Source of the DNA: an uncultured Candidatus Saccharibacteria bacterium
GTDB lineage: Bacteria > Patescibacteriota > Minisyncoccia > Phycocordibacterales > UBA1006
Assembly: GCA_964628065.1 (NCBI GenBank)
Contig: CAZVLM010000001.1
Location: 9,357 to 73,356 of the forward strand
DNA: 64,000 nt
Reading direction: 5' to 3'
Shown: positions 1 through 64,000 of the stretch, piece after piece
How positions within the stretch are numbered: the first letter of the stretch is position 1
Layout of the letters: each line of letters begins with the position of its first letter
Notes under the pieces: model-generated
Told to the model about the DNA's origin: nothing
What the model saw: the letters and a program-made list of their open reading frames with translations, nothing else
Database searches by the model: none
Program-made: the position numbers and the translations under genes

Positions 1-75
1 CATCTCGATAACAGACTGACGAATTTCATTTGCCTTTAACTCAAGGTCTTTTATTTGAGAATCAGAAAGTGACAT
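1..75 (-). CDS. Partial CDS running off the window start. The N-terminus MSLSDSQIKDLELKANEIRQSVIEM resembles a transketolase N-terminus.
   Basis: ATG at 75..73 on the minus strand. A 25-aa N-terminal fragment resembles the transketolase start (..LxxKANxIRxxxIxM). Adjacent rpe and rpiB supply pentose-phosphate context. Confidence 0.3.
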   Translation of the reverse strand, partial: MSLSDSQIKDLELKANEIRQSVIEM

Positions 76-109
76 ATGGAAATTATATCATAAACTCTCA
101 ATAAGATTA

Positions 110-195
110 CCCCGCCTTGCTGCGTCCTTCCGTAGCCTCTGGCGAAGGAGGAAATAAGGCGGGGTCGACTGGCCGTAGGCCAGCGGGGGCGGTGG
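110..195. repeat. GC-rich palindromic mini-element (copy A). CCCCGCCTT...AAGGCGGGG hairpin plus a GCGGGGGCGGTGG module.
   Basis: A ~85-nt GC-rich island in AT-rich DNA. It is an inverted copy of the element at 631..684 and shares a module with the elements at 51.2 kb. Confidence 0.6.
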
Positions 196-334
196 TTACT
201 AAAGGATCAGATAGTGAAGCATAAAAGATGCGGCGACCAAAAAATAACTTATATTCATTCAAGATTCTCCTTAATGATTTCAATTACTTTCTCTATATTA
301 TTCCTAATTGATTCATTTTTAAATCGTAATACTT

Positions 335-517
335 TTATGCCAAATCGAGAATGTATCCACTTACACTGTGCTGACGTCGAAACTTAAACCCTGTTGACGA
401 CCCTCTTAGCTCCTGCCAAAGCAGTCCCTCTTCCGGTGTTGGATTATTACGAAGATACCTTCTTCTTTGAAGAAGTCTTTTACTATTATGAACTCGTTCT
501 GGTGGTTTTTTATCCAT
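335..517 (-). pseudogene. Truncated DUF559 (Vsr-like endonuclease-domain) protein remnant
   Basis: The 60-aa ORF ..RRRYLRNNPTPEEGLLWQELRGSSTGFKFRRQHSVSGYILDLA matches the N-terminal half of DUF559 proteins and stops after ~60 aa, where full length is ~110-130 aa. It is flanked by inverted GC-rich elements. Confidence 0.45.
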
Positions 518-630
518 GTCTCCATATTAAAAAACCTTAGATAAAGAAACATCTAAGGAAAGTTAAAGTAAGTATCAAGTTTTTTGAAATACCACAATTT
601 ACTAATTTTACAAAGCTTAGCTTCACAACA

Positions 631-684
631 GCCACCGCCCCCGCCGGCTTCGCCGAGCGACCCCGCCTTATTCAAGGCGGGGTG
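631..684. repeat. GC-rich palindromic mini-element (copy B, inverted relative to A)
   Basis: CCACCGCCCCCGCCGGCTTCGCCGAGCGACCCCGCCTTATTCAAGGCGGGG. It contains a perfect CCCCGCCTT/AAGGCGGGG hairpin. The 20-mer GCTCGGCGAAGCCGGCGGGG (reverse complement) is shared with 51255..51275. Confidence 0.6.
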
Positions 685-686
685 TC

Positions 687-1367
687 TTACTCTACCAACA
701 CTGCCAATTTTTCAATATTCTCTGCGACACTTCCATCTTCAAAAATTGCTGATCCGCATACAAATCGTGTTGCTCCTGCTTTCGCCAATTTGTTAATAGT
801 ATCTTCATTGACTGAGCCATCAATTGAAATTACTTTGTCCGGATACTTCCTATGGAAGTAGGAAATCTTTTCAAGGACATGATCGTCAAATGCCTGACCC
901 TGGGATCCTATAGTTGAAATACCCATGAGCTGTATGAAATCACAGTCATCAATGTATTTTTCGAGAGTTTCATTCGGCGTATCGTTTGAAATACTTAGTC
1001 CGATTTCAATAATACCTCGTGCAAGTTCCATGGCTAAAAAAAGTTTCTGCGGATCTTCTACTGATTCCACGTGCACAACAATACGTGCGGGTTGCATACC
1101 AATCCACTTCTCAATAGAATCCTCAGGTTTATCGATCATAAGATCAAGTTCGTAGTCTAATTCATCAAGCATCGGCAGGTTTGAAAATGAAGTTTTACTT
1201 TTAACAAAAACTCCGTCGCATACATCTACTTGTACATGCGTAACAAGCCCAGCTACTTGCTTGGCTTTATTCGATAATTCAGCTTGGTTTTTTGGCAAAA
1301 TTGCCGGAATAATTTGATTCATATTTTTGAAGGCTTGTAATACATTTTTAAGAAAACAACAAGCCAC
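687..1367 (-). CDS. rpe: Ribulose-phosphate 3-epimerase (likely true start 1322)
   Basis: IIPAILPKN...VQVDVCDGVFV matches the Rpe family (xPSILSAD..HxDVMDGxFV). The ATG at 1322 overlaps the upstream gene's stop by 4 nt (ATGA). Confidence 0.75.
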   Translation of the reverse strand: MACCFLKNVLQAFKNMNQIIPAILPKNQAELSNKAKQVAGLVTHVQVDVCDGVFVKSKTSFSNLPMLDELDYELDLMIDKPEDSIEKWIGMQPARIVVHVESVEDPQKLFLAMELARGIIEIGLSISNDTPNETLEKYIDDCDFIQLMGISTIGSQGQAFDDHVLEKISYFHRKYPDKVISIDGSVNEDTINKLAKAGATRFVCGSAIFEDGSVAENIEKLAVLVE

Positions 1368-1594
1368 GAACCGAGTACGCCCGGGGCGTAACTAGTGATA
1401 ACTGGAACATTCATTTTCGATACTCCGTATATCAGCCATATCGTCGTTCCGATGGCGAATATCCCATAGGTTACCAGTGAGACGTTGTCTCCTGACTTAT
1501 TCTTATACATTGTATACGCCTGTGGGAAATGCCCCAGCGACATGATAACTCCGAATATTATTGTGAGTATTTCAATAAAGTTCATATTAATCAT
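1319..1594 (-). CDS. SemiSWEET / PQ-loop family small membrane transporter
   Basis: 91 aa, three TM helices, PQ motif (LGHFPQAYTMYKNKS). Confidence 0.5.
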   Translation of the reverse strand: MINMNFIEILTIIFGVIMSLGHFPQAYTMYKNKSGDNVSLVTYGIFAIGTTIWLIYGVSKMNVPVITSYAPGVLGSWLVVFLKMYYKPSKI

Positions 1595-2093
1595 TCAATA
1601 CTATCTTTAATGTCCATTCATGTTTTGGTGCCCGATATTCATTTAATTCTTCATTAAAGGAGAGACTACTATTTTCAATTATGGTTAAGCCATTTTCTTT
1701 TGCAAATTTTTGGAAGCTTTTAAACGCGGCCCTACTCGCAACACAATCAAGGACTAGATTTTTATTAAGGCGCTTTGCTTTTTCAAGAGCTTTCTCATAA
1801 AGAGAATACACTGCTCCACTTCCTTGGAATTCATCTTTAATTTTTATCATCTTTATTTTTACGTCATCCGTAAGTATTGGATCTTCTTCCCAGAGGGACA
1901 TTACACCGATATTTTGGCTCTGTTCATCATTTAGAAGATACTCCGTACCATGAACTCCCCAAATTAACGCGCCTTCATTCTCTATAATCTCTGATTTCGT
2001 AACATTAAAAGGTTTCTTTTCTACATCAGAAATCTTTTCTTTAATCCCTTTATAAACAATATTAATTTTTGGAGTCTCGCTATTTTCATTCAT
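1587..2093 (-). CDS. GNAT-family N-acetyltransferase-like protein
   Basis: 168 aa with a FQGSGAVYSLYEKALEKAK motif resembling the acetyl-CoA-binding Q/RxxGxG/A motif. Confidence 0.35.
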   Translation of the reverse strand: MNENSETPKINIVYKGIKEKISDVEKKPFNVTKSEIIENEGALIWGVHGTEYLLNDEQSQNIGVMSLWEEDPILTDDVKIKMIKIKDEFQGSGAVYSLYEKALEKAKRLNKNLVLDCVASRAAFKSFQKFAKENGLTIIENSSLSFNEELNEYRAPKHEWTLKIVLND

Positions 2094-2096
2094 ATA

Positions 2097-2537
2097 TTAA
2101 TCCTCCATCTTCTCTATTCTTCTTACGTAATGCTCCTTGCCTGAAAACGCTGTTCCTAGGAAAAGAGTTACTGCTTCCTCTGCTTCTGCGTCGGAAATAA
2201 ATCGCGCACCAAGCGAAAGAATATTAGCGTCATTGTGCTCACGCCCTAGCAATACAATCTCAGAGTTTCCTCCGTAATATTCAATCGCGCGCACATGCGG
2301 AAAGCGGTTTGCATCCATGGCTTCACCTTGACCGGATCCTCCTAAAATAATTCCTCGTTCTTCAGGATTCTCTGAAATGATTCGTGCTACCGGCTCGATG
2401 AAGTCTGGATAATCATCCATCGGATTTAGGTCGTACGCGCCATGATCAACAACCTCGTATCCGGCTTCGGCAAGGAATCCTTTCAAGCGTTCTTTTAAAT
2501 TATAACCTGCGTGATCTGCTCCAATATGTATTTTCAT
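2097..2537 (-). CDS. rpiB: Ribose-5-phosphate isomerase B
   Basis: MKIHIGADHAGYNLKERL...GILIGGSGQGEAM..RFPHVRA matches the RpiB/LacAB family. Confidence 0.85.
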   Translation of the reverse strand: MKIHIGADHAGYNLKERLKGFLAEAGYEVVDHGAYDLNPMDDYPDFIEPVARIISENPEERGIILGGSGQGEAMDANRFPHVRAIEYYGGNSEIVLLGREHNDANILSLGARFISDAEAEEAVTLFLGTAFSGKEHYVRRIEKMED

Positions 2538-2538
2538 A

Positions 2539-2733
2539 TTATTTAGTGTCGCTTAGTCTGGTAAAAACACTCATGAATATCGCAAGGCCGATAACACCAT
2601 CAGCAACTCTCACCCATTCAGCATTAACTAGCTGGGCTGTCACTAATCCTTCACCTGTTATCGAAGCATAGATAAACGCCAATCCTCCCGCAATCGCAAG
2701 CAATTTTATAATAAAAAAGATGAGTTTTTTCAT
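2539..2733 (-). CDS. Small membrane protein (hypothetical)
   Basis: 64 aa, two predicted TM segments, tight spacing with neighbours. Confidence 0.3.
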   Translation of the reverse strand: MKKLIFFIIKLLAIAGGLAFIYASITGEGLVTAQLVNAEWVRVADGVIGLAIFMSVFTRLSDTK

Positions 2734-2777
2734 ATGATTATTATATCAAATTTGTAGCTAAAAAAGAAAACGGCCGA

Positions 2778-3008
2778 TTAAGGTCGTTTTCTTGTTATGA
2801 GCCATATAAATGCATACCATATTAACAATAATACAATAAATGCCACGAGCTTGTGGTCTTGTACCCACGACGTATACATATGCATCGTTAATGAAAAACC
2901 TTTGAAAAAACCTATTATGTTTGCATGCAAGTTAATCAGTATCAAAGATACTGCTGCGAGAAATAGTGAAGCCGTTAATTTAATTCCGTATTTTTTATAA
3001 AAATCCAT
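2778..3008 (-). CDS. Small membrane protein (hypothetical)
   Basis: 76 aa hydrophobic ORF. Confidence 0.3.
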   Translation of the reverse strand: MDFYKKYGIKLTASLFLAAVSLILINLHANIIGFFKGFSLTMHMYTSWVQDHKLVAFIVLLLIWYAFIWLITRKRP

Positions 3009-3010
3009 AT

Positions 3011-3547
3011 TTATATAGTTAAATATCTCAAAAGAACGAGCGCGCTCCGTTCTTCACTCATTTCCTTTAGGCACATCTCTCGGGCTCTTTCTACAGACAC
3101 TACTTCGGTGACAATATCCTCTCCTTCTTCTAGTTCTTGAGTTTCTTTCTCGAATTCGTTCACGACAAAATAGAACAAGTCCCATGTTACCGTGGCGCCA
3201 CATACTGATTTATGGAAGAAAGACAGGTCTTTTACAATAATTCCCATTTCTTCTTTTGCTTCTTTGATTGCAGCAGCTTTGGCAGCCTCAATAATATCCG
3301 CTCCTGACTTAAGAAATTCATTATACTCGCCGAGCGTATCGAATACCTTTCCTCCGGGAAGATGGTAATCAAATCCATTTAATTCATGGCGAAATTCTTT
3401 CGAAAGGATGATGCCGCCTTCCGTTGGGACAATAAGTCGCACGCCTGGCGACCTGCGAGCCAACTCAAACGTCTTTTCTTTGCCGTTAACTTCAACTTTC
3501 TTTTCAACGACTTCTATTATTTTCCCTTGGTAAGTGATAGTTTCCAT
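3011..3547 (-). CDS. NUDIX hydrolase
   Basis: Nudix box GGKVFDTLGEYNEFLKSGADIIEAAKAAAIKEAKEEMG (GX5EX7REUXEEXGU-like). Confidence 0.7.
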   Translation of the reverse strand: METITYQGKIIEVVEKKVEVNGKEKTFELARRSPGVRLIVPTEGGIILSKEFRHELNGFDYHLPGGKVFDTLGEYNEFLKSGADIIEAAKAAAIKEAKEEMGIIVKDLSFFHKSVCGATVTWDLFYFVVNEFEKETQELEEGEDIVTEVVSVERAREMCLKEMSEERSALVLLRYLTI

Positions 3548-3584
3548 AATATATTTATTATAATAAAACCTGTTTCAGAGCAGA

Positions 3585-3911
3585 TTACCGAGACACCTTT
3601 TGATTAAGATTATTTCTAATAGAGGCTTCCTTTTTAAGACCAATCCATTCCCAAAGAGTTACATAGCCTACTTTTTGAACTCCTCGTTGTTTTTCAACAC
3701 ATTGATTTATGTTATCTGAATCAGAATTCATGCAATTTTCAGCAAGAATCCAATCTCCATCATTAGTTATAGGATGCTTATAAGGAATAACTGCTACATT
3801 ACTTATAAAAACAATAATTCCAATTATTAGGACAAAAATACCTATCACCCAGTATGTTAGTTTATTCATTACAAGGTAAGTATACCAAAAAACCCGCCTA
3901 ATCGCAGGCAT
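3585..3911 (-). CDS. Hypothetical membrane-anchored protein
   Basis: 108 aa with an N-terminal TM helix. Confidence 0.35.
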   Translation of the reverse strand: MPAIRRVFWYTYLVMNKLTYWVIGIFVLIIGIIVFISNVAVIPYKHPITNDGDWILAENCMNSDSDNINQCVEKQRGVQKVGYVTLWEWIGLKKEASIRNNLNQKVSR

Positions 3912-3930
3912 GTTGAATTCTCGGTGAATT

Positions 3931-4473
3931 TTACTTTAGCGTCTCAAACTGTATATTTGGAATCGTGAATAATGAAGCGTCCGCCATCCAGGTTTTGCAA
4001 TCATAATCTTTAACCATGTCGGGAGTCCAACCGGACTGTCCTGACGAAGGAGCAGTTTCTAAAGCTGGTGTCTTATATCCTGGCGTAGTTCCAGCTATCC
4101 ATGTATAAACAAAACCGTCACGCTTAATAAATGAAATTTTCATTGACTCACCTCCAGAGTTGGTCGTGAAATCCCCTCGAACTAATCCGCTCGAAAGATA
4201 AATCGTTCCATTGGTAGTAGTGGTATAACTTGGATCAATATATTGACTTACGGCACATTGATAAGAACCTCCTTGTTTTACAAAATTCCCAAATGACATC
4301 TTTTTACCAGTGGTCGCAGGTGCCAATGTTTCAACTTCTCTACTAGTAATTGGCGTACTTTCAGAAATTTCTACCACCTCTTTTTGAGTAGAAGACTGCT
4401 TAGAATAAGTTACCGCAAGGGCGATACCGACAATAATGATGATTCCTATGATTACGAAGATTATTTTTTTCAT
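3931..4473 (-). CDS. Hypothetical secreted/membrane-anchored protein
   Basis: 180 aa with an N-terminal signal anchor and a Thr/Ser-rich region. Confidence 0.4.
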   Translation of the reverse strand: MKKIIFVIIGIIIIVGIALAVTYSKQSSTQKEVVEISESTPITSREVETLAPATTGKKMSFGNFVKQGGSYQCAVSQYIDPSYTTTTNGTIYLSSGLVRGDFTTNSGGESMKISFIKRDGFVYTWIAGTTPGYKTPALETAPSSGQSGWTPDMVKDYDCKTWMADASLFTIPNIQFETLK

Positions 4474-4517
4474 AAGTTTATTATATCAAAAAACCCGCCG
4501 ATTGGCAGGTTCTAAGG

Positions 4518-5834
4518 CTATACGAACGTCAACGCAATTCCCTTCTGGTTGGCACGTCCTGTTCGGCCGATTCGGTGAACATAAGTGTCATATGACTGTG
4601 GAATTTCGTAGTTGATTACGTGCGTTACTCCAGAAATATCAAGCCCTCGAGCCGCAACGTCAGTCGCGATAAGAATCTGATTTTTTCCTGTTGAGAATGA
4701 TGCAAGCGCTCGCTGTCGTTCCCGATGACGCTTATCTCCGTGAATCGCTTCAGCCTTGAATCCATGTGACTGTAGATCTTTTTCAAGTCGGTCTACTGAT
4801 CGTTTTGTTTCAGCAAACACAAGTACTTTTGAAAATTCTGGAGAAGTAAGGAGTCCGCATAGGATTTCCAATTTCTTGGTTTTATCCTGTACTCGAACCA
4901 CGTCCTGGTCCACATTTTTCGAAGTGTCTCGAGACTTCACTGAAATCTTTACTGGACTGTTCAAGAATTCATGAACAAGCTTTTCGATAACAGGCGCCAT
5001 AGTTGCCGAGAACAACAACATCTGTCGCTTGTCAGGAATCTGTCGAAGGAAGTATCGAACATCGTCGATGAATCCCATGTCGAGCATTCGGTCAGCCTCA
5101 TCAAGAATTACTGTTGAAACATCAGAGAGGTCAAGTTTTCCCTGTTCAAAAAGATCTTTCAATCGTCCTGGAGTTCCGATAATAATGTTGTGCTTCTGAG
5201 CAAGAGCCATGATCTGAGGTCGGATTGGTGCTCCACCTACGCAGGTAACGTTGAACATTGCCAACCCCTTTGTAAGTTCGATGCACTCTCGCTGAATCTG
5301 GATCGCAAGTTCTCGTGTTGGTGTAATAATAATTGCCTTGTGCTTCTTGTCATTAAGAATTTTGTTGATTGTTGGGATCAAAAACGCAGCTGTTTTACCA
5401 GTTCCTGTATTTGCAAGACCGATAATATCTCGTCCATCCAATGCGTTTGGAATAGCCTGGTCCTGAATAGGGCTTGGAAGGATGAATCCTTTTCGTGCAA
5501 TATTCTGCTTGAGTCGGTCATCAACTTTAAAATCACTGAACGTGTGAACTGGCGTAAACACTTCCTCTACGGTTGTTGTTGCTCGGTTAATGAATTTTGA
5601 GATGTCGATATTCTCGCCAGCAAACTTTCGTCCGCCTCCTCGAGATCCACCTCCTCGATTTCCGAAGCGAGATCCTCCACCACCTCCAAATCGCGAAGGC
5701 CGTGATCCGCCAAATGATGGACGCCCTGAAGAAGACCGTGATGGTCCTGCGCTGTTAAAAGACCGCTTTCCTCCTCGTGAAGGCTTTCGGCTTGAGTAAG
5801 GGTCACCAATAGGTGCCTGTTTCATTGTATACAT
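4518..5834 (-). CDS. DEAD-box ATP-dependent RNA helicase with N-terminal RGG/Gly-Arg-rich tail
   Basis: Motifs Q, GTGKTAAF, PTRELA, DEAD (ILDEADRMLDMGF), SAT, ARGLD and HRIGRTGR. The N-terminus carries GGSRPSRFGGGGGSRFGNRGGGSRGGG. Confidence 0.9.
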   Translation of the reverse strand: MYTMKQAPIGDPYSSRKPSRGGKRSFNSAGPSRSSSGRPSFGGSRPSRFGGGGGSRFGNRGGGSRGGGRKFAGENIDISKFINRATTTVEEVFTPVHTFSDFKVDDRLKQNIARKGFILPSPIQDQAIPNALDGRDIIGLANTGTGKTAAFLIPTINKILNDKKHKAIIITPTRELAIQIQRECIELTKGLAMFNVTCVGGAPIRPQIMALAQKHNIIIGTPGRLKDLFEQGKLDLSDVSTVILDEADRMLDMGFIDDVRYFLRQIPDKRQMLLFSATMAPVIEKLVHEFLNSPVKISVKSRDTSKNVDQDVVRVQDKTKKLEILCGLLTSPEFSKVLVFAETKRSVDRLEKDLQSHGFKAEAIHGDKRHRERQRALASFSTGKNQILIATDVAARGLDISGVTHVINYEIPQSYDTYVHRIGRTGRANQKGIALTFV

Positions 5835-6296
5835 ACTAAAAATAAGTGGGCCGTAAATGACCCGAAACCACGGTAATAATAAAAGTGTGGTTCATATTCG
5901 TCATTCCGCCCTTGCTTGCCCTACCGAAGCATTAGCATAGGAGGGTCTAAAAAGAACTCTTTAAGGAGTTCATACTTAAAAATAAGAGAAAAATAACGCA
6001 CATGCAATATAGCATATGCGTTATCTTTTGTCTAGTTTTTCAAACTTTTATAAGCTAAGCAGCCTTCTTTAAGTCTTCTCGATCTTCGTAACTATCTTCT
6101 AGCTCTTTCCCAAAGTCTTCGGGCTTTACATCATTAAGTCCTTTTGGAAATGGGAACTTTTCTTCAATATTGCTGTAGTCTGTTAAATCTACGAAATTTG
6201 GTTGTTCCATGCTTAAAGCTTACCAGAGAAATTTTTATAAGACAACAAAAAGACCACCATTTTAAGGTGGCCTTATAATTGGATAAGTACTGCTCT

Positions 6297-6749
6297 TTAA
6301 AGAACAATAGTTAGCCAAAACTTGTCTGAGTTGTAAAAATAACGACTGAACATATTATTTGGTTCGTCGTCACAATAGTTCGCAATACCGCTTTTGGAAA
6401 GTAACTTCGAAACCTTCAGAAGAACTTTTTCGATATTGACGTAGAATTTACCATCGGTATTTTCACCCATTTCTTTGAAATTTGGAACTTCATTGGATGA
6501 AAGTGTGTGCCAGGCACCAACACCATTAGGTATTTCTAATACCTCTCTCCAGGTACTCTTGCCGTCGTACTTATTTTCAAGTGCTACCAGACTAAAGTCC
6601 AGCTCGCCGGGATGTACGTGGTCAATTACAAATGTTTTAACGCCCATCTTCCTCTTATATTCTATAATTTGAAGATAGTAGGCATAAATGCGATTTGCAA
6701 CTAAATCAATTCTTTCTTGCTCTGTTAGCTTAGTTTCTGTGTTTTGCAT
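6297..6749 (-). CDS. Hypothetical protein
   Basis: 150-aa ORF with a nested palindrome in its 5' region (6766..6808). Confidence 0.4.
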   Translation of the reverse strand: MQNTETKLTEQERIDLVANRIYAYYLQIIEYKRKMGVKTFVIDHVHPGELDFSLVALENKYDGKSTWREVLEIPNGVGAWHTLSSNEVPNFKEMGENTDGKFYVNIEKVLLKVSKLLSKSGIANYCDDEPNNMFSRYFYNSDKFWLTIVL

Positions 6750-6911
6750 GAGTATTCAATTTATGTGATTTAAATGGTGATAACAAATCCTTTCAAGGAT
6801 CTCTGATCACCATTCAAACATTTTGAAGAACTTATATAATATATATTATCACATTATAGTAATAAAGTCAATAGTAGCAAAAAAGCCCTTACTATAAGGC
6901 TTTTAGTGCTT

Positions 6912-7967
6912 TTATTTAATACTCTTCCCTGTCTTGATAACATGCTCAACCAAACTACTCGTATACCCCCACTCATTGTCATACCACGCCATAACTTTTA
7001 CTAAGTTTCCGCCGACAACGCGCGTCATTTCAAGGTCTGCGATTGAAGCGTGCGTGTTTCCGAGAATGTCTGATGATACAAGTGGTTCGTCTGTCACATC
7101 AAATACTGGCATCCATCGCGGATCTTTCGCTGCTTTCTTGAGAAGTTCGTTTACTTCTTCGGCTGTTGTATTTCTCTTTGCAATAAATGTTACATCCACT
7201 ATTGATCCTGCAACCACAGGAACTCGGATTGAGATTCCATCGAACAATCCTTCAAGGCTTGGATACGCTTTCGCAACGGCAATTGCTGCACCTGTTGAAG
7301 ATGGCACAATGTTCATAGCCGCTGCTCGTCCTTCACGAAGGTCTTTCTTGCTTGGTCCGTCTACTAATGCCTGTGACGCGGTATATCCATGCACCGTATT
7401 CAAAATAGCTTTTTCGATTCCGATCGCCTCGTCAAGAATACCAATAAGGGGTGACGCAGCGTTTGTAGTACATGAAGCATTTGATGTAATATCACATGTT
7501 CCAAACTGATTTTCGTTTACACCCATGAGAATGGTTGCACCTGGTACCGCTTCCGCGCCTACTAGCTCACCATCTTTTGCTGGTGCTGTAATCACCACTT
7601 TCTTTGCACCTTGATCTATATGAAACTTTGCTTTTTCATACGAAGTAAACAAACCGGTTGATTCAACAACAACATCAATATCAAGTTCCTTCCAAGGAAG
7701 TTTGGTGCTATCTTTTTCAGAAACGAATACAATCGTCTTTCCATCTACCGTCATATTTTTTCCATCATGCGAAATATCATGATTCCATGTTCGGTACACA
7801 GTGTCATGCTTAAGAAGGTAGGACAAGCTTTCTAGTGTTCCAAGGTCGTTAAACGCAACGACTTCAATATCGTTTCGCTCCCATGCAATTTTTAAAAATG
7901 CTCGCCCGATACGACCGAATCCGTTAATAGCAACTCGAATCTTTTTGTCTTTTTTGCTGAAAATCAT
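6912..7967 (-). CDS. gap: Glyceraldehyde-3-phosphate dehydrogenase (type I)
   Basis: VAINGFGRIGR NAD-binding motif and the catalytic ASCTTN motif. Confidence 0.9.
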   Translation of the reverse strand: MIFSKKDKKIRVAINGFGRIGRAFLKIAWERNDIEVVAFNDLGTLESLSYLLKHDTVYRTWNHDISHDGKNMTVDGKTIVFVSEKDSTKLPWKELDIDVVVESTGLFTSYEKAKFHIDQGAKKVVITAPAKDGELVGAEAVPGATILMGVNENQFGTCDITSNASCTTNAASPLIGILDEAIGIEKAILNTVHGYTASQALVDGPSKKDLREGRAAAMNIVPSSTGAAIAVAKAYPSLEGLFDGISIRVPVVAGSIVDVTFIAKRNTTAEEVNELLKKAAKDPRWMPVFDVTDEPLVSSDILGNTHASIADLEMTRVVGGNLVKVMAWYDNEWGYTSSLVEHVIKTGKSIK

Positions 7968-8133
7968 ATGGATCTATTGTAGCAGTTTACTCAATAAAAA
8001 ACAGCTGGCCCAGGACGGTTACCAGCTGTCGCACACTTTAAGAGAGTGAAGATTCTTTCTGATGCACATTACAGGAACATCATTTACTACGAATGTATCA
8101 CATCTACTAAAAAACGGCAATTACGCCGCTTTT

Positions 8134-8361
8134 TTAATTATAATCTTGCTTTGAATCCATCATGCCATGAACCTTCGCAAGTGCCTCATCTGGGGTAATA
8201 GTCCCAGCATTTAGCTCCATCATAATCTTCTGAAACTCCCCGCCTTCATAGTCGTTTCTCCCCATCACCATAGAATCGTTCCACAGTGCCATAATTTCTG
8301 CCTTAGGGTCTTTTCCATGGCTTCCGAATTGTTCGTAATTATTCATACTGAAAGTATACAC
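8134..8361 (-). CDS. Hypothetical small protein
   Basis: 75-aa ORF directly downstream of the helicase-nuclease gene, which may be its operon partner. Confidence 0.3.
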   Translation of the reverse strand: MYTFSMNNYEQFGSHGKDPKAEIMALWNDSMVMGRNDYEGGEFQKIMMELNAGTITPDEALAKVHGMMDSKQDYN

Positions 8362-8376
8362 CTACTTAATAATTTG

Positions 8377-11300
8377 TTAATTTCCCAAAATCACCTTCGC
8401 CCTCTTACAAAACTCACATTCGCTATTTGCCCCATAAGACTTCGCCACACAAGGTCGGTCCATCCACTCCCCGCTTGAAACAAGTGACTGATAGTCTGCA
8501 ATGTCTTTGATAAGGAGCTCTACTTCTGCATTGCTAATATGCGCAGAATACAATGCGTTTTTATCTCCTTTTTCAGATTCAAGGAAAAGCAATCGTGATT
8601 GGTCTACATGAGCATCCTTTCCTGTCCCTTCAAGAAGGTAAGAATACATGGCGAGTTGTCTCAAGTAACTCGACATGCGACCTTCATCATCACGCTTTTC
8701 AATCATGCCAGTCGTCTTACTGCTTCCTGTTTTAAAGTCGGTTACCGTCATCGTTCCATCAGGAAACCGTTCAGTAAGGTCGATCTTTCCGTACATTGTT
8801 AAATTTGAAAACTGCGGATCGCGATATGAAACGCTTCGTTCTGATTGGCGATCTTTCGCTAGATTAGGATAATAATTTTCAATCCAACCCGAGACGGCAG
8901 TCCATGCGTCTTTACCAAGTCGTGCAATATCTCGCATATCAAGCACCCCTTCACGCTGAAGCGATGTCATGATAATCTTCTTAATTTCAACCTCTGCTGG
9001 AAGCGTATTCTCTTTCAATAAATGCTCAATCGTAACATGTACCGCCGATCCAAGCGCAAGCGAAACACCTTTTACCTCGGGAAGTTTCAAAAAATTTCTA
9101 AAGTACCACTTCCAAGGACACTCAAAAAAGTTATTAAGGAGTGTTACGGATACTCGATTTTCCGCAAATGACTCTTTTACGAATTCCTTTACGGCTGTTT
9201 TTATATCTTCTTCTGGAGAAACAGCAGGTTTCAATGCGTACAATCGAGGATCATTTTCGATGATACGCTTCTCGTTTTCTTCTGCGTCAATTTTCTCAAA
9301 ATGATCTACTGGCAATTCTTCAACGATTCGCGATAGTGTAATGTCGCTTCCACTATCACTGTTTAATGCATATGAAATAGTTGCGTATCGTTTTGCACGA
9401 GTAAGTGCCACATATAACTCCCTTTTTGCGGTCATCACATCACGCGCCGCAATGCGCTCTTCTATTTTTTCAGGAAGCGTAAAGGCGCTCCTTTTTTCTG
9501 ACATCACTACTTCCTCGTTCATGTGACCGATCCATACATACTCGTACTCAAGTCCTTTTGATTTGTGCAAAGTCATGACTCGAATGCCTGATTCCGCTGC
9601 GAAAGCTGCTACGCTGATTTGGGTTCCGTACGTTGCAAGGCGCCCTAGGTACGCAATAAATTCCTTAAGGGTTCCATTAGGATGTTTTGCATACCACGCT
9701 TCCGAACTTAAAATAAGGCTTCGAACTACCTCGATAGATCTGAGTAATGCTTTATGCCCGTGTGATCGATCAATTAATAACTCATTCCCCAACGTTGAAA
9801 TAACACATGGAATCGTTTCGTGGGTTAGTTTGTTTATCCAATGACTAAGGTCTGTTCCCCATTTTACGATAGGGTCTTGATCATGGAACATGCCTGCGTC
9901 TTTTTGGTAATCAATTAAGTCTTGTACAGTTACTTTGTCTGACTTTTTTGTTACTCTTAAAAACTTGTAAGCCCTCATTGGATCGATACCGCTTGTAGCA
10001 TCAAGGAGTGACTCAGTAATTAATACTGAATCATCTGGATTGGCCAAAATTCCAAGGACTCGGATAAAGCTTTTAGCTTCGGGAAGTGTATACAGCGAAA
10101 CACTGGTTTCTGACTGTGCAGGAAGCCCCATGTCACGGAGCGTAGAAACAGCTGAGCGTACTTGGTAATTCTTAGGAAGAAGTAGTGCACATTCGTCTGG
10201 TGAAACGCCTTGGTCTATCTGCTTTTTAAAATAAAGCCCCGCACCTATTATTTCATCACGGGAAAATCGGAATTGTGAAAGATTGATCTTTTCATCACCT
10301 TTTCGATTACTTTTTAAGGCATCAGTTGTAATAGAGCTTTTTAAAAGCGTATCCGCGAGGCTTAATACGGGCGCTGTTGATCGATAGTTTTCCTGAAGCG
10401 TTATTAACTGAGCCTTTCCAAACGCGTGCCTAAACTCGGAAAAATAATCAAGTGATGCTCCGGAAAATCCATAAATAAGCTGGCGATCGTCCCCCACCAC
10501 GAAAATATTTGGAAGTTCTATTTCCTGCCATACCGCCTTCAAGAAATTATTTTGCACCAACGAAGAATCCTGATGCTCATCTACCAGCACGTATTGATAA
10601 TTTTCGTAAATATCAGCACGCACATCCTCATACTCTTCTACGAGTTGTACGACATATTCTAAGGCGTCATCATAGTCCATGAGATTCGCGTCTTTTTTGG
10701 CAGATTCATATTGTCTATAAAATGAGACGACTTCTTTGGTTCGCGACAATGATTCAATCTTTTTTTCTATTTCTTTCTTAAGTTGTCCTTTGCTTGGCCC
10801 TCGTGATGAAATACTGTCTGGATCATTCTTCAAAAATTCTATGTCGCGATCTACTTCTAATGAAAAAGATTCAGGTGAAAGTCGCTCACGCTTCATCAGG
10901 GAAATTAATTGTTTTAAGTCGCCGAAATATTTTGCAGGATCGGTTCGCGGACGAATGTATTCCCATTCTCCTTCTTGTAAAAGACTGTCCACCATTGCAA
11001 CACTTTGATTATCATCAAGGAGTTCGGGAATGTGATCGAAGCCAAGGAGGTTAAAATGCTTTTGTACGAGATCAATCGCAAATCCGTGGAAGGTTGAAAT
11101 TTTAATATCTCGAGCTGTTGTTCCGATATAGCTTTCGAGACGAGCTCGCATAGCAGCGACTCCGGATCGGGTAAACGTAAGGCAAAGAATACTTGAAGGC
11201 AATGTGTCTGTCTTCTTAAGAATATTAGCAATGCGAAGAGCCAACACCTGCGTCTTGCCGGTTCCTGGACCTGCCACAACCATTACGGGACCTTCTATGG

Positions 11301-11400
11301 CATCTACGGCCTTCTTCTGAGCGGTATTCAATTTTTCGTAGGCCTCATCAAAGTACGTTTTCATGAGTCTAGTATACCTTATCCACAGATGACTTGACAA
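8377..11400 (-). CDS. UvrD/PcrA-like superfamily-1 helicase fused to a C-terminal Cas4/AddB-type PD-(D/E)XK nuclease with a 4-Cys cluster
   Basis: Helicase motifs: GPGTGKT, VLVDEHQD, VVGDDRQLIYGFSGA, NYRS, TLHKSKGLEYEYV, VALTRAK. Nuclease motifs: C-PWKWYF..., IDLTERF...VTDFKTG, RQLAMYSYLL, C..C..C at the C-terminus. Confidence 0.8.
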   Translation of the reverse strand: MSSHLWIRYTRLMKTYFDEAYEKLNTAQKKAVDAIEGPVMVVAGPGTGKTQVLALRIANILKKTDTLPSSILCLTFTRSGVAAMRARLESYIGTTARDIKISTFHGFAIDLVQKHFNLLGFDHIPELLDDNQSVAMVDSLLQEGEWEYIRPRTDPAKYFGDLKQLISLMKRERLSPESFSLEVDRDIEFLKNDPDSISSRGPSKGQLKKEIEKKIESLSRTKEVVSFYRQYESAKKDANLMDYDDALEYVVQLVEEYEDVRADIYENYQYVLVDEHQDSSLVQNNFLKAVWQEIELPNIFVVGDDRQLIYGFSGASLDYFSEFRHAFGKAQLITLQENYRSTAPVLSLADTLLKSSITTDALKSNRKGDEKINLSQFRFSRDEIIGAGLYFKKQIDQGVSPDECALLLPKNYQVRSAVSTLRDMGLPAQSETSVSLYTLPEAKSFIRVLGILANPDDSVLITESLLDATSGIDPMRAYKFLRVTKKSDKVTVQDLIDYQKDAGMFHDQDPIVKWGTDLSHWINKLTHETIPCVISTLGNELLIDRSHGHKALLRSIEVVRSLILSSEAWYAKHPNGTLKEFIAYLGRLATYGTQISVAAFAAESGIRVMTLHKSKGLEYEYVWIGHMNEEVVMSEKRSAFTLPEKIEERIAARDVMTAKRELYVALTRAKRYATISYALNSDSGSDITLSRIVEELPVDHFEKIDAEENEKRIIENDPRLYALKPAVSPEEDIKTAVKEFVKESFAENRVSVTLLNNFFECPWKWYFRNFLKLPEVKGVSLALGSAVHVTIEHLLKENTLPAEVEIKKIIMTSLQREGVLDMRDIARLGKDAWTAVSGWIENYYPNLAKDRQSERSVSYRDPQFSNLTMYGKIDLTERFPDGTMTVTDFKTGSSKTTGMIEKRDDEGRMSSYLRQLAMYSYLLEGTGKDAHVDQSRLLFLESEKGDKNALYSAHISNAEVELLIKDIADYQSLVSSGEWMDRPCVAKSYGANSECEFCKRAKVILGN

Positions 11401-11456
11401 AATATCTTAATATGCTATATTTGTCCGGAACTATTATATAATCAGAAAAAGTAACT

Positions 11457-11780
11457 ATGTTTGTACACGGACTAGCTGTAAAAGAAGGAGATTTCGACCC
11501 TGCCGATAAAACATTAGGTAAAGTAATTAGCGATTGGAGGTTTGCATCTCCACTGGATAAGCAATCAAAAGCAACACGCATTAAGACCTATATCAATATA
11601 GCTTATCCCAAAAAAAACCTATACGGGCTTCTGATGGCTTACCAAAACGGACTTACCATTGCAGAGATAGCGGAGTATAAGAAAGATTTGAAAAAAGCGT
11701 CAAAGGGGGCCATAATAATCTCCATCAATCGCGCAACACGTGGTGGAAGCTTGCATCACACACAACCATTCCATAGCTAA
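11457..11780 (+). CDS. Hypothetical protein
   Basis: 107-aa ORF, a lone plus-strand gene between minus-strand genes. Confidence 0.3.
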   Translation: MFVHGLAVKEGDFDPADKTLGKVISDWRFASPLDKQSKATRIKTYINIAYPKKNLYGLLMAYQNGLTIAEIAEYKKDLKKASKGAIIISINRATRGGSLHHTQPFHS

Positions 11781-11848
11781 ACAAATAAAAAACTAACAGA
11801 AAAGGCGTAATGATAATTTATATCGTTACGCCTTAACTCGTGGAACAA

Positions 11849-12952
11849 TTATTTCAAAACAACCTTCCCATTTTTAAGTATCAAAAACCCCTCCCTCTCC
11901 AACCCGCTCACAATAGTTTCAATTCTATCCTTATCATCAGAAAGACTTTCCAATTTCTCTTCGAGCTTCTCAATCAAGAGCTTTTTCTTTTCTAAAAGAA
12001 TTTCCAAAATCTTTCCGCGAATCTCGCGATTACTTCCTTCAAATTTTGATTGCTTGGTATAGTGCCTACTTTTCTTATTAGGATTAGGAATCGATTTTCC
12101 TAAATACGACCCGTAGTCCATGAGCGCCCAATACCATTCACGAGGGTTTTCTTTGTCGACAGTTTTTTCTATGAGTTTTAGAAGTTCCCTATCATGCACC
12201 CCAAACACACCCCGCACTTCGTGTCGACCCTCTCTAAAAGAGAGGGTTTGCTCCGATTGGAGTTCGGTCTCGACGGAGACTGCCCTCTCTTTTAGAGAGG
12301 GTGCCACGCGAAGCGGGCGGGTGTGTTTTGACTGGGACTCCGAGAAAAAATGATGCAAGTACACTCGTCGAATATTTGTCTCAATCATCGAGACAGGCTG
12401 ATTGTATGCAAACGCAGAAATCGCTCCCGCTGTATACGGACCGATTCCTGGTAGTGAAAGAATATCTTCATACGTCTGGGGAAATTTTCCTTTAAATCTT
12501 TGCATAATAATTTCCGCTGACCTTTTCATGCGAATTGCCCTCGAATTGTATCCAAGCCCTTTCCATAGCCGAAGTACGTCCGACTGCTTAGCCTCTGCAA
12601 GTGCCTTCACTGTTGGAAATTCCTTCATCCACTTATTGAAAAAATCTACTACTCTGTCTACTTGTGTCTGCTGAAGCATAATCTCCGAAACGTACACATT
12701 GTACGGCTTCGTATTCTTTCTCCACGGCAACTCGTGGCGTCTATTTGCATGATAATAATCCCAGACAGTTTTTTGGAATTTTTTGAGGTCGGAAGGCTTC
12801 ATGTTGGCAATTATACCAGAAACGAAAATCGCCAGACTTCCTTTAGGAAGTCTGGCGATTATTTTACAGTTGTACAAAGAATTACTCAGCCAACTCCTGG
12901 CCGATAAGCGCGCCGCGTCCGCCGCTGTGCACGTAGTCGTCAGAAAACTCAA
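11849..12952 (-). CDS. HhH-GPD DNA glycosylase (MutY/Nth-like). Likely true start is the ATG at 12802. It carries a ~40-aa in-frame insertion encoded by a GC-rich palindromic element.
   Basis: LPWRKNTKPYNVYVSEIMLQQTQV...LPGIGPYTAGAISAFAYNQPVSMIETNIRRV gives the HhH-GPD signature. Residues ~209-251 (KHTRPLRVAPSLKERAVSVETELQSEQTLSFREGRHEVRGVFG) are encoded by element D. No Fe-S Cys cluster is present. Confidence 0.6.
   Translation of the reverse strand: MSFLTTTCTAADAARLSARSWLSNSLYNCKIIARLPKGSLAIFVSGIIANMKPSDLKKFQKTVWDYYHANRRHELPWRKNTKPYNVYVSEIMLQQTQVDRVVDFFNKWMKEFPTVKALAEAKQSDVLRLWKGLGYNSRAIRMKRSAEIIMQRFKGKFPQTYEDILSLPGIGPYTAGAISAFAYNQPVSMIETNIRRVYLHHFFSESQSKHTRPLRVAPSLKERAVSVETELQSEQTLSFREGRHEVRGVFGVHDRELLKLIEKTVDKENPREWYWALMDYGSYLGKSIPNPNKKSRHYTKQSKFEGSNREIRGKILEILLEKKKLLIEKLEEKLESLSDDKDRIETIVSGLEREGFLILKNGKVVLK
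12203..12329. repeat. GC-rich palindromic mini-element (copy D), in frame inside the glycosylase gene
   Basis: Terminal inverted repeats AAACACACCCCGCACTTCGTG / CACGCGAAGCGGGCGGGTGTGTTT. Two internal hairpins: CCCTCTCTAAAAGAGAGGG and CCCTCTCTTTTAGAGAGGG. Confidence 0.7.
12827..12860 (-). terminator. Perfect 15-bp stem hairpin (AATCGCCAGACTTCC-TTTA-GGAAGTCTGGCGATT) followed by a U-tract on the minus strand
   Basis: Inverted repeat read directly from the sequence. It lies downstream of the ORF ending at 12882 and ~25 nt upstream of the glycosylase ATG at 12802. Confidence 0.5.
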
Positions 12953-13414
12953 TTCGTCTTAGTCCGAGAACTCCGCTGTCGTTATGCCATACGCGCAGAC
13001 CAGGATGCACACCGTCTTTGCTGCCGCTTAGGTAAATTACAATAACAAAGTTGCTTTTTTCCAGCGCGCCAGCCTTGATAAGCTCTATCACCCTTTCAAG
13101 GGCATCGATCATTCCGAATACGAGATATTCTCCTGCAGGCTCCAAGTCGCGCAGAAGATTTTCATGCGAAACTTTTTTTGAAAAACTATCAGGCGGCTTT
13201 TTCGAAAATCTGGCTTACTGACGCGTTCGGCTACCGGACTGCTTGTGACACTAGAATCGATATTGAAGTTTAAAATCCCGCGCTTGTTTGCTTCCGCTTC
13301 AATCCTTTTCAGCTGACTCGCAATGGTTGCACCTTTTGGCGCAGCTTTACCAGGAAGCATTATCTTTGTCCTAATAAATAACTTCTGTCTTGTCTTCGAT
13401 TTAGGATGGCTCAT
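12882..13414 (-). pseudogene. Hypothetical protein split into two overlapping ORFs (frames differ by 1 nt at an A7/T7 homopolymer, 13174..13180). Possible Smr-like domain in the C-terminal part.
   Basis: ORFs 13109..13414 and 12882..13145 overlap. The second begins with TTG and is open upstream back to the homopolymer. Fused, they would give a ~178-aa product containing ..VIVIYLSGSKDGVHPGLRVWHND.., which resembles the Smr IIHGKG..LR..V..WL motif. Confidence 0.3.
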
Positions 13415-13498
13415 GAATTCGTTGTTTTTGGGTTTTAAATCAATGTAAATTTCGAAATCATATTACCATATTTTTATGATTAATCAAGTTGCCCCAAG

Positions 13499-13524
13499 CA
13501 AAAAATCCCGTAAGGGATTTTTTG
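13499..13524. terminator. Bidirectional rho-independent terminator (AAAAAATCCCGTAAGGGATTTTTT)
   Basis: Hairpin with flanking A/T tracts, directly downstream of the RRM gene. Confidence 0.6.
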
Positions 13525-13533
13525 TGATTCCGA

Positions 13534-13881
13534 TTATCGGCTCCAAGAACCTCCTCGGTCTCCGCCACGATCACCTCCTCGGTTGAAACCACCTCGGTTT
13601 CCACCTCCTGAGAATTCTCGTCGAGCTGGGCGCTCTCCTTCTGGAAGAGCTTCGTTAACTCGAATGTTTCGACCATCAAGGTCTTTTTCATTCAAGTCAG
13701 CGATTGCCTTTGCTCCTTCTTCTGCGTTAGGCATTTCAACGAAACCGAAGCCTCGTGATCGTCCTGTCATTTTGTCCATGACAACTCGAGCTGATTCAAC
13801 CTGTCCAACTTGTTCAAAGAAGGCACGTAGTGAATCATCTGTTGTTGACCATGAAAGGTTTCCTACAAACAATTTTGTCAT
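13534..13881 (-). CDS. RRM-type RNA-binding protein with C-terminal RGG tail
   Basis: RNP-1/RNP-2 motifs LFVGNLSW and RGFGFVEM. The C-terminus is GGGNRGGFNRGGDRGGDRGG. Confidence 0.8.
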   Translation of the reverse strand: MTKLFVGNLSWSTTDDSLRAFFEQVGQVESARVVMDKMTGRSRGFGFVEMPNAEEGAKAIADLNEKDLDGRNIRVNEALPEGERPARREFSGGGNRGGFNRGGDRGGDRGGSWSR

Positions 13882-14050
13882 GTGTTTTAAAAAATACTAC
13901 TCTACTAACTCCGACCCGTACCAGTCCTTGCAGTATGTCAAAACACATTACAGAGGATAATACGGAATCCAGTGTACCATACCTTTTACAAATTGCCTAA
14001 TCCCATTAAGTCCTTATTTAAAGGCATATTTATGCTACAATTATGAGCCT

Positions 14051-14614
14051 ATGGCAATGGACTCTCAGTTAAAACATAACCTGATTCAGGATGGCGCGTT
14101 AGTATTTTTAAGTATACTTATTGCCATTATTCTTGTTAGAACCGGAATCATTGGCCAAGCCATTGCATCTCTCCACCAATTCGCCCTTCTAGGAAGTTTT
14201 ATTGTTGGAATGTTTTTTACATCAGTGTTTACAACCGCGCCAGCTATCGCTGCGCTTGGCGAGATGGCAATACTGCACTCTCCTGTCATTGTGGCTCTTC
14301 TTGGTGCACTTGGTGCCGTAGTTGGCGACCTTGTTATTTTTAAGTTTGTACGTGACCGCTTCTCAAACGATCTGATGCATGCCATTAAATTGCGCGAGCC
14401 AAGCAAGCGACTTGAAAAACTGACTCACATGAAATTTTTCCGATGGTTTGTATTTTTTATTGGAGGTCTTATTATCGCTTCCCCGCTTCCGGATGAGCTT
14501 GGCATCAGCATGCTCGGATTTTCAAACATGAAACTCTCTCAATTTATTCCTATTTCGTTTACGTTTAACTTCATTGGTATTCTTATTATTGGATACGCCG
14601 CAAGAGCGCTTTAG
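14051..14614 (+). CDS. Multi-pass membrane protein (possibly DedA/VTT-like)
   Basis: 187 aa with ~5 TM helices. Family assignment is tentative. Confidence 0.35.
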   Translation: MAMDSQLKHNLIQDGALVFLSILIAIILVRTGIIGQAIASLHQFALLGSFIVGMFFTSVFTTAPAIAALGEMAILHSPVIVALLGALGAVVGDLVIFKFVRDRFSNDLMHAIKLREPSKRLEKLTHMKFFRWFVFFIGGLIIASPLPDELGISMLGFSNMKLSQFIPISFTFNFIGILIIGYAARAL

Positions 14615-15096
14615 TTTTCTGAAAATTCTATCTCGGAATCAGGATACTGCTTCTCTTTAAGTAGTTCACGTTGCTTTTCAAGTGCTCCAATAAGGAGCTC
14701 AAAATCCTGATAGGAACTCACTGCATTGTTACTTTTTGTCATTGTCATCGTAAGTCCGAACAGTTCTGTAATTGTTTTTATATACTCTTCAATCTCGCCT
14801 TTATAAGTTGGCGTATCGAAATGCTGCAAAGAGTCTTCCAAATATTCTTTCCTTGCTGATAATTGTTCAAATGTTTCATTAATGACTCCTTTCCCAATCT
14901 CAAAAGCCTCGCTTGGATACCCTTTCTTTATTCCATCTAAAACACTATCAAGTAGTTCGATTTTCTTTGAAAGTGCTGCAAGTGATTCATTTTTAACACG
15001 CTCAAAACCCTCTTGTGAAAGTTGTTCCGAAAAACTGCCGGCTCTCGGCTCAGGGTTTTTATGCTGGTCAAAGTATTTTTCTGGGTAGGGATTCAT
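14611..15096 (-). CDS. Hypothetical protein (coiled-coil/helical)
   Basis: 161-aa ORF directly upstream of htpX in the same orientation. Confidence 0.35.
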   Translation of the reverse strand: MNPYPEKYFDQHKNPEPRAGSFSEQLSQEGFERVKNESLAALSKKIELLDSVLDGIKKGYPSEAFEIGKGVINETFEQLSARKEYLEDSLQHFDTPTYKGEIEEYIKTITELFGLTMTMTKSNNAVSSYQDFELLIGALEKQRELLKEKQYPDSEIEFSEN

Positions 15097-15099
15097 ATA

Positions 15100-15990
15100 T
15101 TACTTATTAAGCAGCGCCTTCACACGTTCCTCCACCGACGGGTGCGTTGCAAATAATTTTGTGACAAAACTTGATTTTGAACCGAATGGATTTGAAATAT
15201 ACAAATGAGCCGTTGCGCTTGAGGCGTGTTTCATAGGCTGATTATATGCATGGATTTTGTGAAGCGCGGAAGCCAGCCCTTCTGGATAACGCGTAAGGAG
15301 CGCTCCTGACGCATCCGCAAGAAATTCACGTTTGCGCGAAATCGCGAGCTGAATCAGTGTTGCCACAATCGGCGCAAGAATGATGGCGACAATTCCGAGA
15401 ATCATAATCAAGCCACTTCCCCCTTCACGATCATTGTCGCGATTTCCGCCTCCGAAAATAATGCTTCTCATAAAGAAATCCGAGACCATTGCAAGAAGAC
15501 CCACTAGGACCACAACCACAGTGGCGATCAATACGTCGCGGTTTCCGATATGTGAAAGCTCATGAGCAATGACTCCTTCAAGTTCGCTTCTATCCATAAT
15601 ATCCAAAAGTCCCGTGGTAACAGCGACTGCAGAATGTTCCGGATCGCGACCAGTCGCAAATGCGTTCGGCGCGGGGTCGTGAATGACGTATACGCGAGGC
15701 TTAGGAAGACCTGCAGTAATCGAAAGATTTTCAACTATTCTATGAAGCTCTAAGTACTCAGGACCATCCGCCGGATGCGCATGCGCTTGTGACAAGGCAA
15801 TCGTGTCAGACTGCCAATACGCGATGATGTTCATCGCGATCGAAATGACTGCGAACAATACCAAAATCATCGGATTGTTATACACGTATGCAAGTGCAAA
15901 CCCAATGGCTACAAGCACCACAAAAAATACGGACATCAGAAGCCATGTTTTTCGAATATTAGAATCTTGGTGAGTATAGAGTGTTGCCAT
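15100..15990 (-). CDS. htpX: Zinc metalloprotease HtpX (M48)
   Basis: HELSHIGNRD HExxH motif, N-terminal TM helices, typical HtpX length. Confidence 0.85.
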   Translation of the reverse strand: MATLYTHQDSNIRKTWLLMSVFFVVLVAIGFALAYVYNNPMILVLFAVISIAMNIIAYWQSDTIALSQAHAHPADGPEYLELHRIVENLSITAGLPKPRVYVIHDPAPNAFATGRDPEHSAVAVTTGLLDIMDRSELEGVIAHELSHIGNRDVLIATVVVVLVGLLAMVSDFFMRSIIFGGGNRDNDREGGSGLIMILGIVAIILAPIVATLIQLAISRKREFLADASGALLTRYPEGLASALHKIHAYNQPMKHASSATAHLYISNPFGSKSSFVTKLFATHPSVEERVKALLNK

Positions 15991-16000
15991 AAATAACCTT

Positions 16001-16591
16001 TTATCTGTTTGCTAACACAAAATCTCCAAAAATGCTTATTTCACGCTGTGTGAGAGCATATCTCACGTCTTCTACACCTGCTTGTGCTCGCATTCCCTTT
16101 ACACAGGCAGTCGTTGATATTCCATATCTGAAAGAACCAAATTCATCTGGAGAACATGCGCCTTGGTGACTCCCCCAAGAAATTACCATATTGGAAATAG
16201 TAATAGTTGCTTGGGATGCGCCTTGATTCTCAGGAACACCGTTAGCTGTCTGGCCGGGCGTTAAATAATAAGACTCCGAAATCTGAGCGCCTGCCGGGTA
16301 TTTTAAACCAAACTTTGGTGACACCTTCATTGACGACTGGGTTTGAGTGGTTGTTTGAGTTGTCTGCTGTACCGTCGTAGAAGTTCCTGATGTAGATGAG
16401 GTGGGGACTGTTGTGGTTGTATTAGACGCACTTCGATCTTCATCTGCCCCTGTTTCAATCTGTCGCTGATTAATATCAACAGGAATAATAGTTGCTGTAT
16501 CTCTTCGCGCAACAAACCAAATACCTATGATAAGTAGGATGATTACAATTACGAGTAATACTGTATTAAGACTTGAGTTGTTATTTTGCAT
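16001..16591 (-). CDS. Membrane-anchored secreted protein with Thr-rich linker (paralog 1)
   Basis: Starts MQNNNSSLNTVLLVIVIILL, like its tandem neighbour. Has a TTTTVPTSSTSGTSTT linker. Confidence 0.4.
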   Translation of the reverse strand: MQNNNSSLNTVLLVIVIILLIIGIWFVARRDTATIIPVDINQRQIETGADEDRSASNTTTTVPTSSTSGTSTTVQQTTQTTTQTQSSMKVSPKFGLKYPAGAQISESYYLTPGQTANGVPENQGASQATITISNMVISWGSHQGACSPDEFGSFRYGISTTACVKGMRAQAGVEDVRYALTQREISIFGDFVLANR

Positions 16592-16625
16592 ATTTTTATA
16601 TTACTACTTCAATTAGATGATTCGA

Positions 16626-17195
16626 CTAAATATGAGCATTAATTATAATTTGATCTGGATTAAACTTTGCACGCTCAATTTCACAAGCGTTTTTTTGTGC
16701 CCCATCATAATTAGTACATTGAGAGAAACGAAGAGTAAATGTAATCTGGGTTGTGTCCGTACTGTAGGTGAAATCAGTAAAAATACTTCCACTGGCCCTT
16801 TGGGCTTTCATGTCAACACAATACATTTTTCCGTTTATTGTCCGTGGCCCAGGAATTCCGGGACAGTTATAGGGTTCGGAAAGCATCGAAACCTTTGGCG
16901 GCCAATTTTGAGCTGTAATATATGTTGTGGTAAGGGGTGCGAAAGTATATGAACCCGCTTGATTTGAGCTCGTAGAATTTTGTATAGGAGCTGGCGGAAT
17001 ATATGCTTCTTCCGTAAGAAACGGACCTGTCGGAACTTCATGAGTTCCAACTACCTCCTCGTTTGAGGTAAGCGGTATGAAGGCATCATCTTTCGGCCGA
17101 TCAGTTTTTACAGCAATCAGTATGATTCCGAAAACCACAAGAATAATCAGGACGAGTAGGAGAACCGTATTTATTTTTGAGTTGTTATTTTGCAT
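16626..17195 (-). CDS. Membrane-anchored secreted protein (paralog 2)
   Basis: Starts MQNNNSKINTVLLLVLIILV, a tandem paralog of 16001..16591. Confidence 0.4.
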   Translation of the reverse strand: MQNNNSKINTVLLLVLIILVVFGIILIAVKTDRPKDDAFIPLTSNEEVVGTHEVPTGPFLTEEAYIPPAPIQNSTSSNQAGSYTFAPLTTTYITAQNWPPKVSMLSEPYNCPGIPGPRTINGKMYCVDMKAQRASGSIFTDFTYSTDTTQITFTLRFSQCTNYDGAQKNACEIERAKFNPDQIIINAHI

Positions 17196-17200
17196 ATAAA

Positions 17201-17770
17201 TTAAAATTTAACTTCTACAACATTCCGCGCTGCATCATCTTCCCCAAGCTGGAACAATTCCTTTGCGCCAAAATGAAATATATTTGCGATAATGCTTCCC
17301 GGAAAGACTTCACGCATCGTGTTGTAATCTTTCACGTTACCATTGTAGAATCGTCGTGATGATTGAATTTTATTTTCTGTATCAGATAGTTCTCGCTGAA
17401 GTTCGAGGAAGTTGGTGTTTGCCTTTAGGTCAGGATAATTTTCAGAAAGCGCAAAAATAGATTTAAGAGACGTTGAAAGTTGGTTTTCTGCTGCTACCTT
17501 TTCCGTAAGTGACCCAGAGCCCGACATGGTTGCCATAGCACTGTTTCGAGCCACAATCACCTTTTCCAAGGTTCCAGACTCATGAGCCGCATATCCCTTA
17601 ACGGTATTTACCAAGTTAGGAATAAGGTCATATCGACGCTTTAACTGCACGTCAATGTCCGCCCACGCCTCAGAAACGCGGTTTTTAAGCGTTATAAATC
17701 TGTTATAAGACGCAATAGCCCAAAGAATGAGCGCTGCCACAATCGCGATAAGAATCCATAGAATAATCAT
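17201..17770 (-). CDS. LemA family protein
   Basis: N-terminal TM helix and the LemA signature ...DIDVQLKRRYDLIPNLVNTVKGYAAHE...RRFYNGNVKDYNT. Confidence 0.8.
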   Translation of the reverse strand: MIILWILIAIVAALILWAIASYNRFITLKNRVSEAWADIDVQLKRRYDLIPNLVNTVKGYAAHESGTLEKVIVARNSAMATMSGSGSLTEKVAAENQLSTSLKSIFALSENYPDLKANTNFLELQRELSDTENKIQSSRRFYNGNVKDYNTMREVFPGSIIANIFHFGAKELFQLGEDDAARNVVEVKF

Positions 17771-17886
17771 AATAGTAAGGTTAAGTTAGGTGTAACTTAA
17801 CCATTATACCACTTTTAAAAGACTATGGAGAAATATTGACAAAAAATAAAATATCTGTATGATGCATACGAATCAAATCTAAAACC

Positions 17887-18294
17887 ATGCAATTAGCACA
17901 ACTGAACATTCCCAATTATGACTCTATTCTTGAGGAAAAAACTCAAGATGCGAAAAACATCGTAAAGACCCAATCGAGAAACTTCTACGGAAAACTTGAA
18001 AAGGCACTTCAGCCGCTAGGCTACGCCTGTGGCTCACTCAGCTTTAAAGGAGGCCCCGTCGCTGCAAGAGAACTTATGGACTCTATTCCCTCTTTTGATA
18101 TCTTAAAGATTTTTAAAAAAGATAACGAGGAAAAACAGGACGAAAAAATAGCAACCCTCGAGATTATTAAAGGGCGATTGTTTATTTCACCTGAGCACTT
18201 AGAGCCTGATGACTTCGACGACTGGGCAACAGACCATGAGAATTTGAGCCCCGCCACTATTGTAGACTTTATAAAAAAATACTTTGGTGAGTAA
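17887..18294 (+). CDS. Hypothetical protein
   Basis: 135-aa acidic ORF followed by a strong terminator at 18304..18332. Confidence 0.35.
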   Translation: MQLAQLNIPNYDSILEEKTQDAKNIVKTQSRNFYGKLEKALQPLGYACGSLSFKGGPVAARELMDSIPSFDILKIFKKDNEEKQDEKIATLEIIKGRLFISPEHLEPDDFDDWATDHENLSPATIVDFIKKYFGE

Positions 18295-18303
18295 CAAATG
18301 AAT

Positions 18304-18332
18304 AAAAGCCGGACACTGTGTGTCCGGCTTTT
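18304..18332. terminator. Bidirectional terminator (AAAAGCCGGACAC-TGT-GTGTCCGGCTTTT)
   Basis: 13-bp stem with A/T flanks between convergent genes. Confidence 0.65.
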
Positions 18333-18358
18333 ATCGTACTTACATAGTACTTGGCTTA

Positions 18359-19246
18359 TTATGCTTTCTTGTTTTTCCAATTATTCCACACTACCAAGAG
18401 TGGGCTTGCAAGGAAAATACTTGAATATGTTCCGAAGAACATTCCGAGGAACATGGCAATCGAAAGGTTTCGAGTTGCTTCTGGTCCAAACACCCAAAGC
18501 GCTGCAAGTGCGATAAGAACAGTAAGCGATGTCATAATCGATCGCACAAACGTCTGATTAATAGACTTTCCTACTGTGTAAGAGAAATCTTCCTTAATCT
18601 TCTTTGTTTCATTCGTATGAAGGTTTTCTCGGATTCGGTCAAACACCACAATCGTATCGTTGATTGAAACACCGAGAATGGTAAGTAATCCTACAACGAA
18701 GAGCGTATCAACTTGCAATCCCAAGATTGCAAAGAATCCTGCAGGGATAACCACGTCGTGAACAAGTACCACAATTGCGATAAGTCCGTATGCCCATGAT
18801 GAAATCGGCTTAGATACTTTTCGGAATGCGAATGCGATAAAGAGGATGATCACCAGTGACATGATAATCACAGAAAGAATCGCCTTTGATCGTAACTCCT
18901 TTCCTACTGAAGGACCAATCGTGTTAAATCGCTTCTCTGTTGCATGAGAATCGTCAAATGAGAGTGCTGAGAGAATAACATCCTTACCAGCCTGATCAAC
19001 AGGCTCTGTTCGAACCATAAGGTCATTTGTTCCCACTTCCTGAATTTGAGCATCAGGACGAATTGGAAGAATGTGACCCTTAATGACTTCGGTACTTGGT
19101 CGCTTGTCATACGACACTTCTAGGACTGAGCCTCCGGTAAAATCAACACCGAGTTTGAATCCGTTAATTGCCATGGCAACAATAGATCCAGCCACAAGTA
19201 TGAATGCGAGCGCGAAGAATATTTTTTTGTACTTAATGATAAACAT
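18359..19246 (-). CDS. secF: Protein translocase subunit SecF
   Basis: GVDFTGGSVLEVSY motif and multi-TM topology, immediately downstream of secD. Confidence 0.85.
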   Translation of the reverse strand: MFIIKYKKIFFALAFILVAGSIVAMAINGFKLGVDFTGGSVLEVSYDKRPSTEVIKGHILPIRPDAQIQEVGTNDLMVRTEPVDQAGKDVILSALSFDDSHATEKRFNTIGPSVGKELRSKAILSVIIMSLVIILFIAFAFRKVSKPISSWAYGLIAIVVLVHDVVIPAGFFAILGLQVDTLFVVGLLTILGVSINDTIVVFDRIRENLHTNETKKIKEDFSYTVGKSINQTFVRSIMTSLTVLIALAALWVFGPEATRNLSIAMFLGMFFGTYSSIFLASPLLVVWNNWKNKKA

Positions 19247-19288
19247 ATAATTTTGAAATAGATACTCTTAGTAAATTACCTAAGTGGA

Positions 19289-20659
19289 TTATTTAGAAAT
19301 GCCACTAGAGTACAAGAATCGCTTCACTCGACCATTTCCAAGACCTGCAACAGCGTACAAAAATGTTCTTGTTACCACAATTGCTGAGATCATAGAAATA
19401 ATAACTCCAAGTCCAAAGGTGAGGGCAAATCCCTGAATAAGAGTAGAGCCAAACCAGAAAAGGATAATCGCTGTAAGAATACTTGAAGTATTTCCATCTC
19501 GAATTGAGTTCCATGCTCGGTCAAAACCAATCTTAATAGCTTCCATGATTGATTTTCCATCATGCATTTCTTCCTTCATTCGTTCAAAGATCAGAATATT
19601 TGCATCCACTGCCATACCAAGACTAATAATAAATCCTGCCATTCCTGCTGATGTAAGCGTGATAGGAATAAGTTTAAAGAGAGCAAGTGAAATAATAGCG
19701 TAAATTACCAATGAGATTGCTCCAAGGAGTCCTGGAAGTCGGTACCAGAAAATAAGAAGGAATGCGATCGCAAGGAATCCAATAAGTCCTGCAAGAATTC
19801 CCGCATGGATAGCACCCGTACCAAGTGTAGGTCCGATCGTGTCTGTTGAAATGAGTGCAACAGGCACTGGAAGCGCCCCTGAATTAAGTCGTCCTACCAA
19901 CTGCTTTGCTTCTGTTGCAGTAAAATTTCCTGTAATCACAGCCTGTCCTCCTGCAATTTTCTGATTCACGGTTGGCGTAGAAATAGCTGCTCCGTCTAAG
20001 TAAATAGCAACTGACTTTCCTACGTTTTTTGCAGTAATATCTTCGAAGATTTTTGCACCTTCTGAATTAAACTGGAGTGAAACAATGGGAGCTTGCGTTG
20101 TTGGATCAAACTGAACTGAGGCTCGAGAAAGGTACTGCCCTGTCAAAGGTGTTGGAGCTGAAACGAATCGTTCTGAGGCCCCTACTGCGGCCGAAATATC
20201 AATTTTACCATCCTTAATTGAAGCTGCATCAAGGGTAATCTCCTGAACACCATCCTTGGGTGCTTTATAGTTAGGGTTTTCCACTTTGAATTCTAGGAGT
20301 GGTGTCTGACCAATCATAGCAATCGCCTGCTTTACATCAGTCACACCAGGAAGTTCCACAACCAAATGGTATTCCTTATTTCCTGAAAGGCTTGAGGTTT
20401 CCGTTGAAACGCGAGGCTCAGAAACTCCAAACAAGTTTACTCGTCGTTCAATAATATCTCTAAGTGAGTTCATTGAATTACCAACATCCCCTGCTGGAAC
20501 CTTAGAAACATCTGCGTTGTACACCAAATAACTTCCACCTGAAAGGTCGAGTCCTAGCTTAAAAGGCTTTTTATTTGTTACCTGAGACCAATAAACAAAG
20601 TATCCAATAGCTGCTGCAATGATTAATAAAAGTAATGCTAAAATTCGTTTTTTCCACAT
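19289..20659 (-). CDS. secD: Protein translocase subunit SecD
   Basis: LGLDLSGGSYLVY motif, large periplasmic loop, C-terminal TM bundle. Confidence 0.85.
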   Translation of the reverse strand: MWKKRILALLLLIIAAAIGYFVYWSQVTNKKPFKLGLDLSGGSYLVYNADVSKVPAGDVGNSMNSLRDIIERRVNLFGVSEPRVSTETSSLSGNKEYHLVVELPGVTDVKQAIAMIGQTPLLEFKVENPNYKAPKDGVQEITLDAASIKDGKIDISAAVGASERFVSAPTPLTGQYLSRASVQFDPTTQAPIVSLQFNSEGAKIFEDITAKNVGKSVAIYLDGAAISTPTVNQKIAGGQAVITGNFTATEAKQLVGRLNSGALPVPVALISTDTIGPTLGTGAIHAGILAGLIGFLAIAFLLIFWYRLPGLLGAISLVIYAIISLALFKLIPITLTSAGMAGFIISLGMAVDANILIFERMKEEMHDGKSIMEAIKIGFDRAWNSIRDGNTSSILTAIILFWFGSTLIQGFALTFGLGVIISMISAIVVTRTFLYAVAGLGNGRVKRFLYSSGISK

Positions 20660-20666
20660 AGTAGGC

Positions 20667-21170
20667 CTATTTTACAGGTTTTTTCCTCAAAAGATAGCCT
20701 TGACAAAGGAGTGAAATGTATCTATGCGCAAGGTATCCGATGCCAATTCCAATCAAAGCACCTACTGAAATATCCAGCGAGTAATGAACACCAGCAACTA
20801 CTCTTGCAATAACGATCAGCGCTGCGCAGATATATAAGAAAATCCCCATCGATTTTTCATACAATAACACCACCGTAGCCAGCGCAAAAAACACTGCAGC
20901 GTGACCTGATGGGAATGATGCAAAACTATTTACGAAAAAGCTTCCTTGTATTCCCTGCTCGACAAACGGTCGCGGCATATGAGTAAGTATTTTTATCAAA
21001 CCAGAAAGCCCCCAAGCAACCGATATGGAAACGGTTACTACCAAAAGCTCCATACCCAACTTCTTTTTATGATGCTTGTACTGACTATAAAAAAAGATAA
21101 GGGTGACTAAAATAACAACCCATGGAAACCATCGCGCAAAAAATATAATTATTGGGTAAGGTAGATTCAT
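20667..21170 (-). CDS. PAP2-family phosphatase
   Basis: SFPSGHAAVFFALA (PAP2 motif C3) in a multi-TM protein. Confidence 0.55.
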   Translation of the reverse strand: MNLPYPIIIFFARWFPWVVILVTLIFFYSQYKHHKKKLGMELLVVTVSISVAWGLSGLIKILTHMPRPFVEQGIQGSFFVNSFASFPSGHAAVFFALATVVLLYEKSMGIFLYICAALIVIARVVAGVHYSLDISVGALIGIGIGYLAHRYISLLCQGYLLRKKPVK

Positions 21171-21171
21171 A

Positions 21172-22002
21172 CTATTTTATGATGAAAAAAATTATTAAAA
21201 AGACAACACCTGCAATAATTCGATACCAGCCAAATACTTTAAAATTTGATCGAGATACGAACCTAATAAGCCACTTGGTAGAGATGTACGCTACAACACA
21301 TGACACGAATGCGCCCACCAGAATCAGGAGCCACTCTGTACCTGAAAATGAAAATCCTGTTTTTAGTAAATCATATCCCGTTGCAGCAGCCATCGTAGGA
21401 ATAGCAAGCAGGAATGCTGTTTCTACAATAACACTTCGAGGAATCCCCATACTCATACCTCCGATAATAATCGCTCCCGATCGTGAAACTCCTGGAATAG
21501 TTGCAACAGCCTGAATAACACCAAGTTTTAACATCTCAACAATGGAAAGGTCTTCGATTGATTTAACAGAATAGGACTCTTCTGCTTTCCTCGAAAACTT
21601 TTTCTCTACGATTAAGATTATAATTCCCCCGAGGATGAGCATGATTGCCGCAATCCAAACATTACCAAGAAGAAACTGTTTGATAAGTTTATAGAGAATA
21701 AACCCTATAATTCCTGTTGGTATAAAACCAACAATGATATTTCGCCATGCTTTTGCTGACTGAAAAAATCGCTTAAAGTATACGATGACCACCGCTAAAA
21801 TGGCACCCAACTGAATGGCAATGGTAAAGCTTTTTACGAACTCACTTTGAGCAATACCAAGTAAATGACTTGCAAATTCAAGGTGCGCCGTTGAGGAAAT
21901 TGGCAAAAACTCTGTAATTCCTTCGACAATTCCGAGGATTATGACGTGTAAAAAATTCATGAGATGAGTATAGCATATCGCCAAGTAGGCAATTGTTGGC
22001 AA
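21172..22002 (-). CDS. uppP: Undecaprenyl-diphosphatase (BacA/UppP)
   Basis: ILGIVEGITEFLPISSTAHL N-terminal signature in an 8-TM protein. Confidence 0.85.
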   Translation of the reverse strand: MPTIAYLAICYTHLMNFLHVIILGIVEGITEFLPISSTAHLEFASHLLGIAQSEFVKSFTIAIQLGAILAVVIVYFKRFFQSAKAWRNIIVGFIPTGIIGFILYKLIKQFLLGNVWIAAIMLILGGIIILIVEKKFSRKAEESYSVKSIEDLSIVEMLKLGVIQAVATIPGVSRSGAIIIGGMSMGIPRSVIVETAFLLAIPTMAAATGYDLLKTGFSFSGTEWLLILVGAFVSCVVAYISTKWLIRFVSRSNFKVFGWYRIIAGVVFLIIFFIIK

Positions 22003-22114
22003 TCGAGTTTTAAAGCCTTAAGAAATCCCTTTGTATTGACAAAGGGATAATCTTGCATATAATTAACTTATGTGTTATAATATTAACGATTTATTTCACC
22101 TTAAAACAAAATGA

Positions 22115-22444
22115 ATGTTGAACCCTCCTATCAAACAAGTAATCTCTGATGATGATGCTAAGATGTTAAAATTTGCAGATTCGCTAATGCGTACATTGAA
22201 TAATCCGATGCGCCAAAGAATTCTTCAATTATTGTTAGAGTCTCCTGGTATAACCGTGACTGAGATTTACTCGAAACTAAGAATGACCCAGTCTATGGGC
22301 TCAGAACAGCTTCGAATTTTAAGAAAGCTGAATGTGGTAACCGTGGAGATGGATGGAAGAAAAAGAAAATATTCCATTAACAATCACGTACTGGATACTG
22401 CACTCGAAAAAATTAAAGATCTGACTTCTTTATTTCCTCAATAA
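22115..22444 (+). CDS. ArsR/SmtB-family winged-HTH transcriptional regulator
   Basis: LNNPMRQRILQLLLESPGITVTEIYSKLRMTQSMGSEQLRILRKLNVV matches the ArsR-type wHTH pattern. Confidence 0.55.
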   Translation: MLNPPIKQVISDDDAKMLKFADSLMRTLNNPMRQRILQLLLESPGITVTEIYSKLRMTQSMGSEQLRILRKLNVVTVEMDGRKRKYSINNHVLDTALEKIKDLTSLFPQ

Positions 22445-22448
22445 GAAC

Positions 22449-22476
22449 TAAAGCCTCTTCAAACGAAGAGGCTTTA
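22449..22476. terminator. Bidirectional terminator (AAAGCCTCTTC-AAACG-AAGAGGCTTT)
   Basis: 10-bp stem between convergent genes. Confidence 0.55.
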
Positions 22477-22479
22477 TTG

Positions 22480-23601
22480 TTACATTCCAAGAAATTCATT
22501 CTTTGTTTCATCTCTGTGAATCGATCGGTTATATCCTCGCATACTCATAAGGATTCCGAGCGCTGCGAACTCGGTAAGAAGATGCGAACCACCGTACGAC
22601 ATAAACGGAAGTGCGATACCAGTAACCGGCATAATCCCAATGTTCATACCAATGTTTACAATAATATGACTCATGAAGAATATGGAAATACCGAGCGAAT
22701 ATAAAATCTCAAAATTTGATGACCCAAGCATTCCGATTTTAAACATTCTCCATATAACAACACTAAAGCAAAGCAGGAGGACAAGGCATCCTATAAGTCC
22801 CCACTCTTCCGCAAATGCTGCAAAAATAAAGTCAGTTTTATATTCTGGCAAGAAGTTGAGTCGCGACTGAGTTCCGTATCCCACCCCTTTTCCAAGCACC
22901 TGCCCTGACCCTACAGCAATTACAGATTGGTACACGTTATAACCTGTCTTTCGAATATCGGCCATCGGATTTACAAAGTTTATGATTCGAGCTTTTTGAT
23001 AAGGCTTAAAGATGAAAAGCCACAAACTTCCAAATGCAATAAGACCGATCGCAAACAAAATTGAAAGGTGTTTTTTAGAGATACCTGATACCAGCATCAT
23101 TCCCAACCAAATAACTCCCAAGATCATAGCTGATCCGAAGTCTGGCTGAAGAAGTACCAAAACGAGCGGTAGTGCGCAATACGCAAACGTAATGAAGATA
23201 TGCTTAAAGTTTGCAATTTCAATATGGCGACGAGACAAGTATTTTGCCAATACTAGAATGAGCACCATCTTCATCGGATCAGCAGGCTGCAGAGAGAATC
23301 CGCCGAACTGGAGCCATGAGGTGGCGCCTTTTGCAGTGTGACCCAATAGGAACGTAATAATTAGAAGAATGATTCCAAAAAGGAAAATCCAGACAAGCGT
23401 CTTGGTCTTCTTAAAAATTTGAGCGTCAATACCTGAAAGAAAAAACATCACTATAAATGCTACCACTATCCAAATAGACTGCTTAAGCAAATAGGACGTT
23501 TGTACACCAAAAGAAGACATCGTAACAAGTCCCGCAAGCAAAATAGGCACCAAAAAGGCGCACATGACCCAATCTACGTTTTTAAAGATTCGCGCGAACA
23601 T
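22480..23601 (-). CDS. SEDS-family peptidoglycan glycosyltransferase (FtsW/RodA)
   Basis: DFIFAAFAEEWGLIG and GIALPFMSYGGS signatures in a 10-TM protein. Confidence 0.85.
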   Translation of the reverse strand: MFARIFKNVDWVMCAFLVPILLAGLVTMSSFGVQTSYLLKQSIWIVVAFIVMFFLSGIDAQIFKKTKTLVWIFLFGIILLIITFLLGHTAKGATSWLQFGGFSLQPADPMKMVLILVLAKYLSRRHIEIANFKHIFITFAYCALPLVLVLLQPDFGSAMILGVIWLGMMLVSGISKKHLSILFAIGLIAFGSLWLFIFKPYQKARIINFVNPMADIRKTGYNVYQSVIAVGSGQVLGKGVGYGTQSRLNFLPEYKTDFIFAAFAEEWGLIGCLVLLLCFSVVIWRMFKIGMLGSSNFEILYSLGISIFFMSHIIVNIGMNIGIMPVTGIALPFMSYGGSHLLTEFAALGILMSMRGYNRSIHRDETKNEFLGM

Positions 23602-23651
23602 GGGGAGATTCTAGCATAATTTACCTATTTATTCCTCCTTAAATTACAGCC

Positions 23652-24431
23652 TTATTCTTGCTCAAATGGATTAATCCGAGGAATAATTTCTATTCGCCCA
23701 ACCGGCCGGTTAAATTTTTGTGGCCATGTAAAATAGACCGTTTCTGAAGACTGTTGCTCAATTGATTCTAGGTAAGTTTGACTTGCATTTAAAGCATTTC
23801 CGTCGGTATCATACACAATAGCAACCACAGAAATATTTTTGTAATTAAATAGCGTGTCATTAACAACCTCTGCGGAAAGCTTTGGCGCTGTGTCCTCATG
23901 TGCTAAAAGTGTGTTTGATGCTTTCAATTGTGGAACCTGGTATCTGACATCGGTTGTGATCCAGTCCGGTACGGTTGTAAATTTGAAAAACACCGTCTTT
24001 GGGATTCGATTCCCTGTTTGAACAGGCGACTCAAAGATTGCAGTTTTATCATTTGGACCAATGAATGTACTTCCTGTAATTGGCTCGCTTGTAAGAATGT
24101 TTTCGTCATCGTACACACGAAACTCGTAATTAATTTTCTTTACTCCGGCTGTCACATTCTGGTTTTCAACATATGCAACAACCCCGTAAACACCCTTTGT
24201 AACCTGAAATACCTGTGACCATAGAGGGACAATGGTCTTTGCCTGGAACGCACATACACGACTGCATACACCGCTACAATCGATTCCCTGCTCGTTTTGG
24301 TTTTGTATACCATCAAAGCACGTCTGTGGCTTTGAAAGAATTGTTTTGTAGACTACGTAGCCCACTATTACTATAAATACTACTACAAGAATAGTAATGC
24401 ATCCTAATTTTTTGCGAGTAGACCAATCCAT
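23652..24431 (-). CDS. Hypothetical membrane-anchored extracytoplasmic protein
   Basis: 259 aa with an N-terminal TM helix and a Cys-rich segment. Confidence 0.4.
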   Translation of the reverse strand: MDWSTRKKLGCITILVVVFIVIVGYVVYKTILSKPQTCFDGIQNQNEQGIDCSGVCSRVCAFQAKTIVPLWSQVFQVTKGVYGVVAYVENQNVTAGVKKINYEFRVYDDENILTSEPITGSTFIGPNDKTAIFESPVQTGNRIPKTVFFKFTTVPDWITTDVRYQVPQLKASNTLLAHEDTAPKLSAEVVNDTLFNYKNISVVAIVYDTDGNALNASQTYLESIEQQSSETVYFTWPQKFNRPVGRIEIIPRINPFEQE

Positions 24432-24481
24432 GTTGTGTTAAGTATACCACAGCATTCCTAAATGAATAAAATATTTGCAAA

Positions 24482-24507
24482 CAAAAAATCCCCGCGAACG
24501 GGTTTTT
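24482..24507 (-). terminator. Terminator downstream of 5S rRNA (AAAATCCCCGCGAACGGGTTTTT)
   Basis: Short GC stem with A/T flanks downstream of the rRNA operon. Confidence 0.4.
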
Positions 24508-24511
24508 CCTG

Positions 24512-24534
24512 ATTCTGCCTTGCGGCAGATCATT
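24512..24534 (-). promoter_or_regulatory. 3' half of the pre-rRNA processing stem. GCAGATCATTGTCAAC here is complementary to 28500..28515.
   Basis: A 16-nt perfect complement brackets the 23S-5S unit, as expected of an RNase III processing stem. Confidence 0.5.
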
Positions 24535-24574
24535 GTCAACAGAAATGCTTTTGATTGAGAAAAGGTTAACATTA

Positions 24575-24690
24575 AGTTCTCAGTTCTGGCGACACCTACT
24601 CTCCCTCTTACGAAGTACCATTGGTGTAGCGGCGCTTAACGACTCTGTTCGAAATGGGAAGAGGTGTGACCACCGTACTAAATCACCAGA
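24575..24690 (-). rRNA. rrf: 5S ribosomal RNA
   Basis: The reverse complement reads ..GGTGGTCACACCTCTTCCCATTTCGAACAGAGTCGTTAAGCGCCGCTACACCAATGGTACTTCGTAAGAGGGAGAGTAGGTGTCGCCAGAAC, with helix I closing as GTTCTGGTG / CGCCAGAAC. Confidence 0.75.
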
Positions 24691-24799
24691 ACAGAGAACT
24701 TAATGAGAATTGTGTATAATACAGACTTATATTTTCATACTGACACATTGTGAAAATGTGTTTACTAGAATTTCTTTAACTCTTTACCCTTTGATAAAA

Positions 24800-28205
<3,406 letters not shown>

Positions 28206-28496
28206 CAAGTAAACACATTTTCAAGTTTGTGTCGCCTTTCTATAACCATATAGAAAGGACTTTTTTAATTTGTTCAAAATTCTATTTTGAACTGTCTTAT
28301 TTGCTTGCCCTCCGTAGCTTTATGCGTAGGAGGGCTTTATGTGAAAATACAATTCATAAGTACTTGCGTACTTAATCCTGTATTATACGAACCCGAATTT
28401 CCCGTAGGAAATCCGAGCCCCTTTTCTCAATCGTTCTCGCACGGATAACAGTTCTCCATCACCGAAGTGACCGAGAAAATTTTGTGCGGAACGCAT

Positions 28497-28518
28497 TCCT
28501 GTTGACAATGATCTGCTG
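28497..28518 (-). promoter_or_regulatory. 5' half of the pre-rRNA processing stem (GTTGACAATGATCTGC)
   Basis: Complementary to 24519..24534. Confidence 0.5.
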
Positions 28519-28589
28519 GCCACCCACTCACTCTTTAGCTGAGCTTCTTGCGAAATTCAGACTACGGAGAAATTTGTGTGACGGGGCAT

Positions 28590-28618
28590 AGTATATACGA
28601 TTGAAAATCAAAGTCAAG
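28590..28618 (-). promoter_or_regulatory. Candidate sigma70-like rRNA promoter (TTGACT...TATATA on the minus strand)
   Basis: -35/-10-like hexamers ~90 nt upstream of the processing stem. Judged by eye only. Confidence 0.3.
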
Positions 28619-28669
28619 CATTTATCCTAGCTTAATTATTGGGGATAACTTCTCCCTCGAGAACCCACG

Positions 28670-28698
28670 AAAAAACCACCTTTTTAGGGGTGGTTTTT
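28670..28698. terminator. Terminator hairpin (AAAAACCACC-TTTTTA-GGGGTGGTTTTT)
   Basis: Downstream of the 28703..29551 gene. Confidence 0.5.
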
Positions 28699-28702
28699 AG
28701 AG

Positions 28703-29551
28703 CTAATTTTGGGCAGTAATTTCATGGGCTGGGGCACCTGGAATATTAAGAAGCTTTTCGAGTTCCTTATTTGTTCCATCCAGCTGATACTGCGCTTTTA
28801 CAATCTGAAGCGAGGTCTCGACGATAGACTTTGGAAGATTTCCAAGCGCTCCATGCTGATCAAGGTCTTCATTAAACCCTCCCACTGTTACGCCATACTT
28901 CAAATGCGTCGCTTTCTGCTCCATAAGTCGCTTTATATCTGGAGGATTTGTAGCATCAAGTTTATCTCCTGTTTGTACATTGGCTTCCCGCTGATGAGTC
29001 GTCGCACCCATTGGTCCACTTAGTAAGCCATTAAGTGTTGCAACTTCTTTTCCGAGAAAGCCATCTTCTGCAAGTAGCATTCCAGCAAGACCACTCACAT
29101 TGTCTTTTGAGGTAATGTCAGCCCTGCCAGCGACGTGCTCCCTTCCTGCATTCATAGCCGAGTCTGCAAGCATGGCGGGAAAATTGATAAGTGATGCATT
29201 GCCCTTTCTTCCTTTTCCTTTTGGAATTTCTTTTCCGAGGAACGCCATTACTTCTTCATAACGCTGCGAGAAATCGGCTTTTTGCCCCTCGAGCTTGCCT
29301 GTCAAGTTCTGCAACTCTAATTCAAGTCTCGCCTTCCTCTGTTCAAGTTTTTGAATCAAGATCTGCTCATGTTGATCTGCAGCAAAATTAACCACTTCTG
29401 CATTATTTGCATAATCAGTCTTGATTTCAGGTGTACTGATAGGTGTGGGATTCATCTGCTCTGCTTTAGGAATTGGATTTTTCTCACCAGCATGTACCCC
29501 CAGAGAGCCAACCAGTCCTAAACCAAGCATTGCTTTTTTAAATGGATTCAT
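28703..29551 (-). CDS. Secreted coiled-coil protein (hypothetical)
   Basis: Signal peptide MNPFKKAMLGLGLVGSLGVHA followed by a coiled-coil region. Confidence 0.4.
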   Translation of the reverse strand: MNPFKKAMLGLGLVGSLGVHAGEKNPIPKAEQMNPTPISTPEIKTDYANNAEVVNFAADQHEQILIQKLEQRKARLELELQNLTGKLEGQKADFSQRYEEVMAFLGKEIPKGKGRKGNASLINFPAMLADSAMNAGREHVAGRADITSKDNVSGLAGMLLAEDGFLGKEVATLNGLLSGPMGATTHQREANVQTGDKLDATNPPDIKRLMEQKATHLKYGVTVGGFNEDLDQHGALGNLPKSIVETSLQIVKAQYQLDGTNKELEKLLNIPGAPAHEITAQN

Positions 29552-29585
29552 ATACTTATATTATACCAAACTCCCCTTCCAAAAG

Positions 29586-29610
29586 AAAACCCCGACTTTT
29601 GTGGGGTTTT
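29586..29610. terminator. Terminator hairpin (AAAACCCC...GGGGTTTT)
   Basis: Downstream of the 29641..30327 gene. Confidence 0.45.
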
Positions 29611-29640
29611 CTTAAGAGTTATGATTCTACTTCCATATAA

Positions 29641-30327
29641 TTAATCGTGAGAAATCTTATTAAGTACTTTGTCCATGATTCGTGCTGCATGATCTCGGCA
29701 CCCAAGTCCGAATGCAAGTGCAAACGCAAGTCCGAATGACGCAAGAATTGCGATCCAAAGTGGCTTAATAAATCCATCAGCGATTCCAAGCTGACCAAGC
29801 GCAAACAAGATAGTGGTAACCCAGATTGCCCAGTGAGCGACTGTTCCTGCAAGGTTTGCAGACATAATGTTTGCTACGCGAGCAGATCCCGTTACCAGCT
29901 TTCCTGCAAGGTTTGCAAGCACTGACCCAATAATAAGGATGATTACCGCTGCAAGTACTCGAGAGAAGAAGAACGTAATGATTAATCCTAGGAATGAACT
30001 TGCTCCATCAAGATTAAGCAATCCGAGTAGCGCAAATAGGAATCCAACAATCAATGACCATTTGATAAGCCATCCAATGAGTCCGCCAACATCCAAATGA
30101 TATCCTGACTTGTTCACTGCGTTTTTGAAGGCGCTTCCTTCAAGGGCTCGATTGATCTTTGTTAGGTTAATAACATGAGCCACCGCCTTGCCAATATAAT
30201 GTGCAAGAGCAACGCCAATAATAAAGAGAATAATCGCCAAGAGAATCGCTGGCAAAAACTGCCAAATGTTCACCCAAAACGATGCGAGTGATCCTACGAA
30301 TACTTGACCCTGCTGAACTGCTAACAT
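29641..30327 (-). CDS. Integral membrane protein with duplicated conserved-TM-helix motif
   Basis: 228 aa with an internal repeat of ..IILxIGxxLAxxxGK.. helices. Confidence 0.4.
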   Translation of the reverse strand: MLAVQQGQVFVGSLASFWVNIWQFLPAILLAIILFIIGVALAHYIGKAVAHVINLTKINRALEGSAFKNAVNKSGYHLDVGGLIGWLIKWSLIVGFLFALLGLLNLDGASSFLGLIITFFFSRVLAAVIILIIGSVLANLAGKLVTGSARVANIMSANLAGTVAHWAIWVTTILFALGQLGIADGFIKPLWIAILASFGLAFALAFGLGCRDHAARIMDKVLNKISHD

Positions 30328-30486
30328 ACGTTGTATTGAAATAACTTAAAAATAGTAAATGACAGCTGGCCCCGGACAGGTCGGCATATCAGGGTTTATT
30401 ATATCATTTTTAAAAATCTTGGACTACGCCATTTGTAAAAGGATCGACTTTGTGGCATAGTCAAAAAGAACTTAAATTTAAAAACT

Positions 30487-30990
30487 ATGAGCAAATTAGA
30501 CTATAAGTATCTTCTCATGAAGATGAAGCGCCACAACATTGAAGAAGCGCTCGGAAAGACCCTCATCCTCCAGGATAATCCCATCCTCAAAGCCAATCGG
30601 GAGGCAGGAGGCATTCTGATTGAACTTATTATTATAATAGCCTTTATAAGTCAGAATGACGATGAGCCGGATTTTTTCGAAATGTTAAAAGAACTTTCTT
30701 CGTCAGAAAAAGTTTCCAACTTGCTTGAATGCTGGAAATACAATTTCCCAGATCTTCAAATTCGGTTTTCCGCCTCACCGGTCCTTTCAGGGCCTGATAA
30801 GGATGATGCACTCGCTCTTTTAGAGATTGTGAGGACTCAATCTGAACACACTGAAATTAAGAACTTGTTAGAACTTATTCAACAAGAAACCCTTCTTGCA
30901 CCTTACGCAATATCCGTTGTTCTGGATGAACCGATTAAGGCTGACGCCGGAATCTTTCCTACGGAAAAAACCTATTCGTTTCTTGAATAA
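30487..30990 (+). CDS. Hypothetical protein
   Basis: 167-aa ORF followed by the terminator at 31004..31031. Confidence 0.35.
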   Translation: MSKLDYKYLLMKMKRHNIEEALGKTLILQDNPILKANREAGGILIELIIIIAFISQNDDEPDFFEMLKELSSSEKVSNLLECWKYNFPDLQIRFSASPVLSGPDKDDALALLEIVRTQSEHTEIKNLLELIQQETLLAPYAISVVLDEPIKADAGIFPTEKTYSFLE

Positions 30991-31003
30991 AAAATTTAAA
31001 ACA

Positions 31004-31031
31004 GAATTCCCTGCTGTGCGGCAGGGAATTT
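31004..31031. terminator. Bidirectional terminator (GAATTCCCTGC-TGTGCG-GCAGGGAATT)
   Basis: 10-bp stem between convergent genes. Confidence 0.6.
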
Positions 31032-31038
31032 TAATTAA

Positions 31039-32574
31039 TTAAGGCAAAACTGTTATCTGCTTAACAAGTGAATTGTTCGCTTCATTCGATTCATTTACTA
31101 AATTGTATCCCCCAGTTGTGCCCATTGCATAGTCATCCACTCGAACTGTAAGTCCAAAAGTTCCACTTACTCCTAATATGTTTGGCGTCGTAGACTGATA
31201 CACGTCCACATCATACGTCTGCCCCACCGCCAGCGTAACAGGATTCATTAATTGCTGTGCGCCATAACTTACGCCATTTTTAAGGAAACTAATCTGAGTT
31301 CCGCGCGGAAGGGTTGCCGTCGCACTGCCAATATTTTTAATCGTTGCATGCACCTTAAAGTTGGTATTAGGTGTTGGTTCTTTCGTCGGGTCGATGATAA
31401 CTCGTACATGCGGAGATGAGGGGGTCCATGTGAAGTCTTCTACGATTAGGTCGGGTTTTGTGATCGAAACAGGGAAATTTGTACATGGTGCAAACTTTTG
31501 AATGCGAGTATTTCCTCCGTCCCCCACATAAACATTTCCATAACTATCTATGGCAACACTAAACGCTCCCCTGAACTGCCCGTCTGCTGAACCATACGTT
31601 CCAAATTGAGTAAGGTAAATACCATTTCCTGTAAATTTTTGGATACGTGAATTATTCCTATCCACAACATACACATTGCCGACTTGGTCTGTCGCAATAC
31701 CGAATGGTTGATTAAATTGACCATTGCCACTACCGTATGTTCCCCATTTACTTATGTATGCTCCGGAAGATGTAAATTTTTGGATACGGTTATTTCCCGT
31801 ACCAACACTATCTGCAACAAAAATATTTCCGAAGATGTCTGCGGCAATACCGAGATTTCCTTGAAACTGACCGTTTCCAGTACCGTACGTTCCCCACTTA
31901 CTTAAATAAACTCCATTTGAATTAAATTTCTGAATTCTGTAATTACCTGTATCTGATACATAAATATTTCCCATGGAATCAATTGCAATTCCCCAGGGAT
32001 TTTTAAACTGTCCATCTGCAGAACCATAAGTTCCCCACTGGGTTATATAGGTACCAGTAGAAGAAAACTTCTGAATACGATGATTAGCACTATCTACAAC
32101 GAAGATATTTCCAAAAGAGTCTACTGCAATACCTTCCGGCATGGCAAATTGACCATTTCCGGAACCACTTCCTCCAAACTGACTAAGATATGTACCTCCT
32201 GAGGAAAACTTTTGAATAAACCCCGTGGTACTGTTATCTGATACATAAACATTATTTGTTTGGTCAACAAAAACCGCACCAACGGAACCAGGGAACAATC
32301 CATTTCCAGAAAACCCAACTCCTCCCCACTTTGTAACAAACTTATACCCACTCGCCGGACATGATAACGGAGCAGTAACCACCGGCCCAGTTGGAATACC
32401 TGCCGGTGTCGGCGTGTTTTGAATAGAGGCAATCTGATTATCCGACAATTTTGTAACTGCGACAGCCCGGTATAACGAAGCGGCATTACTCCCCTGGTAA
32501 TTTTTAACTACTAAAAACGCTCCAGCCGTGATGACTGCGAGCGCAAAAACTGCGAGTGTTAGTTTCTTTTTCAT
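31039..32574 (-). CDS. Secreted NHL-repeat beta-propeller protein with C-terminal CARDB-like domain (paralog 1)
   Basis: Signal peptide, repeated ..GNIYV.D..N.RIQKF.. NHL motifs, and a C-terminal PDLIVEDFTWTPS...NTNFKVHATIKNIGSATA (CARDB-like). Confidence 0.65.
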   Translation of the reverse strand: MKKKLTLAVFALAVITAGAFLVVKNYQGSNAASLYRAVAVTKLSDNQIASIQNTPTPAGIPTGPVVTAPLSCPASGYKFVTKWGGVGFSGNGLFPGSVGAVFVDQTNNVYVSDNSTTGFIQKFSSGGTYLSQFGGSGSGNGQFAMPEGIAVDSFGNIFVVDSANHRIQKFSSTGTYITQWGTYGSADGQFKNPWGIAIDSMGNIYVSDTGNYRIQKFNSNGVYLSKWGTYGTGNGQFQGNLGIAADIFGNIFVADSVGTGNNRIQKFTSSGAYISKWGTYGSGNGQFNQPFGIATDQVGNVYVVDRNNSRIQKFTGNGIYLTQFGTYGSADGQFRGAFSVAIDSYGNVYVGDGGNTRIQKFAPCTNFPVSITKPDLIVEDFTWTPSSPHVRVIIDPTKEPTPNTNFKVHATIKNIGSATATLPRGTQISFLKNGVSYGAQQLMNPVTLAVGQTYDVDVYQSTTPNILGVSGTFGLTVRVDDYAMGTTGGYNLVNESNEANNSLVKQITVLP

Positions 32575-32609
32575 ACCTCTATCATATCCCTAAGCTTTTA
32601 TAGAGTCAA

Positions 32610-34181
32610 TTAAGGCAAAACTGTTATCTGCTTAACAAGTGAATTGTTCGCTTCATTCGATTCATTTACTAAATTGTATCCCCCAGTTGTACCCATTGCA
32701 TAGTCATCAACTCGAACTGTAAGTCCAAACGTGCCAGCTGTTCCGAGAATGTTCGGAGTCGTAGACTGGTACACATCTACATCAAACGTTTGACCCACCG
32801 GAAGCGTAACAGGATTCATCAATTGCTGCGCACCGTGACTTACTCCATTTTTAAGGAAACTTATCTGAGTTCCACGCGGAAGCGTTGCAGTCGCACTACC
32901 GATATTTTTAATCGTTGCATGCACCTTAAAGTTAGTGTTCGGGGTCGGTTCTTTTGTTGGATCAGTAATAATTCGTACGTGAGGAGATGAGGGAGTCCAT
33001 GTAAAGTCTTCTACAATTAGGTCAGGTTTAGTAATACTTAATGGAACTGAAGGGATTCGAACGGGAGTACACGGAGAAAATTTTTCAATTCGGTTATTAG
33101 CTGAATCTGAAACATATATATCTCCTTGGGGACTAACAGCAATACCTACAGGAGCTCTAAACTGACCATTACCATAACCACTACTTCCCAACTGAGCTAT
33201 ATAAGCTCCATTCTGATCAAATTTCTGGACGCGCTCTTGATAATTATCCACCACATAAATATTTCCATAAGAATCAACATCGATACCTACTGGATCCATA
33301 AATTTTCCATTTCCAACATATCCCCTGCTACCGATCTGTGAAAGATATTGCCCTGTTGAGTTAAACTTTTTAACCCCATAACCAGTAAGGCTCGTGATAT
33401 AAATGTTTCCCGCTGTATCAAGAAATACATCGTTGTCTACACCTGTTGGATTTGAAAATTGCCCGCTTGCAGAACTTCCCGTCCCAAACTGGCTTAAATA
33501 TCCTCCATTCGACTTAAACTTTTGAACACGATTATTATACCTATCAACAACATAAATATTTCCCGCTGTATCGATCGCAATACCTCCGGGGCCATTAAAT
33601 TGTCCATTATTAGCGCCAAGCGTTCCCCATTGGGTAATATAATTTCCCTGAGAATCAAATTTTTCAACTCTATTGTTACCAGTATCAACTACATAAACAT
33701 TTCCTGTCATATCAATTGCAATGCCTCCTAAAGAGTCACCTAATGCGAAATTTGGAACCTGAAATTGTCCATTCGCTGATCCTTGCGTTCCCCACTGTAA
33801 TATATATTGACCACTTGAATTAAACTTCTGAATACGATTGTTACGAGCATCATGAACATAAACATCCCCCGATGAATTAACGGCTATATATCCGGGGATA
33901 GCGAACTGGCTATTGCCTGAACCATAGACGCCCCACTGAGAAACATAATTATACCCGCTCGCCGGACATGATAACGGAGCAGTAACCACCGGCCCAGTTG
34001 GAATACCTGCCGGTGTCGGCGTGTTTTGAATAGAGGCAATCTGATTATCCGACAATTTTGTAACTGCGACAGCCCGGTATAACGAAGCGGCATTACTCCC
34101 CTGGTAATTTTTAACTACTAAAAACGCTCCAGCCGTGACGACTGCGATCGCAAAAACTGCGAGTGTTAGTTTCTTTTTCAT
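32610..34181 (-). CDS. Secreted NHL-repeat beta-propeller protein with C-terminal CARDB-like domain (paralog 2)
   Basis: Same architecture as paralog 1. The first ~78 aa and last ~140 aa are near-identical to it at the nucleotide level, while the central repeats are divergent. Confidence 0.65.
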   Translation of the reverse strand: MKKKLTLAVFAIAVVTAGAFLVVKNYQGSNAASLYRAVAVTKLSDNQIASIQNTPTPAGIPTGPVVTAPLSCPASGYNYVSQWGVYGSGNSQFAIPGYIAVNSSGDVYVHDARNNRIQKFNSSGQYILQWGTQGSANGQFQVPNFALGDSLGGIAIDMTGNVYVVDTGNNRVEKFDSQGNYITQWGTLGANNGQFNGPGGIAIDTAGNIYVVDRYNNRVQKFKSNGGYLSQFGTGSSASGQFSNPTGVDNDVFLDTAGNIYITSLTGYGVKKFNSTGQYLSQIGSRGYVGNGKFMDPVGIDVDSYGNIYVVDNYQERVQKFDQNGAYIAQLGSSGYGNGQFRAPVGIAVSPQGDIYVSDSANNRIEKFSPCTPVRIPSVPLSITKPDLIVEDFTWTPSSPHVRIITDPTKEPTPNTNFKVHATIKNIGSATATLPRGTQISFLKNGVSHGAQQLMNPVTLPVGQTFDVDVYQSTTPNILGTAGTFGLTVRVDDYAMGTTGGYNLVNESNEANNSLVKQITVLP

Positions 34182-34190
34182 ACACTTATC

Positions 34191-34820
34191 TTACTTCCTT
34201 AATTCAGGATGGTCAATCTTATTGATCAACTTCTCATGAGGATAATCAAGCATATCCCGAAGCAATTTGTCATACATGTTAAGTCGGTAAATGAATTCTT
34301 CTGTTTCGAAAACGGCGTATCGCAACTCCTTTCCGATTTCTGATTCAAGTTCCTTAATCTTTCGATCAATCGCTTTTCGTTCCAGTCGATCTCCGACAAT
34401 CATAAGATCCATTGTTCGGTCGTTGTCATGCAAGAAAATTCCAGAAACTACGAAGAGTCCAATCTTGCCAATCTTATTAAATCGAGGAAGCAAATCAGGA
34501 ATATGAGTTCCTGCAGCATCAACCAGAAGACTTCGAAGGGGTTCGCTGAGCGTAAACTCTTTTACAGCGACATATCCTGGATACTTCTTTCTCTTTGTGC
34601 TTTTTCCTTTAACTATTACTTTTGTGACAACCTTTGGCTTGATCATACCCACTTTTGCAAGCTCCAAAAGATCGCTTTTAATAAGTTTAGGCTGGACTCG
34701 TAATCGCTCCGCCAAGTCCTCAATAGATATTGCAATATCTTGATTCAATAAGAAAAACTTCATCAGTTTCACCCGAGTCATCGATCCAAACAATCTTCCT
34801 AAAATATCAAGCTGTTTCAT
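34191..34820 (-). CDS. wHTH protein with C-terminal minimal nucleotidyltransferase-like region (hypothetical regulator)
   Basis: N-terminal ..ISIEDLAERLRVQPKLIKSDLLELAKVGMI.. wHTH. C-terminal ..GLFVVSGIFLHDNDRTMDLMIVGD.. resembles the GS..D.D of minimal NTases. Confidence 0.35.
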   Translation of the reverse strand: MKQLDILGRLFGSMTRVKLMKFFLLNQDIAISIEDLAERLRVQPKLIKSDLLELAKVGMIKPKVVTKVIVKGKSTKRKKYPGYVAVKEFTLSEPLRSLLVDAAGTHIPDLLPRFNKIGKIGLFVVSGIFLHDNDRTMDLMIVGDRLERKAIDRKIKELESEIGKELRYAVFETEEFIYRLNMYDKLLRDMLDYPHEKLINKIDHPELRK

Positions 34821-34852
34821 ATGCGGGCATTATACAGGAATTTATAGAAAGC

Positions 34853-34878
34853 AAAAAAGCTCCCAAGGGAGCTTTTTT
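34853..34878. terminator. Bidirectional terminator (AAAAAAGCTCCC-AAG-GGAGCTTTTTT)
   Basis: Perfect hairpin with A/T flanks. Confidence 0.6.
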
Positions 34879-34904
34879 GTGGTGAAATGTGAATTATTTC
34901 AATT

Positions 34905-35555
34905 CTACCTTTCCTTATAAGGATTAGTAATGATTCCAATATTATCTATTAATTCATCGGAAAACTGACTTAATTTTATAACACCTTTTCTCAATTCCCT
35001 CTTTGAGGTTGCAACCTTGCCCAATTCGTAAGATTTCCCCTTAACTGGAGTAACCACAATAACTTCTTTCTGCAATTTTACAGTAACAATTCGAACCGCT
35101 TCAACCAGATCAGAGTCGGCAGATAACACGATAGCAACATCATAACAATCTTCATGCGCATCATGCACAATATGAACCGCAAGGCTTACATCTGTTCCCT
35201 TCTCTTCGGTTTTAATAACGGGAACCTGCTCATGGGTTTGTGCATGAGTCATTTGAATGATGTGCGACGAGAAATATCCTTCAATGATCTCAAGATTTTC
35301 AATAGTTTTAAGCGCTCGCCAATATATCTGCTGATTAATAGGTCGATCTTCCTTTCCAGTGTCGTGGATTCGAATTTTTATCTGAGCCGTAAAAAACTTA
35401 ATCATGACAATTTCATATTCCGGAAACATCAAAGCCGTCAGCTTGCTGTAATCAAGCCATTTGTAAGGAGTTCCCTTGAGTCTTCCGTAGAAAATATTAA
35501 AGCTGTCGATGTATATGAACGCTCTTTTCATGCAAAAAAACGATAACACATCCAA
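34905..35555 (-). CDS. NYN-domain (LabA-like) ribonuclease. Likely start is the ATG at 35531.
   Basis: AFIYIDSFNIFYG...KGTDVSLAVHIVHDAHEDCYDVAIVLSADSDLVEAV matches the NYN/LabA pattern. Confidence 0.55.
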   Translation of the reverse strand: MDVLSFFCMKRAFIYIDSFNIFYGRLKGTPYKWLDYSKLTALMFPEYEIVMIKFFTAQIKIRIHDTGKEDRPINQQIYWRALKTIENLEIIEGYFSSHIIQMTHAQTHEQVPVIKTEEKGTDVSLAVHIVHDAHEDCYDVAIVLSADSDLVEAVRIVTVKLQKEVIVVTPVKGKSYELGKVATSKRELRKGVIKLSQFSDELIDNIGIITNPYKER

Positions 35556-35681
35556 ATAAAGTTTTTATCAATTTAAAAGTTTTATTCAGCAGAAAAGCCC
35601 CCGAGAGAGCTTTTCGCGTCCCACCACCGAAGCAATGGGAGGGTTAAGATAAGTATAATTTATCTTGTTTTGGATGTCAAA

Positions 35682-36074
35682 TTATTTCAATTCTACCTTT
35701 CCTCCTGCGTCTTCGATCTGCTTCTTAAGAGCTTCAGCATCTTCCTTCTTCATTCCCTCTTTCAAGGTTGCTGGAAGGTTGTCTACCAAGTCCTTAGCTT
35801 CTTTCAATCCAAGCCCGAGAGCCTCCTTCGCAACTTTCATCATTGCAATTTTAGCACCTCCGTCAGAGACCAATACTACGGTGTAGTCAGTCTTTTCTTC
35901 AGCTGCCGCTGCTGCAGGACCTGCAACCGCTACTGCTGCTGCAGAAACGCCGAACTTCACTTCAAATAATTTTACCAACTCGTTCAAGTCAAGAACTGAC
36001 ATTTCTTCGATTGCCTTAACAATTGAAGCGAACTTTGCTGGAACTTCAACATTAACTTTGTTTTCTTCAGACAT
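35682..36074 (-). CDS. rplL: 50S ribosomal protein L7/L12
   Basis: [49 protein letters not shown]...KEAKDLV..GGKVELK. The ORF track start at 36116 is an upstream extension. Confidence 0.9.
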
Positions 36075-36088
36075 AAATATGATTTCCC

Positions 36089-36114
36089 GTGTTCGCCGCG
36101 GACGCGGCGAACAC
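36089..36114 (-). promoter_or_regulatory. Perfect 12-bp GC-rich hairpin (GTGTTCGCCGCG-GA-CGCGGCGAACAC) in the rplJ-rplL spacer
   Basis: Palindrome read directly from the sequence. Unusually GC-rich for this genome. Confidence 0.4.
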
Positions 36115-36139
36115 AAAGAATAGATTACTTTTTAATAAA

Positions 36140-36631
36140 TTATGCAGACTTCTTTTCTGCGATCGCATTAAGCGCCAATACCAATCCCTGGATAGGGCTG
36201 TTGATGACGTTAACGAACATTCCTCGAAGAACTGGAGTAGCAGGAATCATAGCGATTGCCATGATTTCAGACTTGTCCATGAATCGTCCTTCGAATACTC
36301 CACCTACCATCGATAGCTTGTCAGCGAATTTCTTTGTAAATGCGTACACTTCTCGTGCAGGAGCTGTAAGATCAGATGAATACGCAACTGCGATTTCACC
36401 ATCAAGTACTGGCATGTCACCGGTAATACCAGCTGATACCAATGCTCGCTTAAGGAGTGTCTTCTTTACAACTTTTAGGCTTGCACCTGCTTCTGCCAAC
36501 GCGTTTCGCAACATCGTTGTATCAGCAACTGACAATCCTTTCGCATGGACAAACACAATCGATCCTGAATCTTTGGTAATTTTTTCAAATCCACCGAGAA
36601 GTTCAGCTTTCTTTTGTTTCGTAAGAGCCAT
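36140..36631 (-). CDS. rplJ: 50S ribosomal protein L10
   Basis: MALTKQKKAELLGGFEKITKDSGSIVFVHAKGLSVADTTMLRNALAEAG.. matches the L10 family. Gene order is rplJ-rplL. Confidence 0.9.
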   Translation of the reverse strand: MALTKQKKAELLGGFEKITKDSGSIVFVHAKGLSVADTTMLRNALAEAGASLKVVKKTLLKRALVSAGITGDMPVLDGEIAVAYSSDLTAPAREVYAFTKKFADKLSMVGGVFEGRFMDKSEIMAIAMIPATPVLRGMFVNVINSPIQGLVLALNAIAEKKSA

Positions 36632-36785
36632 AACAAAAATTGACTAGTCTTATAAAATTTTGCACACAAATGAGATTTACCTCGGTAGCTAATTAAGTTC
36701 GCCCTTCGACAAGCTCAGGGTAAACAGCTACTGTCTTTGATGTACAACGGGTTCTATATTACTCATATTTATGAATAAGTCAAGA

Positions 36786-36813
36786 AAACACCCCCGACTA
36801 ATCGGGGGTGTTG
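36786..36813. terminator. Terminator hairpin (AACACCCCCG-ACTAAT-CGGGGGTGTT)
   Basis: Downstream of 36814..37410 and upstream of the rplJ leader. Confidence 0.55.
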
Positions 36814-37410
36814 TTACTGAATTTTAAGGGCTGAAATACGGGCACGCCTGATGTAGGAAGTCGTGCCGGTGGGCCATGAGCCCCACATCAGCGAATACGT
36901 TGTCGTAGTGGTCGGACTAATTTGTTGCATATCACTCCATGATCCATAGGTGCCAGTATTTGAATACGCGATACTGTAGGCTATTTCTATTGCTCCCTCA
37001 TTAAGTTGGACCCTCGCACCTGCATCAATAGAACTATTGAATACATCGCAGTTTGAAAAAAGCAGATAGGTACCTGGTGGAAGCGTAAGCGACACACGAG
37101 TCTGCATGACGCTTGTAGACGTACTCATTTGAGCATTACTTGAAATGTAATAAGTAATCGGATTAGAACTTATTCCTTGAAATACTCTTTTAAGCGTGTC
37201 TACATCTACCGCACAAAGCATTCCTGCGGAATCTACCACTGCAACCCTCTTAACGCTTGCCAATTTTTTTACAGAATCCACTTTAAAGGTTCCTGCAACA
37301 TGAAGTGTAGCCTGAGGATTGTTCGTTCCGATCCCCACCCCGCCTCTTTGTGAAAATCCGTTCATACTTATTAATAGTAATAAGCAACATGAGATTACGT
37401 TCTGTTTCAT
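36814..37410 (-). CDS. Secreted protein sharing a C-terminal domain with the collagen-like protein
   Basis: Signal peptide. The C-terminal ...[13 protein letters not shown]...DAGARVQ...EIAYSIAYSNTGTYGSW...[27 protein letters not shown] is alignable with the C-terminus of 37434..38402. Confidence 0.45.
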   Translation of the reverse strand: MKQNVISCCLLLLISMNGFSQRGGVGIGTNNPQATLHVAGTFKVDSVKKLASVKRVAVVDSAGMLCAVDVDTLKRVFQGISSNPITYYISSNAQMSTSTSVMQTRVSLTLPPGTYLLFSNCDVFNSSIDAGARVQLNEGAIEIAYSIAYSNTGTYGSWSDMQQISPTTTTTYSLMWGSWPTGTTSYIRRARISALKIQ

Positions 37411-37433
37411 TCTTACATTATTTAAGTAAAAAA

Positions 37434-38402
37434 TTATTGAGTCTTAACAGCCACAAGTCGCGCTCTCCGAATATATGAAGTTCCATTTGGCCACGAACCC
37501 CAAAGTAAGTCATAAGTACTTACGGTAGTAACTTGAACTTTTTTTAATGCATACCACGAACCAAACGTGCTGGTATTTGAATACACTATTCCATAAGCAA
37601 TCTCAGAAGTATCCCTCATGATTTGTGCGCGCACTCCTGCGTCAACCGTTGGATTGTATGCTTCCAAATAACCTTGGAGTAAGTAATTGCCTGGTGGAAG
37701 AGTTAACGATACGCGCACTTGAAGAGTTTGCGTAGTAATACTAGAGATTGGCTCCATTTCCGCGTAATAAACTTGAGGAATAGCATCAGCCCCTGTCGGA
37801 CCAGTAACGCCAATTGCGCCACTCAATCCAGTATTGCCTGGCAATCCTTGAGGGCCGGTTGGGCCTTGGATTCCTGCAATACCGGTCGGTCCTGTCGGAC
37901 CGACCGAGCCAGCTAATCCGTCCGTTCCGGACGGACCCGTTGCGCCAGTAATACCAGTTGCACCAGTTGGGCCTTGGGCACCCATTGGACCGATTGCACC
38001 CGTAGGTCCCACCATGCCATTACCTGAAAAAAGTGCATACGGAACACTCAGAAGTTCTGTGGTTCCCATATCCATAAAATTCCCTCCCCCATTTTGATCA
38101 AGAAATACCTGTAAATATTTAAATCCTGATCCCCAATCAACCGTTGCAAGATTGCCACTACTACCAATTTGGGTCGTCACCAATCCGAACTGGTTAGTGA
38201 TACTAGAAACAATTTCACTGTAGACAATCGTTCCTGTTGATGATGCTTCATGAATAACAAATTTCAGTGTGATCACGCGATTTGCAATAATAACACCTTG
38301 TGCATCCCGCACTACTGCTTGATAATTCATTTTTTGAGGAATCTGAGATTTTAGAAGAATATGCAACATTCCCAATAAGGCGACAAATGTAATTTTTTTC
38401 AT
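37434..38402 (-). CDS. Collagen-like triple-helix-repeat protein with globular N-terminal and C-terminal domains
   Basis: A ~75-aa run of uninterrupted G-X-Y triplets ([74 protein letters not shown]) and a signal peptide. Confidence 0.6.
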
Positions 38403-38535
38403 ATTTTAGTTTTTTTAAATGAACAATTTCTCGACCAGTAAACCAAACACCCTCTCAAGAAATTACTAAGAAAAAGTAAAGCCTAGATAAAACCAATCCG
38501 CTGGAAAAAGTGTCAAAAATCCGTATACTGGAACT

Positions 38536-39831
38536 ATGAAAAACTACCGAAAACAAGCCCTCTTTTTGGGAGACGTTCTCTCATTTATTGCAGGATTCTT
38601 CCTGTTTGCCCTCATTGTTTACGGAACTGCTCGTTTTACAGAAGGCGTTTCTCTCCATGCCCTTCCATTGGCAATCCTTGCCATTATATGGATTGCGGTT
38701 TTCTTCATCTTTAACTTTTACGATATTCAGAAATCGAAACCAAACTTAATTTTCTTGAGAAATTTTTTCATTGCCGCACTCATCATGCTTGGTATTGGAT
38801 TTATTTTCTTTTATATCAACCCTGTCACAAAGATCAGTCCTAAAACAAACCTTCTGATTTTCGAAGGTGTCTCACTCGCTCTTATTCTAGGATGGCGCCG
38901 ATTATTCTATTCTGCAACATCAAATATTTTTAGAAGCCGTTTTGCGATTGTGTGCTCCGATGAACGACATCAGACATTGGTCGATGAAGTTTCAAAAAAC
39001 CCTCACTTGGGATTCATATGCGTCGGTACCTACTTAACCCTAGCTGATTTTCATGCGAGTAATGTTGCTGTCGACCTGCTTATTATTCATAAGACAGCTA
39101 TGGAGGAAACAGAACTTTTGGAAAAAACACTGGCGAGCAACATTGATGTAATCGACCTTGCGGAAGCTTATGAAAACATTCTATATAAAATTCCCGTGAA
39201 CTTTATTAACAGTAATTGGGTTATTCACTCTATTAAAAAACAAGGAGATTTTTTCTACTATGCCATTTCACGAGTCATTTCAATCGTGTTTGCGATTGCT
39301 GTATTAATAGTCACTTCTCCTATTTGTCTCGCTATCGTGATTGCTATGAAAATCGAAGACGGTGGACCTATTATTTTCAAAAATGACCGCGTGGGACTTA
39401 ACGGAAAAGTATTTTATCTGTATAAGTTCAGATCCATGATTGTGAACGCTGAAAAAAATGGCGCTGAATGGGCAAAGGTAAACGATTCTCGAATTACAAA
39501 AGTTGGAGCGATTACCCGAAAACTCCATGTTGATGAAATCCCTCAAATGATTAATTTACTTAAAGGAGATTTAACACTGGTAGGACCACGACCTGAACGT
39601 CCAGACTTTGTGGCCGATCTCGAAAAGCAGATCCCCTATTACTTCATGCGACATACGATCAAACCTGGCTTTACCGGATGGGCACAAATTAAATTCCGAT
39701 ATGCTCGAACCATCATGGACTCTCAGGAAAAATTTGAGTACGATTTGTATTACATTAAAAATAGAAACTTTTTCTTGGATGTTGGTATTATTTTGAAGAC
39801 CGCCCAGATCGTGTTCACCCACCTTGAATAA
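38536..39831 (+). CDS. Polyprenyl-phosphate sugar phosphotransferase (bacterial sugar transferase / WbaP-like)
   Basis: N-terminal TM helices. The C-terminal catalytic domain reads ..PIIFKNDRVGLNGKVFYLYKFRSM....DEIPQMINLLKGDLTLVGPRPE. Confidence 0.8.
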   Translation: MKNYRKQALFLGDVLSFIAGFFLFALIVYGTARFTEGVSLHALPLAILAIIWIAVFFIFNFYDIQKSKPNLIFLRNFFIAALIMLGIGFIFFYINPVTKISPKTNLLIFEGVSLALILGWRRLFYSATSNIFRSRFAIVCSDERHQTLVDEVSKNPHLGFICVGTYLTLADFHASNVAVDLLIIHKTAMEETELLEKTLASNIDVIDLAEAYENILYKIPVNFINSNWVIHSIKKQGDFFYYAISRVISIVFAIAVLIVTSPICLAIVIAMKIEDGGPIIFKNDRVGLNGKVFYLYKFRSMIVNAEKNGAEWAKVNDSRITKVGAITRKLHVDEIPQMINLLKGDLTLVGPRPERPDFVADLEKQIPYYFMRHTIKPGFTGWAQIKFRYARTIMDSQEKFEYDLYYIKNRNFFLDVGIILKTAQIVFTHLE

Positions 39832-41092
39832 TATGATTGCGTACCTGAAGAAAAGATTTCTAGAACGAAGCGCAACTGAACATACGGTAATAAAAAATAC
39901 CGGCTGGCTTTTTGTTGGTGAAGTTGGAAGTCGTATTGCACGAGGCGCGCTTGCAATCATTGCGGCACGAATGCTGGGTGTGTCAGGACTAGGAGCATGG
40001 TCATACGCTGTTGCTCTTTCTGGGTTCTTTACCTTCTTTGAAGATGCTGGCATCGGCATGTTCGTAACACGTGAGTTTGCAAAAGGAAGCGATTCGAAAG
40101 AGTCTATTTTCAGTACTGCGATTGTTCTAAAATTAGGACTACTTGCCCTTGCAATTGCTCTATTCCTCGGTATTGGACCACTCATCAGTGATATTCCTGA
40201 GGCCACAGCAATTCTTCCTATTGTTGCATTGGTATTTGTTTTCGATTCGCTACGAGGATTCTTTTTCTCTATTAGTAGAGCCGAGCAGAAAATGGACACT
40301 GAGTCGAAAGTTCAAATTGTAACGAGCTTGCTGGTAGTGGGACTCGGCGTACTGTTCATGCTCATTTCTCCCACCCCGCTGTCTCTCGCGCTTGGGTATG
40401 CGGCAGGTGGTGGCATTGGCTGTCTGCTTATTTTCCTATCAGTCAAAAAATACATTCCTAACTTGGTTACTTTTTTTTCAAAACAATTGTTTGTACATAT
40501 TTTTAAATCGGCATGGCCTTTTACCATTCTTGCGATTTCAAACATTGTTATCTTTAGTACGGACACCATCCTCCTTGGACATTTTGCGAGCGTGCATGAA
40601 GTGGGTCTGTATGGTGCCGCGAGTCGACTGGTTCAAATTTTTTATATCCTTCCTGCACTCTTTGCAACAGTTACGTTTCCAGTATTCGTTAAAAAATCTG
40701 TCGGTGAAACCGGGATTTGGTTTGCACTTAGAAAGTCGCTCCTCCTTATGACGGCGGTCATGATTCCATTGGTTCTGGTAATGATGTTTGGATCGCATCT
40801 TATTATTAAAATTTTGTTCGGCGCTGAATATGCTCCTGCGGGAATATTATTAGCGGTCCTCTCCCTTTCCTATATTCCTGTATTCATCGGAACCTTATTG
40901 AACAATGTGGTATTTGCGGAGAATAAGCAAAAACAATTTGTGGTCGCGAATATTATTGGAATGGTTATTAACTTAATTCTTAACTTGATCCTTATTCCTA
41001 AGTATCACGCTCTTGGGGCATGTGTATCAACAGTTACCGCCCTTTCGGTAATTACGGCTATTACGGCAATTAAGATGAGATTTTCTAAGTAA
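39824..41092 (+). CDS. Wzx-like oligosaccharide flippase (MOP superfamily)
   Basis: 422 aa with ~12-14 TM helices. Overlaps the preceding gene by 8 nt. Confidence 0.65.
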   Translation: MNNMIAYLKKRFLERSATEHTVIKNTGWLFVGEVGSRIARGALAIIAARMLGVSGLGAWSYAVALSGFFTFFEDAGIGMFVTREFAKGSDSKESIFSTAIVLKLGLLALAIALFLGIGPLISDIPEATAILPIVALVFVFDSLRGFFFSISRAEQKMDTESKVQIVTSLLVVGLGVLFMLISPTPLSLALGYAAGGGIGCLLIFLSVKKYIPNLVTFFSKQLFVHIFKSAWPFTILAISNIVIFSTDTILLGHFASVHEVGLYGAASRLVQIFYILPALFATVTFPVFVKKSVGETGIWFALRKSLLLMTAVMIPLVLVMMFGSHLIIKILFGAEYAPAGILLAVLSLSYIPVFIGTLLNNVVFAENKQKQFVVANIIGMVINLILNLILIPKYHALGACVSTVTALSVITAITAIKMRFSK

Positions 41093-41104
41093 GTATAAAT
41101 TGAC

Positions 41105-41134
41105 AAATACACTTAAATGGTGTATTTTGTTTTT
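41105..41134 (+). terminator. Terminator hairpin (AAATACAC-TTAAATG-GTGTATTT, then TGTTTTT)
   Basis: Immediately downstream of the flippase gene. Confidence 0.5.
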
Positions 41135-41152
41135 GAAACTAAAAACTGAATA

Positions 41153-41761
41153 ATGAGATACAAAACATTACTAACACTCATCTACGGCGAGACGCGAGAC
41201 CGTAAAAGGTCGGCATCGTGGGTTGTATTTTCAACCAACAAGCCGAATTATATCGTGCTCTACCTTGCAGCAGGGAAACTTCCCTTCTCAAGAATACTCC
41301 CACTTAAGGAATTGATGCTTAACGATATTCGAAAGATGCTCGCAGCGAAAGGTTATGTTGAATCTGTGAAGCGGGATCAGGTTTACACCTTCAATAAAGG
41401 CACTCACGAAATACACATCATCCTGCTCGGCGGAAACGCGTGGGGAACGATCGAAGAAACGTACTTGCTTATCAAGCATCTTTTGCTGGATTACCGAGAA
41501 ACCATCCATGTTTTCTCCTCACGCAGCCACTTGCCGAGAATAAAGAGAATATGGGCGCTGTTCGCACCAGAATGGAATGTGGAATGCATTTCAGCAGACG
41601 AAGATATGAGCGACAACCTGAAGTCATTTGAATCGAAAAAAGATACTCAGACGACCGTGTTCTATTGGGTGTATCGTCATTTCGGCGAAACAGGCTTCCA
41701 TATCATTTCGTACTTGAAAAACTTAATCGTAAACCGGATATTGAACCTTCAGGGCGAATGA
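41153..41761 (+). CDS. Hypothetical protein (possibly DUF218/YdcF-like)
   Basis: 202-aa ORF in the glycan locus. The family call is tentative. Confidence 0.3.
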   Translation: MRYKTLLTLIYGETRDRKRSASWVVFSTNKPNYIVLYLAAGKLPFSRILPLKELMLNDIRKMLAAKGYVESVKRDQVYTFNKGTHEIHIILLGGNAWGTIEETYLLIKHLLLDYRETIHVFSSRSHLPRIKRIWALFAPEWNVECISADEDMSDNLKSFESKKDTQTTVFYWVYRHFGETGFHIISYLKNLIVNRILNLQGE

Positions 41762-41781
41762 CCAACTTACAACAAAACATT

Positions 41782-41808
41782 AAGCCGCCTTAGAAAAAGG
41801 CGGCTTTC
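41782..41808. terminator. Bidirectional terminator (AAGCCGCCTT-AGAAA-AAGGCGGCTT)
   Basis: 10-bp stem between convergent genes. Confidence 0.6.
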
Positions 41809-41832
41809 TTATGAAAAAATTATTTAACAAGA

Positions 41833-43041
41833 TTATTTAACAAGTCTGTGGAAAATATTCCTAAACTCTTGCTGTGACTGTTCCGATGAATAATTTTTCT
41901 CTGCAAAGACTCGAGCATTGTTCCCTATCGTCTTCCGGAAAGACTCATCATCAAACACCTTGTTTATGTCGGCCACCCATTTTTTTGTATCCTGCTCCGG
42001 CGCAATCAAAATATTCTTTTCATGCTCCAAGCCTGGAATGCCTGCGGTAGCTGCAGGTGTTGTAATAACTGGAATTCCCATCGCCATTGCTTCCAAAATT
42101 TTTGATGGAGTTCCTCCGGCAAAGCGGATTGGCGCAATCATCAAATTACACCTCTTTGCAACATCCCACACTTCCGGAACAAATCCAGTAAAAACAATTT
42201 GCGAATCTTCAGGATAATTTTGAAGCGATCCTTTTTTTCCAAGCACGTAGAGCATTACCCCGGGAATATTCTTTTTAAGATCTGCCCAAATATCATTCAG
42301 GAAGAACAGGAGCGCGTCTCGATTCGGCTCATATCCCAATCGCCCCATAAAGAAAATATTTTTCTCAGTCGAATCAAGGAGTGACTGATTCCCTATCTTT
42401 GGGCCATGATGAATACATGCAAATTCTATTTCATGTTTATGAGTGTAAAACTTAGAATCGAGGAGGTAGTGGCGGTCGTGTTCTGATACCACATTGAACT
42501 GGTAAAAAGACTCCAGAACTTTAGCTTCATACTTTGTAACACGGTACCCCTCGAAAAGATAAAAGAGTTTTTTAGGAAGCATCAACTGCTTGAGTGATGT
42601 CTTATAATTAAGAGAAATCGCATCGTTAAAATCTATAAGCATTTTCTTTTTAAGATCTGGATCGTACTTGATAAAGTATTCAGTCATGCGAATTTCATGC
42701 ACATAAAAAGCGTCATAGTTTCCAACATTCGTGTCTAACCATTTTTGCGCGTTTCTGAAATGAAACGATTCTGCTTGGAATGGAAGTCCTGACCAAAGCG
42801 CAGGAATAGCACTCATGCCAAACTCTATGAGAGAATACTTAAACAAATGCACCTTTCCAAAATTCTTCTCTAAGTATTCAACCTGATCTGCTGTAACCGC
42901 ATCAATCGTTACAATAAAAAACTCAAGTGAAAAATCCTTCGCAAGTCCTTCGATGACATTGTCCAATATTTTATATCGCGTACCATCAATCGCGGGATAC
43001 GGCATTCGAAATAATGAAATAAGAAGCTTAGGCTTTTGCAT
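41833..43041 (-). CDS. Glycosyltransferase family 1 (GT4-like)
   Basis: The C-terminal ..EAMAMGIPVITTPAATAGIPGLEHEKNILIAPE.. matches the GT-B E-x7-E region. Confidence 0.7.
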   Translation of the reverse strand: MQKPKLLISLFRMPYPAIDGTRYKILDNVIEGLAKDFSLEFFIVTIDAVTADQVEYLEKNFGKVHLFKYSLIEFGMSAIPALWSGLPFQAESFHFRNAQKWLDTNVGNYDAFYVHEIRMTEYFIKYDPDLKKKMLIDFNDAISLNYKTSLKQLMLPKKLFYLFEGYRVTKYEAKVLESFYQFNVVSEHDRHYLLDSKFYTHKHEIEFACIHHGPKIGNQSLLDSTEKNIFFMGRLGYEPNRDALLFFLNDIWADLKKNIPGVMLYVLGKKGSLQNYPEDSQIVFTGFVPEVWDVAKRCNLMIAPIRFAGGTPSKILEAMAMGIPVITTPAATAGIPGLEHEKNILIAPEQDTKKWVADINKVFDDESFRKTIGNNARVFAEKNYSSEQSQQEFRNIFHRLVK

Positions 43042-43924
43042 ACAATTTACGATGATTATTTTGGCCTATGCGTCGCTCAATAAAATAGGTATAGCGACCA
43101 ATAATGCAACGAATGAGAAACCAATAAATATTTTTTACACCGAATTTCCTTCTGAAAATATCTTTATTTTTAATAAGAAGTCGTGCAGTATTTTTCCATA
43201 CCTGCCATTCATACACGTGTCGCTTTTTACGAGAACCTCCCGATTGATTCACGGCTGTATTTTTCAAATGAAATGATAACGTATCTGGAATAAGCCATAG
43301 CTTAAATCCCGCATCCCATGCGCGTAAAAAGAAATCTGTTTCCTCACGGAATGCATTACCACCAAACAACGGGTCGTATTGAACCGACTTAAAGACCTCT
43401 CGCTTCATAAGCATATTCGAATGAAGGCGACTTACCTCTTCTGGTTTTTCTACAACACGTTCAAAATACCCTTCGAAAGGAATATGAGTAAAAATAGGGT
43501 CACGATCGAAATCAGCAAGCTTTTTTGCTGCTTCCATGGTCTGATCTGCATACATATTTACTCTTCGTCCAGCGATAATATCAGCACCATGCTCTTTCAT
43601 TTTTTCAAGCAATATCTTGAAATGATTTTCAGGAAGCAGTACATCATCTTCTCCCATAAAAATATACTCTGCGGATGACAGACTGATACCAACATTTCGA
43701 ATATTAGGAAGCGTCGACTTTTCAGTCATACGGTGGTAAATAATTTGTCCTGGGTGAAGTCGAGATAGCTCATTCACATACTCTGTGGTGTTATCCGTAC
43801 TACAATCGTCAACAAAAATGATCTTCCCTACACCCTCTTGGGAGAAATAAGAATCCATTACCTTGGTTAAGGCTTTGGCTCGGTTATACGTGGGCATTAC
43901 CACATCAATAAGGCCTTGTTTCAT
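43028..43924 (-). CDS. Glycosyltransferase family 2
   Basis: VVMPTYNRAKAL...IIFVDDCSTDNT..FMGEDDVLLP gives the GT-A DxD signature. Confidence 0.7.
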   Translation of the reverse strand: MKQGLIDVVMPTYNRAKALTKVMDSYFSQEGVGKIIFVDDCSTDNTTEYVNELSRLHPGQIIYHRMTEKSTLPNIRNVGISLSSAEYIFMGEDDVLLPENHFKILLEKMKEHGADIIAGRRVNMYADQTMEAAKKLADFDRDPIFTHIPFEGYFERVVEKPEEVSRLHSNMLMKREVFKSVQYDPLFGGNAFREETDFFLRAWDAGFKLWLIPDTLSFHLKNTAVNQSGGSRKKRHVYEWQVWKNTARLLIKNKDIFRRKFGVKNIYWFLIRCIIGRYTYFIERRIGQNNHRKLYAKA

Positions 43925-43964
43925 AGGCTTATTATATCAGAAAATATGATAAGCTGTACTTACT

Positions 43965-44897
43965 ATGAAATCAGCCATCTGCCCCATTTGCCAATCAAAA
44001 ACAACGCCCCTCCTTACAAAAAGCAGCCATCCGTTGACGCAGTGTCCCTCATGCGACCTTATTATGATGGATCCGCAGCCAACTCCAGAGGAACTTAATC
44101 GCTTTTATTCCCCGGAGGCGGGCTACCACGCCGAATATTCGGATGCGTTTATCGCAAAACAGCGCGCGCAGTTCAAGCTTCGCATTAATGCAACCGAAAA
44201 ACTTATTCCTGGGTCATTACGACCTGTAAGAGTTCTTGATATTGGTGCTGCGAACGGACTATTCCTTAATGTGGCAAAAGAGCATAATTGGAACACTGAA
44301 GGTATCGAAATGAATCGATCAAACGCCGACCATTGCCGAAAAAATGGCCATATTATGACAACAGGAAGCTTTGATGATTATACCGCTACACCTGATTCTT
44401 TTTCAGTTGTTCACATGGGAGATGTTATTGAGCACATGCTTGATCCACGTGCTGCTGTAAAAAAATCTCATACTATTCTTGCGCAAAAGGGTCTCCTTGT
44501 TATGGCAACACCAGATGCCGATTCACTTTTTGCAAAACTAAGTTTGCCGATCGCTCGACTTCTTCACATCAGCTGGCCACATGCCCTCCCTCCTGCGCAC
44601 ACATTTCAATTCTCAGAAGATAATCTTACGCTCATGCTGAAACAGGAAGGTTTCGAACCTGTTCATCGCCACTCGCTTCCAATTGGGTTCATGGAAGAAA
44701 TGCGAGAAACAGAATATTTTGAAACGATTTATACTTATATTAAAAAACGCCGAGGCACTCTCGGAGAATTTATTAAAGCCTCTATCATGTTCTGTGTTTC
44801 TGCTGTTATTTATTTCATCCCTTGGGCCATCGGAGAAATCACCTTCCCTCTTACTAGAAAAGGTGCCCATGTTACCGTCTGGTATCAGAAGAAGTAA
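43965..44897 (+). CDS. Class I SAM-dependent methyltransferase with N-terminal Cys4 zinc-ribbon
   Basis: CPICQSK...CPSCDL, then motif I VLDIGAANGLF. Confidence 0.65.
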   Translation: MKSAICPICQSKTTPLLTKSSHPLTQCPSCDLIMMDPQPTPEELNRFYSPEAGYHAEYSDAFIAKQRAQFKLRINATEKLIPGSLRPVRVLDIGAANGLFLNVAKEHNWNTEGIEMNRSNADHCRKNGHIMTTGSFDDYTATPDSFSVVHMGDVIEHMLDPRAAVKKSHTILAQKGLLVMATPDADSLFAKLSLPIARLLHISWPHALPPAHTFQFSEDNLTLMLKQEGFEPVHRHSLPIGFMEEMRETEYFETIYTYIKKRRGTLGEFIKASIMFCVSAVIYFIPWAIGEITFPLTRKGAHVTVWYQKK

Positions 44898-45888
44898 TCT
44901 CATTAAGTAGTGCACTGTACTTTTGATTGAACTGGTCGATGCTGTGATATTCAATAATGTAATTGCGTAGCTCTTGCGAGAGCTGCGCTTTTTCTTGTTC
45001 ACTTTTATGCACCAGCTTTTTAAACGCTTCAAAGTATGCGTCCCCTGTTTGGATATGTACAATACAATCAGCAAATAATCCCTTTTCCTTGAGCTCCGGC
45101 ACGAGCCCTACAGGACTCGCCAGGAACGGCAATCCGCACGCCATAGCATCCATGAGCGCGTACGAACATCCTTCATGAAGACTCGGCAATAAAAACACTT
45201 GAGATTCTTTATAAAGCACCGAAAGTTCTTCCTGTGATTTTCCCTGTGGAACCACCAAATCCCATCCTATACTTCTCAAATAAATGTCCATCTGCTCGAG
45301 TATTTCTTTTCCTTTTGCAATTTCAAAACGACCCACAAAGAGTGCTTGGTTTTTCTTTGTTTTGTCTGAGGGGGCGAAAAGATTTGTATCTACGGCATTA
45401 AGGATGACTCCTACATCTTTTCTTCCGTAAAACATACTCACACTTTTTGCGGTCTCTTTTGATACAGCAATACATTTTATCGCGCGTCGTGCGGCCAATC
45501 CTTCAAAAGATCCCCAAATATAGCGCTTCATAACATACTTAAAAATATTCCTGCTTCTATCAATACGCACCGCAGCGCGCGCAAAGGTGCCATGCTGTAC
45601 GTTTATGGTTGGCTTTCCCGCAATATTCCAACCAAGCATTCCATTAGTAACACAAACATCGAAGCCTTGTTGGAGCGCTTTCCTTCCAAGGAAATACCCT
45701 AACGCCGGCTGCTCAAAGCCTGCATATTTTTTAAGTCTTACTATTAAAGCTTGTAACGGACTCAGATCTTCTTTTGAAAGAATGGATACCTTGTGTCCAT
45801 TCTTAATAAAACAATCTTGCAAGTAAAAACTGAAGCGCTCTACGCCCCCAGACTGAGACTTTGAAGATGAGAGAATGATAATATTCAT
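44872..45888 (-). CDS. Glycosyltransferase family 1
   Basis: ..FVGRFEIAKGKEIL...EGCSYALMDAMACGLPFLASPVG.. matches GT-B. Confidence 0.7.
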   Translation of the reverse strand: MNIIILSSSKSQSGGVERFSFYLQDCFIKNGHKVSILSKEDLSPLQALIVRLKKYAGFEQPALGYFLGRKALQQGFDVCVTNGMLGWNIAGKPTINVQHGTFARAAVRIDRSRNIFKYVMKRYIWGSFEGLAARRAIKCIAVSKETAKSVSMFYGRKDVGVILNAVDTNLFAPSDKTKKNQALFVGRFEIAKGKEILEQMDIYLRSIGWDLVVPQGKSQEELSVLYKESQVFLLPSLHEGCSYALMDAMACGLPFLASPVGLVPELKEKGLFADCIVHIQTGDAYFEAFKKLVHKSEQEKAQLSQELRNYIIEYHSIDQFNQKYSALLNEITSSDTRR

Positions 45889-46853
45889 TACTTGTACTCA
45901 GGAATTTTCCCGAGTGTTCCCGTTAAAATACGAAATACGTTTTTAGCATGCGCCATTGCAATAGCTCTGTAAGGATATTTTTTGAAGAGTGACATAGGAA
46001 ATGCGATAAGCACTTTAATTGACGAAGTAACTACATAAATAATCTTTGCGGCAAGCACCGTTGGCCAGCCGTAATAATTCTTGAAGTAGAACAATGTTCC
46101 GATGTATGAAGCCCGAAGCACTGCATCGCGATCGCGCACTGACGACTTTCCACCCGCATGCACCACTGATGTTGGCGCGTAAAGAATGATCTTTTTCCCA
46201 TTGTTTTTCATTTTCTTCGCAAGGTCAATCATGTCTGCATACGACATGAAATACTGCGGATGAATGCCTCCCACCTTAAGGAATTCTGCCTTTCGTGCCA
46301 TAAAGCACGCACCTCCAATCCAACCCACTTCTGTTGGCTCTGTAATCTTTAGTCGTGCCTGCTTTCGTTTTTTAATCCACGGAAAGATTTCTAGATACTT
46401 TGACTCAAGCGTCTTTCCTAATAGCTCATTCCAAGGCGTAAGATCTTGTCCATACGTTTCTTGCGCTACGCCATATTCATCGGTAATTTTTGGGCCAATA
46501 ATTCCAATCTCTTGATGCTGTTCAAAATATTCAAGCATGCTCAGCATTCCGGGCACCGAAAGTGTCGTGTCGGGATTGATCGAAAGTGCAATATCTGCCT
46601 TTGCAAGGTCAAAGCCCTGAGTAATGCCCACAGCAGAGCCCACATTTTTATCATTAAAATAAAGTCGATATCGGGGATCGTTTTCACAGTGCTCTTTTAA
46701 GTAAGCAATCGTTCCATCTTTTGAAGCATTATCAATGATAATTACCTCTACTTGATCCTTATCAAATTTTTCAACCGCCGCAAGGCATTCCCCTATTTCC
46801 TTCTCAGAAAAGTACGTAACAATGATAATAGACAACCGTTTCGATTCGTTCAT
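45888..46853 (-). CDS. Glycosyltransferase family 2
   Basis: LSIIIVTYFSEKEIGECL...IIDNASKDGT matches GT-A. Confidence 0.7.
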   Translation of the reverse strand: MNESKRLSIIIVTYFSEKEIGECLAAVEKFDKDQVEVIIIDNASKDGTIAYLKEHCENDPRYRLYFNDKNVGSAVGITQGFDLAKADIALSINPDTTLSVPGMLSMLEYFEQHQEIGIIGPKITDEYGVAQETYGQDLTPWNELLGKTLESKYLEIFPWIKKRKQARLKITEPTEVGWIGGACFMARKAEFLKVGGIHPQYFMSYADMIDLAKKMKNNGKKIILYAPTSVVHAGGKSSVRDRDAVLRASYIGTLFYFKNYYGWPTVLAAKIIYVVTSSIKVLIAFPMSLFKKYPYRAIAMAHAKNVFRILTGTLGKIPEYK

Positions 46854-46869
46854 ATATAAGCCGATTTTA

Positions 46870-47676
46870 TCACAGCCCTACTACCTTAGCAACGCGCTTG
46901 ACGCTATATCGAATGCGGTATATAAGCCAGCCCACAATATAGACAAGGTTCATTGGAAACGCTGAATGTTTTGCTCGATCCCATATAATCCTGAGGACTC
47001 GCTCATAATTCTTAAAAATACTCTCATACGAAACATCTCGGCGGAACCGATAAAACGCCAACGGCATAGTTATGGCATAAAAATTACCTAATGCTGACAG
47101 CTTCAGCCACATATCGTAATCCGCAACCATCATAAGATCATAGACTTCAGTAAAGCCTCCTATGCGATCAAACGCCCATTTTGGAACTACCGCTGTCGAT
47201 AAAGTAATCATGTTTCGAAACGGAAGAACCCACAGTAAATTTCCCGAGTATGGCTTACCCAATTCTTTTTGCATCGTCTCCCAAATAAGGTTTGAATATT
47301 GGTCCACCAAATAAGGATCGGTATAACACATGACACATGTTGGATTTGATTCTAATGCGTCAACTTGTCGCGCAAGTTTCTCATCATGCCAATAATCATC
47401 AGCGTCTAGAAACGCCAAATACTTCCCTTTCGAAAGTTTTGCACCATTATTTCGAGCAACTCCACATCCTGCATTTTTTTGAAAAAGGTAAATAATACTG
47501 CCGTCTTTTATATAAGAATCTAGAACCTGTCGTGTATTATCAGTTGATTCATCGTCTACTACAATAACTTCTCGGTGTTTATAGGTCTGGTTGAAAACAC
47601 TTTCAATTGCCTGTATAATCGTAGCACTACTGTTGTATGTTGGAATAATGACACTTACCCACGGTTCCTGTTTCAT
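46870..47676 (-). CDS. Glycosyltransferase family 2
   Basis: VSVIIPTYNSSATI...VVDDESTDNT...FLDADDYW matches GT-A. Confidence 0.75.
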   Translation of the reverse strand: MKQEPWVSVIIPTYNSSATIIQAIESVFNQTYKHREVIVVDDESTDNTRQVLDSYIKDGSIIYLFQKNAGCGVARNNGAKLSKGKYLAFLDADDYWHDEKLARQVDALESNPTCVMCYTDPYLVDQYSNLIWETMQKELGKPYSGNLLWVLPFRNMITLSTAVVPKWAFDRIGGFTEVYDLMMVADYDMWLKLSALGNFYAITMPLAFYRFRRDVSYESIFKNYERVLRIIWDRAKHSAFPMNLVYIVGWLIYRIRYSVKRVAKVVGL

Positions 47677-48951
47677 ATGAATTATTTACCTATTATGCCT
47701 TCTTGGCTCAAAATTGCAACCTGGTTTTTGCTCCTCTCTATTGCAACCATTTTTATTAAGAAGCCCGCTCTCGTCTTTCCAGTGAATATCAATGATGTTT
47801 TTTTAGCGGTAAGTTTCTTGAGTTTTTGTATTGCTGCTTATAAAAAAGAATTGCATATTACTATTTCAAAGAAGAGTTGGATACTTACTGCCCTGATCGC
47901 CTTTTTTCTTATTATAGGATCTATTATTACTTATATCGTTTTCCATAAGCTTACTACAGGAGCGCTGATTGCCTATGCAAGAATTATATCTGTAGGAATC
48001 ATATTTTTTGAGTTGTATATCATCGCGCGAAACGATACCTCTTTTACTTACAAGGCTTTTCTAGCACTTTGTTTTTCGAGCTTCTTTCTTCCTTTAATGT
48101 TTTACATGCCAATGCCAATACGTTCATTTTTTCTTGATCCAAGCGGCCACCGACTTGTAGGACTTCTCGTCGATCCAAACTATTTCGCAAGTTTTCAATT
48201 GGTAGTTACCGCTCTATTGTTTTGGTTTACGATTAGGCCAACAGCTGCAACCATGGGGTTTGTTGGTAAAATTTTATCGTTCGTTCTTTTGTGTTTTTCT
48301 ATCGGATCAATCCTTTGGTCTGGTTCACGAGGAGGATTTTTGGGCTTAGTAGTCATGCTTGTTATGCTTATTGGGTTTGCGGTCTGGAGACTTCCTGTTA
48401 AAAAAAGCTTGTTATCTGTTTTTCTCATTTTCATAGCGTGTATTGGAGGATACTTCGTACTTCCCTCTTATGCGAAAAATAGCGTTGCGCTTCGGATATA
48501 TAATATTCAAAATCCTTATTATGCGCCGACAAAAGAGGTTCCTTTCTTGGAAAAAGTTTCTGGGCAGCAAGACCGTTTCGCATTATGGCAAAGTTCACTG
48601 GTAACAATAATTCACAATCCTTTTGGTTACGGTCCTTCGTATCATGAGGCTGTTAATATTTATGGCGAGCCCAATGATCCCCACCGTGTAGCCCATAACA
48701 CTCTACTAGAAATACTCCTTACGGGAGGTATTGGACTCTTATTAGTTATCGGCATTGCATTATGGCTTATCTTTGCAAATGTTTCTATTAGAAACTCGTT
48801 TGGATCACTGCATGTATTAATTGCTCTACTAGTGGGACTGGGAGCCTCTTCTCTCCTTCTAGATTCCTTATGGACACGGTGGATTTGGATTGTACTGGCA
48901 CTAATTGCAGCAGTCATCTATAATTCCAAGAAGTATTCCGAGAAAAATTAA
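47677..48951 (+). CDS. O-antigen ligase / Wzy-like polymerase family membrane protein. The ORF track start at 47575 would overlap the divergent gene.
   Basis: Multi-TM protein with a Wzy_C-like WSGSRGGFLGLVVMLVML motif. The ATG at 47677 abuts the divergent start at 47676 (CATATG). Confidence 0.55.
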   Translation: MNYLPIMPSWLKIATWFLLLSIATIFIKKPALVFPVNINDVFLAVSFLSFCIAAYKKELHITISKKSWILTALIAFFLIIGSIITYIVFHKLTTGALIAYARIISVGIIFFELYIIARNDTSFTYKAFLALCFSSFFLPLMFYMPMPIRSFFLDPSGHRLVGLLVDPNYFASFQLVVTALLFWFTIRPTAATMGFVGKILSFVLLCFSIGSILWSGSRGGFLGLVVMLVMLIGFAVWRLPVKKSLLSVFLIFIACIGGYFVLPSYAKNSVALRIYNIQNPYYAPTKEVPFLEKVSGQQDRFALWQSSLVTIIHNPFGYGPSYHEAVNIYGEPNDPHRVAHNTLLEILLTGGIGLLLVIGIALWLIFANVSIRNSFGSLHVLIALLVGLGASSLLLDSLWTRWIWIVLALIAAVIYNSKKYSEKN

Positions 48952-48988
48952 AATAAAAAACATCCTTTTAAAAGGATGTTTTTTATTT

Positions 48989-51061
48989 TTACTGCTGATT
49001 TGGAACAAGGTCTTCTTTGCTTACATTTGTCTGAAGTCCTTTTACGGCTTCTTCGAATGACTTTTGGTCTCCCGCAAGTTTAGCTAGTTCCATAAGAGCG
49101 GTATATGATTCCGGGATTTTCGGATTGATGGCAAGAGCCTGCTTAAAGACTGCTTTTGCCTCATCAAATTTTCCTTCATACGCATATGCCTGTCCCAGGA
49201 TCCAATATCCTTGAGGATTTGTTGGAGAAAGTTTAATAGCAAGATTTCCTCCATCAATCATCATTTTTAGACTTTTTTCATCAAGGGCATTTAAAAGCGC
49301 AATTTTAACACTTCCCAATCGCCCGTATGCAATAGCGCCCTGTGCACTTACTGGATACTTATCAAAACTGATTTCGAGCGCGCGGGCAAGCGAATCAACA
49401 TCTTTCATAACAAGCACCTGAGAATCCTTACTGCTCGCAAGTACTTCGTTCAGGTGACCAAGATAGTTCTGGGTATACACATCAGCTCGTTGTGCAAGAG
49501 TAACTCCCGATCCGTAAGGCGATGCCTTTTCTGATATCTCATAGCTTCCAGCACGAATATTCAATGGCGCGTACATCTCTACTAGGATTCGCTTCAGTTT
49601 CACTATCTCTGGGATTGTTGTTGCGAAAGCAATGACCATAATTGCAACTCCTACGGCAATCATTCCATATCGTCTCACTGGCTTGTCAGTCTCATTATTC
49701 GATACTATCAACTGCTTTACCTCCTCTAATCCTAAGAGTGCAAGTAGTACAAAGAATAATAAGAAACTAATATTTACATCAAACAGAATAAAGTTATTTA
49801 CTAAGTACGCAAGGAGCATTCCTGAAAACGCTGCAACAACATACTTATTTTCTTCGTTTTTTGCCTTCTTTACCAATACCCAAATTGTAGCTCCAATTAA
49901 GAATACGTACGCCGCTAGTCCGAGAATTCCCTGTGTGGCAAGCATTTCGAGATAAGCATTGTGCGGTTTATCTGCCCACAATTCACGCTTGTAGGTATTT
50001 CGCATGAAGTCAGAGTTGAAATACCGTTCATTGGCATATCGGAATGTTTCAGGTCCAGTTCCCAAAATTGGATGCGCTTTTATCGAAGTAAGTGCCACAT
50101 TCCAATACAAGAATCGCGTGCCCGATGCCTTCTCTACAAAGGTGTTATGAATAGCATTGTTTGGAATACACACCAATAATACAACGACTGCAGTAATAGT
50201 AATGATTCCTGTTGCAAGCGTTTTTCCAATCCATTTAATACTGTCTTTTTTATTAAATGACAAGTAAATACCTGCAGATAGAACGAGACCGATGATGAGC
50301 GAGAATACTGCTCCTCGTGCGTCACCAATAATACTAATGAATCCGTTCCAATTCCCCTTCAGCATTCCGTATCCGAAAATAACTGGGTTGAAAATAGATA
50401 AAAATCCCATGATTGCAATTAATATCTTTTTCCATCGAATGTTTGTTGTGAAGAACAAGTAAGCGATTACAAAGAAGCTCATCATCAAATAGGTTCCTGC
50501 AAACGAAGAATTTCCCGTAAGTCCTCCTCCGTATGAAATATTTGAAAGAAAAGGTGCTTTAATAATATTAAATCCTGTGAATCCTAACATTGTAGAAATC
50601 GCGATGATTGAACTTCCTGCAGCAATGGGATAGAGAATCGCTTTTCGTATTGTCTTAGTGTGATACGCAAGAAGCACTGACATGATCGCGCCTAATGCCG
50701 TAATGGTTACGAAAAATGTTCCGGTTCCGCGCTCCAGGTGTCCAAACCAAGAAATAGTTCCATCTACTCCGAAAATGGTAGCAAGGATCATCACCACAAT
50801 CGTTGCCCCTATTCCCCAGGCAATTTTCGATTTGGCATACGACTTGAATGACTGCCACGGAATAGCAATGAGGCCCAGAAGTATTACCAACGAAAACCCT
50901 AACTGAATAATTATAGATTTTGAGTTAGCATAGTTATAAGAAAGTTTCGGAAACACCATCACTGATCCGAAGAAGATCGTTATCGCAATAAGCCACGGTG
51001 CCATCTTCAAAGCAATGGCCTGTAATTTTTCTATGGTTTTCATATGGGGGTATTCTAGCAT
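48989..51061 (-). CDS. Large polytopic membrane protein (O-antigen-ligase-like core) with C-terminal TPR repeats
   Basis: 690 aa with ~12 TM helices, a ..GDARGAVFSLIIGLVL.. motif and a C-terminal TPR (..GYWILGQAYAYEGKFDEAKAVFKQALAINPK..). Confidence 0.5.
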   Translation of the reverse strand: MLEYPHMKTIEKLQAIALKMAPWLIAITIFFGSVMVFPKLSYNYANSKSIIIQLGFSLVILLGLIAIPWQSFKSYAKSKIAWGIGATIVVMILATIFGVDGTISWFGHLERGTGTFFVTITALGAIMSVLLAYHTKTIRKAILYPIAAGSSIIAISTMLGFTGFNIIKAPFLSNISYGGGLTGNSSFAGTYLMMSFFVIAYLFFTTNIRWKKILIAIMGFLSIFNPVIFGYGMLKGNWNGFISIIGDARGAVFSLIIGLVLSAGIYLSFNKKDSIKWIGKTLATGIITITAVVVLLVCIPNNAIHNTFVEKASGTRFLYWNVALTSIKAHPILGTGPETFRYANERYFNSDFMRNTYKRELWADKPHNAYLEMLATQGILGLAAYVFLIGATIWVLVKKAKNEENKYVVAAFSGMLLAYLVNNFILFDVNISFLLFFVLLALLGLEEVKQLIVSNNETDKPVRRYGMIAVGVAIMVIAFATTIPEIVKLKRILVEMYAPLNIRAGSYEISEKASPYGSGVTLAQRADVYTQNYLGHLNEVLASSKDSQVLVMKDVDSLARALEISFDKYPVSAQGAIAYGRLGSVKIALLNALDEKSLKMMIDGGNLAIKLSPTNPQGYWILGQAYAYEGKFDEAKAVFKQALAINPKIPESYTALMELAKLAGDQKSFEEAVKGLQTNVSKEDLVPNQQ

Positions 51062-51069
51062 ATTTTAAA

Positions 51070-51300
51070 CCTCACCCCCAGCCCCTCTCCAACACACCCG
51101 TCACTCGCTCCGCTCGTGTACACCCTCTCTAAAAGAGAGGGTTGGCTCCGTCGAGATTATGTACCAATAGAAACTACCGCTTATCTCATAGAGTTAAGCG
51201 GTAGTTTCATTTCAAAATTGAGTCTCGATGTCTACCCTCTCTTTTAGAGAGGGACGCTCGGCGAAGCCGGCGGGGTGTGTTTGTCCGTCGGGTGAGGACA
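51070..51300. repeat. GC-rich composite palindromic element (copy E) with nested inverted repeats
   Basis: Outer IR CCTCACCC / GGGTGAGG. Inner TIR ACACACCCG.. / ..CGGGGTGTGT. Hairpins CCCTCTCTAAAAGAGAGGG, CCCTCTCTTTTAGAGAGGG and AAACTACCGCTTA..TAAGCGGTAGTTT. Confidence 0.7.
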
Positions 51301-51303
51301 AAC

Positions 51304-51330
51304 AAAAAACCGCCCGAAGGCGGTTTTTTG
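51304..51330 (-). terminator. Terminator of the S-layer-like gene (AAAAAACCGCC-CGAA-GGCGGTTTTTT)
   Basis: Perfect hairpin with U-tract immediately downstream of the gene end. Confidence 0.65.
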
Positions 51331-51360
51331 GCACATATAAGTGAGTTATTAATCCGAAGA

Positions 51361-53292
51361 TTAGTAAGCTCCCTGTGGCTGTGTTTTGAACGCGTTAGAG
51401 TTCAATCCAGCTGTGTATGTGTTCCATGATCCTGTGTATGCTGTTGCATCAGATGCAGACCAGTTAACGTTGATCAATGTAGCTCGAGTAGTGATAGCAC
51501 TTGCTGGCTGGTATGTAACTACCAACTGGAAGTTCTTTGTCTGTCCTACTGGAACCTGGAAGTTTCCATTAGCTGTTGTAATTGTGTCGTTTCCTGTGTA
51601 GTAAACAGTTCCTGATCCTGCTGCTGCACATGCTGTTGTAGCATCGATGCAGAACTGGATAGCCTGAGCTGCTGAAGCTGTTGTAGCAGCTGCTGCAACT
51701 GTAGGAACGTATGCTGTAGATCCGAACGCAGTTACTGAGAATGGAATTGTGTATGTAACGAATGTATGTGTGTTAGCTCCTCCTGGATTACCTACGTTTG
51801 TTGTAGCCATTCCTGTAGAAGAAACACTAATACCATTTACGTATACATATACCTTGCTTCCTGTTGTAGAACCAGTCAAGTATGTAGATCCTGAAAGCAC
51901 GTTGCTTCCTGAATCGTAAGCCTGGATGTTAGAAACATCTCCTGAGGCAACACTTACCTGAGCGTATTCACCTGCTGGGAAGTTTGCAGATCCTACAGTG
52001 TTGAAGTCACCCTTGATTGTAAGAGTTGTTGTTGTTCCTGTAGCAACATTCAAGTTCAAGTTCTGGAACGTAATTGTCTGAGAACCGTATCCTGAAGCTA
52101 CTGCCTGAGAATCAAGCTGTACTCCTGATGCGTCGTACAATCGAAGTGTGTTTACAACAGCACTTGGAACTGTAGCTGAAGCACCAACTGTCAATGTTAC
52201 AGGAAGTCGTCGAACGTTAATTGTAGATCCCTGTGCATTTAGGTCAATCTTAGCCAACTGTACTCCGTTTGTATTAGCTGATGCGCTACCAGAAACTACT
52301 GAGTCGTTAGAATCAGAAAGGTTCTTTGTAACTGTCAACTTGATGCTCTGAGCTGAAGCTGCAGAAGCAAAACTGAAGTATGTGTTAGAAGATGAGTAAG
52401 TTGTTCCAGACAATGGAACGTTTCCGAAGATGTTAGAAGGTGTGTATGTAAACACTCCTGTTGCATCTGAGTATCGGATAGATGTTACATCAAGTCCCCA
52501 AACATCTCCAGACATGTTGTTAGAATCGATTACAGGAAGTGCTGTAACTGAGATAACAATGTTGTTTGTAGAGTTAGCAGTAAGCTGAGCTCCTGAAACT
52601 GGAACGTATGCAGAGTAAACTGAGTTGTACTGTGCGAACTGTCCAGCGTCAAGTGATCCAACCTTTACTCCGTTTAGCCAAACTCCAACGTTTGAAGCGT
52701 ACTTTGTGAACTGGTAATCAGTTCCTGATCCAAAGTTGTAGAATGAAAGGTTCAACCCTGTAAGCTGAGCTGCTCCACCTGCACCTGTAACCATTCGAAT
52801 GTTAGCAATTGGTTTGTCAACCTGACCAACACCTACTGATGTGTTCAAGTTTCCAGAAACTGCTGAAACATTGTTAATGCTCAAAGGAGCTGATGAATTG
52901 TTTGTTGGAACTCCAGATGGAGACAATGTGCAGTTAGATGCAAGTGTCATTCCATTTGGACATAGACCTGCTGAAGGTGTTGTTGGAACTGCAGGTGTAC
53001 CACAGTTGTTCAATGCTACCTTAGTCATGTTTCCTACTAGTCCATCAGCTGGCAATCCCTTTAGGGTCTGGAAAGCCTTAGCTGCTGCAACTGACATAGA
53101 ACCGAAGTTCCCGTCAACTACTAGATTTGCACCGTTGCAAGCGTTCAAAGCTGCCTGAACATTTCGTGCGTATGGTCCCATTGATCCCTTCTTGATCGTT
53201 GTCGATCCGAAATCAAATGTTGCTGCTGAAGCTGAAACTGTAACCGCCATAGCGATTGCAAATGCAGCGACTGCGATAAATTTCTTAATCAT
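51361..53292 (-). CDS. Abundant secreted surface protein (S-layer-like). N-terminal peptidoglycan-binding (PG_binding_1-like) domain followed by a long Ser/Thr/Ala/Gly/Val/Asn-rich beta-rich region.
   Basis: Signal peptide. ..ARNVQAALNACNGANLVVDGNFGSMSVAAAKAFQTLKGLPADGLVGNMT.. matches the PG-binding pattern. Codon usage is strongly biased (GCT/GTT/TCT/ACT/GGA/AAC/TAC), unlike neighbouring genes. The 5' UTR is 667 nt. Confidence 0.55.
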   Translation of the reverse strand: MIKKFIAVAAFAIAMAVTVSASAATFDFGSTTIKKGSMGPYARNVQAALNACNGANLVVDGNFGSMSVAAAKAFQTLKGLPADGLVGNMTKVALNNCGTPAVPTTPSAGLCPNGMTLASNCTLSPSGVPTNNSSAPLSINNVSAVSGNLNTSVGVGQVDKPIANIRMVTGAGGAAQLTGLNLSFYNFGSGTDYQFTKYASNVGVWLNGVKVGSLDAGQFAQYNSVYSAYVPVSGAQLTANSTNNIVISVTALPVIDSNNMSGDVWGLDVTSIRYSDATGVFTYTPSNIFGNVPLSGTTYSSSNTYFSFASAASAQSIKLTVTKNLSDSNDSVVSGSASANTNGVQLAKIDLNAQGSTINVRRLPVTLTVGASATVPSAVVNTLRLYDASGVQLDSQAVASGYGSQTITFQNLNLNVATGTTTTLTIKGDFNTVGSANFPAGEYAQVSVASGDVSNIQAYDSGSNVLSGSTYLTGSTTGSKVYVYVNGISVSSTGMATTNVGNPGGANTHTFVTYTIPFSVTAFGSTAYVPTVAAAATTASAAQAIQFCIDATTACAAAGSGTVYYTGNDTITTANGNFQVPVGQTKNFQLVVTYQPASAITTRATLINVNWSASDATAYTGSWNTYTAGLNSNAFKTQPQGAY

Positions 53293-53483
53293 AATTAAAA
53301 TTAATTTTAATCATCCTTCCTTATTAAGGGGAAAGAAGTCGTACACGATTCAACGTCGACTTATTAGTGTTGAATCATATGTGTACTATTTTATATTTCT
53401 ATGTTTTGAGACCCACCACTATTATTTGCATAATACTGATCGATAACACAGAAACATTGTGAAGTGTATCTAACCCGTCGGTT

Positions 53484-53600
53484 AGAACACATCACAAGAA
53501 CACACCCGCCCGCTTCGCGAGGCACCCTCTCTAAAAGAGAGGGTAGACCATCGAGATTTTTTTCAGGAAGGAACATTCTTGTGATGTGTTCTTTTCTGAC
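53484..53600. repeat. GC-rich palindromic half-element (copy F) bracketed by a 16-bp inverted repeat
   Basis: ACACACCCGCCCGCTTCGCGAGGCACCCTCTCTAAAAGAGAGGG, flanked by GAACACATCACAAGAA ... TTCTTGTGATGTGTTC. Confidence 0.6.
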
Positions 53601-53959
53601 GCGAAAAGAAACACCGTTAATAACAAAATAAACAAAAGCTAAAAAACTTCTAAGTTTCATTTATTTCTATCTATTTTGTTATCAAGGAATTGGTTTCCAA
53701 CAGATTGAAATCTATCGGAAATCCACAAGCACCGGACCATCATACCATAATCGACCATTCCTTTGCAATACCTAGCCATAAAAGGATTTACGCGAGATAT
53801 TGTCGCAGGAATTGACGCTATGAAATGTGTGGAGTTCGGATAGTATATCGTGCCTATAAAAACACGCAACTTACTTGTCTATACCAGATGACGCACAAAT
53901 GCCCCGCACATTACGGGACATTTGCTAATAACATTCTTTACATTTATGTCAAGTATCTC

Positions 53960-54817
53960 CTAGTTTTTTGAAATCTGATAGGTTGTCCATCTCTTGTTCC
54001 CCTCTTTCCTGACCACATTCATTTCAACTAATGTATTCACTTCTCGTTGGAGGGTCTTATCACTGCAATCGGTCACCATCGACTTGATATCTGCCAACGT
54101 ACAAACTCCTTTCGATTTAATGACATTTAGAATTTCCTGCTTTCTATCGAGCTTATCACTTATTTTTAAAGGTGATTTTATGGTGTCTTTTTGAAATGTC
54201 GTTTTAATTTTAGATATATCTTTTGATATGTCGTTTTGATGTAATAATGTCGTTTTGATGTCGTTTTGATGTCGTTTTGATTGATACCGAGCAACCACTT
54301 CATCAAAGGCGGTGTCGCGCATGATATCTCCGGAAATTAATGGTTGAGACATGGGCACCGATGAAACGATAAATGCTTGTTCTTGCGTGGCTAATTTTGA
54401 TGCTTCGTCAGAAAATATATCTACCAACTTTGTCAATTCGTTTACAATGATATCGGCGTTCATTTGTGATATGTGGTGTGAAATTGATCCGATATGAACC
54501 AGTGATATCACTTGATCAAGTCGTATTGAAACACGTGTTAACGAACCTCGAGAAACACCCTCTTTTGATGTTAATAACCCATACGCGGTTGTGAGTAACT
54601 CCAGCGAATCTTTCCGCAATGACTCTGTAAGGGCTAATGATTTATCCATCACGTCTGTAACCAGATAAATGGCCGCCACAATTTTCTCGATCTTTTTAAC
54701 GGATACAAAGAGCGTCTTTTCTAACGGATTAACGAATAAACCATATAAAATATGAGATTTATTAGAAATGTCGTTTTGATTATTCGCATGTCCTTTTGTA
54801 ATGTCGTTTTGATTCAT
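53960..54817 (-). CDS. Hypothetical DNA-binding protein with C-terminal winged HTH and QNDI peptide repeats. Its gene carries iterated 11-13-bp DNA motifs.
   Basis: C-terminal ..VCTLADIKSMVTDCSDKTLQREVNTLVEMNVVRKEGNKRWTTY.. is wHTH-like. HQNDI repeats are encoded by ATGTCGTTTTG repeats. Confidence 0.45.
   Translation of the reverse strand: MNQNDITKGHANNQNDISNKSHILYGLFVNPLEKTLFVSVKKIEKIVAAIYLVTDVMDKSLALTESLRKDSLELLTTAYGLLTSKEGVSRGSLTRVSIRLDQVISLVHIGSISHHISQMNADIIVNELTKLVDIFSDEASKLATQEQAFIVSSVPMSQPLISGDIMRDTAFDEVVARYQSKRHQNDIKTTLLHQNDISKDISKIKTTFQKDTIKSPLKISDKLDRKQEILNVIKSKGVCTLADIKSMVTDCSDKTLQREVNTLVEMNVVRKEGNKRWTTYQISKN
54196..54281. repeat. Iteron-like direct repeats of ATGTCGTTTTG(AT): 5 copies, including 3 perfect tandem 11-mers at 54247..54279
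   Basis: Copies at 54196, 54228, 54247, 54258 and 54269, read directly from the sequence. Confidence 0.6.
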
Positions 54818-54844
54818 ATGGAGCGTAAAAAATGTCCTTTTGTT
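54768..54844. repeat. Second cluster of the ATGTCSTTTTG motif (4 copies) spanning the start codon of the wHTH gene and its upstream region
   Basis: Copies at 54768 and 54801 (ATGTCGTTTTGAT), and at 54788 and 54832 (ATGTCCTTTTGT). The last copy lies upstream of the start codon at 54817. Confidence 0.55.
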
Positions 54845-54886
54845 CTATAAACGACACTATAAACTTAAAATGTCTTTTATGCAATG

Positions 54887-55013
54887 CCCTCATCCGCCCT
54901 TCGGGCACCTTCTCCCTTTGGGAGAAGGCTACACTTTCGACTTCAGTTGGCACCAATAAAAATGTCTGCCCCTCTCCCTTTGGGAGAGGGTGCCCGAAGG
55001 GCGGGAGAGGGTT
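54887..55013. repeat. GC-rich palindromic mini-element (copy G) immediately upstream of ftsK
   Basis: TIRs CCGCCCTTCGGGCACC / GGTGCCCGAAGGGCGG. Internal hairpins CTTCTCCCTTTGGGAGAAGG and CCCTCTCCCTTTGGGAGAGGG. Confidence 0.65.
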
Positions 55014-55051
55014 GGAATATAAGGGTTTTTACTGATATACTTATAGGACAA

Positions 55052-57313
55052 ATGGCAAAAAAAGATCTGAAACAAAAGAAAAATTCTGTTGAAAAAGCTC
55101 CAGAGGAATCTAGCAATCCTCGTATTAAGCGATCTATTATCGCGATCATTTTACTTGCGATTACGGTAGTTATTATCCTCGGAGCCTTTGATGCGGCAGG
55201 TATTGCCGGTCATTTTATCTATCATTCGGTGCTTAAATTTTTGGTAGGATTTGGTGTTATCTTAGTGCCTATCTTCCTTGTCGTTTATGCGGTAAACCTT
55301 CTTAAGAACCAGCCTCACGAGTGGTCATGGGTTGAGTATGTTAGCTCTTCCCTTTTGATGATTTCCATCCTTGGTTTCATCCAAATTATTTCTCCAGGAA
55401 TTAAAGGCGGTGGCGTTATTGGGTACGGCATAGGAACCGTTATGACGAAGATTTTTGATGTCTATGCCGGCGCAACAATATTAGGTGCCGTTGCACTTAT
55501 TTCGACATTGGTACTTATTGATGAGGAATTAAGAATGCCTGCGTTCCTTAAAAATATGTTTTCTAAGTCTTCAAAAGAAGAGTCATTTGTTGATGAAGAT
55601 TTTGTACTCACAAAAGCAGATTTGAATGAATTACCACCAGCTCCAATAGCGGACCCTCTCCTTGCAGGAGAGGGTGGACGGCGCCAGCCGCCGGGTGAGG
55701 TTGTGAAAGCTGAAGTACCCGAAGAACCTCGGATTGCTAAAAAAGAAAAAGTTGAGGACGAGTTCATTACTGCAAATGCCGTATTTTCAGAAACATATGA
55801 ATACCCTCCAACCAGCCTCCTTGGTCAGTCATCAGGCAAGCCATCCGTTGGAGACATCAAAGCGAACGCGAACTTGATCAAGCGAACCCTTTTGAACTTT
55901 GGAATTGATGTGGAAATGGATGAAGTTTCAATCGGGCCAACCGTGACTCGCTACGCTTTGAAACCAGCGGAAGGTATTAAGCTGACCCGAATTCTCGCAC
56001 TCAAATCTGACCTTGCACTCGCCCTTGCCGCCCACCCTATTCGAATCGAAGCCCCTATCCCTGGCAAGTCATTAGTAGGTATCGAAATTCCGAACAGAAC
56101 TCTTGAGAATGTAGGTCTTGGAACCCTGCTTGATGAAGACTCATTCCAGAATTCTCCTAACCGTCTTCAGGTTGCCCTTGGAAAGGGGGTGGCTGGAAAG
56201 TCTTACTTTGCAAACTTAGCAAAAATGCCGCACCTTTTGATTGCCGGAACTACAGGATCAGGAAAGTCGGTTACTATGCACAACTTAATCCTGTCGCTCT
56301 TATATAAGAACGGACCTGAAGACCTCCGGGTTATTATGATCGACCCAAAACGAGTAGAACTTACTCTTTATAATGATATCCCCCACCTTCTAACACCTGT
56401 TATTAAAGAATCAAAGAAGGCTATCCTTGCCCTTAAATGGGCCGCGAAGGAAATGGAACGACGGTATGACATTCTTGAAAATTGCTCATGCCGAGACATT
56501 CAGTCCTATCATGCAAATATCCAAGACCCCTACTATGCTAAGACCAAGAAAAAAAGTCGCGATGACGATGATACAGATACCAAGGCGCCGGAGCGAATGC
56601 CTTACATCGTAGTATTTATTGAAGAGTTGGCCGACATCATGCAGGCATATCCTCGCGAATTGGAAGCCGGTATTGTCCGACTTGCCCAAATGTCCCGAGC
56701 CGTGGGTATTCACCTCATCCTTTCAACCCAGCGACCATCCGTGAACGTTATTACCGGACTTATTAAAGCCAATATTCCATCACGATTAGCACTTCAAGTA
56801 GCCTCTCAGATTGACTCTCGAACAATTTTGGATGCGCCAGGCGCCGAATCGCTTCTTGGTAAGGGAGATATGCTCTATCAAGGTGCTGACATGTCTAAGC
56901 CTGAACGTATGCAGTGTGCAAACGTAGATGAAAACCAAGTTAAGAAAGTCGTTGCCTTTATTAAGAAGCACAACGTTTCCCTTCCTGACGAAATCGCCTT
57001 GGGCGAAGTATTGGATGATGACCGATCAATTGTTTCAGCTAATCTTGAAAGCGACGAGGACGACGAACTTTATGAAGATGCTCGAGCCTGCGTTATTGAG
57101 GCCGGCAAAGCTTCAACCAGCTATATTCAGCGAAAATTGAAGGTTGGCTACTCTCGAGCAGCGCGCCTCATCGACCTTTTGGAGGAACGCGGAGTGGTTG
57201 GTCCTGCGGACGGCGCGAAACCTAGAGAAGTACTTAGTGGTGGATCTTCTCCTGAAATTGGGTTATCCACAACCGATGTTATTGATAGATTAAACGAGGA
57301 GAGCGAGGTATAA
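55052..57313 (+). CDS. ftsK: DNA translocase FtsK (start reassigned to the ATG at 55052)
   Basis: N-terminal TM helices, Walker A GTTGSGKS, Walker B/RecA-like motor, C-terminal gamma wHTH (..YIQRKLKVGYSRAARLIDLLEERGVVGP..). The track ORF start at 54884 reads through repeat element G. Confidence 0.9.
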   Translation: MAKKDLKQKKNSVEKAPEESSNPRIKRSIIAIILLAITVVIILGAFDAAGIAGHFIYHSVLKFLVGFGVILVPIFLVVYAVNLLKNQPHEWSWVEYVSSSLLMISILGFIQIISPGIKGGGVIGYGIGTVMTKIFDVYAGATILGAVALISTLVLIDEELRMPAFLKNMFSKSSKEESFVDEDFVLTKADLNELPPAPIADPLLAGEGGRRQPPGEVVKAEVPEEPRIAKKEKVEDEFITANAVFSETYEYPPTSLLGQSSGKPSVGDIKANANLIKRTLLNFGIDVEMDEVSIGPTVTRYALKPAEGIKLTRILALKSDLALALAAHPIRIEAPIPGKSLVGIEIPNRTLENVGLGTLLDEDSFQNSPNRLQVALGKGVAGKSYFANLAKMPHLLIAGTTGSGKSVTMHNLILSLLYKNGPEDLRVIMIDPKRVELTLYNDIPHLLTPVIKESKKAILALKWAAKEMERRYDILENCSCRDIQSYHANIQDPYYAKTKKKSRDDDDTDTKAPERMPYIVVFIEELADIMQAYPRELEAGIVRLAQMSRAVGIHLILSTQRPSVNVITGLIKANIPSRLALQVASQIDSRTILDAPGAESLLGKGDMLYQGADMSKPERMQCANVDENQVKKVVAFIKKHNVSLPDEIALGEVLDDDRSIVSANLESDEDDELYEDARACVIEAGKASTSYIQRKLKVGYSRAARLIDLLEERGVVGPADGAKPREVLSGGSSPEIGLSTTDVIDRLNEESEV
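55652..55700. repeat. GC-rich palindromic mini-element (copy H), in frame within the ftsK linker region
   Basis: GGACCCTCTCCTTGCAGGAGAGGGTGGACGGCGCCAGCCGCCGGGTGAGG encodes ..DPLLAGEGGRRQPPGEV.. Confidence 0.6.
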
Positions 57314-57318
57314 TATAT

Positions 57319-57732
57319 ATGTCGATGCATTTCACCAAACAAGAAAAAAACTATCGTCTAGCGAAAAAAGTCTGCTTGGGCATATTCACTGTCGCCCTTG
57401 TAGGGTTTGTCGGCATAAAAATGTACCCTCTCTTCCATGGACCCGATATTCACATCGACACTCTTTCTGATGGGGCTACCCTTAATGAGCCAATGATTCG
57501 TATTTCAGGAAAAGCTCGCTTTACCAAAGACCTTCTTGTAAATGGAACCGTGCTCCCTACTTCACCTGATGGGTCTTTTGATGAGAAACTGATTCTTACT
57601 CCTGGGTACAATATTATTGCGGTTTCTGGTACCGATCGATTCGGAACAAAAAAAGCTACCACTTACTCAGTTGTTCTTCATGAAGAAAAGAACCAAACTT
57701 TTACCATGGCTTCGTATTTAAAGACCAACTAA
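57319..57732 (+). CDS. Hypothetical membrane-anchored protein
   Basis: 137 aa with an N-terminal TM helix, 5 nt downstream of ftsK. Confidence 0.4.
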   Translation: MSMHFTKQEKNYRLAKKVCLGIFTVALVGFVGIKMYPLFHGPDIHIDTLSDGATLNEPMIRISGKARFTKDLLVNGTVLPTSPDGSFDEKLILTPGYNIIAVSGTDRFGTKKATTYSVVLHEEKNQTFTMASYLKTN

Positions 57733-57823
57733 CCTTTATTGTTTCATTATTATTCCTTAGCGGTTTCTTTATCTTCGTTCGCGTATGATGAGATCGTTAT
57801 CAACTTAAATTACCTACAACCTT

Positions 57824-58909
57824 ATGGCAAAGAAAAAACCAGAATCTAAAGATACGAACGACCTAAAAGATACGATTAAGATGATCCAGACCAAGTTCGG
57901 CGAAGGCGCGATTATGAAACTTGGAGAAACTGCTAAAGTAAACGTCGGCAGTATTTCAACAGGATCTATTGGGCTTGATTTCGCACTCGGTGTCGGAGGA
58001 CTTCCTCAGGGACGTATCGTCGAAATCTTTGGTCCTGAATCATCAGGAAAGACAACCCTTACCCTTCATGTTATTGCAGAAGCGCAGAAGAAAGGCGGTA
58101 TTTGCGCATTCATCGATGCTGAACATGCAATGGACCCTGAATACGCGAAGAAGCTTGGCGTAAAAATTGATGAACTCCTTATCTCTCAGCCAGATACTGG
58201 AGAGCAAGCTCTTGAAATTACAGAAACATTGGTTCGGTCTGGAAAGATTGACGTTATTGTCGTTGACTCCGTGGCTGCTCTTACTCCGAAAGATGAAATT
58301 GAAGGAGACATGGGTGCCTACCATGTTGGTAAGCAGGCTCGATTAATGTCACAGGCGCTTCGAAAACTTACCGCAATCGTTGCAAAGTCTAAAACTATTG
58401 TTATCTTCATCAACCAGATCCGAATGCAGATCGGTGTTATGTTTGGAAATCCTGAAACAACTCCAGGAGGAAAAGCCCTTAAGTTCTACACGTCTGTTCG
58501 ATTGGATATTCGAAGTATTGCCAAAATCAAGAAAGGTGAAGACGTAGTAGGTTCTCGAACTCGAGTAAAGGTGGTGAAAAACAAGGTTGCCTCCCCTTTC
58601 AAGCAAACTGAATTTGATATTATGTATAACGAAGGTATTTCTGCTGAAGGAGAACTTCTTGCGCTTGGAGAAAAATTTGAATTAATTGAAAAATCAGGTG
58701 CATCTTACAGCTACACAACGACTGACAAAGCCGGAAAGAAGGAAAAAATCTCTCTTGGTCGAGGTTATGATGCTGCACGAACTTTCTTGAAAGATTCCGC
58801 AAACAAAGAGGTTCGAGCTAAACTACTTAAGGAGATTCTTGAAGTCATGAAATCTGGCGGACTTGCCTTTGCGGGAAAAGAAGAGCCTGACGAAGCTCCT
58901 GAAGAATAA
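57824..58909 (+). CDS. recA: Recombinase RecA
   Basis: ..[30 protein letters not shown]... matches the canonical RecA motifs. Confidence 0.95.
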
Positions 58910-58911
58910 TT

Positions 58912-59133
58912 ATGGACAAATTTTTTAACAATAAAAACGAAACTAAGGGTCAGCCGGCTCCTGCACAGGGTACCCGAGAAGCACCTCCTATTCCAGGCGG
59001 TATTTCAGCCATGCTCGACAGGCTTCCTATTACAAAGCCATCCAAGCTCCAGGAGACCCTCGATAAAGCAGTTGCAGACGGACTGTTGAGTGTGACCGAG
59101 GAACCTGATCAACCTTATATTGACGAGCAATAG
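58912..59133 (+). CDS. Small hypothetical protein downstream of recA
   Basis: 73 aa, located 2 nt after the recA stop. Confidence 0.3.
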   Translation: MDKFFNNKNETKGQPAPAQGTREAPPIPGGISAMLDRLPITKPSKLQETLDKAVADGLLSVTEEPDQPYIDEQ

Positions 59134-59220
59134 GCTGCTTTTAAACCTCTTTGGCTTGATTTTTAGCCTAAAAATGCTACTCTCTACCCACTAATAGATA
59201 ACATTATCCCCTATTTTCCT

Positions 59221-59811
59221 ATGGCAATTATTTCATACAACGAAGCTACTGTCCGAAAGATCATCATGCACGATGGAGAACCTTACGAAGTGCTCGCATC
59301 CCATGTATTCCGAAAGCAGCAACGAAAACCGGTAAATGCAACCAAGCTTAAAAACCTCCTTTCAGGACGTGTTGTTGAGCATTCATTCCAGGTTTCAGAT
59401 AAAATCGACGAGGCCGACATTGGCAAGAAGTTGGTAAAATTTATCTATGAAGCTAAGGGTGAATTCTGGTTTCACCCAGATGGAACTCCTGCCGAGCGAT
59501 TTACTATTGCTGGAGAACTTATCGGAGATAAGAAGCAGTGGATGAAGCCAAACGATGTTTATAATGCCATTGTTTGGACCAACGAAGATGATGAAGAGCA
59601 GATTATCGGCGTGGATCTTCCTGTTAAAATGGACCTTAAGGTTAAGGAAGCGGCTCCCGCAGTTAAAGGAAACACCTCTTCAGGTGCCTCTAAGATCGTT
59701 AAATTGGAGACTGGCGCAGAAGTCACGGTTCCCCTCTTCATCAACGAAGGCGACATCGTACGCATTAACACCGAGACAGGTGAATATGTAGGGCGAGCTG
59801 AGAAGAACTAA
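59221..59811 (+). CDS. efp: Elongation factor P
   Basis: MAIISYNEATVRKIIMHDGEPYEVLASHVFRKQQRKP..TKLKNLLSGRVVEHSF matches the EF-P KOW/OB pattern. Confidence 0.85.
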   Translation: MAIISYNEATVRKIIMHDGEPYEVLASHVFRKQQRKPVNATKLKNLLSGRVVEHSFQVSDKIDEADIGKKLVKFIYEAKGEFWFHPDGTPAERFTIAGELIGDKKQWMKPNDVYNAIVWTNEDDEEQIIGVDLPVKMDLKVKEAAPAVKGNTSSGASKIVKLETGAEVTVPLFINEGDIVRINTETGEYVGRAEKN

Positions 59812-59817
59812 TGAGTT

Positions 59818-59850
59818 AAAAGACCGCATCGAAAGAGGCGGTCTTTTATT
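59818..59850 (+). terminator. Terminator after efp (AAAAGACCGC-ATCGAAAGAG-GCGGTCTTTT)
   Basis: 10-bp stem followed by a T-tract. Confidence 0.6.
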
Positions 59851-59877
59851 TTATCTTTATTTTCTCCTGATCAGTTC

Positions 59878-60342
59878 TTGATGAGCGATTGCTATCCTTT
59901 CTACATGAGATATGAACCACTATCGAGATTCATAGAAAGATACCAAGCAGTCCTTAACAATAAGGATTTCGCGCGCTGGAGCTTACTTAAGGAAAAAATT
60001 CAGACTTCGGAACGCAACATCATTTGCAAACCTGGAATGGTTTGGTGGTGTCTCCTTGGCCTTAATATTGGACATGAACAAGATGGCAAGCAAGCTAGCT
60101 TCGAGCGCCCTGTTTTAATTATTAAAGTTTTTAGCAACGATACATGTCTCTGTATTCCCTTGAGTACATCGAAACAGTCTCATCCATTCTTCTTAAGATT
60201 TAAGTTAAATCAGAAAACCGTATATGCCATTACTTCGCAAATTCGCACACTCAGCATAAAAAGACTCGTGCGAGAAATGAGTACCGCTTCTGAAGAAGAT
60301 CTCAGGCTGATTAAGGACAAAGTCCGCTGGACACTTGATTAA
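59878..60342 (+). CDS. MazF/PemK-family endoribonuclease toxin-like protein with a ~48-aa N-terminal extension. No cognate antitoxin ORF is evident.
   Basis: ..CKPGMVWWCLLGLNIGHEQDGKQASFERPVLIIKVFS...CIPLSTSKQ..YAITSQIRTLSIKRLVREMSTASEEDLRLIKDKV matches the PemK/MazF signature. Confidence 0.5.
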   Translation: MMSDCYPFYMRYEPLSRFIERYQAVLNNKDFARWSLLKEKIQTSERNIICKPGMVWWCLLGLNIGHEQDGKQASFERPVLIIKVFSNDTCLCIPLSTSKQSHPFFLRFKLNQKTVYAITSQIRTLSIKRLVREMSTASEEDLRLIKDKVRWTLD

Positions 60343-60548
60343 ATCCCGCCAGACGAAAACCCAAGAGTTATTACTTGGGCTTTCTCGGCTGGCATGCCTT
60401 TTGCAAGGCTACCTATGGTGAATTAATTGTATCAAAATGAAGATCTCTGTCAAATGACTTAATTTATCATTACTTTATTCTCTAAACAGGAGTATACTTA
60501 TAATGGACACACTGTTCAGTTTACTAACCAATTACTCTAAACTATTTT

Positions 60549-61055
60549 ATGGAAACAAACAACAAGTATCTTGTCCCTGGGATTATTATCGCAGCTCTCG
60601 TTATTGTTATAATTATCATTTTATCCGTACGCGCAAGTAAAAAACCAGAAGTTATTGTAACTCCTGCATCTACCACAACTACACAGACAACGACCACAAC
60701 TCCTTCAACGAATACGGTTCCCGACTCTAAAGTTAACCCTAAAGTAATGGATGCGACGGTTACCAACCAGTCTATTGTCGTAGCATTTCCTACAAAAAGC
60801 TCTATCCTTACCCGAGGTAAAGCATACGACATCAAGTGGAGCGGTGCCGCAGAATGTTATGACGTAAGTTATGCATTAAGCGCAACCAACGCTACATCAA
60901 GCTCTATCGGCAAGTCATGCCAGGACGCTTCAGCAGGTCTCGAGCTTCACTGGACTGTTCCCCTTAACATCAAGCCAGGTAATTACATTATCAGGTTTGC
61001 TGGACAAGGAGCAGGAGCCTCAAGTGGAACAAGTGCTACATTCATCATTAACTAA
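60549..61055 (+). CDS. Secreted Thr-rich protein (hypothetical)
   Basis: N-terminal TM/signal anchor and a TTTTQTTTTTPSTNT linker. Confidence 0.4.
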   Translation: METNNKYLVPGIIIAALVIVIIIILSVRASKKPEVIVTPASTTTTQTTTTTPSTNTVPDSKVNPKVMDATVTNQSIVVAFPTKSSILTRGKAYDIKWSGAAECYDVSYALSATNATSSSIGKSCQDASAGLELHWTVPLNIKPGNYIIRFAGQGAGASSGTSATFIIN

Positions 61056-61061
61056 TGAATT

Positions 61062-61088
61062 AAAAAATCCCCTCTTGGGGATTTTTTA
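61062..61088. terminator. Bidirectional terminator (AAAAAATCCCC-TCTT-GGGGATTTTTT)
   Basis: Perfect hairpin between convergent genes. Confidence 0.6.
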
Positions 61089-61095
61089 ATGGTGA

Positions 61096-61302
61096 CTATG
61101 CTTCGATAAATGGAAGTAATCCCATGAATCGAGCATACTTGATCGCTGTAGAAAGCTTTCGCTGGTTCTTTTTGCAAACACCTGTTCGTTTTGAAGCCAT
61201 GATCTTGCCATTTGGCGTAAGGAACTTTCGAAGAATTTCGATATCCTTGTAGTCAATGTGCTTGATATTGTTTGACTTGAAGTAACACTGCTGTGTAGAC
61301 AT
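61096..61302 (-). CDS. rpsR: 30S ribosomal protein S18
   Basis: ..RKFLTPNGKIMASKRTGVCKKNQRKLSTAIKYARFMGLLPF matches the S18 family. Confidence 0.85.
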   Translation of the reverse strand: MSTQQCYFKSNNIKHIDYKDIEILRKFLTPNGKIMASKRTGVCKKNQRKLSTAIKYARFMGLLPFIEA

Positions 61303-61310
61303 AATTTTAA

Positions 61311-61745
61311 TTAAAACGGAATGTCATTTGGGTTTAGCTCTTCTGTAGGATACTCAATCGTGTCTACTTCAGGAGCCTGTGAAGACTGCTCTGAAGCACC
61401 AGACTGGGCACTAGACCCGCCCTTAGGACCGAACTGGAAATTCTCACCGACAATTTCTGTGCGGTAATTTTTCTTTCCATCTGGACCGTCCCATGATCGG
61501 GTTGAAATACGCCCTTCTACCATCAAACCATTTCCTTTGTGCATCCACTGGGCAATGGTTTCTGCCTGTTTTCCGAAGAAAACGACATTGTGGTAGTCGG
61601 TAGACTCTTGCTTCTTCCCTGACTGGTCTTTCCAGCTTCGGTTGGTAGCGATCGCGAAGTTACAGACTTTGCTTCCTGACGGAAGGGCCTTCAATTCGGG
61701 ATCGCGAGTCAGATTTCCATAGATGATTGCTTTGTTGATATACAT
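61311..61745 (-). CDS. ssb: Single-stranded DNA-binding protein (start at the internal ATG, 61745)
   Basis: MYINKAIIYGNLTRDPELK...HNVVFFGKQAE...DIPF acidic tail. The track start at 61808 adds 21 unsupported residues. Confidence 0.85.
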   Translation of the reverse strand: MYINKAIIYGNLTRDPELKALPSGSKVCNFAIATNRSWKDQSGKKQESTDYHNVVFFGKQAETIAQWMHKGNGLMVEGRISTRSWDGPDGKKNYRTEIVGENFQFGPKGGSSAQSGASEQSSQAPEVDTIEYPTEELNPNDIPF

Positions 61746-61880
61746 ATACTGCTTTAAGTTTAGGCTGTTAACCTCGACGGTTATAAGCCGAGTATAGCAT
61801 ACGTTCAATCCCCGTAAACTATTCCGCTTTGTTTTTATTGATTGTTTATTGATAAGGGCTTTAGGGAATCTTTAGGATCC

Positions 61881-62414
61881 TTAAGCTTCCTTTACCAATT
61901 CCTTGATTTCTTCATCAAGAACTTCATCGAGTTTTTCGACCGGAATTTCTGGTTCAGCTTCTGGAGCTACAGAAACTTCTCCCATTGCTTCCTTGTCATA
62001 CTCCTGGCGTTCTCCCTTAAGGATTTTTCCAAGTGACTTTTTGCCAATAATGGTGTTTTCCCGAACAGCGCTGATCAAAAGGTATCGGATGATAAGTACA
62101 TTACTATCAAGGAATTCCTTAAGAGCGGTCATCTGAGCAGGATTAATTTCGAACTTAACCCATCCGAAGTATCCCTGGTTGAATCGTGTTCGCTTGTTTT
62201 CGATCACTCGTGACATTTCGTACGCGAGGTCGATGAATTCAGGTGCTCCTTCAGAAATGAAAGTTGCGCCTAGTTTTGTAAGAGATTCCTTCATCTCGTC
62301 TACACGAGATGCAAGGTCTTCATCCCGCACGCTTGGTGACATTAGGTAGCCCACTTCATAAATGCGGGGCTCCAGCGTTTCGGTAGAAGCTATTGTTGTT
62401 GCCTTTTTTGCCAT
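61881..62414 (-). CDS. rpsF: 30S ribosomal protein S6 with acidic C-terminal tail
   Basis: ..PRIYEVGYLMSP... matches the S6 fold signature. Conserved rpsF-ssb-rpsR order. Confidence 0.85.
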   Translation of the reverse strand: MAKKATTIASTETLEPRIYEVGYLMSPSVRDEDLASRVDEMKESLTKLGATFISEGAPEFIDLAYEMSRVIENKRTRFNQGYFGWVKFEINPAQMTALKEFLDSNVLIIRYLLISAVRENTIIGKKSLGKILKGERQEYDKEAMGEVSVAPEAEPEIPVEKLDEVLDEEIKELVKEA

Positions 62415-62549
62415 GTTTATAGTTAAAAACTTGGATTAATTTGATAATAAAACAAGGCTTTTAAGCCTTGCTTAACGGGGCAACTATAGCACGACAGGCC
62501 TTAAAAGTCCAGACTCTTCATTACTCGTACTTCTTTCGATTCTATTACA

Positions 62550-62578
62550 AAAATATCCGCTCTTTTGGAGCGGATATT
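62550..62578 (-). terminator. Terminator (AATATCCGCTC-TTTT-GGAGCGGATATT)
   Basis: 11-bp stem with a U-tract on the minus strand, downstream of 62580..63056. Confidence 0.55.
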
Positions 62579-62579
62579 A

Positions 62580-63056
62580 TCACGGACGCCATTTGTCGTT
62601 TTCAAAATGTGTAATAAGGCACGTTTTAGTTCTTTCGATCATTATCTTAGTCATTCTAAACTCATCTGGGCTACAATCTATATTATCTAAATATTGAGTG
62701 AAAGCGTTCATTACAAGCTTAAAATCTTCGTCTTTTTCAGACTCTTTAATCGCAAGGAGAAGTGCATCGCGTATTAATTTGAAGCAGTTCTTTGACTCTT
62801 CTGAAAGATCGATAAATTCTTCGGAATCCATGTCACACAACTGGTCAAGTTTCTTTTGCAAGAAGAGAAGACAACCGTCTTCAAGTGCCAGGATTGTCAT
62901 ATTGTTTATTTTGCCACTATTTGGAAATTTACATAAAAGAATATTTTCTATTACTTCATCCAAAAGAACGTTCGCCCAATAATAGCTATCTTCTATGGAT
63001 TTCTCCATTTCTAATGCAAGTCTTTCCAAGTACTTACCAATCTTTTTTCTATCCAT
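62580..63056 (-). CDS. Hypothetical protein
   Basis: 158-aa helical ORF. Confidence 0.35.
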   Translation of the reverse strand: MDRKKIGKYLERLALEMEKSIEDSYYWANVLLDEVIENILLCKFPNSGKINNMTILALEDGCLLFLQKKLDQLCDMDSEEFIDLSEESKNCFKLIRDALLLAIKESEKDEDFKLVMNAFTQYLDNIDCSPDEFRMTKIMIERTKTCLITHFENDKWRP

Positions 63057-63121
63057 GTTTTTTTATTTTTTATTTCATAAGTTAATATAAAATAAGAAAC
63101 TCTATAAGTCAAATTATCAAC

Positions 63122-63931
63122 TTAAACACTTAGATTAAAGAATTTTTGTGTATTTTTAAGGAGTTGCTGGCGCACATCTTCCTCATCCATATTTTTAAGT
63201 TCCGCAACCTTCTTCGCAACTTCTATCACCATCCATGGCTCGCACGGTTTTCCTCGATACGGTGCAGGCGCTGCAAATGGCGCATCTGTTTCTATCATGA
63301 GTGATTCAAGTGGTACTGCCTTTATCATTTCGTCATAATCTCGTGAAAAAGTAATCGGTCCATCAACGGAAACAGTAAAACCTGCGGAAACAATTGCTTC
63401 CATACATTCTTTTGATCCTGAGAAGAAATGGAAATTGGCACGCAGTGGTGCGGAATCCTCCTCTTGCCAAGAGGAGGTGCCGAGGCTCTGCGAGGCGGAG
63501 GAGTTTTCAAGAATTTTTAATGCATCATAATACGCATTATCACTCCCCTTCGATGCGCGCACATGAAGCATCAGTGGCTTGTTTACTTTCTTTGCGAGGG
63601 TAATATGCTTCTTAAAAATATCTTCTTGAATCTTTCGAGATTCGGGAGTGTCTTCATGAAAATAGTCGAGTCCGGTTTCGCCAATGGCGACTACTTTAGG
63701 ATTGAGGGCAAGTTTTTCTAGTTCACTCCAGCCACCATCCTCACCCGGTTCGCTGCGCGAACCACCCTCTCCACTATCGTGGAGAGGGTTACTGCAATAG
63801 CATGGATGGATTCCCACTGTTGCCCAGCAGGTGTCAGGATACGCCTCAGCGATCTCAACCGCTGTTTTGGAGGTCTCAAGCCCTGTTCCAACCGTGATCG
63901 TCGCCACACCCAAATCTTTCATTTTAGCCAC
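63122..63931 (-). CDS. TatD-family metal-dependent hydrolase carrying two in-frame GC-rich palindromic insertions
   Basis: ..TVGIHPCY...VVAIGETGLDY...LMLHVRAS...FHFFSGS...IETDAPF.. are TatD motifs. Extra segments SNPLHDSGEGGSRSEPGEDGGW and NSSASQSLGTSSWQEEDSAPLRA are encoded by the elements at 63737..63790 and 63448..63505. Confidence 0.8.
   Translation of the reverse strand: MAKMKDLGVATITVGTGLETSKTAVEIAEAYPDTCWATVGIHPCYCSNPLHDSGEGGSRSEPGEDGGWSELEKLALNPKVVAIGETGLDYFHEDTPESRKIQEDIFKKHITLAKKVNKPLMLHVRASKGSDNAYYDALKILENSSASQSLGTSSWQEEDSAPLRANFHFFSGSKECMEAIVSAGFTVSVDGPITFSRDYDEMIKAVPLESLMIETDAPFAAPAPYRGKPCEPWMVIEVAKKVAELKNMDEEDVRQQLLKNTQKFFNLSV
63448..63505. repeat. GC-rich palindromic mini-element (copy I1), in frame inside TatD
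   Basis: CCTCCTCTTG-CCAAGAGGAGG hairpin plus GCCGAGGCTCTGCGAGGCGGAGG. Confidence 0.6.
63737..63790. repeat. GC-rich palindromic mini-element (copy I2), in frame inside TatD
   Basis: CCTCACCC GGTTCGC-TGC-GCGAACC A CCCTCTCC-ACTATCGT-GGAGAGGG. Confidence 0.6.
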
Positions 63932-64000
63932 AATAGCCTCCTTATTTTCAGAAAGTGGTGAGAGGTTTAGGTGGGAGTGAATATCGAAATACTTGATAGT

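Follow-up and report, generated by a model that had tools for sequence, protein, structure and literature searches.

Candidate operator arrays inside and upstream of a winged-helix regulator gene divergent from ftsK in Patescibacteria

Background

Plasmid Rep proteins (RepA of pPS10, RepE of F, and pi of R6K) pair a winged helix with an inverted pair of sites overlapping the promoter and with direct-repeat arrays nearby, the classic Rep logic; the lambda origin likewise lies inside gene O. In lambda, the sites that form the origin (ori-lambda) are embedded in the O coding sequence itself, in the segment that encodes a flexible interdomain region. The partition systems ParR-parC of R1 and TubR-tubC of pBtoxis carry two clusters of ~ 5 direct repeats of 11–12 bp around the promoter of the binding protein, which binds cooperatively and regulates its own gene. 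R1 parC consists of two sets of five 11-bp iterons and tubC has a similar layout, while the centromere binder has a ribbon-helix-helix (RHH) fold in ParR and a winged helix-turn-helix (wHTH) fold in TubR. In B. subtilis, the chromosomal Spo0J/ParB system has a cis site, parS, within spo0J. Looping repressors (DeoR, GalR, and LacI, as well as PurR, one of whose operators lies inside its coding sequence) use operators hundreds of bp apart, some of them in coding DNA.

Here, we describe a locus in a 64-kb stretch of DNA (the window) at which a short DNA word is repeated inside and upstream of a gene adjacent to ftsK. It resembles the Rep systems in its winged helix, promoter-overlapping inverted pair, and nearby direct-repeat arrays, but the protein has an Avd-like bundle and a single wHTH instead of WH1-WH2, the unit is 11 bp rather than 17–22 bp, the locus is chromosomal without origin signatures, and the repeats lie inside the open reading frame (ORF). 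The embedding of sites in a coding segment for a flexible region is shared with lambda O, whereas this locus shows no sign of replication, has its promoter occupied as well, and belongs to a cellular family of phylum scale. The cluster layout and, at a generic level, the winged helix recall TubR-tubC, and the layout also ParR-parC, with cooperative binding and autoregulation being predicted here; in contrast to both, there is no motor gene, the DNA is a chromosome and not a plasmid, one cluster is intragenic, and a four-helix bundle is added. Spo0J/ParB differs in using a single 16-bp palindrome and a ParB-fold CTPase, compared to 10–12 copies of a 9–11-bp word and an unrelated protein here. 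With the looping repressors, the locus shares a DeoR-like HTH and predicted negative autoregulation, yet it has far more sites, which shape the sequence of the protein itself and are conserved at ~ 30% protein identity. Members of the DeoR family have an N-terminal HTH followed by DeoRC, while the HTH here sits at the C-terminus and no DeoRC sensor domain accompanies it. Finally, a four-helix-bundle fold, predicted in our case, is shared with bAvd and the 23S rRNA IVS protein (PDB 8ub7, 4dwl, 2rld, and 2gsc), though here the bundle is fused to a wHTH and the sequence similarity is marginal.

Descriptions of regulators with predicted cognate sites seem to be rare for uncultivated Patescibacteria. 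We found no literature on this regulator family; a DNA-damage network in Patescibacteria is attributed to Sanchez-Osuna et al. 2017, as cited in PMC8565304.

Results

The repeated word is asymmetric, 9–11 bp long, and reads CAAAACGACAT on the coding strand, or ATGTCGTTTTG on the plus strand. At ≤ 1 mismatch, ATGTCGTTTTG had 10 matches in the window, nine of which fall at 54196–54842 (starts at 54196, 54228, 54247, 54258, 54269, 54768, 54788, 54801, and 54832); the tenth is a lone 1-mismatch copy outside the locus, at 61578. Shuffled versions of the window held 1.79 copies on average (sd 1.16, maximum 5), and 0 of 100 shuffles reached 10. Depending on the stringency of matching, 9–12 copies fall within 700 bp, while 1.8 would be expected in all 64 kb. 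A preliminary description of this DNA had reported nine copies in two clusters, five of them at 54196–54281 with three perfect tandem 11-mers at helical-turn periodicity, and one copy upstream of the start codon. All nine copies were recovered by the ≤ 1-mismatch scan where they had been placed, including the tandems (54247–54279, 11-bp spacing) and the copy at 54832–54842, which precedes the ATG on the minus strand. The count itself was too low, as three further copies found by looser matching had been overlooked: one in the linker-coding segment (54184–54191), one inverted (54849–57), and one degenerate (54870–54878). Coordinates of all features are given in Table 1. Direct copies are most often spaced 11 bp apart and inverted pairs 20–22 bp, and no operator-like motif pairs were observed in the remainder of the 64-kb window.

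Table 1. Features of the regulator gene, its promoter region, and the divergent ftsK gene, in window coordinates
Feature	Position	Strand	Comment
Gene for 285-aa protein	53960..54817	-	ORF; start codon 54815-54817
Winged-helix DNA-binding domain, residues 218-282	53972..54166	-	
Linker-coding intragenic array	54184..54281	-	Six coding-strand-oriented copies: 54184, 54196, 54228, 54247, 54258, 54269
Four-helix bundle, residues 31-151	54365..54727	-	Avd / 23S-rRNA-IVS-protein-like
N-terminal intragenic array, first 50 nt of ORF	54768..54811	-	Copies 54768, 54788, 54801
Direct 5' untranslated copy, variant AAAAGGACAT	54832..54842	-	-25 relative to ATG
Inverted copy, AAACGACAC on + strand	54849..54857	+	Overlaps last 2 nt of -10 hexamer and expected transcription start
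Predicted -10 hexamer TATAGT, gene's own promoter	54856..54861	-	From alignment
Degenerate direct copy AAAAGACAT in promoter spacer	54870..54878	-	Abuts -35 hexamer
Predicted -35 hexamer TTGCAT, gene's own promoter	54879..54884	-	From alignment
GC-rich palindromic element, 125 nt	54887..55011	.	Between the divergent promoters
Promoter-like site of ftsK, TTGGAA-18-TATACT with TG	55012..55041	+	
ftsK	55052..57313	+	Pfam FtsK_4TM, FtsK_alpha, FtsK_SpoIIIE, FtsK_gamma

The linker array has the same position and nucleotides in orthologues, the copies of the N-terminal array encode M-N-QNDI-T-KGH-...-QNDI, and the 5' untranslated copy is kept at -22 to -26 in the orthologous loci L001, L003, L004, L009, and L010. 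Conservation of the peptide motifs across the aligned family would suit a purely protein-level repeat (HQNDI/QNDI) without any DNA function. One nucleotide word, however, gives three different peptides, since the tandem 11-mers run through the three reading frames as SKRH, QNDI, and KTT. Across 10 orthologues, the residues encoded by the motif use a single codon almost exclusively: AAC for 97% of N (background 42%), GAC for 97% of D (33%), TCA for 100% of S (35%), and CGA for 100% of R (37%). Shuffling synonymous codons left 21.6 ± 3.6 copies in the orthologues vs. 87 observed, and 104 ± 8.8 vs. 392 in 80 distant loci, with 75% of copies lost in such protein-preserving shuffles. When the distant loci are included, all three frames are used and 54 intragenic copies are reverse-oriented; palindromes of the form F-N10-R within coding sequence are encoded as YKGH...NVLY. 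Copies also extend into non-coding DNA and occur inverted, and the peptide segments concerned are mostly predicted to be disordered. The repeat is thus selected as DNA across the family and not as peptide, and QNDI, SKRH, and KTT (in distant relatives KGH, KKD[IT], and NVLY) are by-products of the DNA word in different frames. Codon usage and the synonymous shuffles exclude a peptide-only repeat, to which we assign practically no probability. The DNA-level function proposed earlier is borne out, with synonymous sites included in what the orthologues keep; frozen nucleotides are decisively contrary to the opposite outcome of a retained peptide over degenerate DNA.

In the AlphaFold2 (AF2) single-chain model of the protein, a disordered N-terminal tail is followed by an Avd-like four-helix bundle, and a disordered linker then leads to a C-terminal winged helix. 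Residues 1–17 are disordered and residues 181–220 are of low confidence in the model, and it is in these two segments that the motif copies of the coding sequence sit. The winged helix contains a family-invariant KT[IL]QRE recognition helix and a G-x-[KR]-R-W wing. That the protein ends in a winged HTH, as had been proposed, is supported by the model and by HTH_DeoR matches at the C-terminus in 21 of 29 family members (best 2.8e-7), while the DeoRC sensor domain matched none of the 29. Foldseek returned Avd and MecI-type proteins as the best structural matches. The bAvd and IVS profiles PF22296 and PF05635 each matched one of the 29 members, marginally (E-values of 8.6e-4 and 1.4e-3), and neither matched the window protein itself. 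Proteins of the bAvd type assemble as homopentamers and go with a DGR reverse transcriptase and TR/VR repeats; no reverse transcriptase was found among the called genes of nine loci with ± 10-kb flanks, and there was no TR/VR nearby. The four-helix bundle is presumed to be an oligomerisation domain. A defence-system or phage protein was also considered and set aside, as PADLOC and PHROGs matched the generic wHTH only.

Upstream of the gene, 10 aligned regions share TTGCnT-17 nt-TAtnAT, which we predict to be a sigma70-type promoter. The inverted pair formed by the copies at 54849–54857 and 54870–54878 brackets the predicted -10 box, at 21 bp from centre to centre. At the place of the inverted copy, ATGTCGTTTA is kept in orthologues (upstream-region alignment A3), and the clade of the window keeps the architecture TTGCnT / AAACGACAT ... 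TAtnAT / ATGTCGTTT. In the wider family, the promoter site ATGTCCgtTATATAATGGACAt forms a palindrome with the -10 box at its centre. A general promoter feature, a -10 box plus GGACA, was considered and rejected, given that TAATGGACA is specific to the promoter of the regulator gene, with 43 occurrences near it vs. 8 elsewhere. With a motif pair flanking its -10 hexamer, the predicted promoter fits the autoregulatory module that had been suggested for this locus.

The 125-nt palindromic element between the divergent promoters has 51-nt arms and a predicted folding energy of -85 kcal/mol (z = -9). It is specific to the genome of the window, dispersed copies of it occur in the window, and the spacer of orthologues is only ~ 123 nt; the element is not part of the regulator system. 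In the window it keeps the operator region apart from the ftsK promoter, so tight coupling to ftsK is not required. In orthologues, the promoter-like site of ftsK lies back to back with the regulator promoter, with a conserved block AGTATATCAAGAAA...CTTATnnTACAAGG (A3). Rfam searches over the region, at gathering and E-value thresholds, gave only hairpin noise and no known RNA family.

Copies of the word favour the coding-strand orientation by ~ 6:1, also in the untranslated leader. Such a bias among transcribed copies, the 5'-UTR included, is what would be expected from an RNA-level element, namely an mRNA word bound by an RNA-binding protein (possibly through the Avd-like domain) or a small RNA to control translation or stability. 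Against this stand one conserved copy between the -35 and -10 hexamers and another, inverted, that spans the -10 box and start site, the palindrome on the -10 box in the wider family, the reverse-oriented intragenic copies with their F-N10-R palindromes, and the palindromic or convergent arrays in non-coding DNA of two further loci (L015 and L099). We regard an RNA element as quite improbable.

The protein belongs to a family of about 5,000 clusters at 50% identity in Patescibacteria (CPR), with some 5,028 representatives. The family has no Pfam model, 62 close homologues carry no Pfam domain, and its records are annotated as 'hypothetical' or, in some cases, 'DeoR family transcriptional regulator'. 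In all loci with enough flank, the family gene is divergent from ftsK-recA-efp, in the order ftsK, a Glucodextran_B-like small protein, recA, a small ORF, and efp, and in all loci compared PG_binding_1 and Wzy_C are found on its opposite side. Pfam confirmed ftsK as the neighbour, as had been noted in the window. Arrays of AAA[A/C/G]GACA recur across the family at two matching positions, the promoter and 5' end and the linker. Motif density is 0.4–1.1 per 50 bp at -150..+150 and +450..+800, compared to 0.00–0.03 per 50 bp in the flanks out to ~ 3 kb on each side. The word, for which the preliminary description had suggested a genome-wide search, clusters essentially at this locus only, both in the 64-kb window and across 766 kb from 90 loci, in which just two clusters lie outside the family gene. 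L015, a 6.6-kb contig of a metagenome-assembled genome (MAG), has a 12-copy intergenic array of the same word and no family gene on the contig. The gene is therefore not the only target, and its function may reach further.

The invariant recognition helix accompanies an invariant AAA-GACA core across the family, and the variable base follows the wing residue after Trp: with S it is A or G in 516 of 532 copies, and with T or A it is C in 102 of 146. This co-variation is essentially one clade split. It bears on whether the sites are read by another factor that uses this gene as a target (a global regulator, for example, or FtsK-gamma), in which case they would co-occur with the wHTH protein only indirectly. 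The choice of the encoded protein as binder rests on inference, the L015 array lacks a family gene on its contig, and in their strong polarity the copies are reminiscent of KOPS and other polar motifs. Yet the word is confined to the family gene and tracks the family over ~ 30% protein identity, and the variable base co-varies with a residue of the encoded protein. KOPS-type motifs, moreover, are dispersed genome-wide, while ATGTCGTTTTG is essentially missing from the remaining 63 kb of the window, which led us to reject a dispersed polar motif of this kind. Another reader is, in our estimate, rather improbable.

The locus had also been proposed to be a replication, segregation, or partition-related element. 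Direct repeats within a DNA-binding protein's gene, and an inverted pair at its promoter, would suit an origin of the Rep/iteron or lambda O/ori type in which the repeats are iterons and the gene supplies the initiator; one perfect DnaA box is also flanked by the L015 array. That single box, however, is not above chance. Iterons of such origins adjoin an AT-rich unwinding element and DnaA boxes; in the window, a DnaA-box scan matched 13 times where 17 matches would be expected, never closer than 2 kb to the arrays. On either side of the locus GC skew is negative, with no sign change, and there is no global switch in gene orientation at the locus, as genes return to the minus strand after a 6-kb plus-strand block. 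The 64 kb hold no dnaA signature, and the GC content of 54001–56000 (0.407) is average for the window. Neither fold comparison nor Pfam gave a match to Rep, RepA, or lambda O, the protein having a bundle and one wHTH and not WH1-WH2, nor did Pfam and NCBIfam searches of the protein return a Rep or ParB family. The same arrangement lies in a chromosomal core region (rRNA, recA, efp, and ftsK) in thousands of species, and the very conserved divergent pair with ftsK argues for co-regulation rather than a replicon function. With skew, orientation, DnaA boxes, dnaA, and Rep fold all negative, we rejected an origin, which we hold to be very improbable.

A centromere-like site or chromosome landmark was also considered: the protein would polymerise on both arrays and mark the ftsK locus either for segregation or for coordination with the division machinery, with autoregulation as a side effect. 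There are two clusters of 5–7 direct repeats at 11-bp spacing around the promoter of the binding protein, the word clusters at essentially one locus, and the ftsK linkage is invariant. The winged helix resembles the centromere binders TubR (3m9a, E-value of 0.043; also 3m8e) and AspA (5k5q) at a generic level, but these are among many wHTH Foldseek matches and are no better than MecI and many repressors. No partition NTPase (ParA, ParM, or TubZ) is encoded in the conserved neighbourhood, the locus is not at a switch in skew or strand bias, and the promoter-bracketing pair is more simply explained by repression. We consider a centromere-like site unlikely. A specific form of it, a new chromosomal centromere or division-coordination site at which an Avd-like winged-helix oligomer polymerises with polarity on the arrays in the promoter and ORF of its own gene and serves the division and segregation machinery (FtsK) without a ParA/ParM/TubZ-type motor, seems slightly less likely still.

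Discussion

We propose that the repeats are double-stranded DNA sites for the winged helix that the gene itself encodes, and that the protein is a multivalent autorepressor whose operator arrays reach into its own ORF. From sequence, we hold this to be the probable explanation, with a good deal of doubt remaining. The protein is most likely an oligomer, with the Avd-like bundle as its core and wHTH domains on long flexible linkers, which would make it multivalent. Since the inverted pair brackets the -10 hexamer of its own promoter, occupancy should block RNA polymerase. Further direct copies follow downstream in the 5'-UTR and the first 50 nt of the ORF, and ~ 530 bp downstream lies the second array of 5–7 mostly direct copies, at a basic spacing of 11 bp, in the linker-coding segment. 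A multivalent protein could bridge or coat both arrays, giving a cooperative nucleoprotein complex or a loop over the whole gene, and the protein level would thereby be set very tightly. An effect of the complex on the back-to-back ftsK-recA-efp promoter is possible as well. The peptide by-products of the word would be tolerated because they lie in disordered segments.

Besides the L015 array and the 125-nt element, two observations count against an autorepressor. The gene itself is the only target visible in 64 kb, which is odd for a regulator, and the 6:1 polarity of the copies is not required by a symmetric dimer binding double-stranded DNA. The polarity hints at a polar head-to-tail assembly, or at an additional role of the RNA or of the non-template strand.

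The analysis defines a very large Patescibacteria family that is consistently paired with ftsK-recA-efp and for which a cognate DNA word is predicted. It also provides an unusually clean natural case of overlapping codes, in which the peptide motifs of two disordered segments are fully explained by selection on DNA sites in three frames, and a warning that such peptide conservation need not mean protein function. For multivalent regulators that use intragenic operator arrays, it offers a testable model. If the protein does control ftsK and recA, this would be a first handle on the control of cell division and DNA repair in CPR.

Finally, we scanned genome and viral collections for the tandem word, which returned the orthologues plus many unrelated arrays, for example in Bacteroidota phage contigs, where AAAACGACATA occurs x2–3 upstream of one gene. 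Kinship was rejected for these arrays, none of which encodes a family member, and we treat them as convergent use of a similar word.

Results and discussion

Scanning the 64-kb window for the word (ATGTCGTTTTG on the plus strand, CAAAACGACAT on the coding strand) with at most one mismatch returned nine matches in and immediately upstream of the winged-HTH (wHTH) regulator gene that diverges from ftsK, and one further match, at 61578 with one mismatch. Dinucleotide shuffles of the window gave 1.79 ± 1.16 matches and reached ten in 0 of 100 cases. The nine copies of the preliminary description were thus placed correctly, and looser matching added three that it lacked (see table). The copies at 54247, 54258 and 54269 are perfect 11-mers arranged head to tail.

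Features of the window around the regulator gene and elsewhere
Feature	Position	Strand	Remark
Regulator gene	53960-54817	-	ORF, 285 aa
Word, at most one mismatch	54196, 54228, 54247, 54258, 54269, 54768, 54788, 54801, 54832
Sixth linker copy of word	54184		looser matching
Inverted copy of word	54849-54857		looser matching
Degenerate direct copy of word	54870-54878		looser matching
-10 hexamer TATAGT	54856-54861		predicted, regulator promoter
-35 hexamer TTGCAT	54879-54884		predicted, regulator promoter
ftsK promoter-like site	55012-55041		back to back with regulator promoter
Palindromic element	12228-12301, 51123-51253, 53505-53541, 54887-55011
Leader RNA	53290-53777	-	from wHTH gene to PG_binding_1 gene (51361-53292)
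5S rRNA gene	24584-24690
23S rRNA gene	24826-28189	-
Group I intron	25122-25338		within 23S rRNA gene; Rfam RF00028, 57 bits

On the coding strand the tandem triple reads TCA AAA CGA CAT / CAA AAC GAC ATC / AAA ACG ACA and is translated as S-K-R-H, Q-N-D-I and K-T-T, so that one DNA word is read in all three frames, one after another; the N-terminal copies encode QNDI, (T)KGH and QNDI. All 62 close homologues lack a Pfam domain, and at identities as low as 30% they keep exactly the word-coded peptides (SKRHQNDIKTTL, N-terminal QNDISKRH, and IKTT). Orthologous DNA was taken for nine of these. The word occupies the same positions in these loci (+6 to +42 and about +517 to +630, with upstream copies at about -25 and -63/-72) and is nearly missing from their 20-kb flanks. 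Codon choice at motif-coded residues was compared with that in the other ORFs of the same loci: AAC for N (97% versus 42%), GAC for D (97% versus 33%), CAA for Q (100% versus 57%), TCA for S (100% versus 35%), CGA for R (100% versus 37%) and AAA for K (100% versus 66%), while the threonine pair uses ACG first and ACA second. The synonymous sites are frozen. When synonymous codons were permuted within each ORF, leaving protein and codon usage unchanged, matches to the wider-family form AAA[ACG]GACA fell from 87 to 21.6 ± 3.6 in the orthologue ORFs, and from 392 to 104 ± 8.8 in 80 distant loci. Forward intragenic copies in these distant loci use all three frames (160/100/78), and 54 copies are in reverse. 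Selection on the word acts at the DNA level, as the preliminary description had argued; peptide repeats kept over degenerate nucleotides are clearly not what the orthologues contain.

The family is large. Searching 1.84 billion cluster representatives with a profile identified 5,028 full-length proteins at E<=1e-3 and 1,176 at <=1e-30. Their source records, from Patescibacteria, Ca. Zambryskibacteria and Ca. Paceibacterota, carry the names 'hypothetical protein' or 'DeoR family transcriptional regulator'; the orthologue MAGs are labelled Ca. Saccharibacteria. A literature search found nothing on the family. Distant members have an N-terminal KKD[IT] and a linker YKGH...NV[LF]YN, peptides that correspond to TATAAAGGACAT and, as its reverse complement, AATGTCCTTTAT. 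The 80 distant loci come from metagenomes; their proteins are about 25-30% identical to that of the window. At most of these loci, AAAGGACA, AAAAGACA or TAAAGGAC are the top repeated 8-mers within the gene ± 150 bp. AAA[ACG]GACA peaks at -150..+150 and +450..+800 from the ATG (0.4-1.1 per 50 bp per locus) against 0.00-0.03 in flanks of up to about 3 kb on each side; the commonest spacing is 11 bp between neighbouring forward copies and 20-22 bp in forward-reverse pairs. Synteny is kept wherever the flank suffices, with ftsK, a Glucodextran_B-like small protein, recA and efp divergent upstream and PG_binding_1 and Wzy_C downstream.

Ten aligned upstream regions share TTGCnT - 17 nt - TAtnAT. 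A direct word copy fills the spacer beside the -35 hexamer (AAACGACAT; AAAAGACAT in the window), and the inverted copy ATGTCGTTT begins in the last two -10 bases and spans the expected start site. The pair lies 21 bp centre to centre, with a further direct copy at -25, a layout that fits an operator occluding RNA polymerase at this putative promoter. The typical distant-locus promoter is ATGTCCgtTATATAATGGACAt, a palindrome with the -10 box at its centre, and TAATGGACA is specific to the regulator promoter (43 near it and 8 elsewhere, among 528 TATAAT sites). Copies in the promoter spacer and in inverted orientation at the promoter, together with the palindromes and the reverse copies inside genes, contradict an RNA-level function of the word.

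An AlphaFold2 model built on a 57-sequence alignment confirmed the winged HTH (residues 218-282) and placed a confident four-helix bundle at residues 31-151 (pLDDT above 90), with residues 1-17 disordered and 181 to 220 of low confidence. N-terminal word copies code for residues 3-17 and linker copies for residues about 180-211; most of the word-coded stretches are therefore modelled with low confidence, and the tandem triple falls in a predicted helix, at the end where the model is weak (pLDDT 58). The wHTH is DeoR/BlaI-like (HTH_DeoR in 21/29 family members, best 2.8e-7; Penicillinase_R in 14/29), with a fold similar to MecI, TubR, AspA and many repressors; PADLOC and PHROGs matched this domain only. 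In the window's clade only the fourth base of the word differs (AAACGACA). Where the wing residue after an invariant Trp is S, this base is A/G in 516/532 copies; with T/A it is C in 102/146. Because this co-variation is essentially one clade split, it only weakly suggests that the encoded protein reads the word, and another protein may do so instead.

On the best-supported reading, the protein binds DNA multivalently and represses its own promoter. The regulator would recognise (T/A)AAAnGACA(T/A) and act through the word pair bracketing the -10 box; with the 5'-UTR/N-terminal array about 530 bp from the linker array, an oligomer could coat the gene cooperatively or loop it. The conserved back-to-back ftsK promoter suggests possible co-regulation of ftsK-recA-efp. 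Autorepression leaves unexplained the 6:1 bias of copies to the sense orientation, leader included, and the lack of other targets. A replication-related element, at which the preliminary description had hinted, is disfavoured: GC skew, gene orientation, DnaA boxes, protein fold and core chromosomal context speak against an origin, and a dnaA signature is absent from the window. Rep/iteron systems pair an inverted operator with direct repeats, and lambda O/ori and spo0J/parS carry a site within the binding protein's own gene; our locus resembles both in logic. With ParR-parC and TubR-tubC, the comparison for a centromere-like role, it shares repeat geometry. This geometry and the single locus would fit a centromere or landmark, an improbable role given that the conserved neighbourhood holds no motor gene and a positional signal is missing. 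The locus belongs to none of these systems, since features that define them were tested and not found. Of the proposed Rep-iteron or autoregulatory resemblance, the autoregulatory half fits. Autoregulatory operators and iteron-like arrays are known; what appears new is an array embedded in its putative reader's own ORF, kept throughout an uncharacterised family of phylum scale, where it shapes the protein's own sequence.

Within the window the word clusters only at the regulator locus, and no operator-like pair was found outside the regulator promoter save one likely chance match. In 766 kb of related sequence, two clusters lie outside the family gene; such sites exist but are rare in the sequence sampled. 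On L099, a family locus, a perfect palindrome TTGTCCTTTATAAAGGACAA and one more copy (6282-6312) lie 520 bp downstream of the family gene, before the next gene, and look like an orphan operator. L015, a 6.6-kb Ca. Nomurabacteria MAG contig found by word scan (CALRGS010000036.1), has no detected family gene and carries 12 copies of CAAAACGACAT at 5310-5570, arranged convergently (six forward, followed by reverse copies and a last forward one). The array takes up the intergenic region between tRNA-Gly and a YraN-like gene and flanks a single perfect DnaA box, which is not above chance; it is possibly a trans target or second cis site.

Many Bacteroidota phage-like contigs (L044-L081 from IMG/VR; L016, L020 and L026-L028 from Prevotella/Bacteroidales) carry two to three copies of AAAACGACATA, flanked by TCGACAT/TGACAT repeats, directly upstream of one gene (N-terminus M-T-H-A-I-T-I-F-Q-N-I-K-E-T). 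These arrays look like iterons or operators. As no CPR-family homologue was found on these contigs, convergent use of a similar word is probable.

The divergent spacer measures about 123 nt in orthologues; in the window only, a 125-nt GC-rich palindromic element separates the two promoters (fold -85 kcal/mol, z = -9). Its core, CCCTCTC-TTT(T)RG-GAGAGGG, is dispersed (8 matches versus 0.11 expected) and MITE/REP-like. In the window (55012-55054) and orthologues, only about 10 nt separate a -10-like TATACT from the ftsK ATG (55052) that follows it, so ftsK mRNA would be nearly leaderless. In the orthologous locus L004 (7748-9936), gene calling splits ftsK into two ORFs (430 + 305 aa), possibly through a frameshift or assembly error.

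Downstream of the regulator gene, a promoter-like TTGCAA-18-TATGAT precedes a structured leader RNA (about 330-440 nt) that is conserved. From 8 orthologues RNAalifold gave 70 pairs, 30 with compensatory double changes. Among the elements of this RNA are an anti-SD stem and two hairpins, one with GACG as its loop and the other with a loop of 13 invariant nt (AC UAAUAAGUCGAC); the final hairpin encloses the start codon, and one palindromic-element copy sits within the RNA's variable stem. The RNA matches no Rfam family and is riboswitch-like, seen in the window's own clade only. The 23S rRNA gene contains a group I intron.

Follow-up and report, generated by a model that had tools for sequence, protein, structure and literature searches.

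A REP-like nested-hairpin repeat between putative divergent promoters probably accounts for a false N-terminal extension of FtsK in a Patescibacteria genome

We report that a 125-nt nested palindrome next to ftsK, here called element D, is a recently acquired, non-translated repeat copy lying upstream of the ftsK promoter and causing a false N-terminal extension of FtsK in automated gene calls, a reading to which we give a probability of about 0.85. The element was found in a 64-kb stretch of DNA, hereafter the window, and its sequence supports assigning it to a non-autonomous, REP/REPIN-like nested-hairpin repeat family that is represented in the window by nine hairpin modules in six elements (A-F), three of which stand in frame within genes. 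Taken by itself, the extension of FtsK is an ordinary annotation artefact produced by a new representative of a familiar type of element. It nevertheless holds a lesson for annotation: a stop-free, GC-rich repeat beside a start codon put 56 false residues on an essential division protein.

The called ftsK ORF encodes 809 aa, and an identical product is already public as a gene call on an NCBI contig of 78,096 nt. An internal ATG at 55052 lies exactly 56 codons downstream of the ORF start at 54884, and the protein read from this internal start contains FtsK_4TM, alpha, FtsK_SpoIIIE and gamma domains (Pfam), the composition of an FtsK/SpoIIIE translocase. Its closest homologues are encoded in Patescibacteria/Paceibacterota MAGs, measure 731-753 aa and have the N-terminus MAKK(D/E). 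The 11 closest orthologues that we aligned (P0002-P0007, P0009, P0010, P0012, P0013 and P0019) all begin with MAKK or MTK at the residue encoded by ATG 55052, and the extension, which includes the peptide stretch PSSALRAPSPFGR, is present in none of them. The earlier note on this DNA had proposed that these 56 residues are spurious and had made the proposal depend on this very comparison of N-termini; the public 809-aa call, the orthologous starts at 55052 and five empty sites (see below) all bear it out, and the evidence supports an annotation artefact caused by element D.

How the artefact arises can be read from the junction. The false ATG (54884-54886) consists of the last A of a conserved ATGCAA flank followed by the TG of the insertion junction, and element D contains no stop codon in the ftsK frame; as a result, gene callers add 56 codons to FtsK. 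Upstream of the true ATG, the reading frame stays open for 61 codons with the element as against 3-24 codons without it, and no ATG occurs in this stretch in element-free relatives. Three of the six frames of element D are open, compared with a mean of 1.4 in random 125-nt windows. The opposite reading, that the extension is real and that this lineage translates FtsK from ATG 54884 and so gains a repeat-encoded N-terminal tail, can draw on the open frame with its ATG and on other copies of the family that are evidently translated in frame in MutY, TatD and the FtsK linker, from which it follows that repeat-encoded peptides are tolerated in the lineage. We nevertheless consider it extremely improbable: besides being shared by no orthologue, the tail is encoded by DNA that is missing altogether in relatives whose FtsK is 95% identical, its ATG is an accident of the junction, no Shine-Dalgarno-like sequence precedes 54884, and the conserved -35 and -10 elements described below would fall inside the supposed coding region. 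Shorter false extensions that run across the promoter region are also seen in several other FtsK entries of the same clade.

The recent arrival of element D is indicated by a comparison of the DNA around the closest orthologues, comprising three loci with FtsK 95% identical to that of the window (L001-L003) and two with FtsK 78-79% identical (L004-L005). Gene order at the locus is the same in the relatives (Wzy_C, PG_binding_1, an opposite-strand gene of 282-285 aa, ftsK, a 137-aa gene and recA), while the spacer between the divergent gene and ftsK measures 123 nt in L002, L004 and L005 versus 234 nt in the window. In a six-locus alignment, element D appears as a clean gap in all five relatives, with flanks conserved right up to its ends. 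It stands in place of about 16 variable bases (GATTGTCTTTTTAAGC in L002), and the empty-site alignment reveals no target-site duplication (flanks ...ATGCAA-TG / TTGGAA...). FtsK differs by at least 5% in every relative with an empty site, so the alignment dates the event only to after that split, and it is in this sense that element D probably landed recently. At this single locus, deletion in the relatives instead of insertion here is unlikely, because the five empty loci span 78-95% identity. Recombination or gene conversion from another copy is an alternative route to element D, given that about 16 nt were replaced rather than a clean insertion made, and the mosaic left-arm/right-arm pattern that distinguishes the window from another genome at the mutY site (L141, see below) points in the same direction. 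A chimeric assembly was considered and rejected: the element is shorter than the read length, its flanks are collinear with the relatives, and its centre is like those of other copies in the window.

Table 1. Features of the ftsK upstream region and copies of the repeat family, in window coordinates
Feature	Position	Strand	Basis or context
Called ftsK ORF, 809 aa, MPSSALRAPSPFGRR...	54884-57313	+	
Spurious 56-codon extension of called FtsK	54884-55051	+	orthologue alignment, ORF comparison
True ftsK CDS, 753 aa, MAKKDLKQ...	55052-57313	+	orthologue alignment, domain search
Promoter-like site of divergent 285-aa gene: TTGCAT (54884-54879), 17 nt, TATAGT (54861-54856)	54856-54884	-	sequence reading, alignment
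Putative ftsK -35, TTGGAA, abutting right end of element D	55012-55017	+	conserved TTG in 9/9 loci
Putative ftsK extended -10, TGATATACT	55033-55041	+	invariant in six-locus alignment; nine loci
Element D (copy D), two-armed nested palindrome	54887-55011	.	sequence reading, repeat search, folding; between divergent promoters (putative)
Left unit of element D: CCCTCATCC, mini-hairpin, AC, 9-bp hairpin	54887-54928	+	sequence reading
Left outer segment CCCTCATCC	54887-54895		
Left mini-hairpin GCCC-TTCG-GGC (4 bp)	54896-54906		
Left perfect 9-bp hairpin CCTTCTCCC-TTT-GGGAGAAGG	54908-54928		
AT-rich 41-nt centre, CTACACTTTCGACTTCAGTTGGCACCAATAAAAATGTCTGC	54929-54969	.	sequence reading
Right unit, inverted copy of left unit	54970-55011	-	sequence reading, repeat search
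Right perfect 9-bp hairpin CCCTCTCCC-TTT-GGGAGAGGG	54970-54990		
Right mini-hairpin GCCC-GAAG-GGC	54992-55002		
Right outer segment GGGAGAGGG	55003-55011		
Copy A, two-armed	12200-12333	-	in frame (45 aa) in MutY-like adenine glycosylase gene
Copy B, 228 nt, three-layer, intergenic	51070-51297	.	between terminator hairpin and Wzy_C gene start
Copy C, single unit, intergenic	53497-53560	+	apical loop of conserved hairpin, conserved 660-nt spacer
Copy E, single unit	55652-55700	+	in frame in FtsK linker, peptide PLLAGEGGRRQPPGEV
Copy F, single unit	63736-63790	+	in frame in minus-strand TatD-family DNase gene, peptide PLHDSGEGGSRSEPGEDGG

Element D is built from two inverted hairpin units of about 42 nt placed around its 41-nt centre (Table 1). 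Its arms are 51 nt long and 78% complementary, and both inner hairpins came out as perfect in the repeat search. Each strand of the window has a single exact occurrence of the 16-nt end CCGCCCTTCGGGCACC (54894-54909 and 54989-55004), a total of two where 0.16 matches are expected and where none of 100 shuffles reached two. Folding gave -85.3 kcal/mol for the RNA (z -9.1) and -42.9 kcal/mol for the DNA (z -7.7), values equalled by 0 of 200 shuffles in either case. With 59% G+C, the element stands out from the window (about 41%), and its centre bears a weak resemblance to the centres of copies B and C (TAGAC..TCGAGA). The palindrome with terminal inverted repeats and inner hairpins that the earlier note had described is recovered here as exact 16-nt inverted ends and two perfect 9-bp hairpins, within limits that differ by 2 nt from the 54887-55013 given there. 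Searches of Rfam 15 at gathering and permissive thresholds assigned element D to no family at gathering score, the sub-threshold matches being generic long-hairpin miRNA precursors and whalefall-1 (15 bits), all far below gathering, while a full-text literature search with the 9-mers of the element returned unrelated primer and target sequences only. Two other identities were tried and rejected. An intrinsic terminator is contradicted by the lack of a T run after either hairpin end on either strand and by a silent terminator scan, and a small protein by the mechanical nature of the ORFs concerned (54832-55035 and those on the minus strand).

Between element D and the ftsK start codon lies what reads as the ftsK promoter. 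A consensus promoter scan returned one plus-strand site, consisting of TTGGAA, an 18-nt spacer and TATACT (55036-55041) preceded by TG. CTGATATACT is invariant in the six-locus alignment, and nine orthologous upstream regions have in common TTGNNN (CTTGTN / TTGTNN in relatives), a spacing of 17-18 nt and TG(A/G)TATACT. The extended -10 stands 10-23 nt from the ATG across these nine loci and only 10 nt from it in the window, so that the putative ftsK leader would be very short (a few bases), and no conserved Shine-Dalgarno sequence is found between the -10 and the ATG. To the left of the element, a promoter-like site of the divergent gene falls within conserved sequence whose end is 2 nt from element D. 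Its -35 is a weak match to the consensus (3/6) and the site is absent from the promoter scan output; it is plausible as the promoter of the 285-aa gene, and weaker than the ftsK site. If both assignments are right, element D occupies a short variable spacer between two back-to-back -35 boxes.

This arrangement most likely places element D upstream of the ftsK transcription start and outside the ftsK mRNA. Transcription of ftsK would begin from TTGGAA / TGATATACT downstream of the element, which would be neither translated nor transcribed as part of the ftsK message. The earlier note had suggested that the palindrome might place a strong structure in the ftsK 5' UTR, a suggestion that we do not retain: a conserved promoter-like footprint (55012-55041) separates the element from the ATG, and the neighbouring gene upstream points the other way, which together make the idea unlikely. 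For a 5' UTR hairpin, transcription would have to start upstream of 54887, with the -85 kcal/mol structure modulating ftsK mRNA stability or translation. Such a hairpin would be very stable as RNA, its plus-strand mini-hairpin has a C(UUCG)G loop, and REPs and MITEs of other bacteria often form part of transcripts and influence mRNA stability (PMC3733652; PMC10969869). We still judge this scenario improbable, because the sole strongly conserved ftsK promoter-like motif is downstream of the element in 9/9 loci, the divergent orientation of the upstream gene leaves no read-through, the sequence conserved on the left side of the element resembles an opposite-strand promoter, and the whole spacer of 123 nt in relatives offers little room for a second ftsK promoter.

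Under the preferred reading of a promoter downstream of element D, any effect of the element on ftsK would act at the DNA level, and here we can only speculate. Element D has taken the place of A/T-rich sequence immediately before the ftsK -35, sets the putative divergent promoters about 127 nt apart instead of 16, and has the potential to form a cruciform in a negatively supercoiled region. One may go further and suppose that it has been co-opted as a DNA element tuning both ftsK and the 285-aa gene, be it as a cruciform or supercoil sink, an insulator or a protein-binding site. Its position exactly between back-to-back -35 boxes, where divergent transcription builds negative supercoiling, would suit such a role, as would its DNA fold of -43 kcal/mol, and E. 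coli REPs bind gyrase and IHF. Co-option nonetheless seems unlikely to us: the closest relatives do without the element, which is therefore not required, its placement is explained equally well by purifying selection removing insertions elsewhere in a compact genome, and the binding protein is purely hypothetical.

Element D is one of six related elements in the window (Table 1), three of them inside ORFs, in agreement with the earlier note's view of a repeat family that creates or extends ORFs. The copies have an arm plan in common, in which an outer segment of the CCTCACCC/AACACACCC type is followed by a small GC hairpin with a TTCG/GAAG-type loop, A(C), a hairpin CCCTCTC...GAGAGGG and a TAGAC..TCGAGA-like inner segment. 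The unit consensus, of about 42 nt, reads CCCTCAYCC, a 4-bp mini-hairpin, AC and a 9-bp hairpin CCYTCTCCC/GGGAGARGG. At the left junction, TTTTWA is seen in three of the six elements. Copies differ in presence between related genomes. Copies B and C are missing from L004 and L005, the spacer that holds copy B being about 200 nt shorter in L004, and the hairpin that hosts copy C is conserved with compensatory changes. Copy E is present in the 95% relatives, where it is the sole family member in the DNA examined, and absent from the 78-79% relatives, in which the 17 kb examined contains no member of the family. A metagenome scan with an A/B/C-type hairpin (CCCTCTCTAAAAGAGAGGGT) returned 10 loci, mostly plain terminator hairpins and none of them a family element with an outer hairpin; two of the 10 had just CCTCACCC and the hairpin. 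From the positions occupied we infer that copies are tolerated only at neutral sites, namely between promoters, after terminators, in hairpin loops and in protein loops or linkers.

The mutY gene provides a site that has received different members of the family in different genomes. The MutY-like protein of the window aligns with the solved homologue 8uuc_A at residues 24-157 and 203-294, leaving residues 158-202 without a counterpart, and these 45 residues are thereby recognized as an in-frame insert that matches copy A exactly. Two MutY-like homologues of 274 aa (P0123 and P0124) have no insert, and many other Patescibacteria MutY-like proteins have inserts of varying length at the same position, after NIRRV(Y/F)(L/I)HHFF. 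In the corresponding DNA, L144 has nothing at this site, and L141-L143 each hold a different family member: L141 combines a left arm as in the window with a differing centre and right arm; the element in L142 has two arms, the right one almost matching copy E of the FtsK linker; and the unit in L143 is of the type seen in copy F of tatD. As judged from these sequences, the repeat family is widespread in Patescibacteria, its units recurring in different genes of different genomes. This recurrence, and the mosaic make-up of the copies at one site, suggest that a preferred site was hit repeatedly, that copies were replaced by recombining with one another, or both.

The family resembles REPs and REPINs in being a dispersed, multicopy set of short GC-rich imperfect palindromes that occur singly or as inverted pairs folding into one long hairpin. 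REP doublets form hairpins and are proposed to be mobilized by RAYT tyrosine transposases, and hairpin units, inverted doublets and the absence of target-site duplication are hallmarks of REP/REPIN elements (PMC3116915; PMC3733652). Each of these has its counterpart here: short imperfect palindromic units, which in REPs measure 20-40 nt, are repeated as nine modules in 64 kb, copies D, A and B are two-armed, with D folding as a single hairpin, and element D was inserted without a target-site duplication. Di Nocera et al. (2013, PMC3733652) reported that the REPs lying inside genes of other bacteria cluster in those for replication and repair, and the host genes in our case are similarly mutY, tatD and ftsK. 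Unlike most described REPs, the present units lack a consistent GTAG/CGTC tag beside the stem: after the inner hairpin the arms read TAGAC, CTACAC, GCAGAC or CAGTC, GTAG/CTAC appears in some arms in inconsistent orientation, and we saw no GTAG/CGTC tag in the units from other phyla that are described below. The unit also departs from REPs in having two hairpins in succession, with a CCCTCAYCC on the 5' side in which the stem sequence recurs, and from REPINs, which are described as lineage-specific and vertically inherited, in being common to several phyla.

The in-frame copies recall the Rickettsia palindromic elements (RPEs), palindromic repeats of about 100-150 nt from the reduced genome of a host-dependent bacterium (PMC3733652; PMC1779305). 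Like RPEs, which we compared by description only, the family combines intergenic copies with in-frame insertions in functional protein genes, the gene staying intact in the case of the MutY-like gene, the FtsK linker and TatD. It differs from them in its lineage, Patescibacteria, in placing GC-rich elements in an AT-rich genome, and in its inconsistent CGTC tag, the sequence in which RPEs end (PMC3733652). The copies add segments of 15-45 residues to MutY, TatD and FtsK, an echo of RPEs in another reduced, host-dependent lineage, and the family shows that REP-like repeats are, or were until recently, active in the streamlined genomes of Patescibacteria. Our literature search, whose incomplete coverage makes it no proof of novelty, found no paper on REP-, MITE- or RPE-like repeats in Patescibacteria/CPR.

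Bacterial MITEs (Correia/NEMIS, RUP, ERIC, Nezha; PMC10969869) are likewise small non-coding inverted-repeat elements found next to genes, where they modify promoters or transcripts and give rise to new or longer ORFs. Element D could accordingly be conceived as a classical MITE, a deletion derivative of an insertion sequence with a DDE transposase, moved via its terminal inverted repeats. Its exact 16-nt inverted ends, length of 125 nt, multicopy nature and lack of coding capacity are as expected of a MITE. We regard this origin as very unlikely. MITEs derive from DDE insertion sequences and have target-site duplications along with their terminal inverted repeats, whereas element D has no duplication and replaced about 16 nt instead; the window contains no insertion sequence or transposase, nor any parent element with the same ends. 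Units without a partner are common here and in other phyla, which fits hairpin-unit repeats and not elements defined by terminal inverted repeats. We therefore describe the element as having REP/REPIN-like architecture and RPE-like in-frame insertions, and do not file it under the tagged REP super-families, the RPEs or the DDE-type MITEs.

The family is a multicopy hairpin repeat that differs in presence between related genomes and exists in single and inverted-pair forms, and it may spread as single-stranded DNA hairpins. Its mover would be a tyrosine (RAYT / IS200-IS605-type) transposase or a comparable hairpin-recognizing enzyme encoded elsewhere, and new copies would survive only where tolerated, hairpin loops of both RNA and DNA included. 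A Pfam scan of the approximately 60 ORFs of the window, which is part of a genome, gave no match to the RAYT family (Y1 transposase, PF01797), whose genes usually have REPs on either side, or to a transposase of any other kind, so that the transposition mechanism is one that we infer. The RAYT-like route specifically is possible, if doubtful, and spread by recombination would explain the mosaic copies just as well.

Units of the same kind occur far outside Patescibacteria. We scanned one genome per species (596 Gb) with the 23-nt core of the D arm (CCGCCCTTCGGGCACCYTCTCCC) and obtained exact matches at 120 or more loci in several phyla, against a chance expectation of about 0.03 for a 23-mer in 596 Gb. 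The matches listed include isolates of Rhizobium, Mesorhizobium, Devosia, Xanthomonas, Lysobacter, Pseudomonas and Geomonas, one complete planctomycete chromosome, and MAGs assigned to Acidobacteriota, Verrucomicrobia, Chloroflexi and Actinomycetota, although MAG assignments can be wrong. In these matches the core is preceded by CCCTCAY and followed, after a variable loop, by the complementary GGGAGARGG, and inverted pairs also occur. A BLAST search of plasmids found the D arm of about 42 nt (match span 42-44 nt) at about 90% identity in 66 plasmid or chromid records, of which 55 are from Rhizobium. The 23-mer is present in 67 IMG/VR stretches, many of which may be provirus predictions that include host DNA, and BLAST against GenBank phages gave no match to the element. 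Rhizobial intergenic repeats are described as palindromic mosaics of unknown function (PMC2573895), and our unit, which we set beside RIME and Sm-repeats by description only, may correspond to one of these; it differs from RIME, a Rhizobium-specific repeat (Osteras et al., 1995, cited in PMC2573895), in being found in several phyla.

A unit common, nearly base for base, to an AT-rich, ultra-small Patescibacterium and to distant phyla (alpha- and gammaproteobacteria, Geobacter-type bacteria, a planctomycete and MAG-assigned phyla), variants of which occupy one mutY site repeatedly in Patescibacteria and stand in frame in repair and segregation proteins, could reflect a widely shared or horizontally moving hairpin mobilization together with an undescribed, RPE-like layer of protein evolution in CPR; we put this forward tentatively, as an idea with the odds against it. 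If true, it would imply a hairpin-mobilizing mechanism that is very widely shared or moves horizontally, possibly through exchange between episymbiont and host, and would add to the Candidate Phyla Radiation a layer of protein evolution akin to that of RPEs and so far undescribed. The near-identity of the unit with repeats of distant phyla would, if undescribed, be a concrete handle on the spread of hairpin repeats.

Compensatory variation in the mini-hairpin indicates that its structure, beyond the sequence alone, is conserved. Among 204 units taken from the matches listed, the mini-hairpin varies (GCC, GGCC, GGCGC, GGCCGC, GGTTCGC, GTCGCC and others), remains self-complementary and is followed by AC. 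For the 53 distinct non-canonical mini-hairpins, 55% fold at -5 kcal/mol or better, versus 15% of shuffles. The mini-hairpin loop is of the UUCG type on one strand and of the GAA type on the other, the former being unusually stable in RNA and the latter in DNA.

The 23-nt core of an arm of copy D, the hairpin repeat abutting the ftsK promoter region, is far from private to this genome. A scan recovered CCGCCCTTCGGGCACCYTCTCCC as an exact match in at least 120 genome stretches, and 67 IMG/VR stretches carry it as well. Hosts among the matches listed include alpha-, gamma- and deltaproteobacteria, one planctomycete chromosome and metagenome-assembled genomes of other phyla; among these same matches the flanks are constant, with CCCTCAY, a mini-hairpin, AC and a hairpin. 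Translation of the core gives PSSALRAPSP in one frame and GEGARRADEG from the opposite strand, and it is therefore likely to give rise to numerous false ORFs.

Coordinates of the repeat copies and neighboring features in the window
Feature	Position	Context
Copy A, complete two-armed element	12200-12333	Within minus-strand MutY-like glycosylase gene, 11849-12805
Terminator hairpin	51303-51329	After PG_binding_1 gene; equivalents in L004 and L005 (ftsK loci of relatives)
Non-coding spacer, 660 nt	53293-53959	Between PG_binding_1 gene and 285-aa gene
23-nt core of D arm	54894-54916	CCGCCCTTCGGGCACCYTCTCCC; exact matches in L006-L125 (genomes) and L145-L211 (IMG/VR)
Copy E, single unit	55652-55700	In frame in FtsK linker; peptide PLLAGEGGRRQPPGEV
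Copy F, single unit	63736-63790	In frame in TatD-family DNase; peptide PLHDSGEGGSRSEPGEDGG

Three copies lie in frame within protein-coding genes. Copy A forms a 45-aa insert of the MutY-like glycosylase. Comparison of four further mutY loci (L141-L144) shows that, at this very codon position, other Patescibacteria have other members of the family and L144 has none: it is a recurrent site of insertion or replacement. The peptides and DNA of copies E and F, both translated in frame, recur almost unchanged in other genomes, as part of their mutY insert (P0149, P0177, P0150, P0131).

Several further public FtsK calls of the clade (P0008, P0015-P0018, P0020-P0022, P0027, P0046, P0051) carry false N-terminal extensions of 10-30 residues, as in ...RVFTDILIEQ-MAKK. 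The conserved ftsK promoter region is open in frame, and these extension peptides are thus translated promoter DNA.

Copy B is inserted just past the terminator hairpin of the PG_binding_1 gene, which is common to all three genomes compared (the window, L004 and L005) with compensatory stem changes (CCGCCCGAAGGCGG, CCACCCCGAAGGGTGG, CACCCTTGCGGGTG). The 660-nt spacer is conserved in L002, L004 and L005, with long invariant blocks and hairpins, one of which (53484-53500/53576-53592) shows compensatory changes, and a conserved stem of roughly 20 bp near 53625-53690. It has no match to Rfam or tRNA/tmRNA and may be an undescribed RNA or regulatory region. The motif AATGTC(G/C/T)TTTTG(A/T) is present at least eight times at 54188-54880. 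Copies fall both in the divergent ftsK spacer and within the 285-aa ORF, those in the ORF being read from the minus strand as NQNDI repeats. The motif copies may form an operator array for the 285-aa protein, which has no Pfam match.

Elsewhere on the minus strand, a gene for a collagen-triple-helix-repeat protein (37434-38402) contains GC-rich perfect hairpins (37883-37935), which originate in its Gly-X-Y coding repeats and do not belong to the repeat family. Two tandem NHL-repeat/CARDB paralogues on the same strand (511 and 523 aa; 31039-34181) share 263-300-nt repeats with 89-95% identity. At 24584-28189, again on the minus strand, the 23S rRNA gene, adjoined by the 5S rRNA gene, is split by a group I intron (25122-25338), an arrangement typical of Candidate Phyla Radiation genomes.

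Follow-up and report, generated by a model that had tools for sequence, protein, structure and literature searches.

How a short, GC-rich repeat comes to lie within the coding sequence of ftsK, and at which level its sequence is preserved, are the questions raised by this locus. The explanation favored here, to which a probability of about 85% may be assigned, is that a repeat of the class described in E. coli as BoxC, PIT or TMECO was inserted into the linker of FtsK, that its presence there is tolerated in frame, and that the constraint upon it acts at the level of DNA. The locus lies in a 64-kb stretch of DNA (the window) from a Patescibacteria genome of 41% GC, and the host gene and the parts of the element are as follows.

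55052..57313, plus strand: ftsK, 753 aa, host of the element in the linker between the membrane domain and the alpha domain (Pfam, open reading frame)
55652..55702, plus strand: inserted segment of 51 nt, 17 codons GAC...GTT, peptide DPLLAGEGGRRQPPGEV, FtsK aa 201-217 (from the empty site of P0010, locus L215, and the linker lengths of P0017 and P0018)
55654..55661, plus strand: pyrimidine arm CCCTCTCC, within a longer Watson-Crick stem strand at 55653-55662 (sequence, motif finder, DNA fold)
55663..55665, plus strand: loop 1, TGC, of the 10-bp hairpin (DNA fold)
55666..55675, plus strand: purine arm AGGAGAGGG(T), complement of the pyrimidine arm (sequence, fold)
55676..55692, plus strand: loop 2, a 17-nt GC-rich hairpin termed hp2, GGACGGCGCCAGCCGCC (fold, covariation, shared with the tatD copy of the sister genome L001)
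55693..55701, plus strand: third arm GGGTGAGGT, mirror of the purine arm (purine-motif rule of the motif finder)

The ATG at 55052 is the true start of ftsK, and it is the 753-aa FtsK frame that reads the peptide of the element. By Pfam, the 4TM region occupies aa 49-156 and the alpha domain aa 252-348; the element, at aa 201-217, lies between them. The linker may be disordered, as AlphaFold predicts no secondary structure for aa 169-264 (pLDDT 26-37) within a model that is poor as a whole (mean pLDDT 53.5). The element itself begins at 55651 or 55652 and ends at 55702; the covariance-model match (55651-55702, 52 nt) coincides with the 51-nt inserted segment, and local GC content is ~71%, against 41% for the genome. 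Its blocks follow one another as pyrimidine arm CCCTCTCC, purine arm GGAGAGGG, 17-nt GC hairpin and mirrored arm GGGTGAGGT, the first two of which can pair as a 10-bp stem (ACCCTCTCCT/AGGAGAGGGT) around the TGC loop or, alternatively, as an 8-bp stem with a 5-nt loop. Folded as single-stranded DNA, with Watson-Crick pairing only, the element reaches -16.8 kcal/mol, compared with -9.5 +/- 2 for shuffled sequence (z = -3.7). The purine-motif rules (G·G:C, A·A:T, T·A:T) allow every triad between GGGTGAGGT and AGGAGAGGG (9/9). The third arm was also considered as an alternative Watson-Crick partner of the C-rich arm, a candidate dropped on inspection, at least two mismatches being needed. A preliminary description of this DNA had set the start of a 50-nt string at 55652, one base late (the string occupies 55651-55700), and had given the hairpin a spacer of N6, although CCCTCTCC and GGAGAGGG stand 5 nt apart (TTGCA); because the spacer is N5, the literal CCCTCTCC-N6-GGAGAGGG pattern has no match, even allowing 2 mismatches. 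The same description called the element palindromic, a term that is apt for the hairpin but incomplete, as the CCGGGTGAGG “end” is a third arm mirroring the purine arm, and it is this arm that identifies the element as a member of the known BoxC/PIT/TMECO family.

BoxC, the PIT (potential intrastrand triplex) elements and the TMECO triplex motifs of E. coli are one and the same (Holder et al., Nucleic Acids Res 2015, PMC4666352, a paper that cites BoxC work of the 1990s and also Maher and co-workers 2000). The TMECO consensus reads 5'-CCCTCNCCC N3-6 GGGNGAGGG N3 GGGNGAGGG (Holder et al., 2015), and the ftsK element has the same order on one strand, namely a C-rich arm, a loop, a complementary G-rich arm, a second loop and a mirrored G-rich arm. 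Its pyrimidine and complementary purine arms form a hairpin whose loop falls within 3-6 nt, and its arms (CCCTCTCC/GGAGAGGG/GGGTGAGG) are near-identical to CCCTCNCCC/GGGNGAGGG/GGGNGAGGG, at 8 nt rather than 9. Both sets of repeats are multi-copy, occur in both orientations and commonly as inverted pairs, and occupy loci that vary among close strains. However, loop 2 is here a covarying GC hairpin of 11-25 nt (17 in the ftsK copy), whereas that of TMECO is 3 nt; and half of the window copies are genic (ftsK and four of the other nine) in a Patescibacteria host, whereas TMECO motifs are “always located intergenically” in E. coli K-12 (Holder et al., 2015). The ITxF search of that study permitted loops of 1-6 nt, a range outside which the 17-nt hairpin falls, and the ftsK element is therefore called a variant. 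Judged by sequence, then, it is a BoxC/PIT/TMECO-class repeat whose second loop is itself a GC hairpin. As the E. coli copies are intergenic only, it is here that such repeats become visible as additions to protein sequence. The E. coli repeats have been reported as unlinked to mobile elements, and TMECO as lacking from some taxa, for example Salmonella. The triplex has been demonstrated only in vitro, for single-stranded E. coli oligonucleotides, and is undetected in vivo (Holder et al., 2015).

That the segment is an insertion follows from comparison with relatives. FtsK proteins at 73-77% identity keep both flanks and are without the 17 codons, and the anchor-to-anchor length (LTK..LN to IAKK) is 46 aa in the window and in P0002, 29 aa in P0017 (46 minus 17) and 25 aa in P0010 and P0018, in agreement with the in-frame insertion that had been proposed. 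In the DNA of P0010, which served for the empty-site comparison, APIA is followed directly by EQKEEPKPIQIAKK, whereas in the window APIA is followed by the 17 aa and then by VKAEVPEEPRIAKK; the junctions are GCG/GAC ... GTT/GTG against GCA/GAA at the empty site, and at the ~25% divergence of this comparison no target-site duplication of at least 2 nt can be seen at the ftsK site. The same 55 nt are found in three independent assemblies (L001-L003) of a relative with 95% identical FtsK, which rules out an assembly artefact. Only the relative with the identical element has the peptide, and element-free relatives lack it, the reverse of what the preliminary description had named as grounds for abandoning its view. 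Between two genomes whose ftsK genes are 84.6% identical, the element is 100% identical within a run of 65 nt, longer than any other identical run in ftsK (permutation p about 0.006). Moreover, the ftsK copy and the tatD copy of the sister genome L001 have in common an exact block of 30 nt (E = 5e-12) and the same hp2, and the block is consistent with copying between loci.

The membership of the ftsK element in a wider family, also put forward in the preliminary description, is upheld by this block and by the architecture and sequence blocks that it has in common with nine other copies in the window. A generic triplex-motif finder returned 10 motifs in the window and none in block shuffles, and the family pattern gave 7 matches (6 elements) where 100 shuffles gave none. 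The arms fall into five different sets, each with a matching mirrored third arm. The 10 copies in 64 kb include three inverted doublets and both orientations; half of them are genic (ftsK, two in tatD and two in a mutY-like gene), with the open reading frame intact in all five. The copies outside the ftsK linker, together with a related pseudogene locus, are the following.

106..685 (106-194 plus, 633-685 minus): DUF559 pseudogene with an internal deletion (about 220-517, minus strand), flanked by two variant elements in inverted orientation
12205..12326 (12205-12246 minus, 12283-12326 plus): inverted doublet in frame within a mutY-like HhH-GPD gene (11849-12952, minus strand)
51092..51280 (51092-51141 minus, 51235-51280 plus): intergenic inverted doublet (covariance model, motif finder)
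53500..53543, minus strand: intergenic single copy (covariance model, motif finder)
54887..55011 (54887-54928 minus, 54970-55011 plus): inverted doublet just 5' of the ftsK start, without counterpart in all four closest relatives (covariance model, motif finder)
63457..63504, plus strand: tatD site 2 copy, in frame, antisense to tatD, arms CCTCCTCT/AGAGGAGG/GGAGGAGT; the site is empty in L005
63739..63788, minus strand: tatD site 1 copy, in frame, sense, NPLHDSGEGGSRSEPGED; the site is empty in L005

The preliminary description had presented this copy as a second insertion inside the FtsK linker, in a gene whose essentiality in this organism is presumed. One copy does lie there, but the doublet at 54887-55011 falls 5' of the real start codon and is no part of the linker; further in-frame cases exist nonetheless, in the two tatD copies and the mutY-like doublet. 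In practical terms, the motifs produce spurious N-terminal extensions and odd “GEG/PLS” peptides in protein annotation. As a separate observation on the source genome, its 23S rRNA carries a self-splicing group I intron.

Evidence from outside the window concerns both the structure of the family and its recurrence in FtsK. Varying loop lengths led MAFFT to misalign the structural parts of the window copies, and the covariance model (R1) was therefore built from 44 copies of equal geometry, all from phyla other than Patescibacteria; it matches the ftsK copy at 41.6 bits (E = 2.4e-10). In these 44 copies, hp2 shows double changes at 8/8 pairs, with 99 cells against 27.6 in shuffles. The hairpin folds in 84% of 135 copies that comprise 118 distinct sequences, such that pairing is kept while sequence varies. 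Of 137 asymmetric-arm pyrimidine/purine hairpins, 59 are followed downstream by a mirrored arm, compared with 12 that have a direct repeat downstream and 7 with the mirrored arm upstream. R1 recognizes CCCTCTC-type arms only and therefore misses most motifs in other Patescibacteria, for which a rule-based finder was used. There the FtsK linker, which makes up 4% of the scanned sequence, holds 11 of 51 motifs, and all 15 ftsK copies lie within intact reading frames of 732-845 aa. No Rfam family corresponds to the element, either in the window at gathering thresholds or at three alphaproteobacterial loci at E <= 1, and no description of the hairpin-loop variant was found in the open-access literature, an absence that is weak evidence.

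Taken together, these data suggest a model in which the element would have entered the ftsK linker in a common ancestor of the source genome and its nearest relatives, adding exactly 17 codons and no stop. The ribosome most likely reads through, as preservation of the frame suggests, and the translated segment would then join a flexible, length-tolerant tether. Genic copies would survive only where the frame is kept and the peptide tolerated, as in linkers and surface loops, and selection by such tolerance would explain why these sites are repeatedly hit or re-used. The constraint that preserves the element would act on the DNA rather than on the peptide; copies lie both ways relative to transcription, and the arm geometry is that required for a purine-motif DNA triplex or a hairpin in single-stranded DNA.

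It may be asked whether the segment is instead native low-complexity linker that resembles the repeats by chance or through shared codon usage, as the element is short and FtsK linkers are hypervariable and often P/E/G-rich. This reading is refuted by the exact 30-nt match in tatD, by the match to R1, a model drawn from other phyla, and by the absence of exactly these 17 codons in relatives, and the lack of any match in shuffles and the GC-rich composition weigh further against it, such that its probability is negligible. Alternatively, the element could be removed before the protein is made, in an intron-like or intein-like manner or by translational bypass, leaving an FtsK without the 17 residues. 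The group I intron in the 23S rRNA provides some encouragement for this view, as does the precedent of yeast mitochondria, in which ribosomes bypass “byp” elements derived from GC clusters. However, frame preservation would be needless if the element were removed, and genic copies are in frame and stop-free in the window (5), in other ftsK genes (15) and in L001 (4); there is no Rfam intron or ribozyme match, and a 17-aa peptide cannot be an intein, all of which renders removal very improbable. A role in the ftsK mRNA, either as a ribosome pause between the membrane domain and the motor or in mRNA stability, would account for strong hairpins and for a nucleotide sequence that two diverged genomes share without a single change, even at silent sites, and the interdomain position is one at which a translational pause could aid membrane insertion. 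Yet genic copies are divided equally between sense (8) and antisense (8) and others are intergenic, and the third arm is Watson-Crick complementary to nothing, following instead a mirror rule specific to purine-motif DNA triplexes. The hp2 loops across the family are, moreover, mostly C(GNA)G triloops, a hallmark of very stable DNA mini-hairpins and not of RNA ones. RNA is stated not to form purine-motif triplexes, and the PIT elements showed neither promoter nor terminator activity in E. coli (Holder et al., 2015). Retention for an RNA function is thus unlikely, if somewhat less so than removal.

A more serious competitor concerns the history of the site and not the nature of the element. The ftsK copy could be what remains of an ancestral inverted doublet that has lost its other half, or the most recent arrival at a site subject to repeated replacement by gene conversion. 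In L005 an antisense motif (10591-10637) lies in the ftsK linker two codons off the site used in the window, L004 has a decayed sense copy at the ftsK site, and linker length is about equal in all three genomes; the site may therefore record a doublet in decay, or successive replacements, and not a single clean insertion. The tatD gene offers parallels, as site 2 in L001 retains part of the antisense copy seen in the window (its third arm and half of its hp2), followed by a different sense copy, and site 1, which holds a solo copy in the window, holds DUF559 and different copies in L001. Partial deletions of palindromic pairs have also been described in E. coli (Holder et al., 2015). However, the inserted length is exactly one unit relative to P0017 and P0010, and no recognizable remnant of a second unit lies beside the ftsK copy. 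Such a history is accordingly a real, if minority, possibility beside the insertion of a single repeat.

By what means the motifs spread is a matter of speculation, for which a structure-acting DUF559 (YcjD-like, Vsr-fold) endonuclease is the leading candidate. DUF559 genes are flanked by motifs in several phyla (p ~ 2e-10) and lie between inverted motif copies in Deinococcus, cyanobacteria, Proteobacteria and Patescibacteria. In E. coli, a copy of BoxC lies about 170 nt downstream of ycjD. Against such a role, many E. coli genomes retain BoxC without a match to ycjD, and in the window and in L001 DUF559 is flanked by arms unlike those of the orphan copies nearby. No prior link between motif and DUF559 was found in the open-access literature, although absence is weak evidence.

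Several known systems invite comparison. REP/REPIN sequences with their RAYT genes are likewise short GC-rich hairpins, single or in inverted doublets, with a small nuclease gene between two inverted copies (here DUF559). Simple identity was rejected, as 55645-55708 has no GTAG/CGTC head and the element has two hairpins plus a mirrored arm absent from REPs; in addition, REPs are extragenic, and the gene found between inverted copies is a PD-(D/E)XK/Vsr-fold DUF559, whereas RAYTs are Y1 HUH transposases. MITEs such as Correia/NEMIS are also small and non-autonomous, with inverted symmetry and presence/absence polymorphism between strains. Identity with these was rejected on the lack of a target-site duplication at the ftsK site, in a comparison ~25% diverged; there are also no TIRs matching known IS, and single units are not TIR-bounded. 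The GC clusters and double-hairpin elements of fungal mitochondria, which occupy intergenic and in-frame coding positions in an AT-rich genome and whose movement is suspected to be endonuclease-aided, resemble the present repeats as GC-rich elements of one or two hairpins in both kinds of position; they are, however, organellar and without a triplex-type third arm, and a sequence relation is not known. The closest analogy for the behavior of the ftsK copy is provided by the Rickettsia palindromic elements (RPEs), short palindromic repeats that lie in frame, with the reading frame intact, in many unrelated genes, essential ones included, where the surface peptide is tolerated in loops. RPEs are ~100-150 bp, AT-rich, restricted to Rickettsia and without a third mirrored arm, whereas the ftsK element has 51 nt, a different GC content and another host lineage, all of which oppose membership; the analogy is functional, with RPEs compared by description, and a relationship in sequence is not expected. 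They were reportedly described by Ogata et al. in Science in 2000.

The BoxC/PIT/TMECO repeats have thus had a structure defined in vitro, while their function and spread have been unexplained since the 1990s. The hairpin-looped form, which earlier searches could not detect, extends the family to Patescibacteria and to many other phyla. As the element recurs in frame in FtsK linkers, it would contribute directly to the evolution of a protein linker in an RPE-like manner, and its DNA stays intact where the surrounding linker drifts. It is conceivable, though on balance doubtful, that the repeats are non-autonomous partners or targets of DUF559 endonuclease genes and that in CPR bacteria they colonize coding sequence, bringing even an entire DUF559 reading frame into tatD in frame, and supply raw material for protein linkers such as that of FtsK. 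Such a system would be REP/RAYT-like or homing-like, with a structure-specific nicking enzyme at its core. The strong association of the motif with DUF559 would convert an old descriptive puzzle into an experiment.

Linker comparison identifies the 51-nt GC-rich repeat at 55652-55702 (+), within the FtsK linker, as an insertion. The span from LTK..LN to IAKK is 46 aa in the window and in one relative's FtsK (P0002), 45 aa in two others (P0003/P0004), 29 aa (46 minus 17) in P0017, and 25 aa in P0010 and P0018. In the DNA encoding P0010 (L215) the site is empty, reading ...GCC CCT ATT GCA/GAA CAA AAG... (APIA/EQKEEPKPIQIAKK), where the window has APIA, 17 aa and then VKAEVPEEPRIAKK; the inserted 51 nt match the span hit by a covariance model of the repeat, 55651-55702 (52 nt), and no target-site duplication is visible against the P0010 DNA. 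The shorter linkers of P0010, P0017 and P0018, together with the empty site, bear out the preliminary description, which had proposed an in-frame insertion of a family repeat in the FtsK linker. Its 50-nt string is present at 55651-55700 and its hairpin stands, but its start coordinate was off by one and the spacer, given as N6, has 5 nt. The same 55 nt occur in a sister genome with a 95% identical FtsK (L001-L003, three independent assemblies). The window and L001 ftsK genes share 84.6% identity, and 81.8% over the linker outside the element, and their longest identical run is the element with its immediate flanks (65 nt, the next longest being 32; permutation p about 0.006). Of two relatives at 78-79%, L004 carries a decayed sense copy at the linker site and L005 a nearly intact antisense copy (10591-10637) at a two-codon offset, and the history of the site may therefore have involved an ancestral doublet or replacement rather than one clean event.

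The window's FtsK is a protein of 753 aa, starting at ATG 55052 with MAKKDLK, which is also the start in relatives. The NCBI model of 809 aa begins at ATG 54884 and runs across an upstream repeat doublet (..APSPFGRR..PLPLGEGARRAGEG..; window 54884-55051); since relatives, which start at MAKKDLK, lack this doublet, the extra N-terminal residues probably reflect an error of annotation. The doublet itself (54887-55011) is cleanly absent in all four closest relatives. By Pfam, the 4TM region spans aa 49-156 and the alpha domain aa 252-348, so that the element, read in the FtsK frame as aa 201-217 (peptide DPLLAGEGGRRQPPGEV), lies in the tether from membrane anchor to motor. An AlphaFold model, poor overall (mean pLDDT 53.5), has no secondary structure across aa 169-264 (pLDDT 26-37), hinting that the linker may be disordered. 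The element is built as follows.

55654-55661, +, pyrimidine arm, CCCTCTCC
55662-55666, +, spacer between the 8-nt arms, TTGCA (TGC with the stem extended to 10 bp)
55667-55674, +, purine arm, GGAGAGGG
55676-55692, +, GC hairpin forming loop 2, GGACGGCGCCAGCCGCC
55693-55701, +, third arm, GGGTGAGGT

As single-stranded DNA the element has a folding energy of -16.8 kcal/mol, compared with -9.5 +/- 2.0 for shuffled sequences (z = -3.7; 0 of 200 shuffles equally stable). The third arm is complementary to nothing; it is the purine arm mirrored, with A matched by A or T, a pattern that follows the rule for purine-motif intrastrand triplexes (G*G:C, A*A:T, T*A:T). A search for a perfect pyrimidine/purine hairpin with a mirrored third arm at most 30 nt away returned 10 elements in the window and 0 in 20 shuffles preserving local composition. 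These copies carry five arm sets (pyrimidine, purine and third arm below), in each of which the third arm tracks its own purine arm.

Set 1: CCCTCTCT, AGAGAGGG, GGGTGTGT
Set 2: CCCTCTCC, GGAGAGGG, GGGTGAGG
Set 3: CCCTCTCCC, GGGAGAGGG, GGGAGAGGG
Set 4: CCTTCTCCC, GGGAGAAGG, GGATGAGGG
Set 5: CCTCCTCT, AGAGGAGG, GGAGGAGT

Among 137 pyrimidine/purine hairpins with asymmetric arms from a wider Patescibacteria sample, the mirrored arm lay downstream in 59, as against 12 with a direct repeat downstream, 7 with a mirrored arm upstream and 16 with a shuffled arm downstream. A scan for the family pattern in one genome per species gave, among the matches listed, copies in Alphaproteobacteria, Acidobacteriota, Planctomycetota, Chloroflexota, Geobacter, Bacteroidota, Armatimonadota and Patescibacteria. 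The interval from the second arm to the third, which the pattern leaves unconstrained, formed a hairpin in 84% of 135 copies among those listed, with 118 distinct sequences and loops that are mainly C(GNA)G triloops. When 44 non-Patescibacteria copies were aligned, each of the eight pairs of this hairpin showed compensatory changes, and covariation reached 99 cells against 27.6 when shuffled and 12-35 in slid controls. At E < 1e-4 the covariance model trained on those 44 copies picked up nine copies across the window, among them the one in ftsK, which scored 41.6 bits (E = 2.4e-10) over the whole model length. Rfam holds no family for this repeat.

The ftsK element is a member of a known family, described in the 1990s as the BoxC repeat, by Maher and co-workers as the PIT element, and later as TMECO, with consensus 5'-CCCTCNCCC N3-6 GGGNGAGGG N3 GGGNGAGGG (Holder et al. 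2015, PMC4666352). In E. coli K-12 there are 23 TMECO copies, all of them between genes and some arranged as inverted pairs; as single-stranded DNA they form a class II purine triplex in vitro, with none detected in vivo, they lack promoter or terminator activity, and they have been linked to local genome variability (PMC4666352). Loop 2 is N3 in TMECO but a hairpin in the ftsK element, and since the search of Holder et al. was limited to loops of 1-6 nt (PMC4666352), the hairpin-looped form was beyond its reach.

Five of the 10 window copies are genic (one in ftsK, two in tatD, two in a mutY-like gene), and the ORF is kept in each.

63122-63931, -, tatD, with two in-frame motifs (sense 63739-63788, antisense 63457-63504)
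11849-12952, -, mutY-like HhH-GPD gene, with an in-frame inverted doublet of ~120 nt (motifs 12205-12326)

In the mutY-like gene, the doublet separates the HhH-GPD domain from a downstream ..WYWALMDYG.. motif. Neither tatD site has an element in L005. Site 1 of L001 holds a complete DUF559 ORF in frame, bounded by motifs with other arms (CCCTTCCC/GGGAAGGG/GGGGATGGG at the insert edges), so that the tatD ORF (9025-10287, -) extends to 420 aa; at roughly this position there is a solo motif in the window and nothing in L005. Site 2 in L001 holds a remnant of the window copy followed by a copy that shares its loop-2 hairpin, base for base, with the ftsK element (30-nt exact match, E = 5e-12). As this hairpin is hypervariable elsewhere, the identity indicates recent copying between the ftsK and tatD loci. 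Across the tatD sites, occupancy persists between the window and L001 while the occupant changes. A survey of 83 loci with FtsK relatives yielded 51 motifs, 16 of them within ftsK; 11 fell in the linker, which makes up 4% of the bases scanned (binomial p = 5e-6, the events not all being independent). All these ftsK ORFs are intact (732-845 aa), with eight motifs sense and eight antisense. In some Patescibacteria, the motor domain of FtsK also has an in-frame doublet, a second one, in a surface loop (L175 3505-3578; L182 3977-4050), aligning with ..KTKKKSRDDDDTDTKAPERMP.. of the window's protein.

The motifs also associate with DUF559, a YcjD-like endonuclease of Vsr-like fold (PDB 3HRL match, E = 8e-20), whose gene lies between or beside inverted motifs in several phyla (L216-L219, L126-L129, L211-L214, L033, L041, L043, L107 and, in E. 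coli K-12, L130), four of these loci (L033, L041, L043, L107) having been selected by the pattern. Of eight loci picked by DUF559 protein similarity alone, from plasmid records of cyanobacteria, Deinococcus, and alpha- and betaproteobacteria, seven have flanking or adjoining motifs (shuffles about 0), and in a control covering 28-40 kb around four of these DUF559 genes, 140 kb in all, 7 of the 11 motifs lay within 155 nt of DUF559 (p = 2e-10). The open-access literature searched does not mention this association. Several observations speak against the motifs simply depending on DUF559: ~2,000 E. coli genomes matched the ycjD region in its BoxC part alone, pairs flanking DUF559 occur in both polarities, and the arms beside DUF559 in the window and L001 are unlike those of nearby orphan copies. 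Two Deinococcus species have a motif-flanked DUF559 in the hpa (4-hydroxyphenylacetate) operon, each at its own position (L216 19968-20309; L217 19968-20306), which fits a unit that is mobile. In E. coli, a degenerate hairpin sits at the ycjD stop codon and a canonical BoxC follows ~170 nt downstream of the gene; the last ~45 nt of ycjD are duplicated ~70 nt downstream of the stop, before the BoxC (L130 4190-4480), and the duplicate looks like what is left of another DUF559 3' end. At 106-685 the window has a DUF559 pseudogene, internally deleted and frameshifted, between two inverted variant elements; their arms hold a C/G step (CCCCGCCTT/AAGGCGGGG/GGGGCGGTGG), making them mirror repeats rather than pure purine-motif arms.

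Elsewhere, the window contains a 23S rRNA gene (24826-28189, -) with a group I intron (25122-25338; Rfam RF00028, 57 bits), a 5S rRNA gene (24584-24690), and, at 31037-34193, diverged direct repeats, 140-300 nt long and falling into several families, that probably correspond to repeated domains encoded by a large gene.

A constraint on single-stranded DNA, not on RNA or peptide, is suggested by four features: arms that obey the mirror rule, loops of the C(GNA)G type, no preference for either strand relative to transcription, and conserved silent sites. What is novel relative to the known BoxC/PIT/TMECO family is structure (the hairpin as loop 2), context (in frame in core genes, where the E. 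coli K-12 copies are intergenic) and host (Patescibacteria). Most likely, a structure-prone repeat acting at the DNA level was copied into the linker, and it survives there because its length is divisible by three, it has no stop codon, and the segment is tolerant of changes in length and sequence. We infer from the preserved frame that the element would then simply be translated as part of FtsK, an effect on the host protein whose closest likeness is that of the Rickettsia palindromic elements.
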